A DNA stretch of 64,000 nucleotides from Paracidovorax wautersii (GTDB lineage Bacteria > Pseudomonadota > Gammaproteobacteria > Burkholderiales > Burkholderiaceae_C). The position numbers and the translations under genes are program-made. The DNA is taken from the NCBI GenBank assembly GCA_009912175.1, contig WNDQ01000017.1, positions 2,402-66,401 of the forward strand, in the 5' to 3' direction. The notes beneath the pieces were generated by a model that was not told the origin of the DNA, did no database searches, and worked only from the letters and a program-made list of their open reading frames with translations. Positions 1 to 64,000 of the stretch are shown one piece after another; within the stretch, counting starts at the first letter, position 1, and each line of letters opens with the position of its first letter.

Positions 1-1
1 G

Positions 2-996
<995 letters not shown>

Positions 997-1014
997 TTTC
1001 CGAGAGAACACACC

Positions 1015-2352
1015 ATGAATGCCCCCGCTGCTTCCCTGCGTGCGCAGCCGCTGCGCCTGGCCACGGCCTCGGCCTCGTTCGAGGCGGACTTCAAGGCCAG
1101 GCTGCACTGGTCGGCCGACACCGACGCGGCCATCGAGCAGCGTGTGGCCGACATCCTGGCCGACGTGCAGCAGCGCGGCGACGCGGCCGTACTGGAGTAC
1201 ACACGCCGCTTCGACGGCCTGGACGTGGCCAGCATGGGCGCGCTCGAACTGACGGCCGCTGAACTGGCCGCCGCCTTCGACAGCCTGCCCGCCGAACAGC
1301 GCGAGGCCCTGCAGGCGGCCGCGCGGCGCGTACGCAGCTACCACGAGGCCCAGAAGAAGGCCTGCGGCGAAAGCTGGAGCTACCGCGACGAGGACGGCAC
1401 GCTGCTGGGCCAGAAGGTGACGCCGTTGGACCGCGTCGGCATCTATGTGCCGGGCGGCAAGGCCGCCTATCCCTCGTCCGTGCTGATGAACGCGATTCCG
1501 GCGCACGTGGCGGGTGTGGGCGAGATCGTCATGGTCGTGCCCACGCCGCGCGGCGAGAAGAACCCGCTCGTGCTGGCTGCCGCCTACGTGGCCGGTGTCA
1601 CGCGCGCCTTCACCATCGGCGGTGCGCAGGCCGTGGCGGCGCTGGCCTACGGCACCGCGACGGTTCCCAACGTCGACAAGATCACCGGCCCTGGCAACGC
1701 CTATGTGGCGGCGGCCAAGCGCCGTGTCTTCGGCACCGTGGGCATCGACATGATCGCCGGGCCCAGCGAGATCCTGGTGCTGGCCGACGGCAGCACGCCG
1801 GCCGACTGGGTGGCGATGGACCTGTTCTCGCAGGCCGAGCATGACGAACTCGCGCAGAGCATTCTGCTGAGCCCGGACGCGGATTACCTGACGCAGGTCC
1901 AGGCCGCGATCGACCGGCTGCTGCCCAGCCTGCCGCGCGCCGAGATCATCGCCAAAAGCCTCAACGGGCGTGGCGCGCTGATCCACACGCGCAGCATGGA
2001 AGAAGCCTGCGAGATCGCCAACCGCATCGCCCCGGAGCACCTGGAAATCTCCAGCCGCGACCCGCAGCGCTGGGAGCCGCTGCTGCGCCACGCCGGCGCC
2101 ATCTTCATGGGCGCCTACACCAGCGAAAGCCTGGGCGACTACTGCGCCGGTCCCAACCACGTGCTGCCGACCTCGGGCACGGCGCGTTTTTCGAGCCCGC
2201 TGGGCGTCTACGATTTCCAGAAACGCAGCAGCCTGATCGAAGTCAGCGAAGCCGGCGCCCAGACGCTGGGCCGCATCGCCGCCGTGCTGGCCTACGGCGA
2301 AGGGCTGCAGGCGCATGCGCGCGCGGCCGAACTGCGCCTGAAGTCGAACTGA
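1015..2352 (+). CDS. hisD: histidinol dehydrogenase
   Basis: 445 aa; [42 protein letters not shown] motifs. Confidence 0.95.
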
Positions 2353-2565
2353 CGCCGGACAACTGACACCGTTCTGGCGCGGCTGCCCACGGAGCGGCCC
2401 GCCCGTCCGGGTGGAACTTCTGTTTTACCCGAGGCGGTGATTTGCCCTGGGACCGCTGCACGGTGTGGGCTGTGCGCTACGAAATGCGAACACCACCGAC
2501 GCCAGTCGTCAGGCCGTGCGGGCCCGCGCCGCAGGGGAAAAGAGGAATCGGCGACAATACCGGGC

Positions 2566-3162
2566 ATGAACGCCCCGCGCATCGCAGAAGTCTCCCGCAC
2601 CACGGCGGAAACCCAGATCACCGTCAAAGTCAACCTCGACGGCACCGGCCGCGCCACCCTGGCCAGCGGCATCGGCTTTTTCGACCACATGCTCGACCAG
2701 ATCGCCCGCCATGGGCTGATCGACCTCGACGTTCATTGCCAGGGCGACCTGCACATCGACGGCCACCACACGGTGGAAGACGTCGGCATCACGCTGGGCC
2801 AGGCCGTGGCCCAGGCGGTGGGCGACAAGAAGGGCATCCGCCGCTACGGCCATGCCTACGTGCCGCTCGACGAGGCGCTCAGCCGTGTCGTCATCGATTT
2901 CTCGGGCCGTCCCGGCCTGCAGTTCCACGTGCCCTTCACCAGCGGCATGGTTGGCGCCTTCGACACGCAACTGGCCTACGAATTCTTCCAGGGCTTTGCC
3001 AACCACGCGGGCGTGACGCTGCACATCGACAACCTGCGCGGCATCAACGCCCACCACCAGGCCGAGACGGTGTTCAAGGCCTTTGCGCGCGCGCTGCGCG
3101 CCGCACTCGAATTCGATCCGCGCAACGCGGGCGTGATTCCGTCGACCAAGGGCTCGCTGTGA
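2566..3162 (+). CDS. hisB: imidazoleglycerol-phosphate dehydratase
   Basis: Internal ATG at 2566 chosen ([18 protein letters not shown]...). [16 protein letters not shown] and [11 protein letters not shown] motifs. The upstream part of ORF 2437 is Arg/Pro-rich junk. Confidence 0.9.
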
Positions 3163-3216
3163 GCCTGGCCTGTTTCCCCTGGTGATCGCGCTTCAGATAT
3201 TTCCGGCTCAGCAGCT

Positions 3217-3873
3217 ATGAATTCAGGTAACAAAACCGTGGCCGTCGTGGACTACGGCATGGGCAATCTGCGCTCGGTGTCGCAGGCCGTCAAGGTCGCC
3301 GCCCAGGGCAGCGGCTACGACGTGATGGTCAGCAGCGACGCCGACGTGGTGCGCCGCGCCGAGCGCATCGTGCTGCCCGGCCAGGGCGCCATGCGCGACT
3401 GCATGCGCGAGCTGCGCGACTCGGGCCTGCTGCCCGTGGTGCTGGAGGCCGCGGCCTCCAAACCCCTGTTCGGCGTGTGCGTGGGCATGCAGATGCTGCT
3501 CGACCACAGTGCCGAGGGCAACACGCCCAGCCTGGGCCTGATTCCGGGCGAGGTCGTCAAGTTCGACCTGGCCGGCCGCTCGCAGGCCGACGGCACGCGC
3601 ATGAAGGTGCCGCAGATGGGCTGGAACCGCGTGCGCCAGTCGCGCCCGCACCCGGTCTGGGGCGAGGTGGCCGACAACAGCTGGTTCTATTTCGTGCACA
3701 GCTACTACGCGCGCCCGCAGTCGGATGCGCACAGTGTGGGCGAGGCCGATTACGGCGGGCGCTTTACCGCAGCGGTCGCTCGCGATAATATTTTTGCCAC
3801 GCAGTTCCACCCGGAGAAAAGCGCCGACCAGGGGCTGGCGCTTTACCGCAATTTCCTTGGATGGCGTCCCTGA
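3217..3873 (+). CDS. hisH: imidazole glycerol phosphate synthase, glutamine amidotransferase subunit
   Basis: 218 aa; [21 protein letters not shown] (nucleophile Cys), [10 protein letters not shown]. Confidence 0.9.
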
Positions 3874-3984
3874 CGGGTGCCTGGCCGCCCCGCGCGCCGG
3901 CCCCGACAGACCTTTCCACCTTCGTTTTCATGAATCCGGCCGGCAAGCATCTGGCCGTCTCTTGCCTGTAACCTTGAATCCATC

Positions 3985-4731
3985 ATGCTGCTGATTCCCG
4001 CCATCGATTTGAAAGACGGTCAATGCGTACGCCTCAAACAAGGCGACATGGCGCAGTCGACCACCTTTGGTGAAGACCCTGCCGCCATGGCCGCTCAGTG
4101 GCTTGCAGCCGGCGCGCGCCGCCTGCACCTGGTGGATCTGAACGGCGCCTTCGCCGGCAAACCGCAGAACCTGACGGCCATCAAGGCCATCCTCAAGGAA
4201 GTCGGCGGCGAGATCCCGGTGCAGCTGGGGGGCGGCATCCGTGACCTCGACACGATCGAGCAGTACATCGATGCCGGCATCCGCTACGTCATCATCGGCA
4301 CCGCCGCGGTGAAGAACCCCGGTTTCCTGCAGGACGCCTGCAGCGCCTTCGGCGGCCACATCATCGTTGGCCTCGACGCCAAGGACGGCAAGGTTGCCAC
4401 CGACGGCTGGAGCAAGCTCACGGGCCATGAGGTCGTCACGCTGGCCCAGCGCTTCGAGGACTACGGCGTCGAGTCGGTGATCTACACCGACATCGGCCGC
4501 GACGGCATGCTGACCGGCATCAACATCGACGCCACGGTCAAGCTCGCGCAAGCGCTGTCCATTCCCGTGATCGCCTCGGGCGGCCTGGCAGGCATTGCCG
4601 ACATCGAGGCGCTGTGCGGCGTCGAGGACGAAGGCATCGAGGGCGTGATCTGCGGCCGCGCGATCTACTCGGGCGACCTCGACTTCAGCAGCGCGCAAGA
4701 GCGCGCCGACGAACTCTCGAACGCCGAGTAA
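3985..4731 (+). CDS. hisA: 1-(5-phosphoribosyl)-5-[(5-phosphoribosylamino)methylideneamino]imidazole-4-carboxamide isomerase
   Basis: 248 aa; [36 protein letters not shown] motifs. Confidence 0.9.
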
Positions 4732-4765
4732 GCCGCCACACCGGCCGCTCCCTGCCGCGATCCCT

Positions 4766-5629
4766 TTGCCGGAGTCCTCTCCCATGGCTTTATCGCCGTC
4801 TCGTTTCATCGACTTCCAGGGGCAGCCGGCCACCGAGCTGACCCTGCCTCAGGGCGATCGAGTCGTGGTCCTGCTGCACGGCGGCCAGCCCGTGTCCTGG
4901 CGCACGGCCGACGGCGCCGAGCATCTGTACCTCAGCCCCGCCTCGGCCCTGGACGGCCAGACCGCCGTTCGCGGCGGCGTGCCGTTGTGTTTTCCGCAGT
5001 TCAACACGCGCGGCCCGCTCATCAAGCACGGTTTTGCGCGCAACCTGCCGTGGCAACTTGAAGCGGCCGAGCCCGGCCAACTCGTGCTGGGCCTGCGCAG
5101 CGGCCCCGTCACGCAAGCCTTCTGGGCCGAGCGTTTTTACGCGCAGCTCATCGTTGAACTGACGCCGGGCGAACTGCGCCTGCGCCTGCGCGTGGCCAAC
5201 ACGGGCCCGTCGCCGTGGTCGTTCACCGCCGCGCTGCACAGCTATTTGCAAGTCGGCGACGCCGAGCGCGTGCAACTCGACGGCCTCGACGGCGCGGCGC
5301 GCTGGGATGCCGTGCGCGACCAGCACCTCGTGCAGGACGGCGCGCCGCGTTTCGGCGCCGAGTTCGACAGCGTTTACCAGGCGGTGGCGCAGGCCTTGTC
5401 GCTGACCGAGACGGGGCGGGGCACGCTGCGCATCGCGCAAAGCGACACCTGCCCGCAAACCGTGGTGTGGAACCCGGGGCCGGACCTCAGCCGCAAGCTC
5501 GCCGACCTGCCCGACGACGGCTGGCGCCACATGCTGTGCGTGGAAGCGGCCAGCATCGACGCCCCCGTGCCGCTGGCGCCGGGCCAGACCTGGGAAGGCT
5601 GGCAGCACCTGTCCTGGCGCGCCGCCTGA
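4766..5629 (+). CDS. aldose 1-epimerase family protein (D-hexose-6-phosphate mutarotase-like)
   Basis: 287 aa; [11 protein letters not shown]...HGFARNLPW pattern typical of YeaD-type mutarotases. Sits between hisA and hisF. The start could instead be the ATG at 4784. Confidence 0.7.
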
Positions 5630-5678
5630 CCTTTTCCGACCTTCCGGCGGACCCGTCCGCCTTTCGATCTCTCCCACT

Positions 5679-6458
5679 ATGCTCGCCAAACGAATCATTC
5701 CCTGCCTGGACGTCACCGGCGGTCGCGTCGTCAAGGGCGTGAACTTCCTCGAACTGCGCGACGCGGGCGACCCGGTCGAAATCGCCGCACGCTACAACGA
5801 GCAGGGCGCCGACGAACTCACCTTCCTCGACATCACCGCCACCAGCGACGAGTGCGACGTGACCCTGCCCATCATCGAAGCCGTTGCCTCGCAGGTCTTC
5901 ATCCCGCTGACCGTGGGCGGCGGCGTGCGCACCGTGGCCGACGTGCGGCGCCTGCTCAACGCGGGCGCGGACAAGACCAGCTTCAACTCGGCGGCCATCG
6001 CCAACCCGCAGGTCATCACCGACGCGGCCGACAAGTACGGCTCGCAATGCATCGTCGTCGCCATCGACGCCAAGCGACGCCAGGGCGACGACCTGCTGCA
6101 GCGTGGCGAGGGCTGGGACGTCTACAGCCACGGCGGGCGCAAGAACACCGGCCTGGACGCCGTGCAATGGGCCACCGAAATGGCGCGCCGCGGCGCCGGT
6201 GAGATCCTACTGACCAGCATGGACCGCGACGGCACCAAGAGCGGGTTCGACCTGGCGCTCACACGCGCCGTGAGCGATGCCGTGGCCGTGCCCGTCATTG
6301 CCTCGGGCGGTGTGGGCAACCTCGACCACCTGGCCGACGGCGTGCAGCAAGGCGGCGCCGACGCCGTGCTGGCCGCCAGCATCTTCCACTATGGCGAGTA
6401 CACCGTGGCCCAGGCCAAGGCACGCATGGCCGAGCGTGGGATCACGGTGCGGCTCTGA
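5679..6458 (+). CDS. hisF: imidazole glycerol phosphate synthase, cyclase subunit
   Basis: 259 aa; [38 protein letters not shown] motifs. Confidence 0.95.
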
Positions 6459-6498
6459 ATGGTGTCGCAGATGCTGCGATATGTCTCATCCCAACGAA

Positions 6499-6610
6499 GG
6501 GGCAGGGACGGGCAAGCATCCGTCGGAGTGAAGTCAAGGGGGAATGTGCTGGCCGCAAGGCCAGCGCAGGAGGACATGAACGCAGGCGGGTACCTGCCCG
6601 TCCCTGCCCC
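6499..6610. repeat. structured intergenic element: perfect 16-bp inverted repeat enclosing a GC hairpin
   Basis: GGGGCAGGGACGGGCA (6499-6514) is the exact reverse complement of TGCCCGTCCCTGCCCC (6595-6610). Inside lies CTGGCC-GCAA-GGCCAG (6549-6564). Located between convergent hisF and the racemase gene. Confidence 0.55.
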
Positions 6611-6622
6611 GTGCTCGCAATC

Positions 6623-6646
6623 GCAGCCGCAGCCGCAGCCGCAGCC
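6623..6646. repeat. (GCAGCC)x4 hexanucleotide repeat flanked by a 7-bp inverted repeat
   Basis: Four exact GCAGCC units. GCTCGCA (6613-6619) and TGCGAGC (6648-6654) flank them. Confidence 0.9.
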
Positions 6647-6661
6647 GTGCGAGCCGCCGTC

Positions 6662-7378
6662 TCAATCCAGCCCGTAGGCCTTGCGCGCCAATGCCATCGC
6701 CAGAATGGCCGACGGGTCGACCAGCGTCCAGCCCGCCGCCTCGGGCGCAAAGGGCAAAGCCAGCGGAATCTCGGTGCAGGCCATGACCAGCGGCACGTCG
6801 CCGTGGCGCGCGCGCAGCGCCGCACCGACCTCGACAAAACGGCGCTGGGCCAACGCGACATCACCTGCCTTCACGCCCTGGTAGATGCCTTCCATCAGCC
6901 ACACACGCTCCGTCTCGGACGGCAGAATGCAAGCCACACCATGCACCTCGAACGCCTGGTCATACAGCCCCATGCGATACGTGCCCTGCGTGGCCAGCAG
7001 CACGGCCTGGGCATGGCCCTGGCGGCGCAGCTCGGCCACCGTCTCATCGGCAATGTGCAGCAACTGCACGCCCGCGTGAATGGCCTGCAGCCGGCCATGC
7101 CAGGCATGCGCGGTGTTGCAGGAGATCGCCACCGCACGCGCACCCAGCCCGATGAGCTGGCCCAGCGCCCGCGACATCGCGTCCAGCGGCTGGGCCGCGC
7201 TCGCATCGGCCAGCGCCGTCGTGCGGTCGACCACCGGCACCTGGGCCAGCCAGTGTTCGGGAAATGCCTGATCGCGGATCGGCTGCGCGTGCGCGCGCAG
7301 GCAGGTCTCGCAGGCCTGCAGGAACAGGCGCGCAAAGTCGACGCCTGCGGCCGGTCCCATGCCGGCCAGGATGCCCAC
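6662..7378 (-). CDS. aspartate/glutamate racemase family protein (aspartate racemase-like)
   Basis: 238 aa; MGILAGMGPAAGVDF..., two catalytic-Cys boxes ISCNTAHAW and ACTEIPL. Confidence 0.8.
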   Translation of the reverse strand: MGILAGMGPAAGVDFARLFLQACETCLRAHAQPIRDQAFPEHWLAQVPVVDRTTALADASAAQPLDAMSRALGQLIGLGARAVAISCNTAHAWHGRLQAIHAGVQLLHIADETVAELRRQGHAQAVLLATQGTYRMGLYDQAFEVHGVACILPSETERVWLMEGIYQGVKAGDVALAQRRFVEVGAALRARHGDVPLVMACTEIPLALPFAPEAAGWTLVDPSAILAMALARKAYGLD

Positions 7379-7468
7379 GGTGGCAGGGTGATCGAACGAA
7401 GCGCGAGGGGATGCAGTTATCTCGAATTCTTTCTGGCCCCAAGCGCTGCAGGCGCTTCGGGGGGCGTC

Positions 7469-8287
7469 CTATCTCAACAGACTGGACATTGCGGAGAGGC
7501 AGTTGATCATGCGCACTGCCGCCTCGGTGTCCGGTGCGGTGAAGTGTAATTCGTCGCCGCCCGTGCGCTCGAGCGTGGGCCACTGGCAGAACAGATCGGC
7601 CTGCGCGGGCGTCTGCGTCTGCAGCCGCACCTGGACCGGCCCCTCGATGATGAACGGCCGGGCCTTGGCGCCCAGTGCCATCGCATCGCGCACGCCGTCG
7701 CGGATGGCCGCGCACGACTGCGTGGGCGACAGGCTGATGCCGCTGTTCATGCCGGTGGCGCGTTTGGTCTGCACAAAACGGGTGTGCGGAAAGAGCGGCC
7801 GGTTCTCGTCGATGAACACGTCGTCGCCCGAGGCCATGAGCACCGGCACGCCGTAGGCGCCGGCCAGCGCGCCGTACAGGCCCGCCTCGCCCAGCTCGCG
7901 GCCGTTGAGTTCGATGCGTGCGAACGCAAAGCTGTTGATCGTGTGGGCCAGGATGCCGCGGCCCTGGGCGCGTGAGTGGTAACCGACGAAACACACGCCG
8001 TCGACGCCCAGCTCCACGCCCGAAACCATGCTCAGGTAGCGCGGCTTGCCCTGGATGACCTGGGCGCGTTCGTCGAGCAGGTCGGGCGGCATGTTGCGAA
8101 AGCCGCCGTGCGAGTCGTTGACGTAGACCTCGGTGGCGCCACCGTCGAAGGCGCCGGCCACGGCGGCGCTGGCCTCGGCGGCCATCAGGCGGCGCGCGTT
8201 TTCGTATTCGGCATTGCCGGCACGCACCTGTTCCGGGTGGTAGACGCCGGCCACGCCTTCGATGTCGACGGAGATCAGGATCTTCAT
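7469..8287 (-). CDS. M55 family D-aminopeptidase (DppA-like)
   Basis: ATG at 8287 chosen: MKILISVDIEGVAGV...VNDSHGG...HSRAQG. Upstream ORF extension is Arg/Pro junk. Confidence 0.8.
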   Translation of the reverse strand: MKILISVDIEGVAGVYHPEQVRAGNAEYENARRLMAAEASAAVAGAFDGGATEVYVNDSHGGFRNMPPDLLDERAQVIQGKPRYLSMVSGVELGVDGVCFVGYHSRAQGRGILAHTINSFAFARIELNGRELGEAGLYGALAGAYGVPVLMASGDDVFIDENRPLFPHTRFVQTKRATGMNSGISLSPTQSCAAIRDGVRDAMALGAKARPFIIEGPVQVRLQTQTPAQADLFCQWPTLERTGGDELHFTAPDTEAAVRMINCLSAMSSLLR

Positions 8288-8337
8288 GATGGGAGCAGCA
8301 AAAAAACTGGAAAAAAACAGAGGAACGTCGTGCGTCG

Positions 8338-9306
8338 TCAGCGCCGTGGCGCCAGCAGGTCGCGCAACGCGGCACGCCGATGGCCGTTGCGCCCGGCGAC
8401 GGCCTGGGCATGCCACAGCGCATGCACGATGGCTTGTTCCACGCTGTCGGCGGCGGCCTGGAACAGACCGTCGAGCTGGGTTTCGTGCAGCAGCGTGACG
8501 GCCGGCATGGGGCGCTCGGGCAGGTGCGGCAGGGTGTAGGCGGTGGAGAACGCGAGCGCGATGTCGCCGCTGCCATGGCCGTAGACCGAACCGGTGCGCG
8601 CCAGGCCCACGCCCGCGCGCAGCGCCAGGCGGCCGAGCTGGCGTGCGTCCAGCGGCGCGTCGGTGGCCAGCACCATGATGATGGAGCCCTTTTCGGTGGC
8701 GCCGGCCTGTGCGTGCGCTTCGTCGTCGATCCGCTTGGCCAGTTGGGCGTCCACGGCCTGGCCGCCCCACAGCAGGTTGGGCAGCAGGCCGTAGTTGGCC
8801 AGCACCAGCGCACCCACGGTGAAACTGCCGCCGTGGCGCAGCGGCACGCGGCGCGAGGCGCTGCCGATGCCGCCCTTGAGCTGGAAACTCGACATGCCGC
8901 GCCCGGCGCCGACCGCACCCTGCGCGAAGTCCGTGCCGGCCGCCGCCAGCGCAGGCTGGCCGCGGCCGGTCTCGGGGTTGTGCGCGGCGCAGTCGCGGAT
9001 CTGCGCCTGCGACAGGGTCGGCACCGAAAACGTGTTGGTCAGGGCAATCGGGGTTTCGAGCTGACCCAGTTCTTCGAGCTGGACCAGCCCGACGCTCTTG
9101 CCAAAGCCGTTGATCACGGCCAGGCCCGCCGGCACCTTGTCGCGGTAAGGGTCGCCGGCGTGCGGGCGGATCACGGTCACGCCGGTCTGCACGTCGCCCT
9201 CGTCGCGCGTGACGTGGCCAACCGTGACGCCGGACACGTCGGTGATGGCGTCGAGCGGGCCCGCGGCCAGGCGGCCGATGCGCGGCGGGGAGGCGGGTGT
9301 GCTCAT
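8338..9306 (-). CDS. P1/S58 family peptidase (DmpA/BapA-type L-aminopeptidase/D-esterase-like)
   Basis: ATG at 9306: [31 protein letters not shown]...NGFGK...[26 protein letters not shown]. Its ATG overlaps the stop of the upstream permease gene (ATGA). Confidence 0.75.
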
Positions 9307-10256
9307 GACTGCCGGTCGATCTTGGGGTCGAGCGCGTCGCGCAGGCCGTCGCCCAGCAGGTTGAAGGCCAGCACCGTCAGGAAGATCGCCAGGCTGGGAA
9401 ACAGCGCCACGTGCGGCGCGTTGACCATGTCCGCGCGTGCTTCGTTGAGCATGGCGCCCCACTCGGGCGTGGGCGGTTGCGCGCCCATGCCCAGGAAGGA
9501 CAGGCTGGCCGCCGTGATGATGGACGTGCCCACGCGCATGGTGAAGTACACGACGATGGACGAGATGGTGCTCGGCAGGATGTGGCGCGTGATGATGGTC
9601 CAGTCCGAGGCGCCGATGCTGCGCGCCGACTCGATGTAGGTCATCTGCTTGAGCACCAGCGTGTTGCCGCGCACCAGGCGCGCGAAGGCCGGCACGCTGA
9701 AGACCGCCACGGCCACGATCACGTTGGTCATGCTGCTGCCCAGGATGGCGACCACGCCCAGCGCCAGCAGGATGCCGGGGAAGGCGAACAGCACGTCCGA
9801 GATGCGCATGACGATGCGGTCCCACCAGCCCTCGTAGTAGCCGGCCAGCAGGCCCAGCGCGGTGCCGATCACGCAGCCCACCAGCACCGACAGGAAGCCG
9901 GCGGCCAGCGAGATGCGCGCGCCCATCAGGATGCGGCTGAAGATGTCGCGCCCCAGCGGGTCCACGCCGAACCAGTGCAGGACCGAGGGGCCGTCGTTGA
10001 GGCGGTCGTAGTCGAAGAAGTTCTCGGCGTCGTAGGGCACGAGGTAGGGCGCGAAGACCGCGGCGGCGACCAGCAGCAGCACAAAAACCAGCGCGGCCAT
10101 GGCCACGTGCTGCTTTTTGAACTTGCGCCAGAACTCGCGCCAGGGGGTGCGGATGGGAGCCAGGGTGCCGCTGGCCGCGGCGTGCGCGGCGGGGCCGACA
10201 GAGGCGGCGGCCATCTGGGCGGCGTCGGGCGGGGTGGGAATGGAAGGCGTCGTCAT
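9303..10256 (-). CDS. gsiD: peptide ABC transporter permease (DppC/GsiD type)
   Basis: 317 aa, multi-TM; the LGxDxxGRD motif ([14 protein letters not shown]) and the binding-protein-dependent transport signature. Confidence 0.85.
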
Positions 10257-10263
10257 GGCCGGA

Positions 10264-11184
10264 TTACTTGTAGCGGATGGTCGGGTTGATGAGGCCGTAG
10301 AGCATGTCGACCACCAGGTTGATCAGGATGAACTCGAGCGAGAACAGCAGCACCAGCGTCTGGATCACCGGGTAGTCGCGCATGGTCACGGCGTCGACCA
10401 GCAGGCGGCCCAGGCCGGGCCAGTTGAAGACGGCCTCGACCACGATGGAGCCGCCCAGCAGAAAGCCGAACTGCAGGCCCATCATGGTGACCACGGGAAT
10501 CAGCGCGTTGCGCAGGCAGTGCTTGAGGATGACGGTGCGCTCGTTCAGTCCCTTGGCGCGCGCGGTGCGCACGAAGTCGTCCTGCACCACCTCGACGAAG
10601 GAGGCGCGGGTGAAGCGCGCCATGACGGCGGCGACTGCCGCGCCCAGCGTGAGCGAGGGCAGGATGTAGTGCTGCCAGGTGGCCGCGCCCACGGTGGGCA
10701 GCCAGCCCAGTTGCACCGAGAACACCTGCATCAGCACCATGCCCAGCGCAAAGGACGGAAACGAAATGCCCGAGACGGCCACCGTCATGCCCAGCCGGTC
10801 GGGCCAGCGGTTGCGGTAGACCGCCGAGACGATGCCGATGGCCATGCCGAAGATCACCGACCAGGCCATGCTGGTGACGGTGAGCATCAGCGTGGGCATG
10901 AAGCGCTCGCCGATCTCGGTGGCAACGGGGCGACGTGTGCGGATCGAGGTGCCGAAGTCGCCCTGCACCATGTGCTTGAAGAAGGTGACGAACTGCTCGG
11001 GCAGCGGTTTGTCCAGGCCCAGTTCCTGGCGCACGAGTTGCACGGTGGCTTCGTCGGCGTCCTGGCCGGCGGCCAGGCGTGCGGGGTCGCCAGGCAGCAT
11101 GTGAACGAACAGGAACACCAGGACCGCCACGATCAGCAGCGTGGGCAGAAGTCCCAGCAGTCGTTTGAGAAAGTAGTTCAGCAT
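10264..11184 (-). CDS. gsiC: peptide ABC transporter permease (DppB/GsiC type)
   Basis: 306 aa; [18 protein letters not shown]-terminus and ARAKGL motif typical of DppB/OppB. Confidence 0.85.
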
Positions 11185-11265
11185 GAAAGCAGCGCTGCCA
11201 TGCGCAGCGGTGTGGGAAAACGGGAAAGAAGGCCCCGGCGGCGGCGCGCGGGGCCTTGGGGCTGC

Positions 11266-12816
11266 TTACTTCAGCGAGATCTCGTCGCTGTTGATGTTGC
11301 CGTCGGGCATCACGTACACGCCCGACAGGCGCTTGGCGTGGGCGTAGAGCACGTCTTCCGTCACCAGCGGGATGCGCGGCAGGTCCTTGGCGAGCTGCTC
11401 CTGCGCGGTCTTGTAGAGCGCGGCCCGCTCGGCGCTGTCGGTGGTGACCAGGGCCTTGGCCACGGCGTCATCGAACAACGGGTTGCTGTAGAAGGCGTAG
11501 TTGGCCAGCTTGGGCGCCCAGGACTCGGTCGAGAACAGCGGGCGCAGCGCCCAGTCGGCCTCGCCGGTGGACGAGGACCAGCCCACGTAGTGCATGCGCA
11601 GCTTGGAGGTCTTGGGATCGGGCCAGGCGTCGACCAGCTCCACACGTTTGCCGGGCTCCAGTGCTTCCACCGTGACCTTGATGCCCACCTGCTGCAGTTG
11701 CTGCTGCAGGAACTGGATCACCTTCTGGCTGGTGGTGTTGTTGTAGTGGCTCCACAGCGTGGACTCGAAGCCGTTGGGGTAGCCGGCTTCCTTGAGCAGT
11801 TCCTTGGCCTTGGCCACGTTGTAGGGAATGGGCTGCATCTTCACCGCGTATTCCACACCCTGCGGCACGAAGCCCTGGGCCGCGAAGGCGTAGCCGTTGA
11901 AGGCCACCTTGGCCAGTGCTTCCTTGTTGATGGCGTAGCCGATGGCCTCGCGCACCTTGGGGTTGTCGAAGGGCTTTTGCAGGTTGTTGAATGTCAGGAA
12001 GCGCTGGATGATGGACGGCGCGGACACGACCTCCACCTTGTCGCTCTGCTTGAGCGCGGCGATCTGCTCATAGGGCAGCGTGAAGGCGAAGTCGGCCTCG
12101 CCCGTCTGCAGCATGGCGGCGCGGGTGTTGTTCTCGGTCACGGGCTTCCAGGTGATCTGGTCGATCTTGGGGTAGCCCTTCTTCCAGTAGCCATCGAACT
12201 TCTTGCCGACGATGGCCTCGGTCTGCTTCCATTCGACGAACTCGAAAGGACCGGTGCCCACGGGGTGGAAGGCGATGTCCTTGCTGCCCCACTTGGCCAG
12301 CGCCGCGGGCGAAATCATGGCGGCCGAGGCGTGGCCCAGCGCATTGATGAAGGGGCCGAAGGGCTCCTTGAGCGTGATGCGCAGGGTTTGCGGATTCACG
12401 GCCTCGACCTTGGCCACGCGGTTGAACTGGTTGGCGCGCAGCAGGCGGTTGGCCGGGTCCATCACGCGGTCGAGGTTGGCCTTGGCCGCGGCGGCGTTGA
12501 AGTCGGTGCCGTCATGGAACTTCACGCCCTGGCGCAGCTTGAAGGTGTAGACCAGGCCGTCCTTGGACACGTCGTAGCTCTCGGCCAGCACGTTCTTGAG
12601 CTTCATGTCCTTGTCGAAGGCGAACAGGCCTTCGTAGAAGCTCTTGGTCACGGCCGTGGTGATGGTCGTGTTCGTGTTGTAGGGGTCCAGCGTCTCGGGC
12701 TGCTGGTAGATGGCCAGCACGGCATTGCCGGCCGCGAATGCCGAAGCGGAACAGGCCAGGGCGGCCAGCGCCAGCAGGCTGGCGGCGACGCGGTGGGTCG
12801 GGGTCGATTTCTTCAT
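11266..12816 (-). CDS. gsiB: ABC transporter substrate-binding protein, family 5 (peptide/glutathione)
   Basis: 516 aa with a signal peptide (LLALAALACSASAFA). SBP_bac_5-like sequence throughout. Confidence 0.85.
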   Translation of the reverse strand: MKKSTPTHRVAASLLALAALACSASAFAAGNAVLAIYQQPETLDPYNTNTTITTAVTKSFYEGLFAFDKDMKLKNVLAESYDVSKDGLVYTFKLRQGVKFHDGTDFNAAAAKANLDRVMDPANRLLRANQFNRVAKVEAVNPQTLRITLKEPFGPFINALGHASAAMISPAALAKWGSKDIAFHPVGTGPFEFVEWKQTEAIVGKKFDGYWKKGYPKIDQITWKPVTENNTRAAMLQTGEADFAFTLPYEQIAALKQSDKVEVVSAPSIIQRFLTFNNLQKPFDNPKVREAIGYAINKEALAKVAFNGYAFAAQGFVPQGVEYAVKMQPIPYNVAKAKELLKEAGYPNGFESTLWSHYNNTTSQKVIQFLQQQLQQVGIKVTVEALEPGKRVELVDAWPDPKTSKLRMHYVGWSSSTGEADWALRPLFSTESWAPKLANYAFYSNPLFDDAVAKALVTTDSAERAALYKTAQEQLAKDLPRIPLVTEDVLYAHAKRLSGVYVMPDGNINSDEISLK

Positions 12817-12909
12817 GGTTGAACTCCGAAAGAGGGAAGGGCGGTTGAAGGACAGGCTCTGGATGAAGAACGCCGCAGTCCGCCGTGGCGGCTGCAGTCT
12901 TGAAAAAAA

Positions 12910-14823
<1,914 letters not shown>

Positions 14824-14857
14824 CGAGGTCGAACGAAAGAGGGCGAGTGCGGTCGCG

Positions 14858-15850
14858 TCAGCGGAAGATGAAGGCGTGGGCGTCTTCGCCAACGCGGGCA
14901 TGGCCGCGGTACATGCCCTCGGTGTTGAAAGGCAGGCAGACGTTGCCGTGGCGGTCCACGGCGATCAGCCCGCCCGTGCCGGCGATGGCTGGCAGCGCGG
15001 TATGCACGACGGCCTGGGTCGCGGCCTCCAGGCTGGCGCCGCCGTAGGCCATGCGGGCGCACACGTCGTGCGCCGCGCTCACGCGGATGAAGGCTTCGCC
15101 GTGGCCGGTGCACGAGACGGCGGCGGTGCGGTCGTCCGCATAGGTGCCGCTGCCGATGAGCGGGCTGTCGCCCACGCGGCCGGGGCGTTTGTTGGTCATG
15201 CCGCCGGTCGAGGTGGCGGCCGCCAGATGGCCGTGGGCGTCGAGCGCGACGGCGCCGACGGTGCCCATCTTGCGCGCCTCGTCCAGCGGGGCCGGTGCGG
15301 TCGCCAGAGCGGCTGCGCCATCGTGGTCGAGCACGGCGCCGGCCGCGCGGGCCCGTGCGGCATGCAGTTGCGCGCGGCGCGTGTCGGTCGAGAAATAGCG
15401 GGGGTCGACCTCGGCCAGGCCGGCTTCGCGCGCCAGTGCCTCGGCGCCCGCGCCAGCCATCAGCACGTGCTGGCCGTGGGCCATCACGGCACGCGCGGCG
15501 GCGATGGGGTTGCGGATGCGGCTCACGCCCGCCACGGCGCCAGCGGCCAGCCGGTGGCCGTCCATGACGGCGGCGTCGAGTTCATGCGTTTCGGCCGCGG
15601 TGAAGACCGAGCCGTGGCCGGCGTTGAACAGCGGGCAGTCTTCGAGCATCTGCACGGCCAGGCACACGGCGTCGACCGCCGAGCCGCCCGCGGCCAGCAC
15701 GGCCTGGCCGGCCTGCAGGATTTCGCGCAGCGAGGCGAGGTAGGCCTCGGCCTGCTCGGGCCGGATGCTGGCGCGGCTGAGCGTGCCCGCGCCGCCATGG
15801 ATGGCAATGACGGGCGTGGCCGCGGGAAGGGAAGTCGAGGGGGCGGACAT
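14858..15850 (-). CDS. iaaA: isoaspartyl peptidase / L-asparaginase (Ntn hydrolase)
   Basis: 330 aa; IAIHGGAG..., autoprocessing site [18 protein letters not shown]. Same gene order as the E. coli iaaA-gsiABCD operon. Confidence 0.85.
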
Positions 15851-15899
15851 GGCGCGAGAAACGGGGCGTGAGGAGAGAGCGGGGCGGAACAGGGGGCGA

Positions 15900-16823
15900 T
15901 CAGCGCTCGGTGGCGGGTGTGGTGCCGCCGCCCGGCGCCAGTCGGCTGCGTTTGCTGTCGTGCAGCCAGGGCAGGACGGCTTCGGTCATGCGCGCGGCCG
16001 ACTTCACGGATTCCTTGACGCGGTGGGCGACGGCGCTGGTCAGCGCCTCGATCATTGCCAGCGCCGACGATTCGGAATTGGCCGCGTACTGGTTTTCGGT
16101 CTGCGCAAACAGGCAGACCTGGGCGTGCGGGACCAGCGGCGATTGCGGACCGTCGGTCAGCGCCAGCACGCCCACGCCGCGCTGGCGTGCGCCCTGGGCC
16201 AGCATGACGGTGTCGGTCAGGTAGCGCGGGTAGCTGATGGCCACCAGCAGGTCGTCGCCGGTCATGCGCGGCAGCAGGCGTGCGCCGTAGGAGGCGCCGC
16301 CCACGCCGGCCAGCAGGTGCACGTTGTCGCAATGGCCGTCGAGCCCGCGCTGCAGCAGGCCGGCCAGCCAGCCGCTGGCGCCAAAGCCCGCGAGGTAGAT
16401 GCGCCGCGCACCCAGAATGGCGGCCACGGCGGTTTCGCAGGCGGCGGTGTCGAGCGCCTCGCGGGTGGCGACGATGTTGCGCTGGCTTTCTTCCAGCGCG
16501 GCGGCGAAGACATCACGCACGCTGCTGGGCTTTTCGATCTTGATGCGCATCTTCTCGATGGGTGCCAGCATCGCCTCGAAGCCCTTGACCAGTTCCGAGC
16601 GCAGCAGCGGATAACCCTCCAGCCCGATGGCGCGCGCAAAGCGGTTGGCCGTGGCCACCGACACGCCCACGGCGGCGGCCAGTTCGTCGATCGGCATGGT
16701 CGCGGCCTGCAGCGGGTGCGCCAGCACGTAGTCGGCCATCTGCTGGTGCGCGCGCGTCAGCGTCGGCCGCGCGCGGCTGATGCGGATGGCGATGGAGGGC
16801 GTGTCGGGCGCGGTTTCGGGCAT
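15900..16823 (-). CDS. RpiR/MurR family transcriptional regulator (HTH + SIS domain)
   Basis: ATG 16823 chosen (MPETAPDTPSIAIRISRARPTLTRAHQQMADYVLAHP...). SIS-like GFGASG segment. The ORF extension to 16928 runs into an AT-rich promoter region. Confidence 0.75.
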   Translation of the reverse strand: MPETAPDTPSIAIRISRARPTLTRAHQQMADYVLAHPLQAATMPIDELAAAVGVSVATANRFARAIGLEGYPLLRSELVKGFEAMLAPIEKMRIKIEKPSSVRDVFAAALEESQRNIVATREALDTAACETAVAAILGARRIYLAGFGASGWLAGLLQRGLDGHCDNVHLLAGVGGASYGARLLPRMTGDDLLVAISYPRYLTDTVMLAQGARQRGVGVLALTDGPQSPLVPHAQVCLFAQTENQYAANSESSALAMIEALTSAVAHRVKESVKSAARMTEAVLPWLHDSKRSRLAPGGGTTPATER

Positions 16824-16861
16824 GGTTGGCAAAGCGGGCGGGATCCAGCGAGACGGCGGGG

Positions 16862-16929
16862 TGATCAAGCTCGGTTGTTTGATCTGAAAATTTACATTTA
16901 ACAAATCATAAAGAAAATTTTTGATCAAA
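16862..16929. promoter_or_regulatory. AT-rich divergent promoter/operator region between rpiR and hisI
   Basis: Sharp GC drop. Three TGATC-containing sites: TGATCA at 16862, TGATCT at 16880, and the perfect 10-bp palindrome TTTGATCAAA at 16920-16929. Confidence 0.3.
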
Positions 16930-17041
16930 TTAATTTTTCATGACACCGGGTCAGCCCTGATGCGGGTTTGCAACAGCGCGGTGTCCAGACCGTGCCGGTA
17001 TGGCCGGGGAGGGCGCTTGCCAAATGACGGACAATCGGCGC

Positions 17042-17431
17042 ATGAACTGGTTGGACGAAGTCAAATGGGATGAGCAGGGCCTGGTGCCCGTCATCGCGCA
17101 GGAGCGCGGCAGCAAGGACGTGCTGATGTTTGCCTGGATGAACCGCGAGGCCCTGGCCCGAACGGCCGAGCTGGGCCGCGCGGTCTACTACAGCCGCTCG
17201 CGTGGCAAGCTGTGGTTCAAGGGCGAGGAATCGGGCCACGTGCAGCTCGTGCATGGCATCCGGCTGGACTGCGACAACGACGTGGTCCTGCTCGAGGTCA
17301 CGCAGACCGGGCACGAACCTGGCATCGCCTGCCACACCGGCCGTCACAGTTGTTTCTTCCAGCGCTATGAAAATGGCCAGTGGCATACGGTCGAGCCGGT
17401 CTTGAAAGACCCGTCGTCCATCTACAAGTAA
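17042..17431 (+). CDS. hisI: phosphoribosyl-AMP cyclohydrolase
   Basis: [21 protein letters not shown]..., [10 protein letters not shown] motif. Alternative in-frame ATGs at 17000 and 17024. Confidence 0.85.
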
Positions 17432-17437
17432 GCGTTT

Positions 17438-17818
17438 ATGAGTTCGCAGAATCTGTCGCAGGACGCACTGGCTCGGCTGGCCGCGGTCCTGGAATCACGC
17501 AAGCCCGCCCAGGGCGGCGATCCTGAAACAAGCTACGTCTCGCGCCTGCTGCACAAGGGGCCGGACGCCTTTCTGAAAAAGATCGGCGAGGAAGCGACCG
17601 AGGTGGTCATGGCCGCCAAGGACGCCGACCACGGCGGCGACCCGGACAAGATCGTCTACGAGGTGGCCGACCTGTGGTTTCATTGCCTGGTGGCCCTGGC
17701 GCACTACAACCTGACGCCGGCGCAGGTGATTGCCGAGCTCGAACGGCGTGCGGGCACCAGCGGTCTGGAAGAAAAAGCCCTGCGCAAGGCGCAGGCGCGC
17801 GAGTCTGGCGCCGGTTGA
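17438..17818 (+). CDS. hisE: phosphoribosyl-ATP pyrophosphatase
   Basis: 126 aa; [33 protein letters not shown] motifs. Confidence 0.9.
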
Positions 17819-17889
17819 GCCCGATCTTTTTTTGTCGCCGGGCCGCCCCAGGACACAAAGTACCTTGAAACCCAGCAAGGAGCGATGCC

Positions 17890-18257
17890 ATGAGCACCAG
17901 CAACCGTGATGACAGCAACCTGACCACCGTGGGCTGGGTGAGTTACATCCTGCACCTCGTCGTGGCCGTCGGCGCCGTGCTGCCGGGCGCGCAGGCGTCC
18001 ATCCTGCTGCTGTTGCTCTCGCCTTCATCCTGGACCTGGTCAAGCGCGGCGACGCCGTGGGCACCTGGCACGAAAGCCATTTCCGCTGGCGCATCCATTC
18101 GGTGATCTGGGCGGGACTGCTCTACGTAATCACGGGGCCGCTGTGGCTGTTCCTTCTGGTGCCGGGCTGGATCGCCTGGGGCATCATCTCGATCTGGTTC
18201 CTCTACCCCATCGTCAGGGGCATGGTGTCCATGAACCGGCAAGAGCCGGTGGCCTGA
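17890..18257 (+). pseudogene. small integral membrane protein, reading frame broken near 18005-18020
   Basis: The N-terminal ORF (MSTSNRDDSNLTTVGWVSYILHLVVAVGAVLPGAQASILLLL) continues sensibly only in another frame (ALAFILDLVKRGDAVGTWHESHFRWRIHSVIWAGLLYVITGPLWLFLLVPGWIAWGIISIW...). The switch falls inside a CTGCTGCTGTTGCTC tract. Confidence 0.6.
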
Positions 18258-18293
18258 CGCCGCCTGATACTTTTTGTTTCCGCGAGTTGCCGC

Positions 18294-18695
18294 ATGTCTT
18301 CGTCCACTGCTTCCACCGTTTCCCCGCACGGCACTGCCGGCCACGACCCCAGTTGCCTCTTCTGCAAGATCGCCGCGGGCCAGATACCCGCGCGCAAGGT
18401 CTACGAGGACGATGAACTGCTGGCTTTTCACGACATCGCGCCGTGGGCGCCCGTGCATTTCCTGGTCATTCCCAAGCGGCACGTGCCGTCGCTGGCCCAT
18501 GTGGACGAGGGCGACGCGGCCTTGCTCGGCCGCATCCTGACGCTGGCGCCGCGGCTGGCCGCCGAGCAGGGCTGCCGCCCTTATCCCGAGGGCGGATTTC
18601 GGGTGCAGGTCAACACGGGCAGCGACGGCGGGCAGGAAGTGCATCACCTGCACGTTCATGTGATCGGTGGCCCGCGCCCCTGGGCCAAGGGCTGA
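18294..18695 (+). CDS. HIT family (histidine triad) protein
   Basis: 133 aa; CLFCKI..., FHDIAPWAPVHFLVIPKRH, HHLHVHVIGG histidine triad. Confidence 0.85.
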   Translation: MSSSTASTVSPHGTAGHDPSCLFCKIAAGQIPARKVYEDDELLAFHDIAPWAPVHFLVIPKRHVPSLAHVDEGDAALLGRILTLAPRLAAEQGCRPYPEGGFRVQVNTGSDGGQEVHHLHVHVIGGPRPWAKG

Positions 18696-18780
18696 CCGAG
18701 GCCGGCCGTAGCGGCGTCCCGACCGGGACGGCTGTGTGTGTATTCGCCCTAGAATGTGGGTTCACTTAGGAGAGATTTCC

Positions 18781-19005
18781 ATGGGTTCGTTTTCCATCTG
18801 GCACTGGCTGATCGTGCTGCTGATCGTGGTGATGGTGTTCGGCACCAAGAAGCTGCGCAACATGGGCCAGGATCTTGGTGGCGCCGTCAAGGGCTTCAAG
18901 GACGGGATGAAGGACGCGGGCGAAGGCGACAAGAAGCAGGTCGCCGAGTCGTCCGCACTCGACAGCAAGCCCACCATCGACGTCGACGCCAAGGAAAAGC
19001 GCTGA
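18781..19005 (+). CDS. tatA: Sec-independent protein translocase TatA
   Basis: [46 protein letters not shown] ribosome-binding site upstream. Confidence 0.9.
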
Positions 19006-19099
19006 CCGCGCACCTGGCCCCGACCACTGTGACGGTCTCATCGCAGGCGGGCCGCCCGGGCGGCGCTGCGTGGGGCTGTCGTGAAACTTCTGGCCGCGC

Positions 19100-19621
19100 A
19101 TGATTGATCTTGGCATTTCCAAACTGGCGCTGATCGGCGCGGTCGCGCTGATCGTGATCGGGCCCGAGAAGCTTCCGCGCGTGGCCCGCACGGTCGGCAC
19201 GCTGCTGGGCAAGGCCCAGCGTTACGTCGCCGACGTCAAGGCCGAAGTCAACCGTTCCATGGAGCTCGACGAGCTGCGCAAGATGAAGGACACGGTGGAG
19301 TCGGCCGCGCGCGACGTGCACGACAGCGTGCAGACCCAGGCGAGCGACTTCGAGAAATCCTGGCGCGACACGACCAGCGAGATCACGAGCAGCCTCTCGG
19401 GCGAGACGTCCGGCGACGGCACCGGCGAGCCGGGCGCGCTGGCGCTGGATCAGGCCGGCAGCAACGTGGTGCCGGCCTACCGCAATCCCAACAAGAACTG
19501 GCGCGTCAAGCGCGCCGCCGTGCCCCAGTGGTACAAGGCGCGCACCCATGCACGCGCACGGGCGCTGTCGGGCGCCGCACGTGTGGCGCGCAACCGACCG
19601 CCCGGCACGGCCCAGGGCTGA
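19100..19621 (+). CDS. tatB: Sec-independent protein translocase TatB
   Basis: [34 protein letters not shown]-terminus. Confidence 0.85.
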
Positions 19622-19705
19622 AGCCAAGCGCCGGACGATGGGCGACGCGCCCGTGGCCCCCGCGCAAAGCGCTTTCCCCGCTGCGTTTTTCCGAAAGACC
19701 TGACC

Positions 19706-20506
19706 TTGGCTGATCCGAACAAAGACGACGAACTGGCCGGCACCGAGCAGCCGTTCGTGGAACACCTGATGGAGCTGCGCAACCGGCTCATCAAGGCCGT
19801 GCTGGCCGTGGGCGCGGTGTGCCTGGTGCTCGCGCTGTACCCGGGGCCGGGACGGCTCTATGACTTCCTGGCCGCGCCGCTGGTGGCGCACCTGCCGGCC
19901 GGCGCGACCATGATCGCCACCTCGGTCATCTCGCCCTTTCTGGTGCCGCTCAAGATCCTGATGATGGCGGGCTTTCTGATCGCGCTGCCCGTGGTGCTCT
20001 ACCAGGTCTGGGCCTTCGTGGCGCCGGGCCTGTATTCGCACGAGAAGAAGCTGGTGCTGCCGCTGGTGATCGCCTCGACCATCCTGTTCCTGCTGGGCGT
20101 GGCTTTTTGCTACTACTTCGTGTTCGGCCAGGTCTTCAAGTTCATCCAGGGCTTTGCGCCCAAGAGCATCACCGCCGCGCCTGACATCGAGGCCTATCTG
20201 GGCTTTGTGATGAGCATGTTCCTGGCCTTCGGCGTGGCTTTCGAGGTGCCCATCGTGGTGGTCGTGCTGGCGCGCATGGGCGTGGTCAGCATCGACAAGC
20301 TCAAGAGTTTCCGCGGCTATTTCGTGGTCGGCGCCTTTGTGGTGTCGGCCGTCGTCACGCCGCCCGATGTGGTGTCGCAGCTGGCGCTGGCCATTCCGAT
20401 GTGCCTGCTCTACGAACTGGGCATCGTGTGCGCACGGCTGTTCATCCGGACCACCAAGGCGCCGGACAGCGAGCCCGCGGAGCCGGACTCCAAGGAATCG
20501 GCATGA
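19706..20506 (+). CDS. tatC: Sec-independent protein translocase TatC
   Basis: 266 aa, 6 TM; FVEHLMELRNRL motif; TTG start per the ORF track. Confidence 0.9.
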   Translation: MADPNKDDELAGTEQPFVEHLMELRNRLIKAVLAVGAVCLVLALYPGPGRLYDFLAAPLVAHLPAGATMIATSVISPFLVPLKILMMAGFLIALPVVLYQVWAFVAPGLYSHEKKLVLPLVIASTILFLLGVAFCYYFVFGQVFKFIQGFAPKSITAAPDIEAYLGFVMSMFLAFGVAFEVPIVVVVLARMGVVSIDKLKSFRGYFVVGAFVVSAVVTPPDVVSQLALAIPMCLLYELGIVCARLFIRTTKAPDSEPAEPDSKESA

Positions 20507-20547
20507 TTGCAGTCTGATGGCTCTGGTTTTCACGGCCTACCCATGAC

Positions 20548-20575
20548 AAAGGCAGCCCACCGAGGCTGCCTTTTT
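20548..20575 (+). terminator. rho-independent terminator between convergent tatC and tauD-like gene
   Basis: AAAGGCAGCC-CACCGA-GGCTGCCTTTTT: GC stem plus T-run, with an A-run on the other side (partly bidirectional). Confidence 0.6.
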
Positions 20576-20594
20576 CATGGTGAGGACCGATGTG

Positions 20595-21509
20595 TCAGCG
20601 TTCGACGCTGCGGCGGCCGTCCACGCTCACGGCGCGTTCGCCATCGAGCGTGACGCGGCGCACGACGCGCGGCTGGTCGCCGTAGTCGTTGACCGCGTAG
20701 TGCTGCGTGGCGCGGTTGTCCCAGATCGCCACGTCGCCCTGCCGCCACGACCAGCGCACGGTGTTTTCGAGCCGGATGGTGCGCTCCTGCAAGAGGCCGA
20801 AGATGCGGTCCGATTCCGACTTGCTCAGGCCCAGGATGCGTTGCACGAAATGGCCCAGCAGCAGGTTGCGTTCGCCGGTCTCGGGGTGCACGTGCACCAG
20901 CGGATGCTCGGTGCGGTAGACCGTGGACAGGAACACCTCCTGGTAGTGCTTGAGCGCCTGTTCGGTGACGTGGTTGCGGTTGGCGGCGTAGTCGTATTCG
21001 TTGCTGTGCAGCGCCCACAGGCCGTCGGCCAGGCGCTGCAGCGGCTCGGGCAGGTTGGCGTAGGCGGTGGCGGTGTTGGCCCAGACCGTGTCGCCGCCGT
21101 ATTCGGGAATGGTCACGCCGCGCAGGATGGACAGCTTGGGATAGGCCGGCACGAAGGTGACGTCGGTGTGCCACGAATCGGCGCGACCGCCGCCGCGCGA
21201 GGCGTCGAGCTCCAGGATGGCGCTGCCGCGCGCCACGGGTTGTGTCGGATGCGGCACCAGCGTGCCCAGGCGCCGCGCGAAGGCTTCCTGGCCCTCGTCG
21301 TCGAGGTGGTGCTGGCCGCGAAAGAAGAGCACTTTGTGGCGCAGCAGGGCCTGGTAGATGGCGTCGATGCGCGGCTGCGGCAAGGCGCCCGACAGCTGCA
21401 CGCCGGAGACCTCGGCACCAAGCGCGCCGGCCAGGCGCCGCAGTTGCAGCGGCGTGTCGTCTGCCGCGGCGGCTTCGGGGGAAAGAGGGGCGTCGACGGG
21501 GGTGCTCAT
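20595..21509 (-). CDS. TauD/TfdA family Fe(II)/2-oxoglutarate dioxygenase
   Basis: ATG 21509: MSTPVDAPLS...SWHTDVTF...TVWANT...HPLVHVHPETG...WDNRATQHYA motifs. Only the last 304 codons of ORF 20595..22793 look real. Confidence 0.85.
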   Translation of the reverse strand: MSTPVDAPLSPEAAAADDTPLQLRRLAGALGAEVSGVQLSGALPQPRIDAIYQALLRHKVLFFRGQHHLDDEGQEAFARRLGTLVPHPTQPVARGSAILELDASRGGGRADSWHTDVTFVPAYPKLSILRGVTIPEYGGDTVWANTATAYANLPEPLQRLADGLWALHSNEYDYAANRNHVTEQALKHYQEVFLSTVYRTEHPLVHVHPETGERNLLLGHFVQRILGLSKSESDRIFGLLQERTIRLENTVRWSWRQGDVAIWDNRATQHYAVNDYGDQPRVVRRVTLDGERAVSVDGRRSVER

Positions 21510-21613
21510 GGGCGGCTCCTGGACTGGATGGGCGGTCCAGACTAAGCCAGGTGCCGCCGCTTTCCAAGACAGCGGCGCCTCATAAGCACATGCGGTTTGT
21601 GCGGCAGCGCCGC

Positions 21614-22753
<1,140 letters not shown>

Positions 22754-23059
22754 GGACGGATCGCGGAATTCTTGAGGAGCGCCGGCCGCACACGGGCCGG
22801 CTGCCAACCCCGATTGTGCGCCAAGCGCGGCGGCGCCCGGCACCGGCCAGCGAGGGCGGGCCATGCCGGCCGCAGCGCTGGTGTGCGTGCGAATCGGGGG
22901 TGCCGCGCGCACGGCGCCAGGCGGGGCCATGGCGGCTCCGCGCAGAAACTAGGGAGAACCCTTAAAATCGTCGCCCTGCCGCCATGGGCCGCACACCGCG
23001 ACCGATGGCCGGGGCCTTCGTCACCGACGGCCTTTCGTTTTCCCTATTGGATCCTGACC

Positions 23060-24381
23060 ATGTCTACCACCGCCGACTACGTGGGCGCCTTGAGCGAGTC
23101 CACGCATCGTCCGCTGACCCGCAGCGACTACAAGACCCTGGGCCTGTCGGCCCTGGGCGGCACGCTCGAGTTCTACGATTTCGTCATCTACGTCTTCTTC
23201 GCCACGGTCGTCAGCAAGCTGTTCTTCCCGGCGGACATGCCCGACTGGCTGCGCATGCTGCAGACCTTCGGCATCTTCGCGGCGGGCTACCTGGCCCGTC
23301 CGGTCGGCGGCATCATCATTGCGCACTACGGCGACGTGATCGGCCGTAAGCGCATGTTCACGCTGTCGATCTTCCTGATGGCCGTGCCCACGCTGGTGAT
23401 CGGCCTGCTGCCCACCTACGCAGCCATCGGCGTGGCCGCGCCGCTGCTGCTGCTGGCCATGCGCGTGCTGCAGGGCGCCGCCATTGGCGGCGAGATGCCC
23501 GGCGCCTGGGTGTTCGTGGCCGAGCACGTGCCGGCCAACCGCTACGCCTTCGGCGTGGGGGCGCTGACGGCCGGCATCACCGGCGGCATCCTGCTGGGCT
23601 CGCTCATGGCGATCTTCATCAACACCGTCTACACGCCCGACGAGGTGAGCGGCTGGGCCTGGCGCATTCCCTTCATCCTGGGCGGCGTGTTCGGCCTGGT
23701 GTCGGTCTACCTGCGCCGCTACCTGGAAGAAACCCCGGTCTTCAAGGAACTGGCCGCACGCCGCACGCAGGCGCGTGAGCTGCCGCTCAAGACCGTGCTG
23801 CGCGAGCACCGCGCGGCCGCCTGCTGACGGCGGGCATGACCTGGGTGCTGTCGGGCGCGGTGGTGGTGGTCATCCTGATGACGCCGGCCTATCTGCAGAC
23901 CTGGTTCCAGATCCCGGCCAAGCTGGCCATGCAGGCCAACTGCCTGGCCACGCTGACGCTGACCATCGGCTGCGTGTTCTTCGGCTGGGCCAGCGACCGC
24001 TTCGGCACGCGCGCGGCCATGGTCTTGGGCTGGGGCGGCCTGGCGGTTTCCACCTGGTGGTTCTATGGCCAGTTGCCGGGCAACGCCGCTTCGCTGATCT
24101 GCGGCTACGCCACCATGGGCTTTTTTGTGGGCAGCATCTCGCTCACGCCCATCGTCTCGACGCGCGCCTTCCCGCCGCCGGTGCGTTTCACCGGCCTGTC
24201 CTTTGCCTACAACATGGCCTACGCCGTGTTCGGCGGCCTCACGCCCGTGCTGATCTCGCTGTGGGTCAAGAACGACGTGCAGGGCCCCGGCCACTACGTG
24301 GTGGCGTTGTCCATCCTGGGGCTGCTGCTGGCCTTCGTGCCGATGAGCAGCCGCGGCTACAAGGCGCGCGCGGCCGCCTGA
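23060..24381 (+). pseudogene. MFS metabolite:H+ symporter (ProP/KgtP-like), split by a frameshift near 23810-23826
   Basis: N-half MSTTADYVGAL...GTLEFYDFVIYVFF...RKRMF...LREHRAAAC* stops at 23827. The C-half continues in another frame from ...LLTAGMTWVLSGAVVVV (open from ~23821) to 24381. Joined, they form a normal 12-TM transporter. Confidence 0.7.
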
Positions 24382-24413
24382 GGTCCAGGCCATTCGGGCG
24401 CGCGTTTGCGACA

Positions 24414-25193
24414 ATGCGCTCCATGAATCCCACGCCCGCGCATCCCGTCACGCGCGGCCAGTTGCTGGCCGCGTTCGACGACCTTCTCCAGCCCGCCCGC
24501 TTCAAGGACTACGGCCCCAACGGCCTGCAGGTCGAGGGACGTGGCCCGATCCGCAAGCTGGTCTCCGGCGTCACCGCCAGCCAGGCCTTGATCGACGCGG
24601 CCATCCAGGCCGGCGCCGATGCCATCCTCGTGCACCACGGCCTGTTCTGGCGCGGCCAGGACGGGCGTGTGACCGGCTGGATGAAGCAGCGCCTGGCCAC
24701 GCTGCTGGCCCACGACGTCAACCTCTACGCCTACCACCTGCCGCTCGACGCGCACCCCGAACTGGGCAACAACGCGCAGCTCGGCCAGCGCCTGGGCCTG
24801 CGGGCCGCGCGCCATTTCGCCGACCAGGACCTGGGCAGCGTCGGTGCGCTGGACCAGCCCGTCACGGCCGCGCAACTGGCCGCGCGCGTCGAGGCCGCGT
24901 TGGGCCGGCCGGCCACGCTGGTGGGACCGGCCGATGCGCTGGTGCGGGACGTGGCCTGGTGCACCGGCGGGGCGCAGGGTTTTTTCGAGGCCGCCATCGC
25001 CGCGGGCGCCCAGGCCTACATCACGGGCGAAATCTCCGAGCCCCAGGCGCACTACGCGCGTGAAATGGGCGTGGCCTTCATCGCCGCCGGCCACCATGCG
25101 ACCGAGCGTTACGGCGCCGAGGCGCTGGGCCGCCACGTGGCCGCGCAACTAGGCCTGGACCATGTGTTCATCGACATCGACAATCCGGCCTGA
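24414..25193 (+). CDS. Nif3-like dinuclear metal center protein (YbgI family)
   Basis: MRSMNPTP...DYGPNGLQVEG...ILVHHGLFW...YAYHLPLDAHPELGNN...AAGHHATERYG. Confidence 0.85.
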   Translation: MRSMNPTPAHPVTRGQLLAAFDDLLQPARFKDYGPNGLQVEGRGPIRKLVSGVTASQALIDAAIQAGADAILVHHGLFWRGQDGRVTGWMKQRLATLLAHDVNLYAYHLPLDAHPELGNNAQLGQRLGLRAARHFADQDLGSVGALDQPVTAAQLAARVEAALGRPATLVGPADALVRDVAWCTGGAQGFFEAAIAAGAQAYITGEISEPQAHYAREMGVAFIAAGHHATERYGAEALGRHVAAQLGLDHVFIDIDNPA

Positions 25194-25250
25194 ACGGTCT
25201 TGCGCGCGGCCCACGGCTTGGCGCGATCCAGGGCTGCGCCCGTTTTCCCC

Positions 25251-26321
25251 ATGACTGCTTTCCCCTCTCTTGCGCCGCTGGCCATCACCCAGGGCGATCC
25301 CGCGGGCATCGGGCCCGAGATCATCGCCAAGGCCTTCCGCGATGCGCCGGCGGACACCGCTGGCTGTTTCGTCGTGGGCGACGTCGCCGTGCTGCGCCGT
25401 GCGGCCGCGCTGGTGGGCGGCCACCTGCCGGTGGCCGTGCTGGCGCAGCCCGCGGACGTGGCGCAGGTGCCGCCGCGCACGCTGCCGGTGCTGTCCCTGC
25501 AGCCCGGCGCCCCGGCCGATCTGGCCGCGGACTTGCCGGCCTATGGGCAGGTGAGCGCACGCGCCGGCCGCATGGCGGCCGAGGCCGTCACCTGGGCCGC
25601 GCGCGCGGCGCTGCGCGGCGAGATCGTGGGCCTGGTGACCGCCCCGCTGCACAAGGCCGCGCTGGCCGCGGCCGGCGTGCCGTTTCCCGGTCATACGGAA
25701 CTGCTGCAGGCCGAGGCCGCGCGTGCGCTGGGCCTGCCGATCGAGCAGGTGCCGGTGCGCATGATGCTGGCCAACGACGAACTGCGCACGGTGCTGGTGA
25801 GCATCCACGTGTCGCTGCGCCGCGCCATCGAGGCCGTGACCCACGACCAGGTGCTGGAGACGCTGCGCATCACGCACGCCGCGCTCAACCGCTGGCCCGC
25901 GCTGGCGGCCGACGGCGGCCCGCGCCTGGCGGTGGCCGGCCTCAACCCCCACGCGGGCGAGGACGGGCTGTTCGGCGACGAAGAGATCCACATCATTGCC
26001 CCCGCCATCGCGGCCGCGCAAAAGGAAGGCATCCAGGCCAGCGGCCCCTATCCGCCCGACACCGTCTTCATGCGTGCGCGCCGGCCTGCGGGCAGCGGCC
26101 GTGGCGCTTTCGACGCCGTGATCGCGATGTACCACGACCAGGGTCTGATCCCCGTCAAATACCTGGGTGTGGAGCACGGCGTCAACGTGACGCTGGGCCT
26201 GCCGCTGGTACGCACCAGCCCGGACCATGGCACGGCCTTCGACATCGCGGGGCAGGGCGTGGCCTCGGCCGCGAGTCTGATCCAGGCCATCCGCATGGCG
26301 CGCCAGTTGGCGACGGCCTGA
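25251..26321 (+). CDS. pdxA: 4-hydroxythreonine-4-phosphate dehydrogenase
   Basis: ATG 25251: MTAFPSLAPLAITQGDPAGIGPEII...FPGHTELL...GLNPHAGE...MYHDQGLIP...RTSPDHGTAFDIAG. Confidence 0.9.
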   Translation: MTAFPSLAPLAITQGDPAGIGPEIIAKAFRDAPADTAGCFVVGDVAVLRRAAALVGGHLPVAVLAQPADVAQVPPRTLPVLSLQPGAPADLAADLPAYGQVSARAGRMAAEAVTWAARAALRGEIVGLVTAPLHKAALAAAGVPFPGHTELLQAEAARALGLPIEQVPVRMMLANDELRTVLVSIHVSLRRAIEAVTHDQVLETLRITHAALNRWPALAADGGPRLAVAGLNPHAGEDGLFGDEEIHIIAPAIAAAQKEGIQASGPYPPDTVFMRARRPAGSGRGAFDAVIAMYHDQGLIPVKYLGVEHGVNVTLGLPLVRTSPDHGTAFDIAGQGVASAASLIQAIRMARQLATA

Positions 26322-26327
26322 TCGACG

Positions 26328-26358
26328 AAAAAAAACCGACCCGTCATCGGGGTCGGTT
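26328..26358 (-). terminator. rho-independent terminator downstream of mscL
   Basis: The minus strand reads AACCGACCC-CGATGAC-GGGTCGGTTTTTTTT. An additional perfect hairpin GCGGCCAC-TGTC-GTGGCCGC lies at 26366-26385. Confidence 0.6.
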
Positions 26359-26399
26359 CAGTGTAGCGGCCACTGTCGTGGCCGCGGGGCAGGCGGCGT

Positions 26400-26846
26400 T
26401 TACTCGGCGCCGGACTTGCCACCCTTGAGGCTGTCGCGGATCTCGCGCAGCAGCACGATGTCTTCCGGTGTCACCGCCGGCTCGGGCGGGGCGGCGGGGG
26501 CTTCGCGCTTGAGGCGGTTGATCTGCTTGATCATCAGGAAAATGATGAAGGCCAGGATCAGGAAGTTGACCGCGACCGTGATGAAGCTGCCATAGGCAAA
26601 CACGGGGACACCCGCGCCACGCAATGCGTCCAGGTTGTTGGCGGCCCCGGCGGGGACGTGGCCCAGCACGATGTAGAAACTGGAGAAGTCGAGGTTGCCG
26701 ATGACCGCGCCCACCAGCGGCATGATCACGTCCTTAACCAGCGAGTCGACGATCTTGCCGAAAGCGCCGCCGATGATCACACCGACCGCCAAGTCGATCA
26801 CATTGCCCTTGATGGCGAGCTGTTTGAATTCCTGCAACATGCTCAT
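26400..26846 (-). CDS. mscL: large-conductance mechanosensitive channel
   Basis: ATG 26846 with an AAGGAGC ribosome-binding site: [33 protein letters not shown]... Confidence 0.9.
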
Positions 26847-27020
26847 GAGGGTGCTCCTTCGTGTTGTGGATGTACAAAGAAAGAAGTACAAAAAAAGAAG
26901 TGGTCCGGGCCCGATTATGGAGCGCTCTCGGTGGTTTTGTCAGCTTTCTGTTTGGCGTGCGTGTGGCCGCACCTGTCCGAGGCGGCAAGGGGGCTGGCGC
27001 TTGGGCACGGCACGCAGGCC

Positions 27021-27056
27021 GCAGGCCGTCATTTCGAATCCGGCAACCGGCCTCCA
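27021..27056 (+). other. degenerate copy of the 3' end of tRNA-Thr (att-like relic or pseudo-tRNA fragment)
   Basis: GCAGGCCGTCATTTCGAATCCGGCAACCGGCCTCCA versus tRNA 28765-28799 GTAGGTCGTCAGTTCGAATCCGACAACCGGCACCA (about 30 of 36 positions match). There is no tRNA-like 5' half upstream. Confidence 0.5.
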
Positions 27057-27372
27057 TGCCGGGTCCGCCCTGCGTGCCGAAGGAGGGGATGCCCACCCAG
27101 TCGGGGGCCGACGCCCGTGTGGCGTGATCGGGAACTGGCAATTGCCGAGCAAGATCAGGGATAATGGCCGGTTCGCAGCCCTTGGGCGGGTTGCGCGGGC
27201 CGGGCCTGACGAGGCTGTCCTTTACCTGCTGCATGCCACCACGCAACGACGACGCACAACACGGCGCTCCGATCTTCGCCGCCGGCTTCGCAAGCCTGGC
27301 GGTGCCTGCCGTGGCGCGGTCTGCCGTGGCCGCCAGCAGATCTCTCAGGTCCAGCAAACCCATGACTTATCC

Positions 27373-27418
27373 GGGAGGGGCGTGCCACCAGCGCGCGCCG
27401 CTCCCTTTTTGATTTTTT
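27373..27418 (+). terminator. orphan rho-independent terminator just upstream of sspA
   Basis: GGGAGGGGCG...CGCCGCTCCC stem followed by TTTTTGATTTTTT. No convincing plus-strand gene ends here. Confidence 0.55.
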
Positions 27419-27432
27419 AGGAGCGCATTGCC

Positions 27433-28044
27433 ATGATGGTGCTGTATTCGGGAACCACGTGTCCGTATTCCCACCGTTGCCGTTTCGTCCTGTTCGAAAA
27501 AGGCATGGACTTCGAGATCCGTGACGTCGACCTCTACAACAAGCCAGAGGACATCAGCGTCATGAACCCCTACGGCCAGGTGCCCATCCTGGTCGAGCGC
27601 GACCTGACCCTGTACGAGTCGAACATCATCAACGAGTACATCGACGAGCGCTTCCCCCACCCGCAGCTCATGCCTGGCGACCCGGTGGACCGCGCCCGCG
27701 TGCGCCTGTTCCTGCTCAACTTCGAGAAGGAACTGTTCGCCCATGTCTCCACACTCGAAACCCGCGGCGCCAAGCCCGGAGACAAGGGCCAGGAAAAGGC
27801 CCGCACCCACATCAGCGACCGCCTGACCCAGCTCGCGCCCGTGTTCCTCAAGAACAAATACATGCTGGGCGACAACTTCTCCATGCTCGACGTGGCCATT
27901 GCCCCGCTGCTGTGGCGCCTCGATTACTATGGCATCGAGCTGTCCAAGAACGCCGCGCCGCTGCTCAAGTACGCCGAACGCATCTTCTCGCGCCCGGCCT
28001 ACATCGAGGCCCTGACGCCGTCCGAGAAGGTCATGCGCAAGTAA
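27433..28044 (+). CDS. sspA: stringent starvation protein A (GST-like)
   Basis: 203 aa; MMVLYSGTTCPYSHRCRFVLFEKGMDFEIRDVD...LYESNIINEYIDERFPHPQLMP. Confidence 0.9.
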   Translation: MMVLYSGTTCPYSHRCRFVLFEKGMDFEIRDVDLYNKPEDISVMNPYGQVPILVERDLTLYESNIINEYIDERFPHPQLMPGDPVDRARVRLFLLNFEKELFAHVSTLETRGAKPGDKGQEKARTHISDRLTQLAPVFLKNKYMLGDNFSMLDVAIAPLLWRLDYYGIELSKNAAPLLKYAERIFSRPAYIEALTPSEKVMRK

Positions 28045-28126
28045 GCCCACCCGGGTACGCTTCACCACACGCGAGGCCGCAGGTCATCCTGGCGGCCTCG
28101 TCTTTTTCGATCGAACCAACGGTCCT

Positions 28127-28657
28127 ATGTCTGACATCGCCAACACCTCGACGCGTCCCTACCTGATCCGCGCGCTGCACGAATGGTGCACGGACAACGG
28201 TCTGACGCCCTACATTGCCGCCCATGTCGACGGCTCCGTGCAGGTTCCGCTGGAGTACGTCAAGGACAGCGAGATCGTGCTCAACGTCAGCTACGACGCC
28301 ACCAGCTCGCTCAAGCTGGGCAATGACTTCATCGAGTTCAAGGCCCGCTTTGGCGGCGCCGCCCGCGAAATCATGGTGCCGATCGACCACGTGGTCGCCA
28401 TCTACGCCCGCGAAAACGGCCAGGGCATGGCCTTCCCGCCGCCCACCGCGCCCGACCCGGCCGGCCTGACATCCGTTGACGCCCCCGCCGCCGCTCCCCA
28501 GCCGCCCGCGGCACCCGCCGTGCAACTGGTCGTGGCCTCGTCCGACGAAGGCGCCGGCGCCAAGGACCGCAAGACACCGCCCGCCAGCGACCGCGACGAC
28601 GAACCCCCACCGTCCCCGCCCGCCGGCTCGCGCCCTGCGCTCAAGCGCGTCAAGTAG
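28127..28657 (+). CDS. sspB: ClpXP protease specificity-enhancing factor SspB
   Basis: 176 aa; RPYLIRALHEWCTDNGLTPYI..., C-terminal ...RPALKRVK ClpX-binding-type tail. Confidence 0.85.
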   Translation: MSDIANTSTRPYLIRALHEWCTDNGLTPYIAAHVDGSVQVPLEYVKDSEIVLNVSYDATSSLKLGNDFIEFKARFGGAAREIMVPIDHVVAIYARENGQGMAFPPPTAPDPAGLTSVDAPAAAPQPPAAPAVQLVVASSDEGAGAKDRKTPPASDRDDEPPPSPPAGSRPALKRVK

Positions 28658-28723
28658 TCCCCGAACGAACGCCCGGATTTGGGCAAAAGGCAGGGCGCGA
28701 GCCCTTACAATACGCCCCAGTTT

Positions 28724-28799
28724 GCCGGTTTAGCTCAGTTGGTAGAGCACCCGCCTTGTAAGCGGTAGGTCGTCAGTTCGAATCCGACAACCGGCACCA
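28724..28799 (+). tRNA. tRNA-Thr (anticodon UGU), 76 nt with encoded CCA
   Basis: GCCGGTT acceptor stem, GCTC/GAGC D stem, anticodon loop CTTGTAA, T loop TTCGAAT, AACCGGC-A-CCA 3' end. The T stem has one A:C mismatch (28775:28785). An integrase gene follows directly. Confidence 0.9.
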
Positions 28800-28809
28800 G
28801 GACACCATG

Positions 28810-28846
28810 CAGGGTTGTGCAGCATATGCACAACCCTGTTTGTTTT
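28810..28846 (+). terminator. rho-independent terminator after tRNA-Thr
   Basis: Perfect 12-bp stem CAGGGTTGTGCA-GCATA-TGCACAACCCTG followed by TTTGTTTT. Confidence 0.6.
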
Positions 28847-28910
28847 CATGGGGTTGCAAGAGCTGACCAGGGTATAAAGTGCACCAATTGCACGGTTTTG
28901 CATAGTCCGT

Positions 28911-28943
28911 GTTCCCACTTTTTCCCCAAGCTGTTCCCACTTT
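28911..28943 (+). promoter_or_regulatory. direct repeats GTTCCCACTTT x2 upstream of int (candidate arm-type Int sites or int promoter region)
   Basis: Identical 11-mers at 28911-28921 and 28933-28943 (22-nt phasing), ending 4 nt before the int ATG. Confidence 0.35.
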
Positions 28944-28946
28944 CAC

Positions 28947-29984
28947 ATGGCAACCCCAATCAAGACCGCCGCGGGCACGTGGCGGGTGCAGATCAAGGTC
29001 GGCGAGACGCGCGACGCGGCGACATTTCCTACAAAGCGTGAGGCCATTGAGTGGGCCGAGGCGCGCCGGCTGGAGCTTCGGCAGGAGCGGGGCGGCAAGG
29101 CGGCTGGCAAGGGGGCTGGCAAGACGCTCAAGGATGCCGTGGACCGGTACATGGAGGAAATCACGTCGACGAAGCGCGGCGAGAATTTCGAGAACACGCG
29201 GTTGCTGGCGTTTCTGCGCGACCCACTGTTTCCGAGCAAGAAGCTGATCGGCGATGTGGGGACCGACGACATGGCGCGGTGGCGAGATGGCCGGCAAGCG
29301 AAGGTGAAGCCGGGGACGGTGCTGCGCGAAATCACGATCATGACGCACCTGTTCGACGTGGCGCGGCGTGAGTGGCGGTGGATCAGCGCGAACCCAATGG
29401 ATGACATGCGGCGGCCGTCGAAGCCGGCGCACCGGGAGCGGGTGATTTCCGGGCCGGAGATCCGCCGGATGCTGCGCGTGATGGGCTGGAGCCGGCATAA
29501 GCCGGTGCGGTCAGCCGGGCAGGCGGTGGCGGCGTGCTTTCTTGGGGCGCTGCAGACGGGTATGCGCGCTGGCGAGCTGTGCGGACTGGAGTGGAGCGAT
29601 GTGCGGGCGAATTACTGCGTGCTGCACGATGGCAAGACCAAGACCGGCAAGGGCCGGCATGTGCCGCTGACGCCGGCGGCGCTGCGCAATCTGGAGTCGA
29701 TGCGCGGCTGGGACGATGCGACGGTGATGGGCATCCAGACGAAGAGCCTGGACGCGCTGTTTCGCAAGTACCGTGAGAGGGCGGGGCTGTCCGGCTTTAC
29801 CTTCCACGACACAAGGCATACAGCCGCTACGCGGATGGCGCAGCGGCTGCATGTGTTGGACTTGTGCAAGGTGTTCGGGTGGACGAACACGGCGCGGGCG
29901 CTGACGTACTACAACCCTTCGGCGGCGGATATCGCAGCGCGCCTTACTGGCGGCGATGCAGCTCCCATTCGACGATCTCGCTGA
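28947..29984 (+). CDS. int: tyrosine-type phage integrase
   Basis: 345 aa; ...RAGELCGLEWSDV..., HDTRHTAATRMA and LTYYNPS catalytic-domain boxes. Adjacent to the tRNA. Confidence 0.9.
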   Translation: MATPIKTAAGTWRVQIKVGETRDAATFPTKREAIEWAEARRLELRQERGGKAAGKGAGKTLKDAVDRYMEEITSTKRGENFENTRLLAFLRDPLFPSKKLIGDVGTDDMARWRDGRQAKVKPGTVLREITIMTHLFDVARREWRWISANPMDDMRRPSKPAHRERVISGPEIRRMLRVMGWSRHKPVRSAGQAVAACFLGALQTGMRAGELCGLEWSDVRANYCVLHDGKTKTGKGRHVPLTPAALRNLESMRGWDDATVMGIQTKSLDALFRKYRERAGLSGFTFHDTRHTAATRMAQRLHVLDLCKVFGWTNTARALTYYNPSAADIAARLTGGDAAPIRRSR

Positions 29985-30177
29985 GCAGCCATTTTCCGTC
30001 GCGGCCAGGGCGGGGCAGGGATTTGTCGGCTGCCAGGCGGGTGGCGAGCGTGTTGCGGTGGATGCCCCAGCGCTCGGCCAGCTCGGCGCGGGTGATGCGC
30101 GTGCCGGATTTCTGCAGCATGGTCTGGACGGCGCTGGCCAGGATCAGGAAGCCTTCGGCGATCTTGGCGTCGGTCAT
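29944..30177 (-). CDS. small HTH DNA-binding protein (excisionase/AlpA-like)
   Basis: ATG 30177: MTDAKIAEGF...RITRAELAERWGIHRNTLATRLA... Its 3' end overlaps the int 3' end convergently by 41 nt. Last gene of the minus-strand operon. Confidence 0.6.
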   Translation of the reverse strand: MTDAKIAEGFLILASAVQTMLQKSGTRITRAELAERWGIHRNTLATRLAADKSLPRPGRDGKWLLSEIVEWELHRRQ

Positions 30178-31088
30178 CGGATTCTCTCTTTTTCGCTGTC
30201 GTGGTCCAGGGCAGCATCGGCGGCATCGCAAATCTGCGCCACTGTCCGCGTCTCGTCGCCGAGCTTGAAGGCGCTGTCTTCGCGTATTGGTCCCTTCAGG
30301 CAGCATGCAGATTGGAGCGTGCCAGCGGCCCAACGCAGGGCCTCGCGCAGTTCTGCGATGGATTCGATGATGGGCTCTGCGCCTCCATCATCCGGGTCCA
30401 GACCCATCGCCTCGTTGATGGCGCCCAATGCCTCGCACGCGGCATGGAACATGCGACGGTATTGCTCGCGGCTTGTCGTGTCGCCGTCGTCGGCCTGGGC
30501 GCGGGGCGGGTGGCCTGCGTAGAGCGTGTGGTCGCCGTCCGGCAGATCGCGTGCGCCGTCCAGCCACTCAACAACCGTCCGTTGGTTGCCATCAGCGTAG
30601 ATGCGCATCACAGGCTCTGCCTCCTGCCCTTGGGCGGCGATCAGTCGGGCAACCTCGGCAACCGGATCACCTTCTTCCTCCATGCCGAGTGCGCGGAGGA
30701 TGAGGCAGTAGTTGCTCGCGTCTGTCTTGCTCACGGAAACCATATCTTGTCTTTGGGCCGCCAGAACTCCATCGATCGCAAGGTGGAACGTGTCGTGGCA
30801 CTGCTGCGCGAACGCTTTCGGGACCATCCGAGCTTCGGCGCCATCAGGGCAGCAATCACGATACTTTGCATCGACGGTGCCGATGCTGCCGCAGCCAGGG
30901 CAGTAGCGCACCAGCGGCCCCCCTCCATCCCCCTTGGGGGCAGCAGCAACTTTTTTCAGGATCTGCAGGGCTTCGTACATGAGCAGCGTGGCCGTGTTTT
31001 CTTGGCCATAGCGGCCGATGTATTGCGTCAGATTTTCAGCCATGCTGGCGGCTTCGCGCGGCAGGGTGGATTTAGGGGTGGTGGTCAT
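30174..31088 (-). CDS. hypothetical phage protein (304 aa) with a Cys cluster CPGCG...CCPDG
   Basis: ATGA overlaps at both ends with neighbouring genes. Acidic, non-repetitive sequence. No family recognised. Confidence 0.55.
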   Translation of the reverse strand: MTTTPKSTLPREAASMAENLTQYIGRYGQENTATLLMYEALQILKKVAAAPKGDGGGPLVRYCPGCGSIGTVDAKYRDCCPDGAEARMVPKAFAQQCHDTFHLAIDGVLAAQRQDMVSVSKTDASNYCLILRALGMEEEGDPVAEVARLIAAQGQEAEPVMRIYADGNQRTVVEWLDGARDLPDGDHTLYAGHPPRAQADDGDTTSREQYRRMFHAACEALGAINEAMGLDPDDGGAEPIIESIAELREALRWAAGTLQSACCLKGPIREDSAFKLGDETRTVAQICDAADAALDHDSEKERIR

Positions 31089-31582
31089 GCTGCTTTCCTT
31101 TCGATGTGCAGGCCCTGGGCGCGGAGCTGGGCTTCGGCTTTTTTGCTGATGCGGGAGAGTTCGCCGCGGGAGACGTGCTGGAGTTGTCCGCGGAAGAGGT
31201 CGCGCAGGAACAGGAGGGCCTGGGCTTCAATGGCGGTGACGGCGGGGGCGTGCCACTGGCCGCCATCGACGGCGCGGGCGAAGATGGCGCCGAGGGTTTG
31301 GCCGGCCTGGTCGAGGGCTGGCAGTTGGCCGCAGACGATGCCGCTGCGCTCGATGGCCAGGGCGATGAGGTGGGCGCCGCGGGTGATGGACCAATCGTCA
31401 TGCGTGCCCTGGCCGGCGATGAGGGCGTTGATGCTGGCGGTGGTGGGGCGGATGATGGCGGCGAGTTCGTCGGGCTGGAGTTTGGCGGCGCGGTTGGCGG
31501 CGATGGCGAACGGCGTAGGGCCGACCTGGGTCTTGGTCTGGCGGGCCTGGACGGCGGCGCGGTGGATGTAGCGGGTTTTCAT
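31085..31582 (-). CDS. hypothetical phage protein (165 aa)
   Basis: High third-position GC; start/stop coupled with neighbours. No family recognised. Confidence 0.55.
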   Translation of the reverse strand: MKTRYIHRAAVQARQTKTQVGPTPFAIAANRAAKLQPDELAAIIRPTTASINALIAGQGTHDDWSITRGAHLIALAIERSGIVCGQLPALDQAGQTLGAIFARAVDGGQWHAPAVTAIEAQALLFLRDLFRGQLQHVSRGELSRISKKAEAQLRAQGLHIERKAA

Positions 31583-32889
31583 GCGGCGGCCCTTTCAATG
31601 CGCGCTGGCACGGCGAAGAAGTTGGACAAGTGCTGCTGCAGCCTGGAGTGGTACGACGCCATTTCCGACCTGGCGGAGCTGGTGAGCGCGGGATTCGTCC
31701 ACCAGATAGGCCATCCCATCAGCCAGCAGGCGAACGCCGGGTTCAACCGCCGGGGCAAGGTCCGGCCGGTTGGCGACAATGGCCGCCCATCGAGGGTCGA
31801 GCGGACCGGGTGCGAAAAGTGGTGTTCCACGTAGTTCGGGAGCTGTTCGCCGCCCGTGTGGTTGCGGTTGGCCTGGCTGTTCTGGCTGTTCGGGGTACGG
31901 TAGTCGCGGCTGGCCGGCGTGGGCCATTCGCCCGCCATCGAGTGCAGGCTGTGACCCCTCTTCCCGCTGTCGATGCAGCCCTTGCCGCCGGCTTGTTCGC
32001 TGTCCGACATCGTTGGCGTCGGCCACTGCGCCGCTGCGCTCGGTAGCATCAGGTCGCCGCGACTCCCGGCTTGATTCGGGCCGCCCTTGGTGCCGTCCGT
32101 TGCACGAGGTGTGGGCCATGTCCTGGCTTGTTCGGCAAAGGTCGGATTGCCCTGGCCCCGACCGTAGTTGCCCTGTCGCTTGGCATCCGCTGCTGCAGGT
32201 GTTTGCCATTGCTTTGCTGCCAGTGCAATCGTCGGCCTGGATGCCGCGCCCGGCGATGGGCTGCGGTTGATCCGCTCGCCGCCCGTGTCCGGTGTCGGCC
32301 ATGCGCCAGGCGATGCAAAACCAGCGCTCTCGCCCATGGCTGGCTCCCACGTCGGACGCGGATAGATGGAGCCATTCCGCGTTCCACCCGCGGTCGGCCA
32401 GTTCTCCCACGACGCGGGCGGCGGCTCTTTCTTCGAGTGGCCCTTGGGCTTCGTCCATAGCGGAGGCGGTGGCAGTAGCGATGGCTGAGACGTTCTCCAG
32501 AAAGAGGCCTGACGCACCGCAAGCGTCGGCGAGGTCGAGGATGTCGAAGAAGAGGCCGGAGCGTTTGCCGTCAAGCCCAGCACGGCGGCCGGCGATGGAG
32601 ATGTCCTGGCACGGGAAGCCTGCAATGATCCAATCCACGCATCCGCGCCACGCTGTGCCGTCGAAGGTGAGCAGGTCAGACCAGATAGGCGCTGGAGCAA
32701 GGGCTCCCGCTTCCATGAGCGCGACAAGTTGCGCGGCTGCAGGGGCTTCCCGCTCCACGTAGCAAATGGTGCGGAGGTCGTGGCCGAGAAATCGGAGTGC
32801 AGCCCGGGCGCCGAGGCCGAGCATGCCGACGCCGGCGCAGAGTTCGATGGCGGTGAAGGTTGCGCCCTGGGGAGGTAGAGCCATGTCAT
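31579..32889 (-). other. 436-codon ORF in the +1 frame fully overlapping the methyltransferase gene (frame B); second product, frameshift partner or artefact
   Basis: MTWLYLP...SWENWPTAGGTRNG...5x W(P/Q)TP...RRLNPAFACWLMGWPIWWT... ATGA overlaps with both neighbouring genes. Higher third-position GC than frame A over the distal two thirds (hand tally). Confidence 0.35.
31595..32884 (-). CDS. DNA (cytosine-5)-methyltransferase (frame A)
   Basis: Motif I ELCAGVGMLGLG, IV GFPCQDIS, VI ENV, VIII GRERWF, X QLRQVGNGVVP in canonical order. See the findings for the fully overlapping second frame. Confidence 0.75.
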   Translation of the reverse strand: MALPPQGATFTAIELCAGVGMLGLGARAALRFLGHDLRTICYVEREAPAAAQLVALMEAGALAPAPIWSDLLTFDGTAWRGCVDWIIAGFPCQDISIAGRRAGLDGKRSGLFFDILDLADACGASGLFLENVSAIATATASAMDEAQGPLEERAAARVVGELADRGWNAEWLHLSASDVGASHGRERWFCIAWRMADTGHGRRADQPQPIAGRGIQADDCTGSKAMANTCSSGCQATGQLRSGPGQSDLCRTSQDMAHTSCNGRHQGRPESSRESRRPDATERSGAVADANDVGQRTSRRQGLHRQREEGSQPALDGGRMAHAGQPRLPYPEQPEQPGQPQPHGRRTAPELRGTPLFAPGPLDPRWAAIVANRPDLAPAVEPGVRLLADGMAYLVDESRAHQLRQVGNGVVPLQAAAALVQLLRRASAH

Positions 32890-33530
32890 GCCTGTTCTTT
32901 CTCCAGCATGCGCAGGGCTTCGACGCAGCGGGCGGCGCCGAAGTATTTCTGGCCGTGGCCGGCGCTGACGGTGGTGGCTTTGCCGAAGCGGTCGAGGTTC
33001 ATGGCCTGCTGGCGCTGGTGGTGATGGGCGATGCCGGCGCAGAGTTCGATGGCCTGGCGGAGGATGTCGGCGCGGCTGACTTTTGTCATGGCGGCGGGGG
33101 CAGGGCTGTTGCAGCGGCCGGGGCAAGGGTCGGCAGACGGTTGGCTGCCGGCTTGGGCCAGGGCGGTGGCTTTGCCGGGCTGGCGCCCGCCGAAGTACAT
33201 GACGGCGGGGAGGGCGCCTTCGGCGTTTTCGGCGAGTGTGACGAGCATGCCGAGGGCTTTGGCGATGTGGTGTTCGAGCTTGGCGCCGCGGCTGGCGGTC
33301 CAGCCGGGGAGCATGTGGATGCGATCGCAGGTGATGAGCTGGTTGATGTCCTGGCGCATGCAGGTTTCCCAGGCGGTGGTTGGGTCGGCGTTGATTTCGG
33401 CGGGATTGATGACGGTGTGGCCGAGGCTGCGGAGCTGGGCGGCTTCGGCGTGGAAGGCGGGGAAGTTGAGGTCGGGCAGGCCGGTCATGGGGCCGGCGAT
33501 GTAGATGCGCTGGGGGGTGTTGCGGGTCAT
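32886..33530 (-). CDS. DUF4406 (nucleoside 2-deoxyribosyltransferase-like) domain protein with ~110-aa C-terminal extension
   Basis: ATG 33530: MTRNTPQRIYIAGPMTGLPDLNFPAFHAEAAQLRSLGHTVINPAE... Confidence 0.65.
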   Translation of the reverse strand: MTRNTPQRIYIAGPMTGLPDLNFPAFHAEAAQLRSLGHTVINPAEINADPTTAWETCMRQDINQLITCDRIHMLPGWTASRGAKLEHHIAKALGMLVTLAENAEGALPAVMYFGGRQPGKATALAQAGSQPSADPCPGRCNSPAPAAMTKVSRADILRQAIELCAGIAHHHQRQQAMNLDRFGKATTVSAGHGQKYFGAARCVEALRMLEKEQA

Positions 33531-33535
33531 GGTGG

Positions 33536-33841
33536 TCAGTCCTTTGGGTGGAGGGCGGGGTTGATGACGTGGCGGTGCGACTCGAATTGGCGCGGCAGCA
33601 CGCGGCGGCCGGCGATGAGGCTGGGGCAGGCGAGGTTGTCGAATGCGCCGGGCCGGTTGTTGGTGGGCAGCAGTTCGGGGCAGGTGTAGGCGTCGCCGGG
33701 GATGTGGCTGCTGGGGCCGCTGGGGATGGCGCGGCTGTAGCTGCACAGTGGGCGTGGATGGGCGGCCCACATGGCGCGGGCCTGGCGGTCTTGCTCGATG
33801 ACGGCGTCGAGCATGTAGCGGTTGCGGTGGTCTGCGGTCAT
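33536..33841 (-). CDS. hypothetical phage protein (101 aa)
   Basis: Fits tightly in the operon, between the 33530 start and the 33857 stop. No family recognised. Confidence 0.4.
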   Translation of the reverse strand: MTADHRNRYMLDAVIEQDRQARAMWAAHPRPLCSYSRAIPSGPSSHIPGDAYTCPELLPTNNRPGAFDNLACPSLIAGRRVLPRQFESHRHVINPALHPKD

Positions 33842-33856
33842 GGTGTTGGCGGGTGG

Positions 33857-34162
33857 TCAGATGAGGCCGGTGGCGATGGCGGGCAACAGGAATGCGATGC
33901 AGGCGATGCCGACGAGGGTGGCGACGCGCATGCCGAGGTCGGCGCGTGTTTCGCGCCGGGCGTGGGCGGCGAGGATTGCGGCAAGGTGGTGGCGGGTGAG
34001 GCGGGCCGGGTGGCCGTGGTGGCCGACGATGTGCAGGGCGGGCGTCGCCGGCCTGGCCTGCCGGCTGCGGCGCGCAGGGCGAAGGCGGTTCCAGATGTGC
34101 AGGGCGCCGAGGGCGAGGCCGGCGATGTTGGCGAGGCAGTAGGCGATGAGGATGGTTTTCAT
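33857..34162 (-). CDS. small membrane protein (101 aa, hydrophobic N- and C-termini)
   Basis: MKTILIAYCLANIAGLALGAL... and ...LVGIACIAFLLPAIATGLI. ATGA overlap with the upstream gene. Confidence 0.45.
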   Translation of the reverse strand: MKTILIAYCLANIAGLALGALHIWNRLRPARRSRQARPATPALHIVGHHGHPARLTRHHLAAILAAHARRETRADLGMRVATLVGIACIAFLLPAIATGLI

Positions 34163-34407
34163 GCGGCCTCCCGAATCAAGAAAGTGGCGAAGGCGGGTTG
34201 GTCTGCGGCAGTGGCCGACGGCGTGAACAGGTCTGGCTGCGCGCGCGTGGTGGGCGTGGTAGCCACGCGCCGGGCTTTGCGTTGGGCTGTCTGGATGCCG
34301 CGGGCGCGGGCGAAGGTGTCGCGCACGTCGGTGCCGGCGGCGGGGGTGTAGGGGTGCGGGATGCGCACCTTGTGGGCCAGGGGTGGGTTGAAGGGCTTGT
34401 GCTGCAT
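34159..34407 (-). CDS. hypothetical phage protein (82 aa)
   Basis: Operon position and ATGA coupling only. Confidence 0.4.
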   Translation of the reverse strand: MQHKPFNPPLAHKVRIPHPYTPAAGTDVRDTFARARGIQTAQRKARRVATTPTTRAQPDLFTPSATAADQPAFATFLIREAA

Positions 34408-34456
34408 GGTGGTGGTGCCTCCGGTGGTGATGTGTGGCGTGGTCGGTTGGTGTGGA

Positions 34457-36568
34457 TCAGGGCTTGCCGGCCAGCAGCGCGCGCAGGGCGGGCGGCAGGG
34501 CCTTGAGGCGGGCGGAGATGGCGGCGACGTCGTCGCGGGCGGCGGGCTGGGCCGGCGTGGCGGTGGTGGCCGGGCATGCAGCGGCCGTGGCTTGGGCGCG
34601 GGCCGGCATGCGGAAGGTGGTGCGGATGCCGTCGATGACGTGGATTTCTGGCTCGGGGGCGGGCCGGGGGGCTTTGGCGATGGCGGCGCGGCGGGATTCG
34701 GCCCGGATTTCGGCGATTTCGGCCGTGGTGAAGTCGGGCTGGGTGGGTTTGTCGCCCTGCAGGAGCTGGCGCAGCGTCTCGCCGCGCAGGCGGGCCGTAC
34801 AGTTATTGAAACCAGTCCAAGGCCGCCCTAGCGCTTCGCGCTCGGCCGGGTCCTGCACGGCTTCGCCGTTGCAGGAGGGCAGGGATGCCCAGGCTTGCCG
34901 GCGGCTGATGAGCCAGTAGCCGATACGGGTTTCCACGCCGACGATCTTCTTGCGGTCGCCGACTTCGCCGTAGCTGTTGCGGCAATTGGGGGTGACGCGC
35001 ACGGCGGGGCGCAGCATCCATTCGCGGCGCTTGCGGCACATACCGCCCTGGGCGGCCACGTAGCCGCGCCAGGATGCCTGGATGCCGTATTCCTTCTGGC
35101 AGGCGTGCCAGGCCTTGACGGCGGCGGCGTCGCCGAAGTCGAGTCGCATTTGCGCGTGCTCGATCTGGTCTTTGGTGACGCGGCGCAGCTCGCGCCAGAC
35201 GGTGACGCTGGGCTGGCCGATGGGCTGGAACTGGCGGATGCCCCAGGTTGCAGCCCAGGCGTCGACGCGCTGCCAGCCTTTGTATTCGCGCGTGTCCATG
35301 ACGTGTTCGAAGCCGTCGATGGTGTCGGTGTGCACGCCCACGCCGGCATCGCCGCCATCTTCGGCGCCGATGTTCTTGGCGACGTATTTGGCGACGTAGC
35401 CGGCGGCACCGCCGCGCGTCATGGCGATGAATTTGGTGCGGTTGGCCAGCGCGCCGGGTTCGTCGCCGGCGTCTTTCAGCCAGTAGTCGCGGATGATGGT
35501 TTCGGCCTGCTGGGCGGCCTCGGGCGTTTCGAACCACAGCAGCATGTGCCAGTGCGGGCAGCCGTCGTGGTGTGGCTCGGCGACTCGGAAGCCGTACATG
35601 CGCAGCTTCTTGCGGCCGAGTTTTGCGCGGGCGCGTGCCCAGGTGTCGCACAGCCAGGCCTGCGCCTCGCGCGGGGTGGCGTCTTCGTATTTGCGGTTGG
35701 GCACGGGCTTGGCGCGCGGGCTTTTGCCGCCGGAGAGCACGGCGTGGAAGCGGCTGGGGCAGGTGAGTGTGAGGAACAGGCCGATGTGGCCGGCGGCGTC
35801 GGCAAATTCCTCGCAGCCACGGATGCGGGTCATCAGCTCGCCGCGGCGGATGTCGCGGTTGCTGACGCTGCGCGCGGCCAGTTCGGCCAGGGTGAAGACT
35901 TGGCCGGCTTCATTGCGCATGAGGCTGCGCTTGAGCATTTCGGTGTTGCGCTTGTTCTGCTCGACGCGGCGGCGGCAGGCCTCGTCGCTGGCGTAGCCGC
36001 CGTTCTTGCGGTGCACGACGGCGAGCTTGATGGCGGCGTGTTCGGAGATGCGCGCGGCTTTCTTGCGCAGCGCGCGGCGCCACCAGCGTTCGGTGACGGC
36101 GCGGGCGATGACGCCTTCGGCGAGGTCGGCAATGGGGGGCTCGACACCCAGGCGCTCGCAGTAGTCGAGCACGGTGTCCAGGCGCTCTTGCTTGCTCATT
36201 GGCAGGCTGTGGCCGCTGAGCATGTCGTCGAGGGTGTTGGCGCAGGCGCGTGCGCGGTCGCACAGGGTGCCGTCGCCCACGGTCCATTGCATGACGTCCT
36301 TGTGCGCGTGCTCGAAGGCGCGCATGGCGTCGACGCGGGCGAGGTTCCAGCTGTCCCACTCGGCGCCGATGGCCTTGGCCACCGGGCGGCGGGGCATGAT
36401 GATGTCGAGCGCAGGCACCCACTGCGTGGGCAGTTCGCGGCGCAGGCGTGCGTCCATCATCCGTGCCGTCTGCGCGACTTGCTGGTGCAAGGGCAAGTTG
36501 GTGCGGATGCTCGACCAGAACACCGGATCGGGCCGGGCGTGGTGCTTGCGGGCGCGGGTGGTATGCAT
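34457..36568 (-). CDS. gpA: P2 gpA-type replication initiation endonuclease
   Basis: ATG 36568 chosen. Conserved block LTLTCPSRFH...YGFRVAEPHHDGCPHWHMLLWF...YVAKYVAKNIG typical of the phage replication protein A family. Confidence 0.8.
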   Translation of the reverse strand: MHTTRARKHHARPDPVFWSSIRTNLPLHQQVAQTARMMDARLRRELPTQWVPALDIIMPRRPVAKAIGAEWDSWNLARVDAMRAFEHAHKDVMQWTVGDGTLCDRARACANTLDDMLSGHSLPMSKQERLDTVLDYCERLGVEPPIADLAEGVIARAVTERWWRRALRKKAARISEHAAIKLAVVHRKNGGYASDEACRRRVEQNKRNTEMLKRSLMRNEAGQVFTLAELAARSVSNRDIRRGELMTRIRGCEEFADAAGHIGLFLTLTCPSRFHAVLSGGKSPRAKPVPNRKYEDATPREAQAWLCDTWARARAKLGRKKLRMYGFRVAEPHHDGCPHWHMLLWFETPEAAQQAETIIRDYWLKDAGDEPGALANRTKFIAMTRGGAAGYVAKYVAKNIGAEDGGDAGVGVHTDTIDGFEHVMDTREYKGWQRVDAWAATWGIRQFQPIGQPSVTVWRELRRVTKDQIEHAQMRLDFGDAAAVKAWHACQKEYGIQASWRGYVAAQGGMCRKRREWMLRPAVRVTPNCRNSYGEVGDRKKIVGVETRIGYWLISRRQAWASLPSCNGEAVQDPAEREALGRPWTGFNNCTARLRGETLRQLLQGDKPTQPDFTTAEIAEIRAESRRAAIAKAPRPAPEPEIHVIDGIRTTFRMPARAQATAAACPATTATPAQPAARDDVAAISARLKALPPALRALLAGKP

Positions 36569-36582
36569 GACGGTCGGCCGGG

Positions 36583-37308
36583 CTAGACGGTCAGCGCGAA
36601 GAGCGGATGGAGGGAGCGCTTGAGTTCGCTGACGCAGGCGCTGATGGCCATGCGCTCGCCTGGGCCGATTTCTCGCCAATCGCGCTTGAGCAGCTCGTCG
36701 TGGTCGCCGTCGACGCCACTGAACACAAGCACCAGCAGACGTACGCGCACAGGGAGCGATTTCCACTCGGCCGCTGCGGCCGTGATGTTTCGGCCCTCGA
36801 AGGTGTCGGCAACGGCTTGCCGGCGGATTTCGGCGAGGCGGGCGCGGTAGTGGCGTTCATAGCTGGGGTTCCTGATGCCGTCGGGTTGGGTTTCTGTTCG
36901 GGTTGGCCGGGCGGGCTGATCGGTGAGCGGTGGCGGATCGGTCTGCGGCTCTGCGGGCGGTGGCTGGGGCAGGGCGGCGGTGTTGGCCGCGCCGTCGTAA
37001 TGGTCCTTGGCGCCGGGCTCGTCTTCGCCCTGGCTCCCCCAGGTGAGGGGGGGTGTCGCCTGGGGATCGGCGGCGATGAGGTGATAGGCGGGCGTGTCGC
37101 CGTGCGCCGGCATGGTGCCGATATAGATGCCGCCCTGGCCGCGCCAGGGCTGGCCTGCGGCAGGCGGCACGGCGCTCGCCATGGCAGCAGATAGCTCGGC
37201 TCCACCCAAGGCCGACAGAACGCTGCCGGGGGGATCGATGGCGGCGACACCGCCGGGCAGGATATGGATGGCGACGTGGTCGATGTGACTGATGCTGATG
37301 GTGCTCAT
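36583..37308 (-). CDS. hypothetical protein whose N-terminal half resembles the leader part of DUF1566 phage proteins
   Basis: GQPWRGQGGIYIG...YHLIAAD...WGSQGEDEPGA...DGAANTAAL parallels the next gene's GQPWTAQGGILGA...DGKANTAAL. The C-terminal half is unrelated. Confidence 0.55.
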   Translation of the reverse strand: MSTISISHIDHVAIHILPGGVAAIDPPGSVLSALGGAELSAAMASAVPPAAGQPWRGQGGIYIGTMPAHGDTPAYHLIAADPQATPPLTWGSQGEDEPGAKDHYDGAANTAALPQPPPAEPQTDPPPLTDQPARPTRTETQPDGIRNPSYERHYRARLAEIRRQAVADTFEGRNITAAAAEWKSLPVRVRLLVLVFSGVDGDHDELLKRDWREIGPGERMAISACVSELKRSLHPLFALTV

Positions 37309-37363
37309 GTCTTGCTTTCGTTGGGAGGTGTGTCGGCGGATCTGCGGTCAGGAAATGACCAAA

Positions 37364-37870
37364 TCACCGAATAAGAAAACTGCGAACGGGGCGCACGTGG
37401 CACGTGGTGTCCTTGGTGATGCGGCCGCTGTAGCCGCCCTTGAAGTCCTGCGCCCAGGCGGTGAGGGGCGAGGACTGAGTGCTGGACCAATACCAATCGG
37501 TGACCTTGAACAGATCGGGCACGTTGATACGCAGGGCGCGCAGTTGGTCGATGCTGGGCAGGTACCAGTCGTTGAGGCCGTCGATGACCAAATTGGCGCA
37601 GTGCTGTGCGGCGGGGAAATCCAGGCCGCTGGCGATCAATGCGGCTGTGTTGGCTTTGCCGTCGGTGTAGCTGTCGGCGCCATCGACATACTTTCCATAG
37701 GCGCCGAATGTCAGCGCCTTGGCGAAGGCTTCCGCCGCAGTGGGCACGATGATGGCCGCATTGCTTTCGCCGTCGCCTTGCACGATGGCGCCGAGGATGC
37801 CGCCTTGTGCGGTCCATGGCTGACCGATGAGAGGGATGGACGGGTCTTGGGTTTGGACTTGGTCTTGCAT
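37364..37870 (-). CDS. DUF1566 domain phage protein
   Basis: 168 aa; ...DWYLPSIDQLRAL...WYWSSTQ...AWAQDFKGG...VRPVR pattern. Confidence 0.7.
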   Translation of the reverse strand: MQDQVQTQDPSIPLIGQPWTAQGGILGAIVQGDGESNAAIIVPTAAEAFAKALTFGAYGKYVDGADSYTDGKANTAALIASGLDFPAAQHCANLVIDGLNDWYLPSIDQLRALRINVPDLFKVTDWYWSSTQSSPLTAWAQDFKGGYSGRITKDTTCHVRPVRSFLIR

Positions 37871-37909
37871 GGTGGATTGCTCCGGGGTGATGAAACTGAT
37901 GGATGCGCG

Positions 37910-38533
37910 TCAGTCCACGCGTGGCGCGTTGAGTGGCACGGCGGTGTCGATGGCCGGATGGCGGCCGGCGGTGTCGGCGGTGATGAGGCCGGCTTCGATG
38001 GCGTCTTCCACCCACTGGCGCATGACGGTGGTTTCCACGGCGCGACTGCCTCGGGCGAGGGTGATGCGGTCGAGGGATATTTCGTGGCCGGATGTCATGA
38101 CCTGGACCACGCGCCAGCCGGCGCGGATGAGGGCGTTGGCGATGGCGTTTTCGCGCTCGGGCTTGCGCCAGGCGGTGAGGGCGGGTTGCACGGCGCACAG
38201 TTGCACGGCATGGCTGGCGCGGCAGATGTCGTCGCGCTGGCCGAGGTAGGTTTGGCGGACGAGCTCGATGTCGATGCTTGCGCCCTGAGTCTGGGTGGCC
38301 TGGACGATGGGGTCCAGGTCCGGCAGTTGTGTGGCGATGGCGCGGATTTCGGCCAACCGGTCGGCGTGGCGCTGCTGCTCGGCGAGCAGCAGGCGGTCGA
38401 GCAGGGGCATGGCCAGGCGCTCGGTATCGGGTACGCGGCGGACTTTGGGCAGTTCGATGCGGGTTTGCGGGGCGCGCTCGCGGCGGCGGGCGGTGTCTTT
38501 GCTGGGGCTGTAGCGGTGGGCGTTTGCGGACAT
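37910..38533 (-). CDS. hypothetical phage protein (207 aa)
   Basis: Operon position and reasonable composition. No family recognised. Confidence 0.5.
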   Translation of the reverse strand: MSANAHRYSPSKDTARRRERAPQTRIELPKVRRVPDTERLAMPLLDRLLLAEQQRHADRLAEIRAIATQLPDLDPIVQATQTQGASIDIELVRQTYLGQRDDICRASHAVQLCAVQPALTAWRKPERENAIANALIRAGWRVVQVMTSGHEISLDRITLARGSRAVETTVMRQWVEDAIEAGLITADTAGRHPAIDTAVPLNAPRVD

Positions 38534-38644
38534 GACGAGGGCTCCAGGGCAGAAAAAGGCGTGAGAGGGGCCGCACGCCGTGAAAACGGCGCGTGGCGGT
38601 GGGTGTTTGCGGGGATGTGGCGCGCCGGATGGCGCGGGGCTATG

Positions 38645-39058
38645 TCAGCCCGGCGGGGCGGCGGGCGGGCCGCTGCCGGTGGTGTCCCAGTCGTTCTCGG
38701 GGGTGTGCAGCGCGGCGGCGTATTCGTGCGCGGCGGCTTCTTCGTCGGCTGTTTCGGCCAGGGCCAGGGCGAGCTGGCCGCGGCGGATGTGGCGCGACAG
38801 CGGCAGACGAATGTCGGCGGCCGGCGCGCTGGGCAGGGTGAGGGTGCGGGCGAATTCGAGCGTGGCCACGCCGCAGAAGCCGCAGCGCCAGTTGCGGCAC
38901 TTGTAGGTGATTTCGCGCATGGTGCGGCTCATGGCGCGGCTGTCGCAGGCGACGCAGCGGGTGCCGCAGTGCGGGCACTCGATGGTGATGCGCAAGTAGC
39001 GGTTGTTGGAGTCGGCAGCGGCATCGGCGCCGGGGTGGTCGACTGGGTGGGCGGTCAT
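38645..39058 (-). CDS. ogr: Ogr/Delta-family zinc-finger late-gene transcription activator (137 aa)
   Basis: ATG 39058. CPHCG-x...-CVAC...REITYKCRNWRCGFCG four-Cys pattern as in P2 Ogr, followed by a long acidic C-terminal tail. Confidence 0.75.
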   Translation of the reverse strand: MTAHPVDHPGADAAADSNNRYLRITIECPHCGTRCVACDSRAMSRTMREITYKCRNWRCGFCGVATLEFARTLTLPSAPAADIRLPLSRHIRRGQLALALAETADEEAAAHEYAAALHTPENDWDTTGSGPPAAPPG

Positions 39059-39249
39059 TGCGGTTTGCCTCCCGAGGTGGCCAGGCGCGGGCCGCGGCGT
39101 TGGCCGGTGATGTTTTCGGCGCCCTTGCGCAGGCGGGTCTTGGCCAGCCAGACGATGGCGTCGGACACGCTGCACAGCCCCTGCTCGCGGCGCACCCGGT
39201 CGAGCAGCGCGTGCTCGGCGTCGGAGAGGTGGATGTGGTGGTTCGGCAT
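39055..39249 (-). CDS. hypothetical small protein (64 aa)
   Basis: ATGA-coupled to ogr. HLSDAEHALLDRVRREQG is RHH-like. Confidence 0.4.
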   Translation of the reverse strand: MPNHHIHLSDAEHALLDRVRREQGLCSVSDAIVWLAKTRLRKGAENITGQRRGPRLATSGGKPQ

Positions 39250-39332
39250 CGTTTCGGCGGACGTTTGGCGGGCGGTTGTCGGGCTGTTGGTTGGTTTGTG
39301 GCGGGCTGCGAGCCGCTGTTGTGCGGCTGGCT

Positions 39333-39542
39333 TTACGCCGTCTTGCGGGGCAGACTGCCGGCGGCGACCGAGTCGCGGCTGACGCCCAACAGCTCTTCGG
39401 CCTGGCGCAGGGCGAGTTCGCGGATCATCGTGGTCGGCTGCTCGCCCAGGTAGTCGGCCAGGGCGCGCAGCAGGCGTTCTTCGTAGTCGTCGAAACGCAC
39501 GGTCATGCGGTTGTCTCGGATGCGCTTGGGGTCGGGGTACAT
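39333..39542 (-). CDS. small ribbon-helix-helix-like protein (69 aa)
   Basis: MTVRFDDYEERLLRALADYLGEQPTTMIRELALRQAEELL is a beta-strand plus two-helix pattern. Confidence 0.45.
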   Translation of the reverse strand: MYPDPKRIRDNRMTVRFDDYEERLLRALADYLGEQPTTMIRELALRQAEELLGVSRDSVAAGSLPRKTA

Positions 39543-39585
39543 CGTGGGGATCCTTCGGGTAAAGGGCGGGGAGAGGGGTAAAGAG

Positions 39586-39813
39586 TCAGGAGGCGCGGCT
39601 CTTGGGCGCGAGGTTGGCTTCGTACTGCGCCAGCCCCATCAGGAACACGATGCGGCTGAATTGCGCCTTGGAGCGCATTTCGCGGGCCGCATGTTGGCGG
39701 GTGCGTTCCAGTTCGGCCAGGGGCAGGCGCAGGGCGATCACGCCTTCGTGGTCGACGGTGGTGCCGCGTGGGCGGCCCCTTTTCGGGGTGGTTTTGCTGG
39801 TGGTTTTTTGCAT
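39586..39813 (-). CDS. first early-operon gene: RHH-type regulator (Cox/Cro-position), 75 aa
   Basis: ATG 39813: MQKTTSKTTPKRGRPRG...IALRLPLAELERTRQHAAREMRSKAQFSRIVFLMGL. Faces the repressor side. Confidence 0.5.
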   Translation of the reverse strand: MQKTTSKTTPKRGRPRGTTVDHEGVIALRLPLAELERTRQHAAREMRSKAQFSRIVFLMGLAQYEANLAPKSRAS

Positions 39814-39917
39814 GGCTTTATATTTGGGTACGGTTTCAATTTGCCCGGTCAGCGACTTTTCGTCCCAGGGCCGACAACGCCGCCAATGTCTTGGCGGCAC
39901 GCATGGAGGGAATTCAC

Positions 39918-40145
39918 ATGGATGCACCCAAGATCGGGCGCGTGTTCTGCACGGCTGCTGGCGAGCAGTACTGCGTAAGCAATGTCGTCACTGCAGCCGA
40001 CATCGACGATCCGGAAGTTCAACCCGAGTTTTTTCTCGTCTACCTGGTCGCGGGTATCGACCCGAATGGAGGAGATGGGTTTGAGCACGAGCTTTCCAAC
40101 GATGAATTCGAGGCTTGGTGCGAGGACAACGGCGTCAGCCTTTGA
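39918..40145 (+). CDS. small acidic protein (75 aa)
   Basis: GGAGGG ribosome-binding site 7 nt upstream of ATG 39918: MDAPKIGRVFCTAAGEQYCVSNVV...DEFEAWCEDNGVSL. Preferred over the antisense ORF 39849..40298. Confidence 0.45.
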   Translation: MDAPKIGRVFCTAAGEQYCVSNVVTAADIDDPEVQPEFFLVYLVAGIDPNGGDGFEHELSNDEFEAWCEDNGVSL

Positions 40146-40344
40146 CAGCTCCAAAGGGCGGCGACGGCGACTCCAGACCGGCCGGCCGTTGGCCGAGCAC
40201 AGATAGCTGGGGCTAGGTAACCCAGGGATTTGAGCCTGCAGCACATAGCCGGCGTGCGGCCTCGCTTCGGGAATGCTTGGGCTGTCGGTGTTGGTCATTC
40301 GGATAACATCCGGTACTGGATTTGTGTGTGTGGTGGATTTTGGT

Positions 40345-40373
40345 TTGCAAATGTGAACCTGTCAACCAATTTT
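40345..40373 (+). promoter_or_regulatory. candidate promoter giving a leaderless repressor mRNA
   Basis: TTGCAA (40345-40350), a 17-nt spacer, then AATTTT (40368-40373). The ATG at 40382 lies 8 nt downstream and has no Shine-Dalgarno sequence. Weak -10, speculative. Confidence 0.25.
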
Positions 40374-40381
40374 GTTCATAA

Positions 40382-40783
40382 ATGTCAACTTTTTCTGATC
40401 GCCTTGTGGAGGAGCGCAAGCGGCTGGGCTTGAATCAATCGGACTTCGGGGCGTTGGGCGGCGTGAAAAAGCACGCGCAGCTGAATTACGAAAGTGGATT
40501 GCGCAACCCTGACTCTTCCTACTTGGAAGCCATCGCGTTGCATGGCGTGGATGTCGGCTATCTGCTGACGGGGGTGCGCTTGCCTGTGCAGCCGTCGGCC
40601 GCTTATCCGATGGAGCCGGCGGTTTCGCGCAAGGTGGCCGAGCCGGTCATGCGCGAAGTGACGCCGGAGCAGGCGGCGCTGCTGGACAACTACGAGCACG
40701 CCGAGGAAGAGGACAAGGCGGCGGCGCGTCGATTTCTTGACGTTGCGGCGCAACGGAAGGGGAGTTCGCGGCGGGCTGCGTGA
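40382..40783 (+). CDS. XRE-family HTH repressor (immunity repressor candidate, no peptidase domain)
   Basis: 133 aa; FSDRLVEERKRLGLNQSDFGALGGVKKHAQLNYESGLRNPDSSYLEAIALHGVDVGYLLTG. Divergent from the early operon. Confidence 0.75.
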   Translation: MSTFSDRLVEERKRLGLNQSDFGALGGVKKHAQLNYESGLRNPDSSYLEAIALHGVDVGYLLTGVRLPVQPSAAYPMEPAVSRKVAEPVMREVTPEQAALLDNYEHAEEEDKAAARRFLDVAAQRKGSSRRAA

Positions 40784-40930
40784 AGCCTGGGCGGGCATTG
40801 CGGCGAGTCATTACTTTTTCGACTCGTGCTGCCTGTGCTGCTACTACTGGAGCCCATTGCGGATGGTGATTTCCGCGTTGGGGTGGATTGTGTGATGCGC
40901 CTGGGGATGGGCGCGGTGGGAGGACGAGGG

Positions 40931-41428
40931 ATGTTGGGTTCTTTGTCATTCGTCTACACGAATGCGGTTGGAGAAACAAAACAGCGACGCCTGACCAACT
41001 GGGGGGAGGTTGGCCACTACATCAAGGGATTCGACGAAACAGCCGGGAAGGTGCTGACCTTCCGTAAGGATCGCATCACCGAGTACATCGACGTCGATGA
41101 CATTCATGCCATCTTGGCAGATCCATACAGCAAGCCGCCGCCCGTCATCAGCAACAAGGCCGCGCCCGATTTGCGGCCTCATATCGTGTTCACAGGTTTC
41201 AGCGCTGCGCGGCGCGCAGAACTGGAGCAGATGGCGAGCGATGGCGGGCTTCGGGTGGTGAGGTCGGTCACCCAGACCTTGGTTTTCCTTTGCGGTGGAT
41301 CAAACGCTGGGCCGATGAAGCTTGAGAAGGCTCGGGCTCAGGGCGTTTACATCGTGGATGAAACGGCCTTTATTCAACTGGTTGCGACAGGCGTTTTGCC
41401 CGATGACGCGGTTGAGGCGCTGCAGTAG
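40931..41428 (+). CDS. BRCT-domain protein with N-terminal WYL/SH3-like beta module (165 aa)
   Basis: GGAGGACGAGGG ribosome-binding site before ATG 40931. C-terminal IVFTGFSAARRAELEQMASDGGLRVVRSVTQTLVFLCGG...KLEKARAQGVYIVDETAF is BRCT-like. Confidence 0.6.
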   Translation: MLGSLSFVYTNAVGETKQRRLTNWGEVGHYIKGFDETAGKVLTFRKDRITEYIDVDDIHAILADPYSKPPPVISNKAAPDLRPHIVFTGFSAARRAELEQMASDGGLRVVRSVTQTLVFLCGGSNAGPMKLEKARAQGVYIVDETAFIQLVATGVLPDDAVEALQ

Positions 41429-41890
41429 ATGTTGGCTTCAGTTTTCACTGCCGTGTGTTTGGCTGTCGGTGTGACCGATGGCGACACGATCAAGGCCCGT
41501 TGCGGCCAGCCTGGTGCCTATGAGCAGGTGACGGTGCGGTTCGGTGGAATCGATGCGCCGGAGCAGAAGCAGGCTTTCGGCCAGCGGGCGAAGCAAGCCC
41601 TTTCCGACCTTGTCTACATGAAGCCGGTGAAGCTGGATTGCTACAAGCAGGACCGATATCAGCGGCATGTGTGCAATGTGTCGACGGACGCGGCCGGGGA
41701 TGTTGGCGAGGCGATGCTGCGACTGGGCATGGCCTGGTGGTACCGGCATTACTCGAACGAGCAGACGCCAGCGGCGCGGGTGGCCTATGAAAAGGCCGAG
41801 GGCGATGCGCGGGCAGCGTGGCGTGGGCTTTGGAGTGACCCGCATGCGCAGGCGCCGTGGGAGTGGCGGCGGGTGCAGCGGGGCGGTTAG
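41429..41890 (+). CDS. thermonuclease (staphylococcal nuclease fold) with hydrophobic N-terminus
   Basis: VTDGDTI...VRFGGIDAPEQKQAFG...DRYQRHVC...MLRLGMAWWY...ARAAWRGLWSDPHAQAPWEWRR. The ATG directly follows the upstream TAG. Confidence 0.8.
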   Translation: MLASVFTAVCLAVGVTDGDTIKARCGQPGAYEQVTVRFGGIDAPEQKQAFGQRAKQALSDLVYMKPVKLDCYKQDRYQRHVCNVSTDAAGDVGEAMLRLGMAWWYRHYSNEQTPAARVAYEKAEGDARAAWRGLWSDPHAQAPWEWRRVQRGG

Positions 41891-41935
41891 GCCTTGCTCG
41901 AACAACAAGTTTTACAACGACGAGAGGAAATCCAC

Positions 41936-42274
41936 ATGGCTACAAAAGTCGCAATGCGTAACCCTAACAACGGCCTGCTTAAGAACGGGTTCTTTGGCTT
42001 TTCTTGGACAACGCTTTTCTTCGGGTTCTTCCCGGCGCTGTTTCGTGGGGACTTCATCACCTTCATTGGTGGATTTGTCATATCCATGATCATCGCGTTC
42101 CTGACGTTCGGTATTGGCGCGCTGGTGATCAGTCTTGTCTGGGCATTTATGTACAACAAGTACTACACGCGCAAGCTGTTGGCAGCGGGTTTTCGATTTG
42201 CCGATTCCGAAGGTATGAATGCCCAAGCGAGTGCTGCGCTGGGGGTGGATTACAGCACGCAGCAGCGCGCTTGA
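41936..42274 (+). CDS. small membrane protein (112 aa, 2 TM; DUF2628-like)
   Basis: GAGAGGAAA ribosome-binding site. MATKVAMRNPNNGLLKNGFFGFSWTTLFFGFFPALFRGDF...; markedly lower GC. Confidence 0.6.
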   Translation: MATKVAMRNPNNGLLKNGFFGFSWTTLFFGFFPALFRGDFITFIGGFVISMIIAFLTFGIGALVISLVWAFMYNKYYTRKLLAAGFRFADSEGMNAQASAALGVDYSTQQRA

Positions 42275-42297
42275 TTTGCAGAAAGAGGGCGTCCCAG

Positions 42298-42696
42298 ATG
42301 AACTATTTCAAAGCCGCCACGCTCGTGGCGTTGTTCGCAGCCGCAGCCGCAGCCGCAGCCGCAACGGCATCGGCGCAGACCTTGACCGCACAGCAAAAGA
42401 ATGCCGTGAGATCCGCCAAGCAGTACCTCAGCTTCTCGGGTTTCTCGCGGGCCGGGCTGATTCAGCAGCTTTCATCGGATGCTGGTGATGGCTACAAGGT
42501 TGCCGACGCCACGGCTGCGGTGGACAGCTTGACGGTCGATTGGAATCAGCAGGCCGTTCGGTCGGCGAAGCAGTACCTCAGTTTCCAGGGGTTCTCGTGC
42601 AAGGGGCTGATCAAGCAACTCTCGGCGAGCGCCGGTGACAAGTACACGGCGAGCGAGGCGACATATGGAGCGAAGCAGGCAGGGGCCTGCGATTAA
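42298..42696 (+). CDS. Ltp-family (host cell surface-exposed lipoprotein domain) protein, two tandem Ltp repeats, signal peptide
   Basis: AVRSAKQYLSFSGFSRAGLIQQLSSDAGDGYKVADATAAVDSL and AVRSAKQYLSFQGFSCKGLIKQLSASAGDKYTASEATYGA. Poly-Ala signal peptide ending ASA-Q. Confidence 0.7.
   Translation: MNYFKAATLVALFAAAAAAAAATASAQTLTAQQKNAVRSAKQYLSFSGFSRAGLIQQLSSDAGDGYKVADATAAVDSLTVDWNQQAVRSAKQYLSFQGFSCKGLIKQLSASAGDKYTASEATYGAKQAGACD
42337..42363 (+). repeat. (GCAGCC)x4+GCA repeat encoding the poly-Ala core of the Ltp signal peptide
   Basis: Four exact hexamers, the same unit as at 6623-6646. Confidence 0.9.
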
Positions 42697-42706
42697 CGCC
42701 GCATTG

Positions 42707-43048
42707 ATGATGCGCCTGCTATGCGTTCTGGCGCTGCTGTTGCCGCTGGCCCTCCACGCGGCCAACACGCCCTGCAGCGGCAGCAAGGGCGGCATCGACA
42801 AGTGCCAGGGCGCGACGTTCATTTGCCGCGATGGGTCGGTGAGTGCAAGCAAGAAGAACTGCCAGGCCTACATTGGCGGCACAGCCGGAGGATCGTCGCG
42901 CGACATGGCGCCGGCGGCGCGGGTGCGGGGCCTATCGGGGGCCGGCGGCAGTGGCTGTTCGTGCCGCGCGGGCGCGTATTGCGTGGGGCCACGGGGTGGG
43001 CACTACTGCTATACGGATTCGGGCGGAAAGAGTTATTTGCGGAAGTAG
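42707..43048 (+). CDS. secreted Cys-rich protein (113 aa)
   Basis: MMRLLCVLALLLPLALHA signal peptide. CSGSKGGIDKCQGATFICRDGSVSASKKNC and CSCRAGAYCVGPRGGHYCYTDSGGKSY modules. Confidence 0.5.
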   Translation: MMRLLCVLALLLPLALHAANTPCSGSKGGIDKCQGATFICRDGSVSASKKNCQAYIGGTAGGSSRDMAPAARVRGLSGAGGSGCSCRAGAYCVGPRGGHYCYTDSGGKSYLRK

Positions 43049-43096
43049 TGGGGTTACAGCAGGCAAGCCCGGCGCAGCTGCTGGCGCGCGGTCTAG

Positions 43097-43133
43097 CCCC
43101 CACCGAGCCTGCGGGCTTTGGGGAGTTGTTTTT
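43097..43133 (+). terminator. probable terminator of the plus-strand cargo operon
   Basis: Imperfect hairpin CCCCACCGAGCC-TGCG-GGCTTTGGGG followed by AGTTGTTTTT. Confidence 0.4.
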
Positions 43134-43316
43134 ACGAGGGGGTCGGGGGGCGGGAGGGCGCGCCAGGGCTGGCGCGGAGGCGGTTTTTCCTGGGGTGTTG
43201 TTGTTACAGGAATTTACGGGAAATTCGCCATTCTGGTGCGTTTCGACCGTGCCCGGCGCGGGCAATTTCCGCAGGGAATATTTTTGGGAATTTTTTGCGG
43301 CGTGGATTTGCGTGAA

Positions 43317-44480
43317 TCAGTCGGAGTCGTCGGTTTCTTCCTGGCCTTCGACGTCGTCTTCCTGCATGGTTTCCAGGGTGATCTGGGTGGTGTAGCCGCC
43401 GGCATCCAGGGTGTGGCGGGCGCTGGTGATGACCCATGCGGTTTCGTCGATCTGGTCTTTGAAGCCGCTGACTTCGGCGGGGCGCTGGCTGAAGAGGTCG
43501 GCGCGGCCGTAGGCCAATGTGATGTCGAAGGCGAAGATTCCGCGCTGGATGCGCAACCATTCGGCGCGGGCGGCGGCCAGGGCGTCTTCGCGGCTGGCGT
43601 AGGTGGTGCGCAGGTCTTTGGCGCGGCCGCTGATGCCGGCGACGACGGCGCTGCGCTGGCCGGTCTTGATGTTGCTGTACCAGGTGCGCACGCCGCTGTA
43701 GGCGTCGCGGTCTTGCCGGCTCCAGCGGTGCTGGTCGCCGTGGGCGCGGGTGATGAGCACGGGGTCGAGGTCCGTGCCCTTGGGTGTGCGCGCGGCGCGG
43801 GCCTGGCTGAAAAGCAGCGTGCCGTTCTTGACGGTGCACAGGCAGTCGTAGGTGTTGGCCAGGCGGCGCAGGAATGATGCGTCGCTTTCGGTGATCTGGT
43901 CGGCGTGCTTGACTTTGCGCTTGCCGACTTCGGCGTCCACGCTGAGCGGCAGGCTGTTGCGCTTGGCGATGCTGGCCAGGATGTCGCCCACGGTGGTTTC
44001 GTGCCAGGACTGGTTGCGCAAGGTGCGCAGGCTGTCGAGCATGTTGGCGGCGCGGGCGCGCACGGTGATGATGTCGGGCGCGCCGCTGTGCTCGACGGCC
44101 TGGATGGTGAAGCTGCCTTTGTCGATGAGGCCGACGGGGAAGCCCACTTCGTCGCTGTCCAGCCGACGGTAGGGGGCCGAGGCAGGGTCGGCACGCCAGC
44201 CGATGGCCACGGTGATGATGCCGCCGGTGTCTGGCAGCGGCACGGCGTGGTTGTGGTCGCTGAGCACCAGCTCGATTTCGTCGGCGTCGTTGGCGCGGTC
44301 ATCGGTGATGGTGAGGCGCACGAAGATGGGCTTGAGTTTGTCGCTGATGTCCTTGCCGTTGACGGTTATTTTCCAGATCGGGCGCAGGTGGGCGGCGACG
44401 CGCTTGTCCTTGGCCGGCGCGGTGGCCTGGACGCTGACTTCGGGCAGCGTGGCTTCGATGGCAGCGACGTCGCCGGCCAT
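43317..44480 (-). CDS. gpD: P2 gpD-type late control/tail protein
   Basis: 387 aa; the ...RPIWKITVNGKDIS...DDRANDADEIELVL...ITESDASFLRRLA... pattern of the phage late control D family. Confidence 0.9.
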   Translation of the reverse strand: MAGDVAAIEATLPEVSVQATAPAKDKRVAAHLRPIWKITVNGKDISDKLKPIFVRLTITDDRANDADEIELVLSDHNHAVPLPDTGGIITVAIGWRADPASAPYRRLDSDEVGFPVGLIDKGSFTIQAVEHSGAPDIITVRARAANMLDSLRTLRNQSWHETTVGDILASIAKRNSLPLSVDAEVGKRKVKHADQITESDASFLRRLANTYDCLCTVKNGTLLFSQARAARTPKGTDLDPVLITRAHGDQHRWSRQDRDAYSGVRTWYSNIKTGQRSAVVAGISGRAKDLRTTYASREDALAAARAEWLRIQRGIFAFDITLAYGRADLFSQRPAEVSGFKDQIDETAWVITSARHTLDAGGYTTQITLETMQEDDVEGQEETDDSD

Positions 44481-44971
44481 CAGAACGGCAGGCCCAGGTT
44501 TTGGCCCAGGTCGGAGATTTGACCGCTGACGTTGTCCATGAGCGAGCCGAGTTCGCCCAGGTTGTCGCCCAGCATGTTGTCGAATGCCTTGATGGCGTCT
44601 TGGTCGACGCGGCGCAGGGTGATGGTGAATTCGATGCGGCGGGCGGCGCCGGTGACGTAGAAGAGCGACTTGGTTTCTTGCAGTTCGGTGATGACGAAGG
44701 CGCCGTAGATGGTGCCGGTGGCTTCGACCAGCATCCAGGCGAAGCCTTGGTCGGCCATGATGCGCAGCAGGTTGAGGGTGACGGGCAGGCCCTTGAACTC
44801 GGGCACGACCACGCCCTGCAGGGTGATGGTGTCTTCGCCAGGTCCGAGGTATTGCACGGCGTCGCGCGCGCCCACCAGGGGCTGGCTGGCGTGTTTCCAG
44901 GTGGTGCGGCGCTGCAGTTCCTGGTAGCTGAGTGTTTCGAGGCTGAAGACGAAGAGGCCGAGGCAGAGCAT
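44480..44971 (-). CDS. gpU: P2 gpU-type tail protein
   Basis: 163 aa; MLCLGLFVFSLETLSYQELQRRTTWKHA...GEDTITLQGVV... typical gpU. Confidence 0.85.
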   Translation of the reverse strand: MLCLGLFVFSLETLSYQELQRRTTWKHASQPLVGARDAVQYLGPGEDTITLQGVVVPEFKGLPVTLNLLRIMADQGFAWMLVEATGTIYGAFVITELQETKSLFYVTGAARRIEFTITLRRVDQDAIKAFDNMLGDNLGELGSLMDNVSGQISDLGQNLGLPF

Positions 44972-44990
44972 GGCGGTGGTCCTGCGCGGG

Positions 44991-47543
44991 TTACCCGTTG
45001 TTGTAGTCGACGAAGGCGCGGGCGGCGCGGGCTTGCTTGTCGCGCTCGCGGCGGTCCAGTTCGGCGCTGATGGCGCGGGCCAGGGCCTGGGTATCGGTGC
45101 CCGGGCCGGCGTTGATCTGGATGGTGACGGTGTCGCCCTGGATGACGATGGGCGCGGCGCGGCCGGCGCCGGCCGATAGCGGCGGCCGGGTGTCGAACGA
45201 AGTGGCCATGGCCGGCATGCCGACGGCGGTGGCGCCGGCCAGGCCGAGCGCCGCGGCGCGCAGCAGCGGCCGGGTGCGGTCGATGCCGATGGCGGCGCCT
45301 TCGCCGACGTTGCGGCCGGCCTCGATGAAGACGCGCGACGGGCTGTGGATGCCGAGCTTGTCCTTGAACCAGCCGATGGCGCCGTCCGCCGCGTTTCCGA
45401 TGGCGTCGCGCACGGCGGCGAGCTTGCTGGTGATGCCGTTGACCAGGCCGGTCATCATGTCGGCGCCGGCCTGGAGCATGCGGGCGGGGAGCGTGAGCAT
45501 GAAGGCGAGGACGCCATTCCACAGATCGGAGAAGAAGCCCTTGATGGGCTGCCAGTATTTGTAGATGAGGAAGGCGGCGGTAGCGATGCCGGTGATGGCG
45601 AGGCCAATGGGCGTGGTGAGCAGCGCGCGGCCAAGCCAGAGCACGGCGGTGCCGGCCATGCGCAACCCGGTTCCCAGTACTGTCAGCAGTGGCGAGAGCG
45701 CGGCCGCCTTGATGCCGAACAAGCCCAGGCCGTAGCGCACGACCGCGAAGGGGCCGAGCAGCGCCGCCAGTGCGATGGTGAGCGCGCCGAATCCAGCGGT
45801 GAGCAGGCCCAGCCACAGCACGCCCTTGCCGATGTACGTGGCCATGACGGGATTCTGCTTGGCGAATTCGGTGATGCGCTGCATGGCGTTGGCTGCGGAA
45901 TCGAGCAGGCCGATATAGGTTGGCAGCAGGGCGGTCCCGGCCTGCTGCATGGCGTCGTGGAAGCGTGAGAGGGTTTCGACTTCGCGGCCGCTGACGATGT
46001 TGCGGGCCTTCTGGTCGAGGGACTGGATACCGTCGGCGCCGGCGTTGAGGCGCGCGTTCTTGCGGATCTGGTCGCGCTGCAAATACATCTGCGCGAACAG
46101 GTTGGATGCCGTTCGATTGCTGAAAATGCTGCCGATGGTGTCGAGGACCTGGTTCTTTTCGGTGATGCCCTTCTTTGCCAATGCTGGCAGCAGCACCTGT
46201 TCCATCCACTCGAATTGGTTCTCGCGGAATAGGTCGCTTCCCTTGAGTGCGCCGGGGTTGAGGTAGGAGACTTGGCCGACCTTGTCGTGCTTGACCTTGC
46301 TGGGGTCTCCGATCAGGCCCAGGGCCTCGATGTTCTTGGCGGCGCGCTTGGTGGTCCGGCCTTGGTAGAGGTTCTGGTAGGCCGACATGGTGGCCGTGCC
46401 GACGCGGTTGCCGCCCATTTCACTGATGAGCGCTTCGAGTTGGTAGTACATGGCTGAGTCGCTGAGGCCCTTGGCCGCGACGCCACCGGTCTTGATGAAG
46501 TTGAGCCATTCTTCCGGCCCGATGCGGCCGCCCGTTGCAGTGATAACGCGCTGGACCATGTCTGCCTGCCCCTTGAACGCGCTTTCGCTGGCCAGGCCGC
46601 CCCGTAGTTCGATGACGCGCAGCATGTCGAGGAACTTGCGTTCGTTGTCCGCGCCTTCGGCCTCGCCGAACATGGCATGGTTGGCGAATTTCATCTTGGC
46701 CAGGGTGGGCATGACCATTTCGGCATGGTGCACGTCGGCGAAGGCGGTGGTTGCGTCCAGCATCAGCCCGAGGTTGTCGTTCATGCTGGTGCCGAAGGTT
46801 TTCATCTGCTTGGCGTAGCGGATGGCGCGGTCGGTGTCTTCCTTGCCCAGGCCCAGGGCGGCAATGCGCTCGGTAACGGTGTCGTAGCTGCGGATCTGGT
46901 GCAACGGCTCATTGACCGCCCGGCGCACGCCGTAGGCCGCGCCCAGGCCACCGGCGCCGGCCACGGCGAGGTGCCCGGCGGTGGCGCGGGTGCGGTCGAG
47001 CCGCTGGCCGAGGTCGGCGCGGCGGGCATTCATGTGGGCCAGGGCTTCGAGGCGGGATTTCTGCTGCGCGATGGCCGCGGTGGTGGCTTGGACTTCGGCC
47101 TTGAGGCGGGACTGATCGGCGGTCAGGTTCTTGATGCCGGTTCCGGTGGCGGCCGCGCGCATCTGCATGAGCTTGGCGCGCTGCTTGTCGTGAGCGGCGG
47201 CGGCTTTGTTGACTTCGGCCGTGAGGCTGGTGAGGTCGCCGCGCAGTTTGCGCGCGGCTTCACTGTGGGGGCCGTAGAGGCGGACGGCCTGGCCGTGTGA
47301 CTGGGTGACGGTGTCGAGGTTGGTGCGCAGCACCTTGAGGGCGTTGGACTGCTGGCCCAGCGCGGCCTGCTGCTTGCGCATGCCGTCGATTTGCCCGAGC
47401 TGCCCGTTGAGCAGCTTGAGGGCGTCGCGCGATTTCTTGAGGCTGTCGGCGGTGGCTTTGGATTGTTTGTCGAGGGGCTTGAGTTCGCCCACGGCCTTGG
47501 CGGCGCCGGCCAGGATGAGTTTTAGGGTGAGCGGCGTGGCCAT
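44991..47543 (-). CDS. gpT: tail tape measure protein (gpT)
   Basis: 850 aa; coiled-coil N-terminus, hydrophobic Gly/Ala-rich central block. Lies between E/E' and U. Confidence 0.85.
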   Translation of the reverse strand: MATPLTLKLILAGAAKAVGELKPLDKQSKATADSLKKSRDALKLLNGQLGQIDGMRKQQAALGQQSNALKVLRTNLDTVTQSHGQAVRLYGPHSEAARKLRGDLTSLTAEVNKAAAAHDKQRAKLMQMRAAATGTGIKNLTADQSRLKAEVQATTAAIAQQKSRLEALAHMNARRADLGQRLDRTRATAGHLAVAGAGGLGAAYGVRRAVNEPLHQIRSYDTVTERIAALGLGKEDTDRAIRYAKQMKTFGTSMNDNLGLMLDATTAFADVHHAEMVMPTLAKMKFANHAMFGEAEGADNERKFLDMLRVIELRGGLASESAFKGQADMVQRVITATGGRIGPEEWLNFIKTGGVAAKGLSDSAMYYQLEALISEMGGNRVGTATMSAYQNLYQGRTTKRAAKNIEALGLIGDPSKVKHDKVGQVSYLNPGALKGSDLFRENQFEWMEQVLLPALAKKGITEKNQVLDTIGSIFSNRTASNLFAQMYLQRDQIRKNARLNAGADGIQSLDQKARNIVSGREVETLSRFHDAMQQAGTALLPTYIGLLDSAANAMQRITEFAKQNPVMATYIGKGVLWLGLLTAGFGALTIALAALLGPFAVVRYGLGLFGIKAAALSPLLTVLGTGLRMAGTAVLWLGRALLTTPIGLAITGIATAAFLIYKYWQPIKGFFSDLWNGVLAFMLTLPARMLQAGADMMTGLVNGITSKLAAVRDAIGNAADGAIGWFKDKLGIHSPSRVFIEAGRNVGEGAAIGIDRTRPLLRAAALGLAGATAVGMPAMATSFDTRPPLSAGAGRAAPIVIQGDTVTIQINAGPGTDTQALARAISAELDRRERDKQARAARAFVDYNNG

Positions 47544-47569
47544 GGCGGGGGCGTTTGGGGTGGCGGGTG

Positions 47570-48054
47570 TCAGTCGTCGTGTTTGCTGGGGGCGTAGCGT
47601 TTGCGGGCGCGTTCGCGCCAGGCCATCAGTTCACCGACGGGCATGGCGGCCATGTCGGCGGGGCGCCAGTGGAAGACCAGGGCGAGGTCGGCCATGGCGT
47701 CTTCTACGCGGTCTGCAAGACCGATTCCCGCACGGCCTTCTTCAGCAAAAAACTGATGATGTGGCCTCCGGCTTCGGAGAGGTCGGCGGGGTCGAGCCGG
47801 GCGCATTCGGGCGGGGTGAGTGTGGGCGTGGTGATGCGCGGCAGGAGTTTGAGGATTTCGTCGGTGTCGGCCTGGTGCAGGCGCTGCAGGGAGAGGCCGC
47901 GCAGTTCGCCGGCGCTGGGCTTGCGCAGGGTGATTTCGGCTATGGTGGTGGTGCCGCGCTGGAGGGGGGTGTCGAGGATGATGGTGTTGTCCGCGGGGGC
48001 CGGGGTGGTGGCTTCTTCGACGGTGGCGGCGGTAGGGGGAGTGGTGGAGGTCAT
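47570..48054 (-). CDS. gpE': gpE+E' tail assembly chaperone made by programmed -1 frameshift
   Basis: The -1 frame after T_TTT_TTG continues FFAEEGRAGIGLADRVEDAMADLALVFHWRPADMAAMPVGELMAWRERARKRYAPSKHDD* with very high GC3. Confidence 0.7.
47704..48054 (-). CDS. gpE: tail assembly chaperone gpE
   Basis: ATG 48054: MTSTTPP...ITLRKPSAGELRGLSL...ADLSEAGGHIISFLLKKAV... The slippery heptamer sits near its 3' end. Confidence 0.75.
   Translation of the reverse strand: MTSTTPPTAATVEEATTPAPADNTIILDTPLQRGTTTIAEITLRKPSAGELRGLSLQRLHQADTDEILKLLPRITTPTLTPPECARLDPADLSEAGGHIISFLLKKAVRESVLQTA
47746..47752 (-). promoter_or_regulatory. TTTTTTG slippery heptamer (-1 programmed ribosomal frameshift site)
   Basis: Plus strand CAAAAAA at 47746-47752. 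Same heptamer and position as the P2 E/E' site. Confidence 0.7.
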
Positions 48055-48119
48055 GCTGTCTGGAATGGGTGAGGTGGTGGATGGCGAGGGGCGGCCGGCG
48101 GCGCCGGCTGGGGTGTGGA

Positions 48120-48629
48120 TCAGACGCCGAGGGCGGCGCGGATGCTGTCGTAGACCTCGGTTCCGTTGACCTTGAAGGACATGCCGGGGACGTCGATTTC
48201 GAGGATGTCGGCGCCGTCGATGGAGAGTTTGTAGTAGGTGAGGTCCCAGGTGGCGTCTTCGTCCTTGTTCTCGCCGGCCTGGGCTTCGCCTGGGTTCCAT
48301 TCGCGCAGGCGACCGCTGATGGCGACTTCGACGGCGCTGACTTCGCCGGTGTCGTCGGCTTGGTAGGCGCCGGCGAAGCGCAGGGAGTTGGCGCCGGCCT
48401 TGGTGGCGCCGAACATTTCGATGAGCTGTTGCTTGAGGCCGCCGAGCTTGGCGGCCAGTTCGAGCTTTTCATGGCCGAGGTCGATTGCGACGGTGCCGTG
48501 CATGCCGCCGGCGCGGTAGTCCTCGACCTTGCGGGTGATGGTGGGCAGGGTGATGCTGGGGACTTCGCCCAGCCAGCTGTTGCCGTCGGCGAAGACGGCG
48601 AAGTTCTTGAGTTTCTTGGGCAGGCCCAT
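48120..48629 (-). CDS. gpFII: tail tube protein gpFII
   Basis: ATG 48629: MGLPKKLKNFAVFADGNSWLGEVPSITLPTITRKVEDYRAGGM... typical major tail tube. Confidence 0.85.
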   Translation of the reverse strand: MGLPKKLKNFAVFADGNSWLGEVPSITLPTITRKVEDYRAGGMHGTVAIDLGHEKLELAAKLGGLKQQLIEMFGATKAGANSLRFAGAYQADDTGEVSAVEVAISGRLREWNPGEAQAGENKDEDATWDLTYYKLSIDGADILEIDVPGMSFKVNGTEVYDSIRAALGV

Positions 48630-48673
48630 GGTGCGGATCTCCTGTTCGTGGTGTGCGTGGCTGGCCTGGCGGA

Positions 48674-49873
48674 TCAGGCGGTTTGAACGGCGGCGGCGAA
48701 GTCGGCCAGGTAGTCGTCGGTGATGGTCTGGTAGAAGCCCAGGTCTTCCAGCGGCGGCACGGGGGTGTAGCGGTAGCTGATGCGCAGGCGGCCGGCGGCC
48801 AGGCTTTCCTTGCTGTTCTTGGTGCTGTCGATGAAGGCTTCGAAGCCGATGAGGTAGCCGCTGTTGACGAGGTCGCGGCCGGCGGCGTTGATGCTGGCCA
48901 GCATGTCCTTGACGAGGCTGGCGGTGATGGGCTTGTCGACGTAGGTGAAGTGGGCTTCGGCCATGGTGTCGGCCAGGACTTGGGCGGTGCGGGTGTAGCT
49001 CTCGAAGTAGAACTGGCCGCCCTGGGCTTCGGTGGTGCGGTTGCCCCAGAAGCGGTAGCCGATGCGCTGGATGATGGTGGTGACTTCGAGCGCGTTGAGG
49101 TAGCCGGCGTCGCTGCTGGGGTTTTGCAGGTCGAAGAAGACGTCGGCGGTGATGCCTTGCGGGCCGTTGACGACGGCGTTGGAGATGGTCTTGTGCCAGC
49201 CGACTTGCTGGTCGAGCTTGGCGCGCAGGCCGAGGGCGTAGGCGACGGCGCTGGAGCGGTCGGCGGTGCTGGTGGTGGTGTTCCAGGCCAGGAAGTCGGG
49301 CCAGATGACCATGAGTTCGCGCTTGCCGAACTTGGCGCGGTAGGTGGTGGCTTCTTCCTTGGTGGTGGCCAGGGCGATGCCGTCGGCCTGGCGGGCGGTG
49401 ATGTAGCCGAAGGCGCGGAGCTTTTCGCAGATGCTGCCCATTTCCACGGCCACGGGCTCGAAGTCGATGCCCGGGGCGCCGATGATGCGGGGCTTGTAGC
49501 CAAGTTGGCCCTCGGCGGCGAGCAGGGCCTGCAGGCCGGTTTTGTGGCCGGTGGCGGTGGTGGTGCCGATGGCGTTGGTGGCGGTTTCGGCATCGGTGGC
49601 GCCGGGCTCGATGCGCACGACGATGACGACGCATTGCGTCTGCTTGCTGATGGCCTGCAGCGCGGCGGCCAGCGTGCCGGTGGCGCCGGCGGTTTCGACG
49701 TAGCTGGACGGGTTGGTGATGAGGGTGGGGGTGTTGACGGGGAAGACGTCGTCATCGGCATCGGGCGCGGTGGCGATCAGGCCGACGATGGCGGTGGAAA
49801 CGGTTCGGATGGTGGCGCCGCCGGATTCGACTTCGAATACGCGGACGCCGTGGTGGAATGCTTCTGCGGCCAT
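48674..49873 (-). CDS. gpFI: contractile tail sheath protein gpFI
   Basis: 399 aa; MAAEAFHHGVRVFEVESGGATIRTVSTAIVGLIATAPDAD... typical sheath N-terminus. Confidence 0.9.
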   Translation of the reverse strand: MAAEAFHHGVRVFEVESGGATIRTVSTAIVGLIATAPDADDDVFPVNTPTLITNPSSYVETAGATGTLAAALQAISKQTQCVVIVVRIEPGATDAETATNAIGTTTATGHKTGLQALLAAEGQLGYKPRIIGAPGIDFEPVAVEMGSICEKLRAFGYITARQADGIALATTKEEATTYRAKFGKRELMVIWPDFLAWNTTTSTADRSSAVAYALGLRAKLDQQVGWHKTISNAVVNGPQGITADVFFDLQNPSSDAGYLNALEVTTIIQRIGYRFWGNRTTEAQGGQFYFESYTRTAQVLADTMAEAHFTYVDKPITASLVKDMLASINAAGRDLVNSGYLIGFEAFIDSTKNSKESLAAGRLRISYRYTPVPPLEDLGFYQTITDDYLADFAAAVQTA

Positions 49874-49876
49874 GGT

Positions 49877-50257
49877 TCAGGACTCCTGATTGCTGTTGGT
49901 GCTGGTTGCGATGAGTGCCGCGACGTCGGGGTTGGTGGCGAGGTAGGCGGCGAGTTTTTGGGCGGGGGTGGGGTCGGTCTGGGCGGTGGGGCGGGCGACG
50001 AGTTGCCAGGCGTGGCCGTCGAAGCGGGGCCATTGGGTGTCGGGCCAGTGGCCGAGCCAGAGGTAGAAGCCGCCGTCGGTTTGCTGGAGGGTGATCCAGT
50101 CGGCGGGCATGGGCTGGCGCACGGCGCCGGCGGGGAGGTGGTAGATGTCCTGGCCGGGCTCGGCGATGGATTCGAGGGCGGGCACGGCGTCGATGAACAT
50201 GCCGGCGGCGTCGAGCTGGTAGGCGGGGATGCGCGATGGGGTGGATGGCGTGGTCAT
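49877..50257 (-). CDS. gpG: tail fiber assembly protein (gpG position)
   Basis: ATG 50257, ATGA-coupled to the H stop; 126 aa; Trp-rich PADWITLQ...WPRFDGHAWQLV. Confidence 0.6.
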   Translation of the reverse strand: MTTPSTPSRIPAYQLDAAGMFIDAVPALESIAEPGQDIYHLPAGAVRQPMPADWITLQQTDGGFYLWLGHWPDTQWPRFDGHAWQLVARPTAQTDPTPAQKLAAYLATNPDVAALIATSTNSNQES

Positions 50258-51651
50258 AGCGCGCGGATGATGGGCACGTAGGCGCGGGTGTTGGGGCGGG
50301 CGTGGGTGCCGCCGCTGCTGGCCGTGGTGAAGCTGTGCGAGTGGCTGCCGGCGCTGTCGGTGTTGAAGCTGGTCATGAAGCGGCTGGATGTAGAGATTTC
50401 TTCGCCGCTTTGGCTGGCGTTGCCCTGTGCATTGGTGCTGCCGCGGCGCACGTTGTGGAAGTGGTCGCCGGCGCTCTCTGTGGTGCCGGTGTGGGTGTGC
50501 GCCTTGTTCTGGCTGTCGAGCGTGGTGCCGACGGCCATGGCGGTGTCTTTGCCGCGGCCCAGGTCGGCGTTGCCGTCGAACAGGGCGCGATCGTCGGGCA
50601 GGTTGAAGGTGTTGAAGCCGTCGCCAGCGCCGTAGGTGGTGCCGAGCACGGCGAAGAGGGCGGCGTAGGCGGTGCGGCTGATGGCGGCGCCGTTGCGGAT
50701 GAGCCAGCCGGTGGGGATGTTGGCGGTGGGCCAGTGCGATGGCATGCCGATGGGGCCGGCGCGGTCGGATTCGGCCTTGCTGTAGACGCCGAGGTTGGTG
50801 CGGGCGGTGGCGGCGTTGTCGAGGTCGGACAGATTCTTGCTGCGGACCAGCGGATCGGGTGCGTTGCCGGTGGGCTCGTTCTGCGCGGCGATGAGTTTGG
50901 TGCCGGCGGGCCAGGCGGCGGCCAGGGTGAGGCGGGTGGAAAGGTCGGGGTCTTTGGTCCACTGGTCGGCACGCAGGCGCACGCCGTCGGCGTACAGGGC
51001 CAGGCCGCGCGTGGTGGTGACGGTGAGGTCGACGATGGTTTGTCCGTCGGCCAAGGTCTGGGCTTCTTCGATGGTGTCGACGGTGACTTCGATGTCATCG
51101 GGGTCACCCCATTCGGTGTCGCCGTCGGCGTTGCTGTGCTTCTTGAGTAGCTGGCCGGTGGTACCGCCGGGGATGATGTTGGCGGCGGTGGCGTAGTTGG
51201 TGACCCAACCGAGCGTTGCGATGGTGACGTTGGGGTCGATCTGCAGGGCGACGGTTTGCGCGTTGCCAGGCTGGAAGACGATGCGCTGGGTGATGTCGCT
51301 GGCCGTGCCTTCGGTGGGCAGCGGCTTGTAGCTGTCGGGCAGGTTGCAGACGGTGTAGAGGTTGCCGTTGCTGTCGATCAGACCGCCTTCGCGGATCCAC
51401 CAGCCGCCGTCGTCAGCTGGCACGACGGCCTCGGCGATGTACTGGGTTTCGTCGTCGGGCGACTGGTAGATGCGGTTGATGGCGCCGCGCCAGCGCTCGC
51501 GCACCAGCTGGGTCATGTCGACGCTGGGGTCGACCGAGTTACCGCCGCCGTCGCCCAGCACCATGCTCACCAGCGTGATGGTGGAGCCGGTGGCCTGCGC
51601 CCGCGCGATTTCGCGCAGGCCGGCGGTGGTGTGGATGCTGGAGAAAGCCAT
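50254..51651 (-). CDS. gpH: tail fiber protein gpH with C-terminal phage tail-collar domain
   Basis: ATG 51651: MAFSSIHTTAGLREIARAQATGSTITLVSMVLGDGGG...WWIREGGLIDSNGNLY...SYKP is a P2 H-type N-domain. C-terminal WPTANIPTGWLIRNGAAISRTAYAALFAVLGTTYGAGDGFNTFNLPD is a collar domain. Confidence 0.85.
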   Translation of the reverse strand: MAFSSIHTTAGLREIARAQATGSTITLVSMVLGDGGGNSVDPSVDMTQLVRERWRGAINRIYQSPDDETQYIAEAVVPADDGGWWIREGGLIDSNGNLYTVCNLPDSYKPLPTEGTASDITQRIVFQPGNAQTVALQIDPNVTIATLGWVTNYATAANIIPGGTTGQLLKKHSNADGDTEWGDPDDIEVTVDTIEEAQTLADGQTIVDLTVTTTRGLALYADGVRLRADQWTKDPDLSTRLTLAAAWPAGTKLIAAQNEPTGNAPDPLVRSKNLSDLDNAATARTNLGVYSKAESDRAGPIGMPSHWPTANIPTGWLIRNGAAISRTAYAALFAVLGTTYGAGDGFNTFNLPDDRALFDGNADLGRGKDTAMAVGTTLDSQNKAHTHTGTTESAGDHFHNVRRGSTNAQGNASQSGEEISTSSRFMTSFNTDSAGSHSHSFTTASSGGTHARPNTRAYVPIIRAL

Positions 51652-51715
51652 GCACCCAATGTGCCGAAGGTTTCGCGCGGGCGCGAGGGGCGGGGCGCGT
51701 GGTGGTGGCGGGTAC
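51652..51715 (-). promoter_or_regulatory. copy 2 of a ~60-nt element also found upstream of gene V (putative Ogr-dependent late promoter/leader)
   Basis: ~85% identical to 60443-60504. Contains the dyad TCGCGC-CC-GCGCGA. Abuts the H start codon. Confidence 0.5.
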
Positions 51716-53322
51716 GGGAAGAGGCAAAAAGGAACCCATTTGCCTCGGTCGCCGAGGGCCTCGCTGGCACAGCGGCCGGCGGCTACTTCTCGGTGTTCCG
51801 GAATCCGGCAACCGGTCAAGCGTATACATCAATTTATCGGGTCGATCTGGTCGAGGATGTGAAGACCGCTGTTGAGCTGGACCGGTGGATCGATGGCAGG
51901 CAAGTCGAACAGTTGCAGGCCGCACTCCCCACAATCGACAGCGTGGAGGACATTGCCTTTGGCGTCGTCGACAAAGACGGCCGCCGGACCTGGCTGGAAT
52001 CAGACAAGGCCGGCCGCCCCACCGAACGCGCCACAGACCTGATTGCCACAGCAGTGGATATCAAGGGCCGCGCGGCCACTGCAGTCCAGGATGCAGGCCT
52101 GGCCCCCGGGCCGCCCGCTGCCGAATCCCTTGCATTTGCTGTGGTCGATGCGGAAAACCGCCGCACCTGGCTGGAGGCCGGCAAGGATGGGCGCCCCACG
52201 GCCAGGGCCGCCAGCCTCATTGCCGAGGCCGTCGACATCGATGGCGCGGCCGCGGCGGCGGTTGATACCGCTGGCCTAGGCAACGGCGATGGCGAGGCAT
52301 CTGGCTTAGCCTTCGCCGTCTGTGACAAGGATGGTCGGCGCACCTGGCTGGAGGCCGGTCTCGACGGCAAGCCCACGCTGCGCGCCGCCTCACTGCTCGG
52401 GTCCATGCTCAACCTGCCCAGCGAGGTCCCTGCTCAGTACCGAAGCACCTACGCCGCTACGGCAGTCAAGATCGCCTGCGGCCCCGACATCATCTGCTGG
52501 GGCGACTCCATGACTGCGGGCGCCGGCGGCAATGGCACAACGTACCCCAATGTGCTGCAGTCCCTGCTGGCAGCTGCGGGCAGTAGCGCTACGGTGCGTA
52601 ACGCAGGCGTCGGCGGCGAATCATCTGTCACCATCACCGCCCGCAGCGGAGCCAACCCCTTCATCCTTCTGCCCACCACGGGCGAGATTCCGGCAAGTGG
52701 TGGCGTCACGGTGTCGCTGGAGGCGATCAACGGCTATGCACCGGCTCCCCTGTTCCAGGGCACCGGCACGCCGGGCACATCCTTCAGCGGCTACCTCGCG
52801 GGCGTGCTGGGAACGCTTAGCCGATCCGAGACGGATGGCGTGAGCACGTACACCTTCACGCGGTCCACAGCGGGCGCCGCCGTCAGCGTGGCACGCCCGC
52901 AGCCCTTTCGCACACTGTTTTCGGAGGCCCGGCGCGAGGACATCCAGATCATCTGGATCGGTCAGAACGGCCCCGGCAATGCCCGCGCGATCCAGGATGC
53001 CAGGGCCATCATCAATCACTGCAAGGCGCTGGACAAGCGCTACCTGGTCATCTCCAAGCCGGGCGGCACCTCCGCTGCGGATGTCGACGACGCGGCATTC
53101 TTCGCCGAGTTCGGCCGCCGCTTCATCCCGATCCGTCAATACATGGTCCGCTTCGGCTTGGCCGATGCGGGCATCGAACCCACAGAGGGCGATCTCACCG
53201 ACATCGCTGCGGGGACGGTCCCGCGTTCGATACGGGTGGACTCAGTCCACTGGATCGCCGCTGGCTACACGATTCTCGGAAACCTCATTTATCAACGCCT
53301 CAACGAACTTGGATGGGTATAA
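51661..53322 (+). CDS. SGNH/GDSL hydrolase-domain protein with three 59-aa tandem repeats (start uncertain)
   Basis: FASVAEGLAGTAAGGYFSV tail-fibre-like N-motif. 3x [IL]AF[GA]V[VC]D..RRTWLE..G.PT.RA. SGNH blocks ICWGDS, NAGVGGE, IGQNG, DSVHW. GTG 51661 is the first in-frame start outside gene H. No ATG before aa ~384. Confidence 0.55.
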   Translation: MPKVSRGREGRGAWWWRVREEAKRNPFASVAEGLAGTAAGGYFSVFRNPATGQAYTSIYRVDLVEDVKTAVELDRWIDGRQVEQLQAALPTIDSVEDIAFGVVDKDGRRTWLESDKAGRPTERATDLIATAVDIKGRAATAVQDAGLAPGPPAAESLAFAVVDAENRRTWLEAGKDGRPTARAASLIAEAVDIDGAAAAAVDTAGLGNGDGEASGLAFAVCDKDGRRTWLEAGLDGKPTLRAASLLGSMLNLPSEVPAQYRSTYAATAVKIACGPDIICWGDSMTAGAGGNGTTYPNVLQSLLAAAGSSATVRNAGVGGESSVTITARSGANPFILLPTTGEIPASGGVTVSLEAINGYAPAPLFQGTGTPGTSFSGYLAGVLGTLSRSETDGVSTYTFTRSTAGAAVSVARPQPFRTLFSEARREDIQIIWIGQNGPGNARAIQDARAIINHCKALDKRYLVISKPGGTSAADVDDAAFFAEFGRRFIPIRQYMVRFGLADAGIEPTEGDLTDIAAGTVPRSIRVDSVHWIAAGYTILGNLIYQRLNELGWV

Positions 53323-53324
53323 CC

Positions 53325-54185
53325 ATGAGCCGCTTCATTCGCCTCGACATCGAGCTGACCGACAAAACCGCCCCGAAGGTGCCGACCATTGACCCCATCG
53401 AAACCGATGGAAGCATCTTTTTGTGGGATGCGGCCATTGCGTCCCTTGAGGCCGTTCCCGCCAACGGTGTGCATATGGCCAACCAGCTATTGGATCTGGG
53501 GCAAGCCACAACGGGTACAGACACTTATTTCTTTGCGACATCAAACCCCTCGACTCCAGCTGCGTCACTGTTCACGGAAGTCACCGCCAAGGGCGGCATC
53601 CATGTCCTGCCCTCGCAAGTCAATCAAACCGGGTCGAACGAGGCCTGGCGTATGGCCTCTAACAGTAATCTGACCGCTTGGCTCAACAGCCACCCGGACA
53701 AGTCTCTGTATGTCAGCGTGTGGCGGCGGATCACTCGCGCAAAAGTCGCCGGAAAAATCAGCAGCACGTTCCATCAGGCGATGAACACGACGAACTATCG
53801 CTGGCACATGCAGGGAGGAACACGGCTCTATCCTGAAACGATCACCGAGCTTCGGAGCACCCCTGCCGGGTCTGATGAGCTGTCCAGCAACGTGGGGCAG
53901 CCGAGCATCCGCAATGGCCGTGTGGACGGCAGCCAGGGCACAGGCGTGACCAGTGTTTCATATCCGGTGGAGCTGGGGTCAGGCACATTCGGAGCGTGGG
54001 CGGGAACCGCCTTGAATTCGTCCCCCGGCATGGTCATCTACCGCCTTTACCTCGAAGACCTCGATCAATCGGGCCGCACCTACGAAGAGGTGGACGCCAT
54101 CGACTATGCGCTGTTCCAGGCCGCATTCGCCGAGGGCGGGAAGTTCCATGGGGATACCTGGACGGATCCGGCGACGTTCCCGTGA
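53325..54185 (+). CDS. hypothetical protein (286 aa), lower GC
   Basis: ATG 53325, 2 nt after the upstream TAA: MSRFIRLDIELTDKTAPKVPTIDPIETDGSIFLWD... No family recognised. Confidence 0.5.
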   Translation: MSRFIRLDIELTDKTAPKVPTIDPIETDGSIFLWDAAIASLEAVPANGVHMANQLLDLGQATTGTDTYFFATSNPSTPAASLFTEVTAKGGIHVLPSQVNQTGSNEAWRMASNSNLTAWLNSHPDKSLYVSVWRRITRAKVAGKISSTFHQAMNTTNYRWHMQGGTRLYPETITELRSTPAGSDELSSNVGQPSIRNGRVDGSQGTGVTSVSYPVELGSGTFGAWAGTALNSSPGMVIYRLYLEDLDQSGRTYEEVDAIDYALFQAAFAEGGKFHGDTWTDPATFP

Positions 54186-54212
54186 GCTATTCTTGCCGCA
54201 TTTGGAGGTTGC

Positions 54213-54467
54213 ATGTCTATCGATGACACCCTGTGGATACGGTACACAAAGGGCGGCAAGAAGATGCTCGCGCTTATTGATCAACCTGCCCCTATGTCGA
54301 ATCAGGCGCGGCGGGGCGCTGCACTGTCCCAGTTGCTGCGATCGCATCCAAACGTTTTTGGGTGCGAGAAATTGGAGGTTCTGGAGCGCCTTGCCGCTGA
54401 AATGGGCTACACCGATATCACGGTCGGGGTCGGCACGCCGCCGAGGCTGAACGATCAACAGCCGTAA
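54213..54467 (+). CDS. hypothetical small protein (84 aa)
   Basis: GGAGG upstream of the ATG: MSIDDTLWIRYTKGGKKMLALIDQ... No family recognised. Confidence 0.4.
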   Translation: MSIDDTLWIRYTKGGKKMLALIDQPAPMSNQARRGAALSQLLRSHPNVFGCEKLEVLERLAAEMGYTDITVGVGTPPRLNDQQP

Positions 54468-54579
54468 CGGCACCATAGGGAATCAGCACAGCCCGCCGGA
54501 TGGCTGTTAGATTCCGTCCGTCGCGGTCCAAGCGGTAAACGCCCGCTTTCTCCCTCCCTCCTCCGTGCCTCGACATTTG

Positions 54580-54601
54580 GCCCGCCTCGTGCGGGCTTTT
54601 T
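54580..54601 (+). terminator. terminator between the convergent plus-strand cassette and the 1059-aa gene
   Basis: GCCCGC-CTCGT-GCGGGC followed by TTTTT. GTGCGGGCTTTT is repeated again at ~54625. Confidence 0.55.
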
Positions 54602-54641
54602 CTTCACAGCACGCGAACGATTGTGCGGGCTTTTACTTACC

Positions 54642-57600
54642 TTACAAGCGCGCAACCCGCTCAATAGCCGCGCTCAGGATCGGTGCGATGCCGCGCCGGA
54701 CCGTCGCGCTCAGGTGCACAGAATCGAACAGGATCGATCGCGGGTAGAGACCCGATGCAATGTCGGCTTGGTCCTGTGCATATCCACTCGCTGACGGGTC
54801 AGTGATCCCGTATTTTGCGACCGCCGGCTGAATGTCCACGACATGCACCGATCCGTATTTCGCGGCGATTGCGTTATACAGGTTGGTCATGTCGTTGTAG
54901 GTAGTGGTGTCGACAAGGCCAGCAATCTGCCCATTGCGAATCCACAGCCACCGGTTGTGCCCAAGCGCAGCGACGATCTGTGCAATGTAGTCCAGTTCGA
55001 TTGCATACTGCCCGTTCGTGTGGTCGTTCGGCGAGCCATCCCACATCACCAGCGTATGCGGAAGACGTGCGGTATCGCTCGTGATCCGGGTGACCATTTC
55101 GGCCATCGTGGACCCGCCGACGCCGGTGTTTACGACCGTATAGCCGAGGTCCTCCAACATCAGCCCAATGCCCGTGGAGCTGTTGCCGCTGTAGCTGTCG
55201 CCTTCTGGCCGGACGATGGTCTTGATGCTGCTGGTTCGGCGCTTCATCCACGCCAGCGATTCGCAGCCCGACAGGATGCGGACCGAGCTGATCGTGCCGC
55301 CGAAAGCCTCGCCGGTATAGCTGCGGCCGATTCGGAAATTGTAGAAGCCCACGCACCCCACGAGATCGATTGCCGCGCCCTCCCCATTCACCGCGCCCAT
55401 CATCTGCGTGCGGCTCAGGCCGGCGGCGATTTTCATCGTTGCCCCGGCGGCCACGGTTCCGATCTGAACATCAGTCGCCACTGCCACACTGCTGCCATAA
55501 GCGACGTTGTGCAGCAGATAGACCGAACCTCCACTGCGCAGCTCGATGCGCCACCGGTGATACTCGCTGCCGATGTCGCCCTGCGCAATTACCTCGGTTG
55601 TCTCCGGCAGCGCGGCCGGAGCAACGCATTCCATCTCCAGCGTCATGTTGCCATTCGGGAAGCTGAGAGCGGGCCACACCTCGTGTAGTTGCGGCACGCT
55701 CCAGTAGCTCGTGCGCACCGCCGTGATCTTGCCGCCCACCCACGCCTGACCAATGATCGGGCACCCGATGCACGACAGCGTGCGGCCCGTCGTATTGGCC
55801 GCAAGCGCACTGCTGACGCCGGTGCCAAGCGCTGCATTTGCGTTGGAGATCATGGCGCGAGCGGATGCCGAAGAATCAGTGTCTTTAGCATACAGCGACA
55901 GCTGCACGGCTCGGCCCGCCATTCCTACCAGTCGATGCGAGAACGACCCGGGCGACGTCGATGTTCCAAGCGCCAGCACGCCGTCCGTGATCGTTCCCGA
56001 GGCGTTGGTGACAGTCTCGAACTCGGACATCGAGCTGATCAAGTTGTCGTTGGACACATAGCCGTCCAGCGAGTACGTGTCGCCCGAAATCGAGCCGCCA
56101 GCTGCTGCAAGAAGATCTGACTGCGTTGGGTAGAGCGTCCCGTTGAAATAGTGCACACCAGCAGCGCTGACGAAATACGGGGCGCATGCAGAGTCAGCGC
56201 TTGGCAGCAGCAAGTCGTCGACCGGTCCGGTCACCGTAGTACCCGCAACAAGCCCAGCAGCCCTCATCGCGTGCTGCAGCCCAGCGACAAGCGGTGCAAC
56301 GCTTCCACCGGCGAGCGCAACGCGGGCATTGTCAATGTTGGCCCGCACAGGCACGTAGCTGTCACCCATGTCCGGCAGCAGCACAACGGATGTGATGTAT
56401 TTCGACGCCCACGGGACTCCGCCATCGGATGCCAGGTTGATCGTATTGACGCTGGCCAAAGCCGAGCGCAGCAGGCTTGACGTGCCGCCCGCATAGACCA
56501 CTGCGATTTTGTCGGAGGTTCTGCTGCCAATGTCTGTGATGTCGATGCTGACCGCATCAGCGGAGCGGGTGCCGATGCACGGGCTGGACGCTACCGCTCC
56601 GGTCTCAACCTGGGCATGCCATATGTTGATCCCAACCGTTCCGCTGGTCTTGGTGTAGTTGCGGTCAGCGTACGTCGTGCCGGATGCACCTTGCAGCAAG
56701 ATCGAGCAGGTGGCTATGCTGACAGCGGTAAACGTCACAGATGCGCGATACCAGCCGTTTGCCAGCGCCTCGACCGCTACGGTGGTTCCGCTGACGCCGG
56801 CCGCGAGGGTGATCGTGCCGGCACTCAGGTCCACCGCGCCGCAAGCCTCAGCAGACATCCCCGCACCGCTGACACGCAGCATTGCAGCCGGACGTCCGCC
56901 CAACTTGAAATGCACGGACGCGGTGTATTGCTGCCCTGCGGCCGGCGTGAACGACCACTGCAGTACACCCTGGGATGCACTCTCGACGATGCTGTACGCC
57001 CCCGAAGAGGTGCCATTTGGCGTGGTGCCCGAGTACGCGGATACCGTGGCGCTGGGGCTACCGTAGGGGCTCCAGGAAGTGAAGGCGCGTGGGTATGTGC
57101 ACAAATTGGTCGCCGCGCTCTCGATGATCGCGCCACGATCCGTGAATCGCAGTTTGTTGGCCGCAAAGGTCTCGTAGACACCTGCCTTTGTCAAAGCCAG
57201 AGCCTCAGTCTCCCGCGAAACCACAAACTGCACGAAGTCATTGGCATCGGCATGGTGCTCAGTTCCAAGCCGGAACCGGCCCTCCGGAAAGTTGAACATC
57301 AAGCCGGAAGAAACAAACGCCGCGATCTGCGCTCCATCCTCGTAACCCAGATCGCTGGCTTCTCGCACCGACAGCGCTAGAGCCGCATCGCTGCCTGAAA
57401 TATCAGAAACCGTGGCCTTGACGGCCTTGACCTCCCACCCATCAGCCCACTGCCAGGCGAACACCAAGCCATCACCGACGCGCTTGAAAACGGATGCATA
57501 CGCTAGATCGTCCGTCGAATTCGGCAGGATCGTGCACAGCTTTCCGTCCTCGACGCCGGTCGTCTGATCGAGGGCCATGGCCTTGGTGGCAAATACGTTC

Positions 57601-57821
57601 CCTTGTGCCGCAACGAGCTGCGCTGCGGCTTCTGCTTTCTCCTGGGCCTCCAACACGATTCCCACTGCCCCTGAGTTGCGCAACTCTTCGTTGATCTTGC
57701 GCAGGTTGGGCATGGTGCCGGACTCGGTTTCGATGTCGCCGGCGGGGTCGTTGATGAATTTGTGTAGGGTGTCGACGCTTTCGCCGAAGGGCGCGACTTT
57801 GCCGTCCAGGGGTGAGGTCAT
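54642..57821 (-). CDS. 1059-aa tailspike/side-fibre-like protein with C-terminal SGNH esterase domain
   Basis: ATG 57821 is ATGA-coupled to the gpI stop, the slot held by H in P2. The N-terminus is unlike gpH. C-terminal blocks EGDSYSG, NTGVGGS, WDGSPND, FDSVHLS. The ORF-track extension to 58196 overlaps gpI and is Arg/Pro junk. Confidence 0.7.
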   Translation of the reverse strand: MTSPLDGKVAPFGESVDTLHKFINDPAGDIETESGTMPNLRKINEELRNSGAVGIVLEAQEKAEAAAQLVAAQGNVFATKAMALDQTTGVEDGKLCTILPNSTDDLAYASVFKRVGDGLVFAWQWADGWEVKAVKATVSDISGSDAALALSVREASDLGYEDGAQIAAFVSSGLMFNFPEGRFRLGTEHHADANDFVQFVVSRETEALALTKAGVYETFAANKLRFTDRGAIIESAATNLCTYPRAFTSWSPYGSPSATVSAYSGTTPNGTSSGAYSIVESASQGVLQWSFTPAAGQQYTASVHFKLGGRPAAMLRVSGAGMSAEACGAVDLSAGTITLAAGVSGTTVAVEALANGWYRASVTFTAVSIATCSILLQGASGTTYADRNYTKTSGTVGINIWHAQVETGAVASSPCIGTRSADAVSIDITDIGSRTSDKIAVVYAGGTSSLLRSALASVNTINLASDGGVPWASKYITSVVLLPDMGDSYVPVRANIDNARVALAGGSVAPLVAGLQHAMRAAGLVAGTTVTGPVDDLLLPSADSACAPYFVSAAGVHYFNGTLYPTQSDLLAAAGGSISGDTYSLDGYVSNDNLISSMSEFETVTNASGTITDGVLALGTSTSPGSFSHRLVGMAGRAVQLSLYAKDTDSSASARAMISNANAALGTGVSSALAANTTGRTLSCIGCPIIGQAWVGGKITAVRTSYWSVPQLHEVWPALSFPNGNMTLEMECVAPAALPETTEVIAQGDIGSEYHRWRIELRSGGSVYLLHNVAYGSSVAVATDVQIGTVAAGATMKIAAGLSRTQMMGAVNGEGAAIDLVGCVGFYNFRIGRSYTGEAFGGTISSVRILSGCESLAWMKRRTSSIKTIVRPEGDSYSGNSSTGIGLMLEDLGYTVVNTGVGGSTMAEMVTRITSDTARLPHTLVMWDGSPNDHTNGQYAIELDYIAQIVAALGHNRWLWIRNGQIAGLVDTTTYNDMTNLYNAIAAKYGSVHVVDIQPAVAKYGITDPSASGYAQDQADIASGLYPRSILFDSVHLSATVRRGIAPILSAAIERVARL

Positions 57822-58504
57822 AGGTCGGTGGGGATGGAGAGGTTTGCGGGCATGGCAGCGACGATGGCGTTGACGGTGTCGACGGCTTCGCCCGTGGCGT
57901 CGTAGCCGTTGACGGCGCCGTCGATCATGAGATCGAGGGCGCTGGTACCGTCGAGGTAATGGGGGGTGCCGTCGCTGACGGTGGCGGTGGTGCCGGTGAG
58001 GGCGATGCTGGCCATGGCCAGGCTGTCGGTGGAGCGGATGGCGATGTCGACGCCGGCGAGGTGGGAGCGGAGGTTTTTGTAGCGCTCTGCGACGTTGCGG
58101 ATGGTGGCCAGTTGCTGCTGGTTGAATCCGAGCTGTTCGGCCTCGATGCCCAGGCGGAAGGTGTAGGGATCGGCGGCCGGGGTTTGCTGATACCACTCCT
58201 GCACGGTGGCCTGCAGGCCCATGGCGGTGATGGCGCTTTGCACGGCGCCGTAGGTGCCTTTGTAGCGCTTGACTTGGATGGATTGGGCGATGACGTCGCG
58301 CTTGACCTGGGGGGTCCAGGTGTCATCCCATTCGTCGACGGCGTAGGCGTAGGCGAGCCAGGGGAGCAGGGCTTCGGGGCAGGTGTAGGGGTTCCAGACG
58401 CTGCGGATGGGCGCGGGGATGTCGCTTATGTTGGCGACGACGAGGGCGGCGGCGCGGTCGAGGTCGGTGGCGTTGGGGGGCAGGAGGGTGGCGGCGTTGG
58501 TCAT
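57818..58504 (-). CDS. gpI: baseplate protein gpI
   Basis: 228 aa; LLPPNATDLDRAAA...WNPYTCPEALLPWLAYAYAVDEWD...KRYKGTYGAV typical phage tail protein I. Confidence 0.85.
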   Translation of the reverse strand: MTNAATLLPPNATDLDRAAALVVANISDIPAPIRSVWNPYTCPEALLPWLAYAYAVDEWDDTWTPQVKRDVIAQSIQVKRYKGTYGAVQSAITAMGLQATVQEWYQQTPAADPYTFRLGIEAEQLGFNQQQLATIRNVAERYKNLRSHLAGVDIAIRSTDSLAMASIALTGTTATVSDGTPHYLDGTSALDLMIDGAVNGYDATGEAVDTVNAIVAAMPANLSIPTDL

Positions 58505-59406
58505 GCTGCGACCTCGGCGGTGATGTTGATGGCGGTGCAGTAGGCGGCCTGGCCGGGGCTGAGATCCATGTCTGCGGTGGGTTCGACCAGGGTTGCGCGC
58601 AGGACGCCGGGCTGGTGGAGGGCGCGGTAGATGCCGCTGATGCTGGGGTCTGCGTCGAGGCGGTGGACGCTATCGGCGTAGGTTTGGGCGGCATCGAGGG
58701 CATCGGTTTGTACGACTGCCGGGTCGCTGCCTTTGTCGACGTAGATGGTGGCTTGGATGGTGTAGCCGACGATGCTGCCGGATAGCACGGTGACGTGGTC
58801 GGTTAGGGGGCGGACGGTGTCTTCGGCGAGGGCGGCGCGGACTGTTTCGAGCAGGTCTTCGCTGGCGGTGCCGTCGCCGGTGCGGGAGAGGATGTAGACG
58901 GTGACGTAGCCGGGTTCGGGGCTGGTGGCCGAGACGTCGAGGACCTGGCCGCTGGCGGATTTGGCGTGGTAGATGTAGCTGGCGGTGCTGCCGGCTGTGG
59001 TGTAGGAGTCGAGGCTGAGCAGGATGCGTTCGCGGAAGTCGTCGTCGGATTCCATGACGGCTTCGACGGGCGGGACGGCGGTGCTGTCGGCCGGGGTGAT
59101 GACGAGGCGGGTGACGTTGTAGCCGTAGTTGATGGCGAGCTGATCGATGTCGCTGCCCTGGGCCTGGGCGAGCATGACGGCGCGGGCGGCGTCGTTGACG
59201 CGCTGGCGCAGCAGCAATTCTCGGTAGACGGCGACTTGCAGCCACTTGGCGAGGGGTTCGGATTCGAGGGCGAGGGTGGCGGTGATGGTGGCCTGCTGGT
59301 CGGTGGGCATGGCCGCGATGAGTTCGGCCTTGCGGGTGGCGAGCAGGGTTTCGTAGTCGAGGGACTCGATGATGTTGGGGGCGGGGATTTGGGAGAGGTC
59401 GATCAT
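58501..59406 (-). CDS. gpJ: baseplate wedge protein gpJ
   Basis: ATG 59406: MIDLSQIPAPNIIESLDYETLLATRKAEL... typical baseplate J family. Confidence 0.9.
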   Translation of the reverse strand: MIDLSQIPAPNIIESLDYETLLATRKAELIAAMPTDQQATITATLALESEPLAKWLQVAVYRELLLRQRVNDAARAVMLAQAQGSDIDQLAINYGYNVTRLVITPADSTAVPPVEAVMESDDDFRERILLSLDSYTTAGSTASYIYHAKSASGQVLDVSATSPEPGYVTVYILSRTGDGTASEDLLETVRAALAEDTVRPLTDHVTVLSGSIVGYTIQATIYVDKGSDPAVVQTDALDAAQTYADSVHRLDADPSISGIYRALHQPGVLRATLVEPTADMDLSPGQAAYCTAINITAEVAA

Positions 59407-59750
59407 GACGTGGCGCCCCCGAGCGTGACGGTTTGCGTGGTGCTGGCGGTGGCGGCGACGTCCTTGCGGGTGATGGCGAGGCGGGCGCGGCCCTGGGCGT
59501 CGATGGCGAATGCGACTTTCTGCACGGTGGTGCGAGGTTCCCACTTGGCAATGGCCTGGGCGCTGGCGGCGATGAGGCGCAGTTGGTTTTCCGGAGTGGC
59601 GGGATAGTCGATGAGCTGCGGGATGTAGCTGCCGTAGTTGCGGCGCATGACGCGGGTGCCGATGGGGGTGGTGAGGATGTCGGCGATGGACTGGCTGATG
59701 TGGTCGCGGCGGCTGATGGTGCGGCCGGTGGTGTTGGATATGCCGGTCAT
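59403..59750 (-). CDS. gpW: baseplate protein gpW (GPW/gp25 family)
   Basis: ATG 59750: MTGISNTTGRTISRRDHISQSIADILTTPIGTRVMRRNYGS... Confidence 0.85.
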   Translation of the reverse strand: MTGISNTTGRTISRRDHISQSIADILTTPIGTRVMRRNYGSYIPQLIDYPATPENQLRLIAASAQAIAKWEPRTTVQKVAFAIDAQGRARLAITRKDVAATASTTQTVTLGGATS

Positions 59751-60442
59751 GCGCCGCCCCCGGGTGCATCGGTGTTCTGGCTGCCGCGTTCGATGCCGCC
59801 GTGCGTGTGGCTGGACAGGCTGATGCCGGCGGCGATGACGTCGACGGTGGTTTCGATGGTGCCGGTGATGACGGCGGATGCGCCGCCGCCTTCGCCGGCC
59901 TGGCCGGTCATGCCGGACTGGTAGGCGAACGGTCCGCGCACGGTGCAACTGCCGAGGATGTCGGTGTGGGTGGCGTCGAGCGTGGCCAGGTCGGTGATGA
60001 CGCGGACTTCGGCCGGGGCGGTTACCGTGGCCTTGCCGCCAGCGGGCAGGGTGACGGCCATGGCGTGGGCGGCGTGGTCGTATTCGACGACGGCGCCGTC
60101 GGGGTATTTGGTGACGGTTTTGCCGGGCGAGTCGCTGGGGGCCGGATTGGATGCGCTGGAGACGCCGGGCAGCACGTAGGCGCCGCCGAGTTCGCCGCTG
60201 GGGGAAAAGCAGATGACGGGTTCGCCGACGGTGGGTGGGTTCCAGGTTCGGGTGTCTCCGGCGCGCAGCTCGATCCAGGGCCGCCAGTCGGTTCGGACGC
60301 CTGGGCTGTCGTCTTCGCCGTCGACCAGTTGCACGCGGACGAGGGCGGGCACGGTGGTGAGGTCGACTTCGGCCACGGTGCCGGTGCGCACGATGTTGTG
60401 CAGGCGGCGCAGCAGGTCGGCGAAGGGGGCGGGCGAGTGCAT
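59747..60442 (-). CDS. gpV: baseplate spike/assembly protein gpV
   Basis: 231 aa; LLRRLHNIVRTGTVAEVD...RTDWRPWIELRAG...THGGIERGSQNT pattern. Confidence 0.85.
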   Translation of the reverse strand: MHSPAPFADLLRRLHNIVRTGTVAEVDLTTVPALVRVQLVDGEDDSPGVRTDWRPWIELRAGDTRTWNPPTVGEPVICFSPSGELGGAYVLPGVSSASNPAPSDSPGKTVTKYPDGAVVEYDHAAHAMAVTLPAGGKATVTAPAEVRVITDLATLDATHTDILGSCTVRGPFAYQSGMTGQAGEGGGASAVITGTIETTVDVIAAGISLSSHTHGGIERGSQNTDAPGGGA

Positions 60443-60504
60443 GCCCCGAATGTGCCGGGGCTTTCGCGCGGGCGCGAGGGGTGGGCGATGTGGTGGCGGC
60501 GGGG
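60443..60504 (-). promoter_or_regulatory. copy 1 of the ~60-nt element, at the position of the P2 P_V late promoter
   Basis: Lies between the S stop (60522) and the V start (60442). Dyad TCGCGC-CC-GCGCGA. No Shine-Dalgarno before the V ATG. Confidence 0.5.
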
Positions 60505-60521
60505 ACTGATGCCGGGTGGTA

Positions 60522-60998
60522 TCAGCCGCCCATGGTGATGTGGCGCAGCAGGATGTCTGTGATGGCTTCGACGTCGTGCGGGCTGAATCCGAGCAGTTCG
60601 CGGCGTGCGTATTGGACGGTTGGGGACTTGGGTTGCCGCCAGTCGACCTTGTCGCGCATGCCGTATTGGTGGACGCGGGCGATGCGGCCGGCGCGGCCGG
60701 CGATGGTGAGGGTTGCGGTGCTGGGCGTGCTGGCCTTGCGCAGGTATTTGGCGGCGGCGAGGCGGGTGAACATCTTGCGCCGGATCTTGCCTTTGCGGTC
60801 GCGGATGCGGGCGCCCTTGGGGCGGGGTTTGCGCGGCTCGAATTCGGTGCCGTCGGGGTTGTGCTGGGCGGCGATGCGCTCGGCCTGGCTGCGGCGCAGG
60901 TAGGTGGCGACCTCGGCCATGGCCAGGCGGCGGCGCGCGGCGGAAAGGCCGCTGATGAGTGGGGAGGCCCAGGTGGCGAGGTGGGTGAGGTCGGCCAT
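60522..60998 (-). CDS. gpS: tail completion / virion morphogenesis protein gpS
   Basis: ATG 60998, 2 nt after the R stop: MADLTHLATWASPLISGLSAARRRLAMAEVATYLRRSQAERIAAQHNPDG... Confidence 0.75.
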   Translation of the reverse strand: MADLTHLATWASPLISGLSAARRRLAMAEVATYLRRSQAERIAAQHNPDGTEFEPRKPRPKGARIRDRKGKIRRKMFTRLAAAKYLRKASTPSTATLTIAGRAGRIARVHQYGMRDKVDWRQPKSPTVQYARRELLGFSPHDVEAITDILLRHITMGG

Positions 60999-61000
60999 GG

Positions 61001-61492
61001 TCAGGCGGGCGGTTCGGATATGGGCGTGACGTGCCATTCGGCGTCGAGGTCGACCATTTCGGCGACGTGGCCGGGCAGGGCGAGGGTGGGCTCGCCCACG
61101 TGGTAGGTCTGCAGGCGGTTGACGCCGTCGATGGTCTGGCCGGTGACGCGGATGGATTCGGACAGGTCGATCTGGATTTCGATGTTGGCGGTTTGGTGGT
61201 TGAGGATTTCGGCCTCGAAGCGGAAGGCCTTGTCGGCGGTGGCGGGGTTGGTGAAAAGGTCGGGCTGGTTGGTCTTGATCCAGGCTACGAGGGGGACGAT
61301 GGCGACGTCCGGGCTGTCGTTGAAGTCGACGAGGCCGATGATGACGGTGTAGCGGTATTCGAACGAGAGCGAGGGGGTTCCGGTGGACGTGATGCCACCG
61401 TGCTCGACGAAGATGGAAAGGCGCTCGGGGTTGGTGGCGAGGTTGGGGATGGCTTTTTCCAGTAGCTCGCGGATGAGGGCGGGCTTTTTCAT
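61001..61492 (-). CDS. gpR: tail completion protein gpR
   Basis: 163 aa; MKKPALIRELLEKAIPNLATNPERLSIFVEHGGI... typical P2 R family. Confidence 0.75.
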   Translation of the reverse strand: MKKPALIRELLEKAIPNLATNPERLSIFVEHGGITSTGTPSLSFEYRYTVIIGLVDFNDSPDVAIVPLVAWIKTNQPDLFTNPATADKAFRFEAEILNHQTANIEIQIDLSESIRVTGQTIDGVNRLQTYHVGEPTLALPGHVAEMVDLDAEWHVTPISEPPA

Positions 61493-62010
61493 GGCTGGTC
61501 GGCCTTGGCCGGCGTCAGGGCGCGGTCGGCGCGGATGGTGTCGGCGAGGAGCTGGATGCGGTTGTCGCGGTCGACAACAGTTGCCCGGAGGTCTGCGACC
61601 ACTTGTCGGCCATCCGCAAGACTGGCGTCGAGTCGGGCTGCATGGCTTGCAAGGCGCTCGCGCTCAGCTTCGCTGGCCTGGGACATTGCGCGGTATTGGG
61701 CGGCGCGGGTTTCGGCGCTGCGCTGCAGGCGCAGAGCATCAGCGGCACGAGCAGCGTGGTCATGGGCGGCCGTGGCTTGCGCAGTCTGGTAGCGGTCGAC
61801 GGCCTGGGTTGATGCGGTTGCATGGTCGGCTTCCTTGCGGCGGTTGGTTTCGGATTGGTCCACGGCTGCCGTGGCCTGTTGTGCGGTGGCTTTGTCCCAG
61901 CGCTGGGCGACTGCCGCGGCGCCGGCACTGTGGCCGACCCAGTAGCCACCGGCGGCCGAGATGGCGGCGAGGATGATGGCGGCGGCGAGGGTTGCGAGGA
62001 TGTCTTTCAT
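61489..62010 (-). CDS. i-spanin (Rz/LysB-like)
   Basis: ATG 62010: MKDILATLAAAIILAAISAAGGYWVG N-terminal TM followed by a coiled coil. Downstream of the endolysin. Confidence 0.7.
   Translation of the reverse strand: MKDILATLAAAIILAAISAAGGYWVGHSAGAAAVAQRWDKATAQQATAAVDQSETNRRKEADHATASTQAVDRYQTAQATAAHDHAARAADALRLQRSAETRAAQYRAMSQASEAERERLASHAARLDASLADGRQVVADLRATVVDRDNRIQLLADTIRADRALTPAKADQP
61515..61763 (-). CDS. o-spanin (Rz1/LysC-like) embedded in the +1 frame of the i-spanin gene
   Basis: MTTLLVPLMLCAC-SAAPKPAPP...: lipobox-like LCAC, Pro-rich mature part, lies wholly inside 61489..62010. Confidence 0.6.
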   Translation of the reverse strand: MTTLLVPLMLCACSAAPKPAPPNTAQCPRPAKLSASALQAMQPDSTPVLRMADKWSQTSGQLLSTATTASSSSPTPSAPTAP

Positions 62011-62501
62011 GGGGCACCTTCGAGGCATAGCGTCTGCTCGGCAGCGCGGCGCTTTGTCAGGCCTGGCAATGGCACGGCCACGCCGGCGATGCGGGCTTTG
62101 TTCCAGCGGGGCAACTGCCGGCATGCGGCTGCGATGTTGCCGGCCTTGAGCAGGCGCGCAGCGGTGGATGCGGCAGGTTTGCAGGCGATGGTGGGGCCGA
62201 GGTTGTAGACGGCATCGCCGAAAGCAGCGAGCACTTTTTCTGGCAGGCCGGGCTGGCAGCGCTCGACTGTTGCGATGGCGGCGGCCATGTCGGCGTCGAG
62301 ATGGGCGCGGCATTGGGCCAGGGTGTAGGCCTGGCCTTTGACGACGTCGGCGCCGGTGTGGCCGTAGCAGACGGTGAGAATTCCGGGTGGGTCGTAGTAG
62401 GCGACCTGGCGCAGTCCTTCTGCCGGGATGGCCAGGGCCACCGCCGCAGCCGTGGCGCTGGCGATGAGGGCGGCGCGCGACTTGGGCTGGGGCTGGGCCA
62501 T
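62007..62501 (-). CDS. GH24-type lysozyme with N-terminal signal-anchor-release-like segment (endolysin)
   Basis: RAALIASATAAAVALAI then EGLRQVAYYDPPGILTVCYGHT (catalytic E-D-T spacing). Confidence 0.8.
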   Translation of the reverse strand: MAQPQPKSRAALIASATAAAVALAIPAEGLRQVAYYDPPGILTVCYGHTGADVVKGQAYTLAQCRAHLDADMAAAIATVERCQPGLPEKVLAAFGDAVYNLGPTIACKPAASTAARLLKAGNIAAACRQLPRWNKARIAGVAVPLPGLTKRRAAEQTLCLEGAP

Positions 62502-62716
62502 TACGTGTTGCCCGATGTGTCAGCCGATTCGAAGAACTGCTGCACGTTGCGCACGACGATGAGCAGGACGGAGCTGACGGTGTAGACCCAGGCGGGCAGC
62601 TCGACGATGCCCTTGACGCGGAGGATGCTGTCGATGACGGACAGCAGCATGATGGCCGCGGCGATCTGGACGGAATAGAGGCGGTAGGACTGTTTCCAGC
62701 CGGCGATGAGCTTCAT
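62501..62716 (-). CDS. holin/pinholin candidate (71 aa, 2 TM)
   Basis: ATG 62716: MKLIAGWKQSYRLYSVQIAAAIMLLSVIDSILRVKGIVELPAWVYTVSSVLLIVV... Immediately upstream of the endolysin. Confidence 0.55.
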   Translation of the reverse strand: MKLIAGWKQSYRLYSVQIAAAIMLLSVIDSILRVKGIVELPAWVYTVSSVLLIVVRNVQQFFESADTSGNT

Positions 62717-63057
62717 TTGACGGGCTTTCGGTTGGTGTTGAGCCCCAGGGCGTATTCGGCGTTGCCCATGCGGAATTCCATGACGGTCATCTGGGACTGG
62801 ATCTGGTTGAGGTCGGCCAGCTTCTTGTTGACTTCGGCGAGCTGGCTGGCGATGTTGCGCAGTTCGTAGGCCTGTTCGGCGGCACCGGTGGTGCGGGCTT
62901 CGAGGGCGGTGATGCGCTCTTCGTTGCGGGCGCCGCGGTTGTCGACCTTGAGCGCCCAGCCGGCCATGAAGGTGCACGCGCTGATCGTGATGCCGATGAG
63001 GTAGGTGATGGGCACTTTGGTGTCGAGGAAGCGGGGCTTGTGGAGGGGATCGGTCAT
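62713..63057 (-). CDS. membrane-anchored coiled-coil protein (holin/antiholin-region gene, 114 aa)
   Basis: ATG 63057: MTDPLHKPRFLDTKVPITYLIGITISACTFMAGWAL, then a coiled coil. Confidence 0.5.
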   Translation of the reverse strand: MTDPLHKPRFLDTKVPITYLIGITISACTFMAGWALKVDNRGARNEERITALEARTTGAAEQAYELRNIASQLAEVNKKLADLNQIQSQMTVMEFRMGNAEYALGLNTNRKPVK

Positions 63058-63062
63058 GGCGG

Positions 63063-63275
63063 TCAGTCCCACAGGTTGATGGTGGCCACGGTGGGCTGCG
63101 AGGACGGCATGTCTGGCAGCACGACGGCCTGGCCGATGGGCAGGGTGGGGCCGAGGTCGGCCAAGCCGGGGTTGAGTTCGTAGACGGCTTCCGTGACGCC
63201 GGCGGTGGTGCCGAGGTGGCGCAGGCAGAGCAGGTCGACGGTGTCGTTCTGCTGGGCGATGACGGTGGTGGCCAT
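63063..63275 (-). CDS. gpX: tail protein X (gpX, LysM-like)
   Basis: ATG 63275: MATTVIAQQNDTVDLLCLRHLG...VYELNPGLADLGPTLPIGQAVVLPD typical gpX. Confidence 0.8.
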   Translation of the reverse strand: MATTVIAQQNDTVDLLCLRHLGTTAGVTEAVYELNPGLADLGPTLPIGQAVVLPDMPSSQPTVATINLWD

Positions 63276-63772
63276 CAGATCAGTTCCACGGCGAGGCGGG
63301 TGGTGCCGATGATGTCGCGGATGGCCCAGGTGGCGTCGCGGCGATGCTGTTCGGCCTGGGTGTCGCGGTTTTCTTCCTGATCGTCCTTGCGGGCACGGCC
63401 GGTGGTGTCGTAGTCGCTGTAGCGCTCGATGAGGTTGGCTTTGGCGTGGCACTGCACGGCGCGGGTGAAGCGCTGGACGTGGACGGATGTGCCGTCGACG
63501 GTGGCGGCGGGGACGCTGGCGAGGGTGGCATGGCCTTCGGCGATGCGCTGGTCTGCCCAGGCCTGGAGTTGGGCGATGGTGGCTGCGATGGCCTCGACGA
63601 CGGCGGCTCGCAGGCGTGGCGGGGTGGTGGTGCCGTCGAGGCGGACGGCGTCGCGCATTTCGGCGAGGTCGATGGCCGGCCAGAAGGCGCCGGCGGCGAT
63701 GGTGCCGAGCGGGGCCGGGTCGCTGGGCGGCGTGGTGCGCACAAGGGGCGGGGCTGCTGCGATGAGGGACAT
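63275..63772 (-). CDS. gpL: head completion/stabilisation protein gpL
   Basis: ATG 63772 (or 63838): ...FWPAIDLAEMRDAVRLDGTTTPPRLRAAVVEAIA...ERYSDYDTT... typical P2 L. Confidence 0.75.
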   Translation of the reverse strand: MSLIAAAPPLVRTTPPSDPAPLGTIAAGAFWPAIDLAEMRDAVRLDGTTTPPRLRAAVVEAIAATIAQLQAWADQRIAEGHATLASVPAATVDGTSVHVQRFTRAVQCHAKANLIERYSDYDTTGRARKDDQEENRDTQAEQHRRDATWAIRDIIGTTRLAVELI

Positions 63773-63885
63773 GGCTTGGGCTCGGCGGGTGGATAGGTGG
63801 GCGGTGGCCGTGGTGCGTTGTGGTGAGGGCTCAGCCATTCACGCGGCACCACGGGCCGCCCGGCACGTGGGGGTGCTGGGTTGCG

Positions 63886-64000
63886 CTACTTCTTGCGGGC
63901 GGGCGCGGCCTTGGTGGCGGCCTTGCGCGCGGCTGGCTTGGCTGCTGTCTTGGTGGCAGCGGCGGCGGCCTTGCTCGGGCGGCCACGCTTGTGGTCGGCC
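63886..64000 (-). CDS. 3' end of an upstream late gene (P2 gpM position); Ala/Lys-rich tail
   Basis: The minus strand reads ...ADHKRGRPSKAAAAATKTAAKPAARKAATKAAPARKK*. The start lies outside the window. Product inferred from gene order only. Confidence 0.35.
   Translation of the reverse strand, partial: ADHKRGRPSKAAAAATKTAAKPAARKAATKAAPARKK

Follow-up and report, generated by a model that had tools for sequence, protein, structure and literature searches.

What does a methyltransferase gene encode if its conserved motifs are divided between two reading frames of the same strand? The question is raised by a 1.3-kb minus-strand prophage gene of Paracidovorax wautersii, located in the 64,000-nucleotide stretch of DNA analyzed here (the window), in which two overlapping frames, offset by one base, each constitute a complete ORF (Table 1). 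An earlier note on this DNA had described frame A as an ORF of 429 aa bearing the motifs of a cytosine-5 (C5) methyltransferase and frame B as an ORF of 436 aa without stops. Both descriptions are accurate, and the strings quoted from the two frames are present, namely ELCAGVGMLGLG for motif I in frame A and SWENWPTAGGTRNG, five W(P/Q)TP units and RRLNPAFACWLMGWPIWWT in frame B. The ATGA overlaps said to join frame B to its neighbors were likewise recovered: the TGA of the upstream DUF4406 gene (32886-32888) falls inside the B ATG (32889-32887), 5 nt upstream of the A ATG, and the B TGA overlaps the ATG of the next gene (31580-31582). Frame B is open beyond its own ATG, upstream as far as TTG 33126.

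The earlier hand tallies of third-position G+C (GC3) were reproduced when recomputed by region. In the N part, A3 and B3 are equal at 71.4%; in the middle part they are 63.7% and 75.6%, and in the last 76 codons 63.2% and 85.5%, respectively. The neighboring genes have a GC3 of 85-86%. A3 GC is depressed to 48-64% wherever frame B is conserved, and to merely 48% at motif X, against 85% in these neighbors. Databases annotate either A or B, never the two together; frame A is named “DNA cytosine methyltransferase,” and frame B is called “hypothetical protein,” “cytosine-specific methyltransferase” or even “chromosome partitioning protein.”

Table 1. Features of the two-frame methyltransferase locus (positions in the window).
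Feature	Position	Strand	Description
Frame A ORF, 429 aa	31595-32884	-	ATG 32884 to TGA 31595-31597; alpha-like: C5-methyltransferase large domain, predicted disordered linker, motif X
Frame B ORF, 436 aa, +1 relative to A	31579-32889	-	ATG 32889 to TGA 31579-31581; beta-like: leader, WxTP repeats, motif IX, tail helix
Initiation region common to both frames	32881-32904	-	GGAG 32901-32904; B ATG 32887-32889; A ATG 32882-32884
Frame A catalytic motifs I, IV, VI, VIII	32318-32845	-	I 32810-32845; IV 32597-32620; VI 32489-32497; VIII 32318-32335
Frame A element LFAPGPLDPRW	31787-31819	-	opens the conserved A C-terminal module (alignment conservation)
Frame A motif X, QLRQVGNGVVP	31649-31681	-	overlaps frame B tail; G407, N408, G409, V410 and V411 invariant (alignments A1, A3)
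Frame B leader, ~190 aa	32320-32889	-	over the catalytic domain; stop-free; hardly conserved past the frame A shadow
Frame B WxTP array, five ~30-aa units	31855-32301	-	putative target-recognition modules; same DNA as the frame A linker (sequence)
Frame B motif IX, RRLNPAFACWLMGWPIWWT	31696-31752	-	its frame A shadow is VRLLADGMAYLVDES
Frame B C-terminal helix, SEMASYHSRLQQHLSNFF	31615-31668	-	predicted helix 407-425, pLDDT ~82 in best block; most confident B part
ATGA overlap	31579-31582	-	frame B stop / start of downstream 165-aa gene (sequence)

Enzyme elements and start codons of the two frames

Frame A contains, in order and in one chain, ELCAGVG (motif I, within ELCAGVGMLGLG), GFPCQDIS (IV), ENV (VI) and GRERWF (VIII). 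A Pfam search gave the PF00145 match that had been expected (E 3.7e-23), confined to aa 10-195 and covering profile positions 1-163 of 324. The variable region and motifs IX and X do not share a chain; frame A encodes motif X, and frame B the repeats and motif IX. An AF2 model of frame A, computed from an alignment without the cyanophage row, assigns pLDDT 83-95 to aa 1-197 (low in the catalytic loop, 92-109), 30-37 to aa 198-357 and ~93 to the C-terminal helix. The predicted disordered segment, aa 198-357, occupies the place expected of the small domain, and frame A thus has neither motif IX nor a folded small domain. The best Foldseek matches of the model are M.HaeIII and M.HhaI, over ~185-190 columns. 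Toward the C-terminus, the LFAPGPLDPRW element retains F357, G360, P361 and W366 as invariant residues in a 30-sequence alignment (A1) and F357, A358, P361 and W366 in a 34-sequence alignment (A3); it is also kept in cyanophage, rhizobial and planctomycete versions.

Frame B matched no Pfam or NCBIfam family, and its profile found no match among PDB sequences at E ≤ 1, leaving the WxTP units with no matching solved structure. It is nevertheless a large family: there are 779 full-length homologs, and the family profile collects 21,966 cluster representatives at E ≤ 1e-3 and 8,003 at E ≤ 1e-10. The WxTP units begin at aa 197, 228, 258, 289 and 322 and number from 1 to 6 per gene across relatives; judging by their position and by canonical relatives, we infer that they serve as target-recognition modules. 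Motif IX is conserved in all 43 aligned B homologs, with R381, L382, P384, F386, W389, L390, M391, P394 and W397 invariant, and AF2 predicts a helix at 384-390. A spacing of 41 nt from motif IX to the GNG of motif X holds for the majority of 84 distinct junctions. By itself, frame B is modeled as mostly disordered (mean pLDDT 46.8), too low a value for a fold search with the model.

The frame B leader (pLDDT ~40) was considered as a conserved domain and rejected, given that its identity in distant pairs is 0.27-0.30 against a shadow null of 0.23-0.24 (z just 1.5-2.2). Since the leader is hardly conserved past the frame A shadow, the 190-aa leader and the 160-aa linker of frame A are dead weight that needs explanation.

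The two frames share a start region whose geometry is conserved. The consensus derived from ~40 distinct loci reads (A/G)TGA-ATG-TGG-CTC-TAC-RTT-CC, and the A start lies at -4, +2 or +5 relative to the B start. One ribosome-binding site precedes the two start codons, which lie 2-5 nt from each other, and a Shine-Dalgarno-like sequence lies 5-12 nt upstream in the examples inspected among these loci. Many loci have an in-frame TGA immediately 5′ of the B ATG. The B N-terminus, MWLY(I/V)P, is kept in beta- and alphaproteobacteria through to a cyanophage.

Both reading frames are maintained by selection

Substitution periodicity shows that amino-acid selection changes frame in the course of the gene, in the order A, B, both, A. 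In the N region the most variable codon phase is A3 (0.3-0.54 vs 0.1-0.25), and in the repeat region it is B3 (0.53-0.6 vs ~0.4). The profile is flat at motif IX, where the three codon phases are about equally constrained, and the variability peak returns to A3 in the last 20 codons. A single-frame periodicity along the whole gene, which the earlier note had named as the result that would speak against it, was not observed. The frame A region between motifs VIII and X appears to be junk, the periodicity there tracking frame B and the AF2 model giving disorder. Beyond the B leader and the A linker, no part of the gene looks like unselected sequence.

Stop codons were counted after a permutation in which synonymous codons of one frame were shuffled, the amino-acid sequence and codon usage being retained. 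At the present locus, permuting the A codons gave an expectation of 4.0 stops in frame B (none present, P = 0.002), and permuting the B codons an expectation of 8.2 in frame A (none present, P < 0.002), while the third frame contains 6 stops, matching expectation. The same holds for more than 100 related loci with a GC content of 54-68%, from proteobacteria, Planctomycetota, Verrucomicrobiota, Acidobacteriota and one cyanophage: A and B are stop-free throughout, and the third frame has 6-21 stops. Per locus, 2-12 stops are expected. Summed over 33 loci, the expectation was 74.5 B stops in the N region and 110 A stops in the linker, and the count was 0 in each case.

Of 46 IMG/VR loci found via B (GC 55-68%), frame A is intact in ~38, with 6-16 stops in the third frame. 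Searching by frame A yielded 51 genome loci from outside the actinobacteria, with A identity down to 31%; their catalytic regions contain 8 B stops where 105.7 are expected, and 43 of the 51 loci have none. Eleven actinobacterial relatives, which provide a control, have 21 B stops against 29.7 expected. In ~8 of the 46 IMG/VR loci and a few genome loci, the length of the middle cassette disrupts the usual frame pairing. Phase variation by homopolymer indels was considered for such loci and rejected: by BLAST, the cassettes of L040, L047, L080 and L114 differ in length from those of their closest relatives by a non-multiple of three, not by one tract base.

Canonical relatives indicate that the frame B segments are parts of the enzyme. 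In Mycobacterium phage Seagreen gp68 and in Timonella, a single frame holds motifs I-VIII together with LLPTP repeats and motifs IX and X; the Timonella sp. A28 locus (L121) is a single-frame gene whose +1 frame is closed by 12 stops. Seagreen and relatives from Streptomyces and Nonomuraea are intermediate, with some or all repeats in a nested +1 ORF and motifs IX and X in frame A. The phage family phrog_1008 matches frame B at aa 255-408 (E 1.4e-23) and continues colinearly into frame A at aa 398-426. These three comparisons agree with the identification, in the earlier note, of the frame B strings as target-recognition and C-terminal parts of phage/ICE methyltransferase-like proteins; they are variable-region and motif-IX parts of phage C5-methyltransferases.

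Two divergent relatives carry an I-CreI-like LAGLIDADG homing endonuclease domain in frame B, and frame A remains open across it, with 0 stops against 5.0 expected (P = 0.001) in one and 0 against 3.8 (P = 0.008) in the other. A search of Rfam (E ≤ 0.1) found no group I intron in the endonuclease-bearing relatives or in Gordonia phage Ailee, and an HNH-like-looking frame B insert in locus L136 matched no Pfam family.

A probable split enzyme and the alternatives

Both ORFs are open throughout the family far past what codon usage predicts, and each contains amino-acid-selected segments that are absent from the other. Genuine dual coding, one of three options raised in the earlier note, is therefore favored, and the suspicion that this is not a plain one-frame gene is upheld. 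To judge by their motifs, A and B together would hold each canonical C5-methyltransferase element exactly once. We consider it probable that the locus encodes a split methyltransferase, in which A and B are both translated as separate chains and assemble as M.EcoHK31I does.

Under this proposal, the locus is a P2-like prophage's gene for a DNA cytosine-5 methyltransferase, and we infer that both of its ~1.3-kb ORFs are translated in this host. That both chains would be made and needed for methylation has indirect support from the maintenance of the ORFs, the conserved B start and the homing endonuclease domain in frame B. Ribosomes would be recruited at one ribosome-binding site, or through coupling to the DUF4406 gene, and would initiate either at the B ATG (32889) or 5 nt downstream at the A ATG (32884). 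The alpha-like A chain would supply the AdoMet-binding and catalytic large domain with motifs I-VIII, followed by a disordered linker of ~160 aa whose sole requirement is to lack a stop codon, and would close with the FAPGP..W element followed by the motif X helix, which would pack back onto the large domain. The beta-like B chain would begin with its ~190-aa leader, likewise needing just to stay open, and continue through the variable, target-recognition region of five WxTP units to motif IX and the C-terminal helix. By analogy with the alpha and beta chains of M.EcoHK31I, the two chains may then associate physically as a split enzyme. Points that weigh against the proposal are the largely disordered prediction for B by itself, the burden of leader and linker, the minority of loci with disrupted frame pairing, and the location of the M.EcoHK31I target-recognition domain on its alpha chain.

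The order of the selected segments could also be produced by recoding, in which a +1 shift immediately downstream of motif VIII would take ribosomes from A to B and a -1 shift between motifs IX and X would return them to A, yielding one canonical chain with full-length A and B as by-products. The frame order A, B, A does reproduce the canonical order of motifs I-VIII, variable region with motif IX, and motif X, and canonical relatives hold all modules in one chain, the repeats being able to work in cis as a shift product would restore. In most loci the first WxTP lies 16-19 nt past motif VIII, so that a junction of canonical appearance would result from a +1 shift there. To this extent the frameshift with return to frame A that the earlier note envisaged fits the data. 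Left unexplained are the conserved B start codon and the stop-free condition of segments that would go unused, B in the catalytic region and A in the repeat region; a frameshift gene should have its zero frame closing after the shift and its new frame closed before it, whereas both are open in most loci. Nor was a signal found at the sequence level. At the +1 junction (VIII to WxTP), 104 loci contained no conserved sequence or homopolymer, junction sequences vary between loci, and the T4 tract at the present junction is not conserved; among 84 distinct IX-to-X junctions there was no XXXYYYZ slippery heptamer in any register, and a homopolymer run in just one. Moreover, the conserved A element FAPGP..W..LAPA sits between the repeats and motif IX, and a fully canonical chain would thus need four shifts. 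We regard recoding as quite improbable.

It is unlikely, in our estimation, that A and B are two independent proteins, A being a self-sufficient methyltransferase or an inactive remnant and B being translated for another role such as DNA binding, anti-restriction or regulation. Maintenance of both ORFs would be compatible with such a division, as would the continuation of the B ORF into ParB in phi1026b-like phages, the tolerance of B for homing-endonuclease insertions, and phrog_363 (short phage C5-methyltransferases, 327 positions), which aligns to the N and C parts of A with the middle absent. However, what is conserved in B has its homologs in canonical C5-methyltransferases, as their variable region and motif IX, A is without motif IX or a folded small domain, and the exactly complementary motif content of the two fits a split enzyme. 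Far less credible is the reading in which only one frame matters and high GC, with first-frame constraint, has produced the second ORF as a by-product, or in which the locus is a pseudogene or assembly error with compensating indels. Long spurious ORFs do occur in high-GC genomes, a minority of loci have frame-breaking indels, and some N-region B motifs are mere shadows of A motifs (“TLPRQGTTLNG” is seen in Timonella despite the 12 B stops there). Yet the stops predicted for each locus are absent, the predictions for the third frame and for the actinobacterial control are borne out, both frames are open even at 54-56% GC (L046, L070), and in the middle region the periodicity reveals selection acting on B. 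The layout is repeated in more than 100 independent loci of several phyla, drawn from the genomes of isolates and phages and from metagenomes; this recurrence refutes the indel error or pseudogenization that had been the third option of the earlier note.

The broader form of the split-enzyme proposal is that the gene is ancient, occurs across phyla and is dual-coding on one strand over its full length (~1.2-1.5 kb), with the two structural domains of one enzyme in two frames, made as separate chains from adjacent starts; we give this about an even chance. If it is true, the pair would rank with the longest and most widely distributed gene overlaps known from bacteria and phages, annotation would be systematically missing such genes, and the second frame would have been colonized by homing endonucleases. 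Exchange of the repeat cassette, or its growth from 1 to 6 units, could change or multiply target specificity while the catalytic chain is untouched. This would constitute a new class of split, modular m5C methyltransferases on mobile elements, which may be multispecific. The cultured phages phi1026b, Alfacinha1/3 and Synechococcus phage Yong-M2-251 offer test systems for dual initiation at adjacent starts.

Comparison with known systems

Long same-strand overlapping genes are rare in bacteria and phages, and claims of them are contested; the present case draws on over 100 independent loci, on the third frame as an internal control, on a clade serving as phylogenetic control and on a known biochemical precedent. 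Literature searches on dual-coding or overlapping methyltransferase genes in phages and on the phi1026b methyltransferase turned up no publication on the family.

The precedent is M.EcoHK31I, reportedly recognized as a heterodimer by Lee, Kam and Shaw in 1995. Its alpha chain carries motifs I-VIII and X together with the target-recognition domain, its beta chain, with motif IX, is encoded wholly in another frame inside the alpha gene, and activity needs both chains (PMC2836561, PMC3404938). The arrangement of the present gene, likened here by layout as described, is the same in that motif IX lies in frame B over the pre-X segment of frame A: frame A has motifs I-VIII and X without IX, and RRLNPAFACWLMGWPIWWT falls inside the A ORF on the putative second chain. 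It differs in that the WxTP repeats, and with them the putative target-recognition region, are in B rather than on the alpha-like chain. In addition, the beta chain of M.EcoHK31I is small and nested, whereas the second ORF here is equally long (436 vs 429 codons), starts 5 nt away, carries the whole variable/repeat region besides motif IX, and belongs to a layout conserved across phyla.

Another natural two-chain C5-methyltransferase is M.AquI of Synechococcus PCC 7002, in which alpha consists of motifs I-VIII and half the variable region, beta of the rest with motifs IX-X (PMC3404938). The fold therefore tolerates a split in the variable region, but in M.AquI the split is serial, without gene-length dual coding. 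The likeness to Seagreen gp68, the Timonella gene and phrog_1008 is one of homology, extending over motifs I-VIII, (L/W)xTP repeats, an “F.EW(L/M)MG.P.GW” motif IX and a “GNGV” motif X. The C5-methyltransferases of the Bacillus phages SPR, phi3T and rho11s are multispecific single chains in one frame, with tandem target-recognition domains. They resemble the present gene in being phage-borne and in having a variable number of ~30-50 aa tandem modules between motifs VIII and IX, a likeness of layout, not of sequence.

Overprinted viral gene pairs provide a further comparison, for example TYMV p69, which is overprinted on the replicase methyltransferase domain (PMC8227390). Such pairs likewise combine a long same-strand overlap with one product that is largely disordered where the other is folded. 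A gene overprinted de novo should have no homologs outside the overlap and a narrow range, and neither is true of frame B, whose functional parts are homologous to parts of the ancestral enzyme moved out of frame. If both chains are made, the overlap would have arisen by displacement of the enzyme's own domains into another frame, not by de novo overprinting.

Two overlapping frames in a prophage replication module

The methyltransferase gene belongs to a Paracidovorax wautersii MAG and lies in the replication module of a P2-like prophage, adjoining the GpA replication gene. Acidovorax phage Alfacinha3 has the same gene neighborhood, but with DUF4406 placed downstream. Frame A, the catalytic frame, carries the C5-methyltransferase motifs I, IV, VI, VIII and X where the earlier note had placed them and matched PF00145 in a Pfam search, as that note expected (E = 3.7e-23), with the match confined to the first 195 residues of the frame and to profile positions 1–163 of 324. 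The overlapping frame B (A+1) contains the five W(P/Q)TP units and RRLNPAFACWLMGWPIWWT that had been described for it, and matched no family in Pfam or NCBIfam; the MAG's own annotation labels it a hypothetical protein. Re-reading of the sequence showed both reported ATGA overlaps with neighboring genes to be real, the upstream gene is indeed DUF4406, and hand tallies of third-position GC proved correct to within a point or two. In frame A this value falls to 48–64% where B is conserved, versus 85% in neighboring genes.

Coordinates of features in the window and in related loci
Feature	Sequence	Position	Strand	Remark
Frame A ORF	window	ATG 32884 to stop 31595–31597	minus	429 aa
Frame B ORF	window	ATG 32889 to stop 31579–31581	minus	436 aa; open further upstream to 33126
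DUF4406 gene	window	32886–33770		module (32886–36766) order: GpA, small ORFs, DUF4406, then methyltransferase
GpA replication protein	window	34457–36766		same module as methyltransferase
Motif IX (frame B)	window	31696–31752
81-nt stretch	window	32035–32118
Region with 81-nt stretch	L004 (Seagreen)	1211–1597
LAGLIDADG domain	L138	~450–1030
LAGLIDADG domain	L139	1988–2480
Frame B continuing into ParB	L002 (phi1026b)	1483–3603
Variant with motif IX in frame A	L136	601–1986
Joined methyltransferase CDS	L003 (Ailee)	463–2337
Enclosed HNH endonuclease gene	L003 (Ailee)	905–1303

The A and B ATGs of the window are separated by 5 nt and lie downstream of GGAG at 32901–32904. Across ~40 distinct loci the 5′ end follows the consensus (A/G)TGA ATG TGG CTC TAC RTT CC, with an A-frame ATG, GTG or TTG at −4, +2 or +5 relative to the B start. 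Because an in-frame TGA often immediately precedes the B ATG, B begins exactly there. Shine-Dalgarno-like sequence stands 5–12 nt upstream of both starts in the examples inspected, and MWLY(I/V)P is conserved in betaproteobacteria, alphaproteobacteria and one cyanophage.

Long antisense and alternative-frame ORFs of up to 456 aa are numerous around the locus (for example, 30201–31571 and 32766–33689, both on the plus strand), as is expected at 67% GC. Since long spurious ORFs are common at this GC content, a long second ORF alone is no evidence, which made tests by permutation and by comparison necessary.

Openness of the frames and selection along the gene

Synonymous codons were shuffled within each gene, keeping protein sequence and codon usage, and stops arising in the other frames were counted. 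Over the whole gene in 34 loci, 2–7 stops were expected in B with A coding and 6–12 in A with B coding, and none was observed in either; stops in the third frame were as expected. By region (33 loci), B again had no stops over the catalytic domain with A coding (74.5 expected in total), nor did A over the repeats with B coding (110 expected). Among 51 non-actinobacterial loci ascertained through A, the catalytic region held 8 stops in B versus 105.7 expected, and none in 43 of them. Openness on this scale is not an effect of GC content. The null model is realistic, because in 11 actinobacterial relatives used as a control B is not kept open over this region (21 stops versus 29.7 expected). Synonymous sites between distant clades are near saturation (same-codon fraction 0.45–0.54 versus a null of ~0.4), so the missing stops cannot be put down to shared ancestry.

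Conservation of the two-frame layout is very broad. Both frames are open and bear both motif sets in Alfacinha3 and Burkholderia phage phi1026b (79–85% nucleotide identity in conserved parts), where one record annotates B and the other A. Synechococcus phage Yong-M2-251 has the two-frame layout, with the B N-terminus MWLYVP, despite only ~44% frame-A identity in the catalytic region. Of 46 IMG/VR loci ascertained through frame B (GC 55–68%), ~38 have no stop in frame A before its natural end, and the third frame has 6–16 stops. To remove ascertainment through B, species-representative genomes were searched with the frame-A alignment. The resulting non-actinobacterial loci, from beta- and alphaproteobacteria, Planctomycetota, Verrucomicrobiota and Acidobacteriota, among others (A identity down to 31%, GC 54–68%), have 0 or 1 stop in A+1 and 6–21 in the third frame, with WxTP units and motif IX in A+1 and GNGV in A. 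Deposited gene-caller products among the candidates scored comprise 1,223 from frame A and 779 from frame B, and searching with a frame-B profile at E ≤ 1e-3 retrieved 21,966 cluster representatives (8,003 at E ≤ 1e-10). The middle cassette of one to six repeat units is strongly divergent even between otherwise close relatives. In ~8 members of the 46-locus IMG/VR set, and in a small number of genome loci, its length breaks the usual frame pairing (L032, L033, L037, L039, L040, L043, L044, L047, L080 and L114); these loci might be copies in decay or products of misassembly.

Codon-aligned sequences of 29 non-redundant loci were used to calculate nucleotide diversity per codon phase. The most variable phase is A position 3 in the catalytic region (0.3–0.54 versus 0.1–0.25), B position 3 in the repeat region (0.53–0.6 versus ~0.4) and A position 3 again in the last 20 codons, which hold motif X (0.43 versus 0.22–0.24), while motif IX is flat at 0.3–0.43 in all phases. 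Selection therefore runs in the order A, B, both, A, which matches the canonical order of motifs I–VIII, variable region with IX, and X. Third-position periodicity in a single frame over the whole gene, which the earlier note had named as evidence against its claim of two frames, was not seen; periodicity changes frame in this alignment. Two stretches, the B leader that overlaps the catalytic domain and the A linker that overlaps the repeats, behave as if they need only stay open. In distant pairs, B leader identity is 27–30% versus 23–24% expected from A conservation alone (z 1.5–2.2). Some B leader "motifs" are shadows of A motifs VII–VIII; WPTAGGTRNG is one, and its string pattern also occurs in Timonella, where B is closed.

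Relatives with other layouts and insertions

In a PHROG profile search against phrog_1008 (DNA methyltransferase, 329 positions), frame B aa 255–408 aligned to positions 132–289 and frame A aa 398–426 to positions 293–321. This split of the alignment across the frames was the first sign that the two are complementary: in that family, one chain has the middle of B and the C-terminus of A in colinear order. In Mycobacterium phage Seagreen, the 512-aa gp68 is one ORF in which motifs I–VIII, five LLPTP units, FPEWMMGWPAGW as motif IX and ICGNGVCP as motif X all occur, and a Timonella genome (53% GC) has the same layout, with 12 stops in the +1 frame. Three grades occur within the family: a single-frame layout, that of Timonella and, for the most part, of Seagreen; a nested layout, that of actinobacterial genes (Streptomyces, Nonomuraea) whose IX and X remain in frame A while a nested +1 ORF holds the LPTP repeats alone; and the full two-frame arrangement of the window gene. 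Seagreen is intermediate: a +1 ORF of 128 aa supplies two additional units.

An 81-nt stretch encoding PTPRATDGTKGGPNQ.GS.GDLMLPSA is shared by actinophages and the betaproteobacterial prophage of the window at 82% DNA identity. The Seagreen copy is in a +1 ORF, and the annotated methyltransferase frame reads low-complexity sequence there. At one window site and homologous sites in L057, L093 and L100, motif IX (WLMGWP) one base out of frame reads (V/L)ADG(L/M)A, which we take to resemble the C-terminal RVADG...RVDRLR.LGNAVVP that many short phage C5-methyltransferases carry. Such C-termini may derive from motif IX through a frameshift.

Two divergent metagenomic relatives, L138 and L139, carry a 165–190-codon insertion directly after motif VI, which in frame B is an I-CreI-like LAGLIDADG homing-endonuclease domain (AYAAGLIDGEGS ... 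LEPFLKLKQEQAQ), continuous in frame with both the upstream B leader and the downstream B repeats. The L138 insert matched I-CreI in the PDB (E = 1.5e-7 for the single-chain form, ~1e-3 for monomers), and the two inserts matched phrog_5046 at E = 1e-17 and 1e-21. Frame A has no stops across either insertion (5.0 expected, P = 0.001; 3.8 expected, P = 0.008), compared with 11 and 9 stops in the third frame. An Rfam search of these relatives found no group I intron. A folded domain kept in B with A still open is what two translated frames would predict, and lends independent sequence support to translation of B.

In phi1026b-like phages (L002, Burkholderia phage phi1026b; P0060, P0063, P0066, P0070, P0072, P0116), the stop of frame B has been lost and the frame continues into the downstream ParB gene as a 643–741-aa ORF, which is why several phage records name the methyltransferase locus "chromosome partitioning protein". 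At L136 (the locus of P0227; also in P0196 and P0229), motif IX (KKRLNPGFAEWLMGWPVGWT) is in frame A, and ~100 codons inserted between IX and X form a separate ORF in frame B; its pattern CSKCGS..DRHHADY..CRACH looks HNH-like, and the insert had no Pfam match. In Gordonia phage Ailee, the homologous methyltransferase carries the annotation of a joined CDS in two pieces that enclose an HNH endonuclease gene, which suggests an intron-like mobile insertion; Rfam returned no intron there at E ≤ 0.1.

A candidate split methyltransferase

We consider it probable that the overlap encodes a split enzyme: A and B would be translated as two polypeptides, from adjacent starts to adjacent stops, that together make one methyltransferase. 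This model is favored because the features it requires, both ORFs open between adjacent starts and adjacent stops, are those observed. In M.HhaI, the large domain comprises motifs I–VIII together with X, and the small domain the variable region and IX. The proposed split follows this domain boundary, a further point in its favor. A function of B separate from the enzyme is unlikely. The frame A model (34 homologues) is a confident C5-methyltransferase large domain, with pLDDT 83–95 over residues 1–197 except the catalytic loop, 30–37 over residues 198–357 and ~93 in a C-terminal helix with motif X; M.HaeIII and M.HhaI rank top in Foldseek (~185–190 aligned columns). The frame B model (43 homologues; mean pLDDT 46.8) reaches moderate confidence only at motif IX and a C-terminal helix (407–425), and the B profile matched no solved structure. 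Such a model is evidence neither for nor against a fold that would form only with A or DNA.

Recoding, in which one chain is read across both frames by frameshifting, is consistent with the order of the selected segments, but it leaves the stop-free unused segments and the conserved B start unexplained. The 84 IX-to-X junctions contain no −1 slippery heptamer, and the +1 junction sequence is not conserved. Between the repeats and motif IX there is also a conserved frame-A element, FAPGP..W..LAPA, so that a fully canonical chain from the window gene would need four shifts; in variants such as P0196 and P0227, this element is followed directly by KKRLNP.F.EWLMGWP.GWT in frame A. We regard recoding as improbable, somewhat more so than a separate function for B, and an artefact, chance ORF or pseudogene, set beside the missing stops, as hardly credible.

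The case for the split enzyme is comparative and statistical throughout; production of A and B, their binding and a methylated sequence are its predictions. Public annotations of two-frame loci call one frame only, and our literature search returned nothing on a two-frame methyltransferase family. Two-chain enzymes are known in M.AquI (PMC3404938) and in M.EcoHK31I, whose alpha chain carries I–VIII, the TRD and X, and whose beta chain, with motif IX, is encoded wholly in another frame within the alpha gene, both chains being required (PMC2836561; PMC3404938). M.EcoHK31I is a direct biochemical precedent for the window gene: there too, one gene encodes motif IX in a different frame from the remaining motifs. 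A C5-methyltransferase subunit so encoded is thus a known principle, from one enzyme; a large cross-phylum family with whole-gene overlap, starts within 5 nt and a frame B predicted to hold the entire recognition region appears to be unrecognized.

Follow-up and report, generated by a model that had tools for sequence, protein, structure and literature searches.

A predicted receptor-binding slot between two late tail units of a P2-like prophage holds an inverted, anchorless tail-spike module

The 6.2-kb interval that separates gpI from gpH in this P2-like prophage of a Burkholderiales bacterium can best be seen as a slot for receptor-binding genes, hypervariable in content, that lies between two late transcription units. 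The first would consist of V-W-J-I and a receptor-binding protein (RBP) with a conserved anchor and a freely exchanged body, which here is the body of a 1059-aa protein, RBP-A. The second would be canonical gpH and gpG behind a leader copy of their own. The plus-strand genes that lie between them look like a complete RBP module that lacks an anchor (a body, RBP-B; its partner, p290; an orphan ORF, p84; and a terminator of its own). Our preferred explanation, to which we give about even chances, is that an inversion-type swap displaced this RBP module and left it silent. The cassette would most likely be a distal half of the RBP-A fibre, either an earlier or an alternative one, parted from its anchor by an exchange with breakpoints in the repeats at 51723-51744 and 57588-57609. 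It would now be translationally silent, of use at most as a reserve for later recombination.

The six genes V-W-J-I-H-G occur in P2 order, on one strand and with typical domains, in the window (the whole 64,000-nt stretch of DNA that was analysed). They are not a contiguous single-promoter operon of the P2 kind, with I and H 6.2 kb apart. The baseplate wedge protein gpI (57818-58504, minus strand, 228 aa) matches PF09684 (E=7e-46) over residues 8-146 only. Its C-terminal tail of ~50 aa is lineage-specific; conservation of this tail is limited to phages with an anchor-RBP. The canonical tail fibre gpH (50254-51651, minus, 465 aa) contains both PF12571 (E=7e-46) and PF07484 (E=5e-19) and is 55-74% identical to the gpH of relatives. 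The tail fibre assembly gene in the gpG position (49877-50257, minus) gave no match in a Pfam search; it is coupled to gpH, 46-58% identical to the post-gpH gene in relatives, and assigned on position and these relatives. The initial annotation had likewise placed a canonical gpH and then gpG after the additional genes. Searches of the wider region were empty: Rfam had no hits in 49.5-61 kb, GenBank phages had no megablast match to the 10.7-kb region, and a lookup turned up no record for the ORF at 63275-63838.

A conserved leader or late-promoter-like element of ~65 nt lies directly 5' of the gpV ATG (60443-60506, minus), and a second copy lies directly 5' of the gpH ATG (51652-51715, minus). 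In a repeat search the two form a pair of 67-nt direct repeats with 82% identity, the second copy at 51649-51715; a 20-nt core, CCCCTCGCGCCCGCGCGAAA, has exactly two copies in the window. This leader precedes gpV and gpH in four phage types. As judged from the sequence, gpH heads a unit of its own, with its own upstream element, so that the cassette stands between two units and not inside one; the earlier idea of wrong-strand genes in the middle of a late operon is replaced accordingly. Third-position GC content (GC3) is 0.69-0.78 from the gpI stop through the gpH leader, compared with 0.87-0.92 in the core tail genes. A drop in GC had been described from ~53.3 kb on; the distinct composition is real, but it extends over the whole gpI-gpH interval. 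Two further contigs from other sequencing runs show the same arrangement, which is therefore not a one-off misassembly.

RBP-A (54642-57821, minus) is a predicted fibre or spike made up of an N-terminal anchor, a neck, a β-rich central region and a C-terminal SGNH esterase domain. The proposed ATGA coupling to gpI was borne out by the overlap at 57818-57821 (gpI stop 57820-57818, RBP-A ATG 57821-57819), and the N-terminus is indeed unlike that of gpH, with no gpH-type N-domain in a Pfam search. The anchor (codons 1-75; 57597-57821, minus) is conserved in post-gpI proteins. Four post-gpI proteins with different bodies (L001, L016, L013/P0123 and L105) share 47-70% identity with it at their N-termini, and P0003, P0029 and P0030 share 32-36%. 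A putative N-terminal virion-attachment domain, as in RBPs of the SGNH type, is present in RBP-A and absent from RBP-B. An alignment of the anchor returned only the Comamonas prophage from GTDB genomes, and nothing was found with it in JGI metagenomes.

Residues 199-434 of RBP-A match phrog_5939 ('tail protein'), and tblastn with the protein found only a central domain of ~230 aa, in unrelated phages. There is one true homolog, P0122, with 36% identity. It was considered as a second anchorless copy and rejected, since its contig still encodes the N-terminus, upstream and in frame, with one TAA codon in between. An AlphaFold2 model from the two-sequence alignment was unusable (pLDDT 34). Residues ~851-1059 (54645-55271, minus) contain SGNH blocks I, II, III and V, which read GDSYSG, GVGG, GSPND and DSVH in the translation. 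The match to PF13472 is sub-threshold (E=4.5e-4); hhalign against the SGNH-B family gives 92% probability, and BLAST against SGNH family members reaches down to E=6e-8. With the blocks and these two comparisons, the predicted C-terminal SGNH domain, already named in the initial annotation, is moderately supported. RBP-A would dock on the baseplate, possibly through the C-terminal tail of gpI, and its SGNH domain may deacetylate a surface polysaccharide.

In every relative recovered from the lineage (L001/L017, which is the Comamonas prophage; L013; and L016, of which L105-L108 and L116 are copies), gpI is followed by an anchor-RBP, then by filler that varies, then by a conserved leader of the gpV-leader type and finally by gpH. 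In four phage types the anchor-RBPs share an N-terminal anchor of ~55-75 aa and have unrelated bodies. The second RBP is a lineage trait and not a one-off insertion because this gpI/anchor-RBP/leader/gpH order is shared. The P2-like lineage is predicted to carry two RBP sets routinely, a gpI-coupled anchor-RBP, putatively an acetyl-esterase fibre, and the gpH fibre with a leader of its own. The suggestion of two different RBP genes, one with a putative esterase domain, has held up; that of an insertion splitting one operon has not, given the common gpI/anchor-RBP/filler/leader/gpH order and the separate upstream element of gpH. Relatives with all genes on one strand had been named as a sign that the strand calls here were wrong. 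The relatives are one-stranded and the calls in the window are correct, which makes this locus the odd one out. A comparable inverted module was found in none of the relatives examined.

The cassette opens with RBP-B (51730-53322, plus), a tail-spike body of ~530 aa with an SGNH domain and repeats, which matches phrog_11419 ('tail fiber', E=4e-71). Its 177 homologs are mostly 500-770 aa long and have diverse N-terminal anchors, and the family profile matches the PDB tail spike entries 9sij/9sim (E=1e-10). Three 177-nt (59-aa) repeats precede the catalytic domain; they were seen by repeat search and in the translation, and were not detected at the DNA level by TRF. The score against PF13472 is below the cut-off (29.4 versus 32.9 bits), and the SGNH blocks of RBP-B are invariant columns of the homolog alignment. 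Blocks I (GDS), II (G), III (GxN) and V (DxxH) are all found in both RBP-A and RBP-B.

Two nucleotides past the RBP-B stop begins p290 (53325-54185, plus, 286 aa), a conserved partner of SGNH-type RBPs that matches phrog_18370 (E=9e-36). In L007, L008, L010, L018 and L019 the last large tail fibre gene has directly 3' of it a gene whose product matches p290 at 32-38% identity over the full length. Pairs of the RBP-B/p290 type close the tail modules of siphophage, Mu-like and P2-like prophages; in these five other contexts the two genes are adjacent at the end of the module and always co-oriented with the tail genes. The initial annotation had treated the SGNH protein and the 286-aa protein as miscellaneous unknowns. 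They are instead two RBP genes that occur as a conserved pair in phage tail modules, and together RBP-B and p290 are recognisable as a predicted RBP module, a tail-spike body with its conserved partner. An AF2 model of p290 is a β-sandwich (pLDDT 65) with weak jelly-roll or lectin matches (TM 0.3-0.4), a hint at such a fold and not an assignment. A 257-aa LamG-like partner in L013 was also considered as a relative of p290; the similarity is not significant (E=0.12).

The third ORF, p84 (54213-54467, plus, 84 aa), is an orphan. It matches nothing in Pfam or PHROG and has a single homolog among 1.8 billion representative proteins. It is preceded by a strong GGAGG Shine-Dalgarno site (pairing energy -10 kcal/mol). 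The cassette ends in an intrinsic terminator (54579-54607, plus), with the hairpin GCCCGC-CTCGT-GCGGGC at 54579-54597 followed by TTTTTCTTC. The convergence of three plus-strand ORFs on the RBP-A gene was confirmed. The hairpin, which had been read as a terminator shared by both strands, is present, but only its plus strand carries a T-run, and the terminator is thus the cassette's own.

All three ORFs are intact, and the least improbable of the alternatives, though in our view still an unlikely one, is that the cassette is expressed alone, from an unrecognised promoter and a GTG, as an anchorless soluble esterase with a lectin-like partner that acts outside the virion. On this unlikely proposal, the two proteins could for example modify the surface polysaccharide of the lysogen against superinfection, or act once set free at lysis. 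Besides the intact ORFs, the plus-strand terminator and the Shine-Dalgarno site of p84 fit this alternative, as does the expressed-type cargo, an MqsA-like gene, that is the filler of the slot in L001. Gene callers also accept GTG starts for RBP-B, although they are split between 51661 and 51859. Against independent expression, start-codon analysis of RBP-B found no ATG and no credible Shine-Dalgarno site; for the best GTG the Shine-Dalgarno core is 1 nt from the start codon. The candidate starts either add junk residues (the antisense of the leader) or remove the conserved neck. RBP-B aligns to its homologs only from the neck motif NPFAS on, and the homologs are longer at the N-terminus by ~60-200 aa of variable length. 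Only 7 nt lie between the gpH leader and site L, the 22-bp repeat at the edge of RBP-B; a scan of 49.5-61 kb found no sigma-70-like promoter, and no signal peptide is evident on direct reading of the three translations. Of the features of a moron or lysogenic-conversion gene, the cassette has the terminator and the deviant GC3; a promoter-like site and a credible first-gene start were not found. The membership of the RBP-B/p290 pair in tail modules in five other contexts also speaks against a role outside the virion.

The RBP-B module begins exactly where RBP-A passes from anchor to body, inverted and without an anchor. At this joint in RBP-A lies site R, GGCACAAGGGAACGTATTTGCC (57588-57609, minus), the central AA of which starts the Asn75 codon. 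At the 5' edge of RBP-B lies site L, GGCAAAAAGGAACCCATTTGCC (51723-51744, plus), a 22-bp inverted match to site R with 18/22 positions in common; ...CCATTTGCCTCGGTCGCC lies on the body B side. A match as good was reached by 5 of 500 codon shuffles. Crossing over at the central AA would preserve the reading frame, and A/T-ending codons are enriched inside both sites. The necks of the two proteins are only 26% identical (E=0.23, not significant). With its flanks, site L forms a 12+2+12 dyad, GAGGCAAAAAGG-AA-CCCATTTGCCTC, with a score of 10/12 that is reached at only 10 of the 63,974 positions of the window; site R is a poor dyad (7/12). The quality of the site L dyad hints that a protein recognises the site and that it is more than a scar. 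The joint-site pattern occurs only twice in the window. It had 0 hits in IMG/VR and 5 single occurrences in GTDB genomes (596 Gb), where a rough chance expectation is ~4, and the notion of a widely used recombination site was dropped.

These same features raise the question of an active switch of host range like the G segment of phage Mu, with a recombinase acting in trans to flip 51735-57597, a reading that we hold to be quite improbable. Codons 1-75 would be fused to either body A or body B, and the B state, by the same low estimate, would put body B, p290 and p84 in the late operon. The architecture fits: there is one constant N-terminal segment with two opposed, convergent distal sets, the second of them without a start of its own, and short inverted repeats lie exactly at the in-frame joints. 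The rank of the site L dyad, the A/T-ending codons in both sites and the intact ORFs of the silent half point the same way. The machinery, however, was not seen. No cognate serine recombinase lies beside the segment, and no serine invertase was found in the window, the prophage ORFs or the head region. In the 64-kb window, a motif scan gave no YxRxS(T/S)xxQ in a real ORF, and tblastn with a Hin sequence gave nothing better than E=3.7. A Pfam search of 20 prophage ORFs yielded a tyrosine integrase only, and there is no recombinase in the head region, which was retrieved on a Logan contig. The poor dyad of site R and the database counts of the site pattern, zero in IMG/VR and near chance in GTDB, also weigh against a switch. 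No fused anchor-B protein was found in a set of 5.8 billion proteins; contig L005, assembled from another run, reads through both sites and is oriented like the window; and none of the relatives has a comparable inverted module. We give little credence to a G-segment-like switch in a P2-like phage, which would use a crossover site not described before, GNGGCAAAWRGG-AA-..., and a recombinase from a gene at another place in the host or phage. If it were true, two different polysaccharide-esterase fibres would alternate on one baseplate anchor, and an invertible segment here would mean a new recombination system for host-range switching.

The initial picture of a single recent lower-GC insertion (the 1059-aa RBP plus three unrelated genes) that split V-W-J-I-H-G, with all four proteins functional, is very improbable: the interval is compositionally distinct, and in L002 (Roseospira), a more distant relative, gpI is followed directly by gpH, so that the anchor-RBP was at some point added to the P2 plan, but that addition is old and lineage-wide, with the anchor, the gpI tail and the gpH leader conserved in four phage types, and the plus-strand genes are another RBP module minus its anchor rather than unrelated genes.

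The displaced-module explanation is supported by the synteny of the lineage, the co-orientation of RBP-B/p290 pairs with the tail genes in five other contexts, the un-inverted form in L010, and the missing start and anchor of RBP-B. The 18/22 repeat between necks of 26% identity also favours it, as do the leader before both gpV and gpH, the empty promoter scan, the in-frame exchange and the deviant GC3. Against it stand the intact ORFs, the conserved SGNH catalytic blocks and the strong Shine-Dalgarno site of p84. A relic that had long been silent would be expected to decay, and the intact ORFs thus indicate that the event was recent or that the genes are used. A simple two-gene inversion also predicts a remnant of a second anchor beside site L, where none was found. 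If a displaced module is what the cassette is, the locus is an example of the trading of host-recognition parts by temperate phages in which both halves, donor and recipient, are still next to each other: a new esterase body now sits on the fixed baseplate anchor, and the previous or alternative body, its partner and its terminator are parked inverted alongside. A lineage with two RBP sets would matter to the prediction of host range from prophage sequence, and the anchor/body joint may be a natural joint for engineered RBP swaps.

Invertible tail-fibre segments occur in phage Mu (G segment, Gin), P1 (C segment, Cin) and e14 (Pin), and similar ones in the P2-like Fels-2/SopE-phi prophages. As in Mu, P1 and e14, a constant N-terminal segment faces two convergent distal sets, the second without a start, with in-frame repeats at the joint. 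In contrast to those systems, there is no invertase gene beside the segment or in the visible prophage, the repeats are only 18/22 identical with one poor dyad, and the second orientation was not found in the contigs and protein set examined. The two halves are also asymmetric, since body A has no partner genes and body B has two. The P2 late tail operon has the same V-W-J-I-H-G genes, order and strand, and differs from the present locus, where I and H are 6.2 kb apart, gpH has its own gpV-type leader, and a gpI-coupled anchor-RBP is found throughout the lineage.

SGNH-esterase RBPs are known from E. coli phage G7C, where gp63.1 is an O-antigen deacetylase, and are common in prophages of Klebsiella and Acinetobacter, Peduoviridae included (PMC13123978, PMC12115436, PMC8471582). 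RBP-A and RBP-B resemble this class as tail fibres or spikes with a predicted SGNH hydrolase domain. They differ in that the non-catalytic part of RBP-A (~800 aa) is nearly an orphan and in the 59-aa repeats of RBP-B, which lie upstream of the catalytic domain. The closest parallel to the module is in the Pseudomonas helleri prophage L010, where V-W-J-I are followed by an anchor fused to an SGNH-repeat RBP (P0029, 652 aa) and a 296-aa partner. The RBP body is 46% and the partner 34% identical to those of the window, and the anchor class and post-gpI position are the same. The L010 module runs in the direction of the tail genes and is joined to its anchor; that of the window is inverted and anchorless, and the window anchor is on an unrelated body. 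L010 is thus best read as the un-inverted form of the window module.

The right-hand part of the window, from 29 to 64 kb, is occupied by a P2-like prophage. A tRNA-Thr (TGT) gene (28724-28799) with a tyrosine integrase beside it (28947-29984) marks the left end, and the host genes immediately to the left are sspA-like, sspB and mscL. The host belongs to the Burkholderiales; an ABC ATPase in its flanking DNA reaches no more than 81% identity to any species representative. A gpA-type replication gene and an Ogr/Delta-like zinc-finger gene (38645-39175) are found in the early region, while the tail genes occupy 44 to 60.5 kb on the minus strand. The head genes lie outside the window; a contig from another sequencing run shows them. 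The stretch separating gpD from the early genes holds a plus-strand cargo block (40826-42696) encoding a BRCT-domain protein, a staphylococcal-nuclease homolog and an Ltp-like surface lipoprotein, of a family linked to superinfection exclusion.

All the tail ORFs reported in the initial annotation were found at their positions. The stop of gpI (57818-58504, minus strand, PF09684 match) overlaps, in an ATGA, the start of a 1059-aa ORF (54642-57821, minus strand), here termed receptor-binding protein (RBP) A. The gene gpH (50254-51651, minus strand, PF12571 plus Collar domain) is coupled to the gene in the gpG position. Three plus-strand ORFs lie between RBP-A and gpH: RBP-B, a long ORF ending at 53322 with three 59-aa repeats and an SGNH domain; p290, of 286 aa (53325-54185); and p84, of 84 aa (54213-54467). 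Beyond p84 there is a hairpin (54579-54597), whose T-run is confined to the plus strand. The composition of the interval does deviate, as had been claimed, but the deviation is not confined to the part beyond 53.3 kb: GC3 is 0.69-0.78 throughout between the gpI stop and gpH, compared with 0.87-0.92 in V, J, I, H, G, FI and T. The identical arrangement occurs on two contigs from other sequencing runs.

Three more phage types came out of searches with gpI, the RBP-A N-terminus and the leader motif: a prophage of Comamonas sp. BIGb0124 (L001, identical to L017), a metagenomic contig (L013) and an IMG/VR phage (L016) with copies in five more contigs (L105-L108, L116). In all three a large protein is ATGA-coupled to gpI (1157, 672 and 1024 aa, the latter two with a SASA acetylesterase domain). 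The N-terminal ~55-115 residues of these proteins are 47-70% identical to those of RBP-A, and the remainder is unrelated among the phage types. Variable filler follows, then gpH, gpG and FI. Judged from these comparisons, a second RBP is a trait of the lineage. All anchor-RBP phages (the window, L001, L013 and L016) also share a ~50-aa C-terminal tail on gpI (57818-57970, residues ~180-228 in the window; pattern ...DGTPxYxDG..ALDL..DGAVNGY...IPxDL, then the stop). It is absent from more distant gpI proteins, including those of L002, L003 and the P. helleri prophage L010; in L002, gpH directly follows gpI. This tail is a candidate docking partner for the anchor of the second RBP, that is, its N-terminal codons 1-75.

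RBP-A itself is a near-orphan: a search of 5.8 billion proteins gave a single homolog, 36% identical. The matches of its central region are to tail-protein PHROGs and to a ~230-aa domain found in rV5-like phages. The SGNH domain assigned earlier to its C-terminus has moderate support: the four catalytic blocks can all be read in the translation, the Pfam match is below threshold (E=4.5e-4), hhalign gives a probability of 92%, and the best BLAST E is 6e-8. The only real homolog, P0122 (L012 1-210), is from a metagenome contig of 46% GC and has a single in-frame TAA between N-terminal coil and body, which could reflect a pseudogene, a sequencing error or a recoded stop.

The 67-nt stretches ending at the gpH ATG (51649-51715) and the gpV ATG (60440-60506) are 82% identical. 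They contain a conserved minus-strand element of ~65 nt (51652-51715 and 60443-60506) abutting each ATG, with the layout ..GTACCCGCCGCCACCAC..CTCGCGCCCGCGCG..GGCACATTGGGTGC before the ATG. Within the window there are exactly two occurrences of its 20-nt core (0.08 expected), and the element is kept before both genes in L001, L013 and L016. It has no Shine-Dalgarno site, has no match in Rfam, and includes a -10-like CACATT ending 6-7 nt upstream of the ATG; it could be an activator-dependent late promoter giving leaderless or near-leaderless mRNAs. In P2 a late operon begins with gpV. Since a gpV-type element precedes gpH as well, the simplest reading is that gpH heads a separate late unit, which would make the space separating the anchor-RBP from the gpH element an inter-unit gap. 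In the Comamonas prophage (L001 14300-16000) this gap is filled by same-strand cargo of 43-47% GC, including an MqsA-like antitoxin-domain protein, so the slot seems to be a general cargo site.

From their homologs, RBP-B and its 286-aa partner are identified as an RBP module. RBP-B matches PHROG tail-fibre families (E=4e-71) and, as a family profile, tail spike entries of the PDB (E=1e-10). It has 177 homologs, mostly of 500-770 aa. In every context examined the homolog closes the tail module, with a p290 homolog directly next (32-38% identity, full length). Such pairs occur in a Pseudacidovorax siphoprophage (L007), a Pseudomonas Mu-like prophage (L008), L018 and L010; in a Caulobacter prophage (L019) the p290 homolog follows a different fibre. 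In L010 the pair comes directly after V-W-J-I, as RBP-A does here, and the N-terminus of its SGNH protein is of the same class as the window anchor (32-36% identity over ~45-50 residues). The p290 model is a beta-sandwich with weak lectin/jelly-roll matches. SASA-domain RBPs of acetylesterase type are also present in L013 and L016 (L016 10001-13075), and in L013 a concanavalin/LamG-like protein lies downstream of the RBP (2127-2900; PF13385, E=2e-4); an esterase fibre with a lectin-like partner may be a recurring design. The p84 ORF is an orphan: 1.8 billion representative proteins include just one homolog (48% identity). It is not in the conserved pair elsewhere and has the strongest Shine-Dalgarno site of the region (GGAGG, -10 kcal/mol).

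What RBP-B lacks is an anchor. Its alignment to homologs starts only at the neck motif N-P-F-A-S (51733), a point before which homologs have roughly 60-200 extra, highly diverse N-terminal residues. Between the motif and the gpH leader lie 7-15 nt. No in-frame ATG precedes the repeats. For the in-frame GTG/TTG candidates, Shine-Dalgarno pairing is weak or misplaced, and starting at them would either append leader-antisense residues or cut away conserved neck; gene callers are split between 553-aa and 487-aa products. No sigma-70-like promoter was detected in 49.5-61 kb. Translation of p290 probably depends on that of RBP-B, because its start is 2 nt past the RBP-B stop.

An inverted repeat is found at the anchor/body joints. 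The left site, GGCAAAAAGGAACCCATTTGCC (51723-51744), is at the 5' edge of RBP-B, and the right site, GGCACAAGGGAACGTATTTGCC (57609-57588), is inverted inside the 1059-aa gene. They match at 18/22 positions, a value reached by 5/500 codon shuffles, and at protein level the necks beside them share only 26% identity. The central AA opens an Asn codon in both copies (Asn75 of RBP-A), so exchange there would be in frame. With its flanks the left site forms a 12+2+12 dyad scoring 10/12, a value attained at only 10/63,974 window positions; the right scores 7/12. The site is not present at the homologous joints of L010, L001 and L016.

The reading favoured, with the balance of belief about even, is a displaced, currently silent RBP module, the remnant of an inversion-type exchange at the anchor/body joint. 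It is preferred because no invertase was found in the window or in the head region on the other-run contig, the site pattern occurs at chance level (0 times in IMG/VR; 5 times, singly, in 596 Gb of genomes, compared with ~4 expected by our own rough estimate), no fused anchor-B protein is on record, a contig from another sequencing run (L005) crosses both sites in the window's orientation, and inverted modules are missing from the relatives. A silent module is harder to reconcile with the intact ORFs and with how good the left dyad is, which keeps two rivals alive. One, independent expression of the plus-strand genes, is unlikely. The other, an active switch served in trans, would fit the layout, which is of the phage Mu G segment type, yet each of the observations just listed speaks against it and it is judged improbable. 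The initial annotation's version, in which unrelated genes were recently inserted, is highly improbable: how the relatives are arranged contradicts it.

Most likely, late transcription would run from the gpV element through V, W, J, I and RBP-A. RBP-A would attach via its anchor and bind surface polysaccharide, from which its SGNH domain would strip acetyl groups. From their own element, gpH and gpG would supply the classical fibre.

Modular exchange of N-terminal anchors and invertible fibre segments are well known. The window locus has the layout of the Mu G segment but not its invertase, a defining part of that system. SGNH-esterase RBPs are also well known, P2-like prophages included (PMC13123978, PMC12115436), and deacetylation has been documented for G7C gp63.1 and Klebsiella prophage SGNH RBPs (PMC13123978). 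What is new here is a near-orphan 1059-aa RBP; an inverted, anchorless module preserved without any invertase, with joint-site repeats at its borders; and this two-RBP lineage of P2-like phages, in which the anchor is conserved and the leader duplicated.
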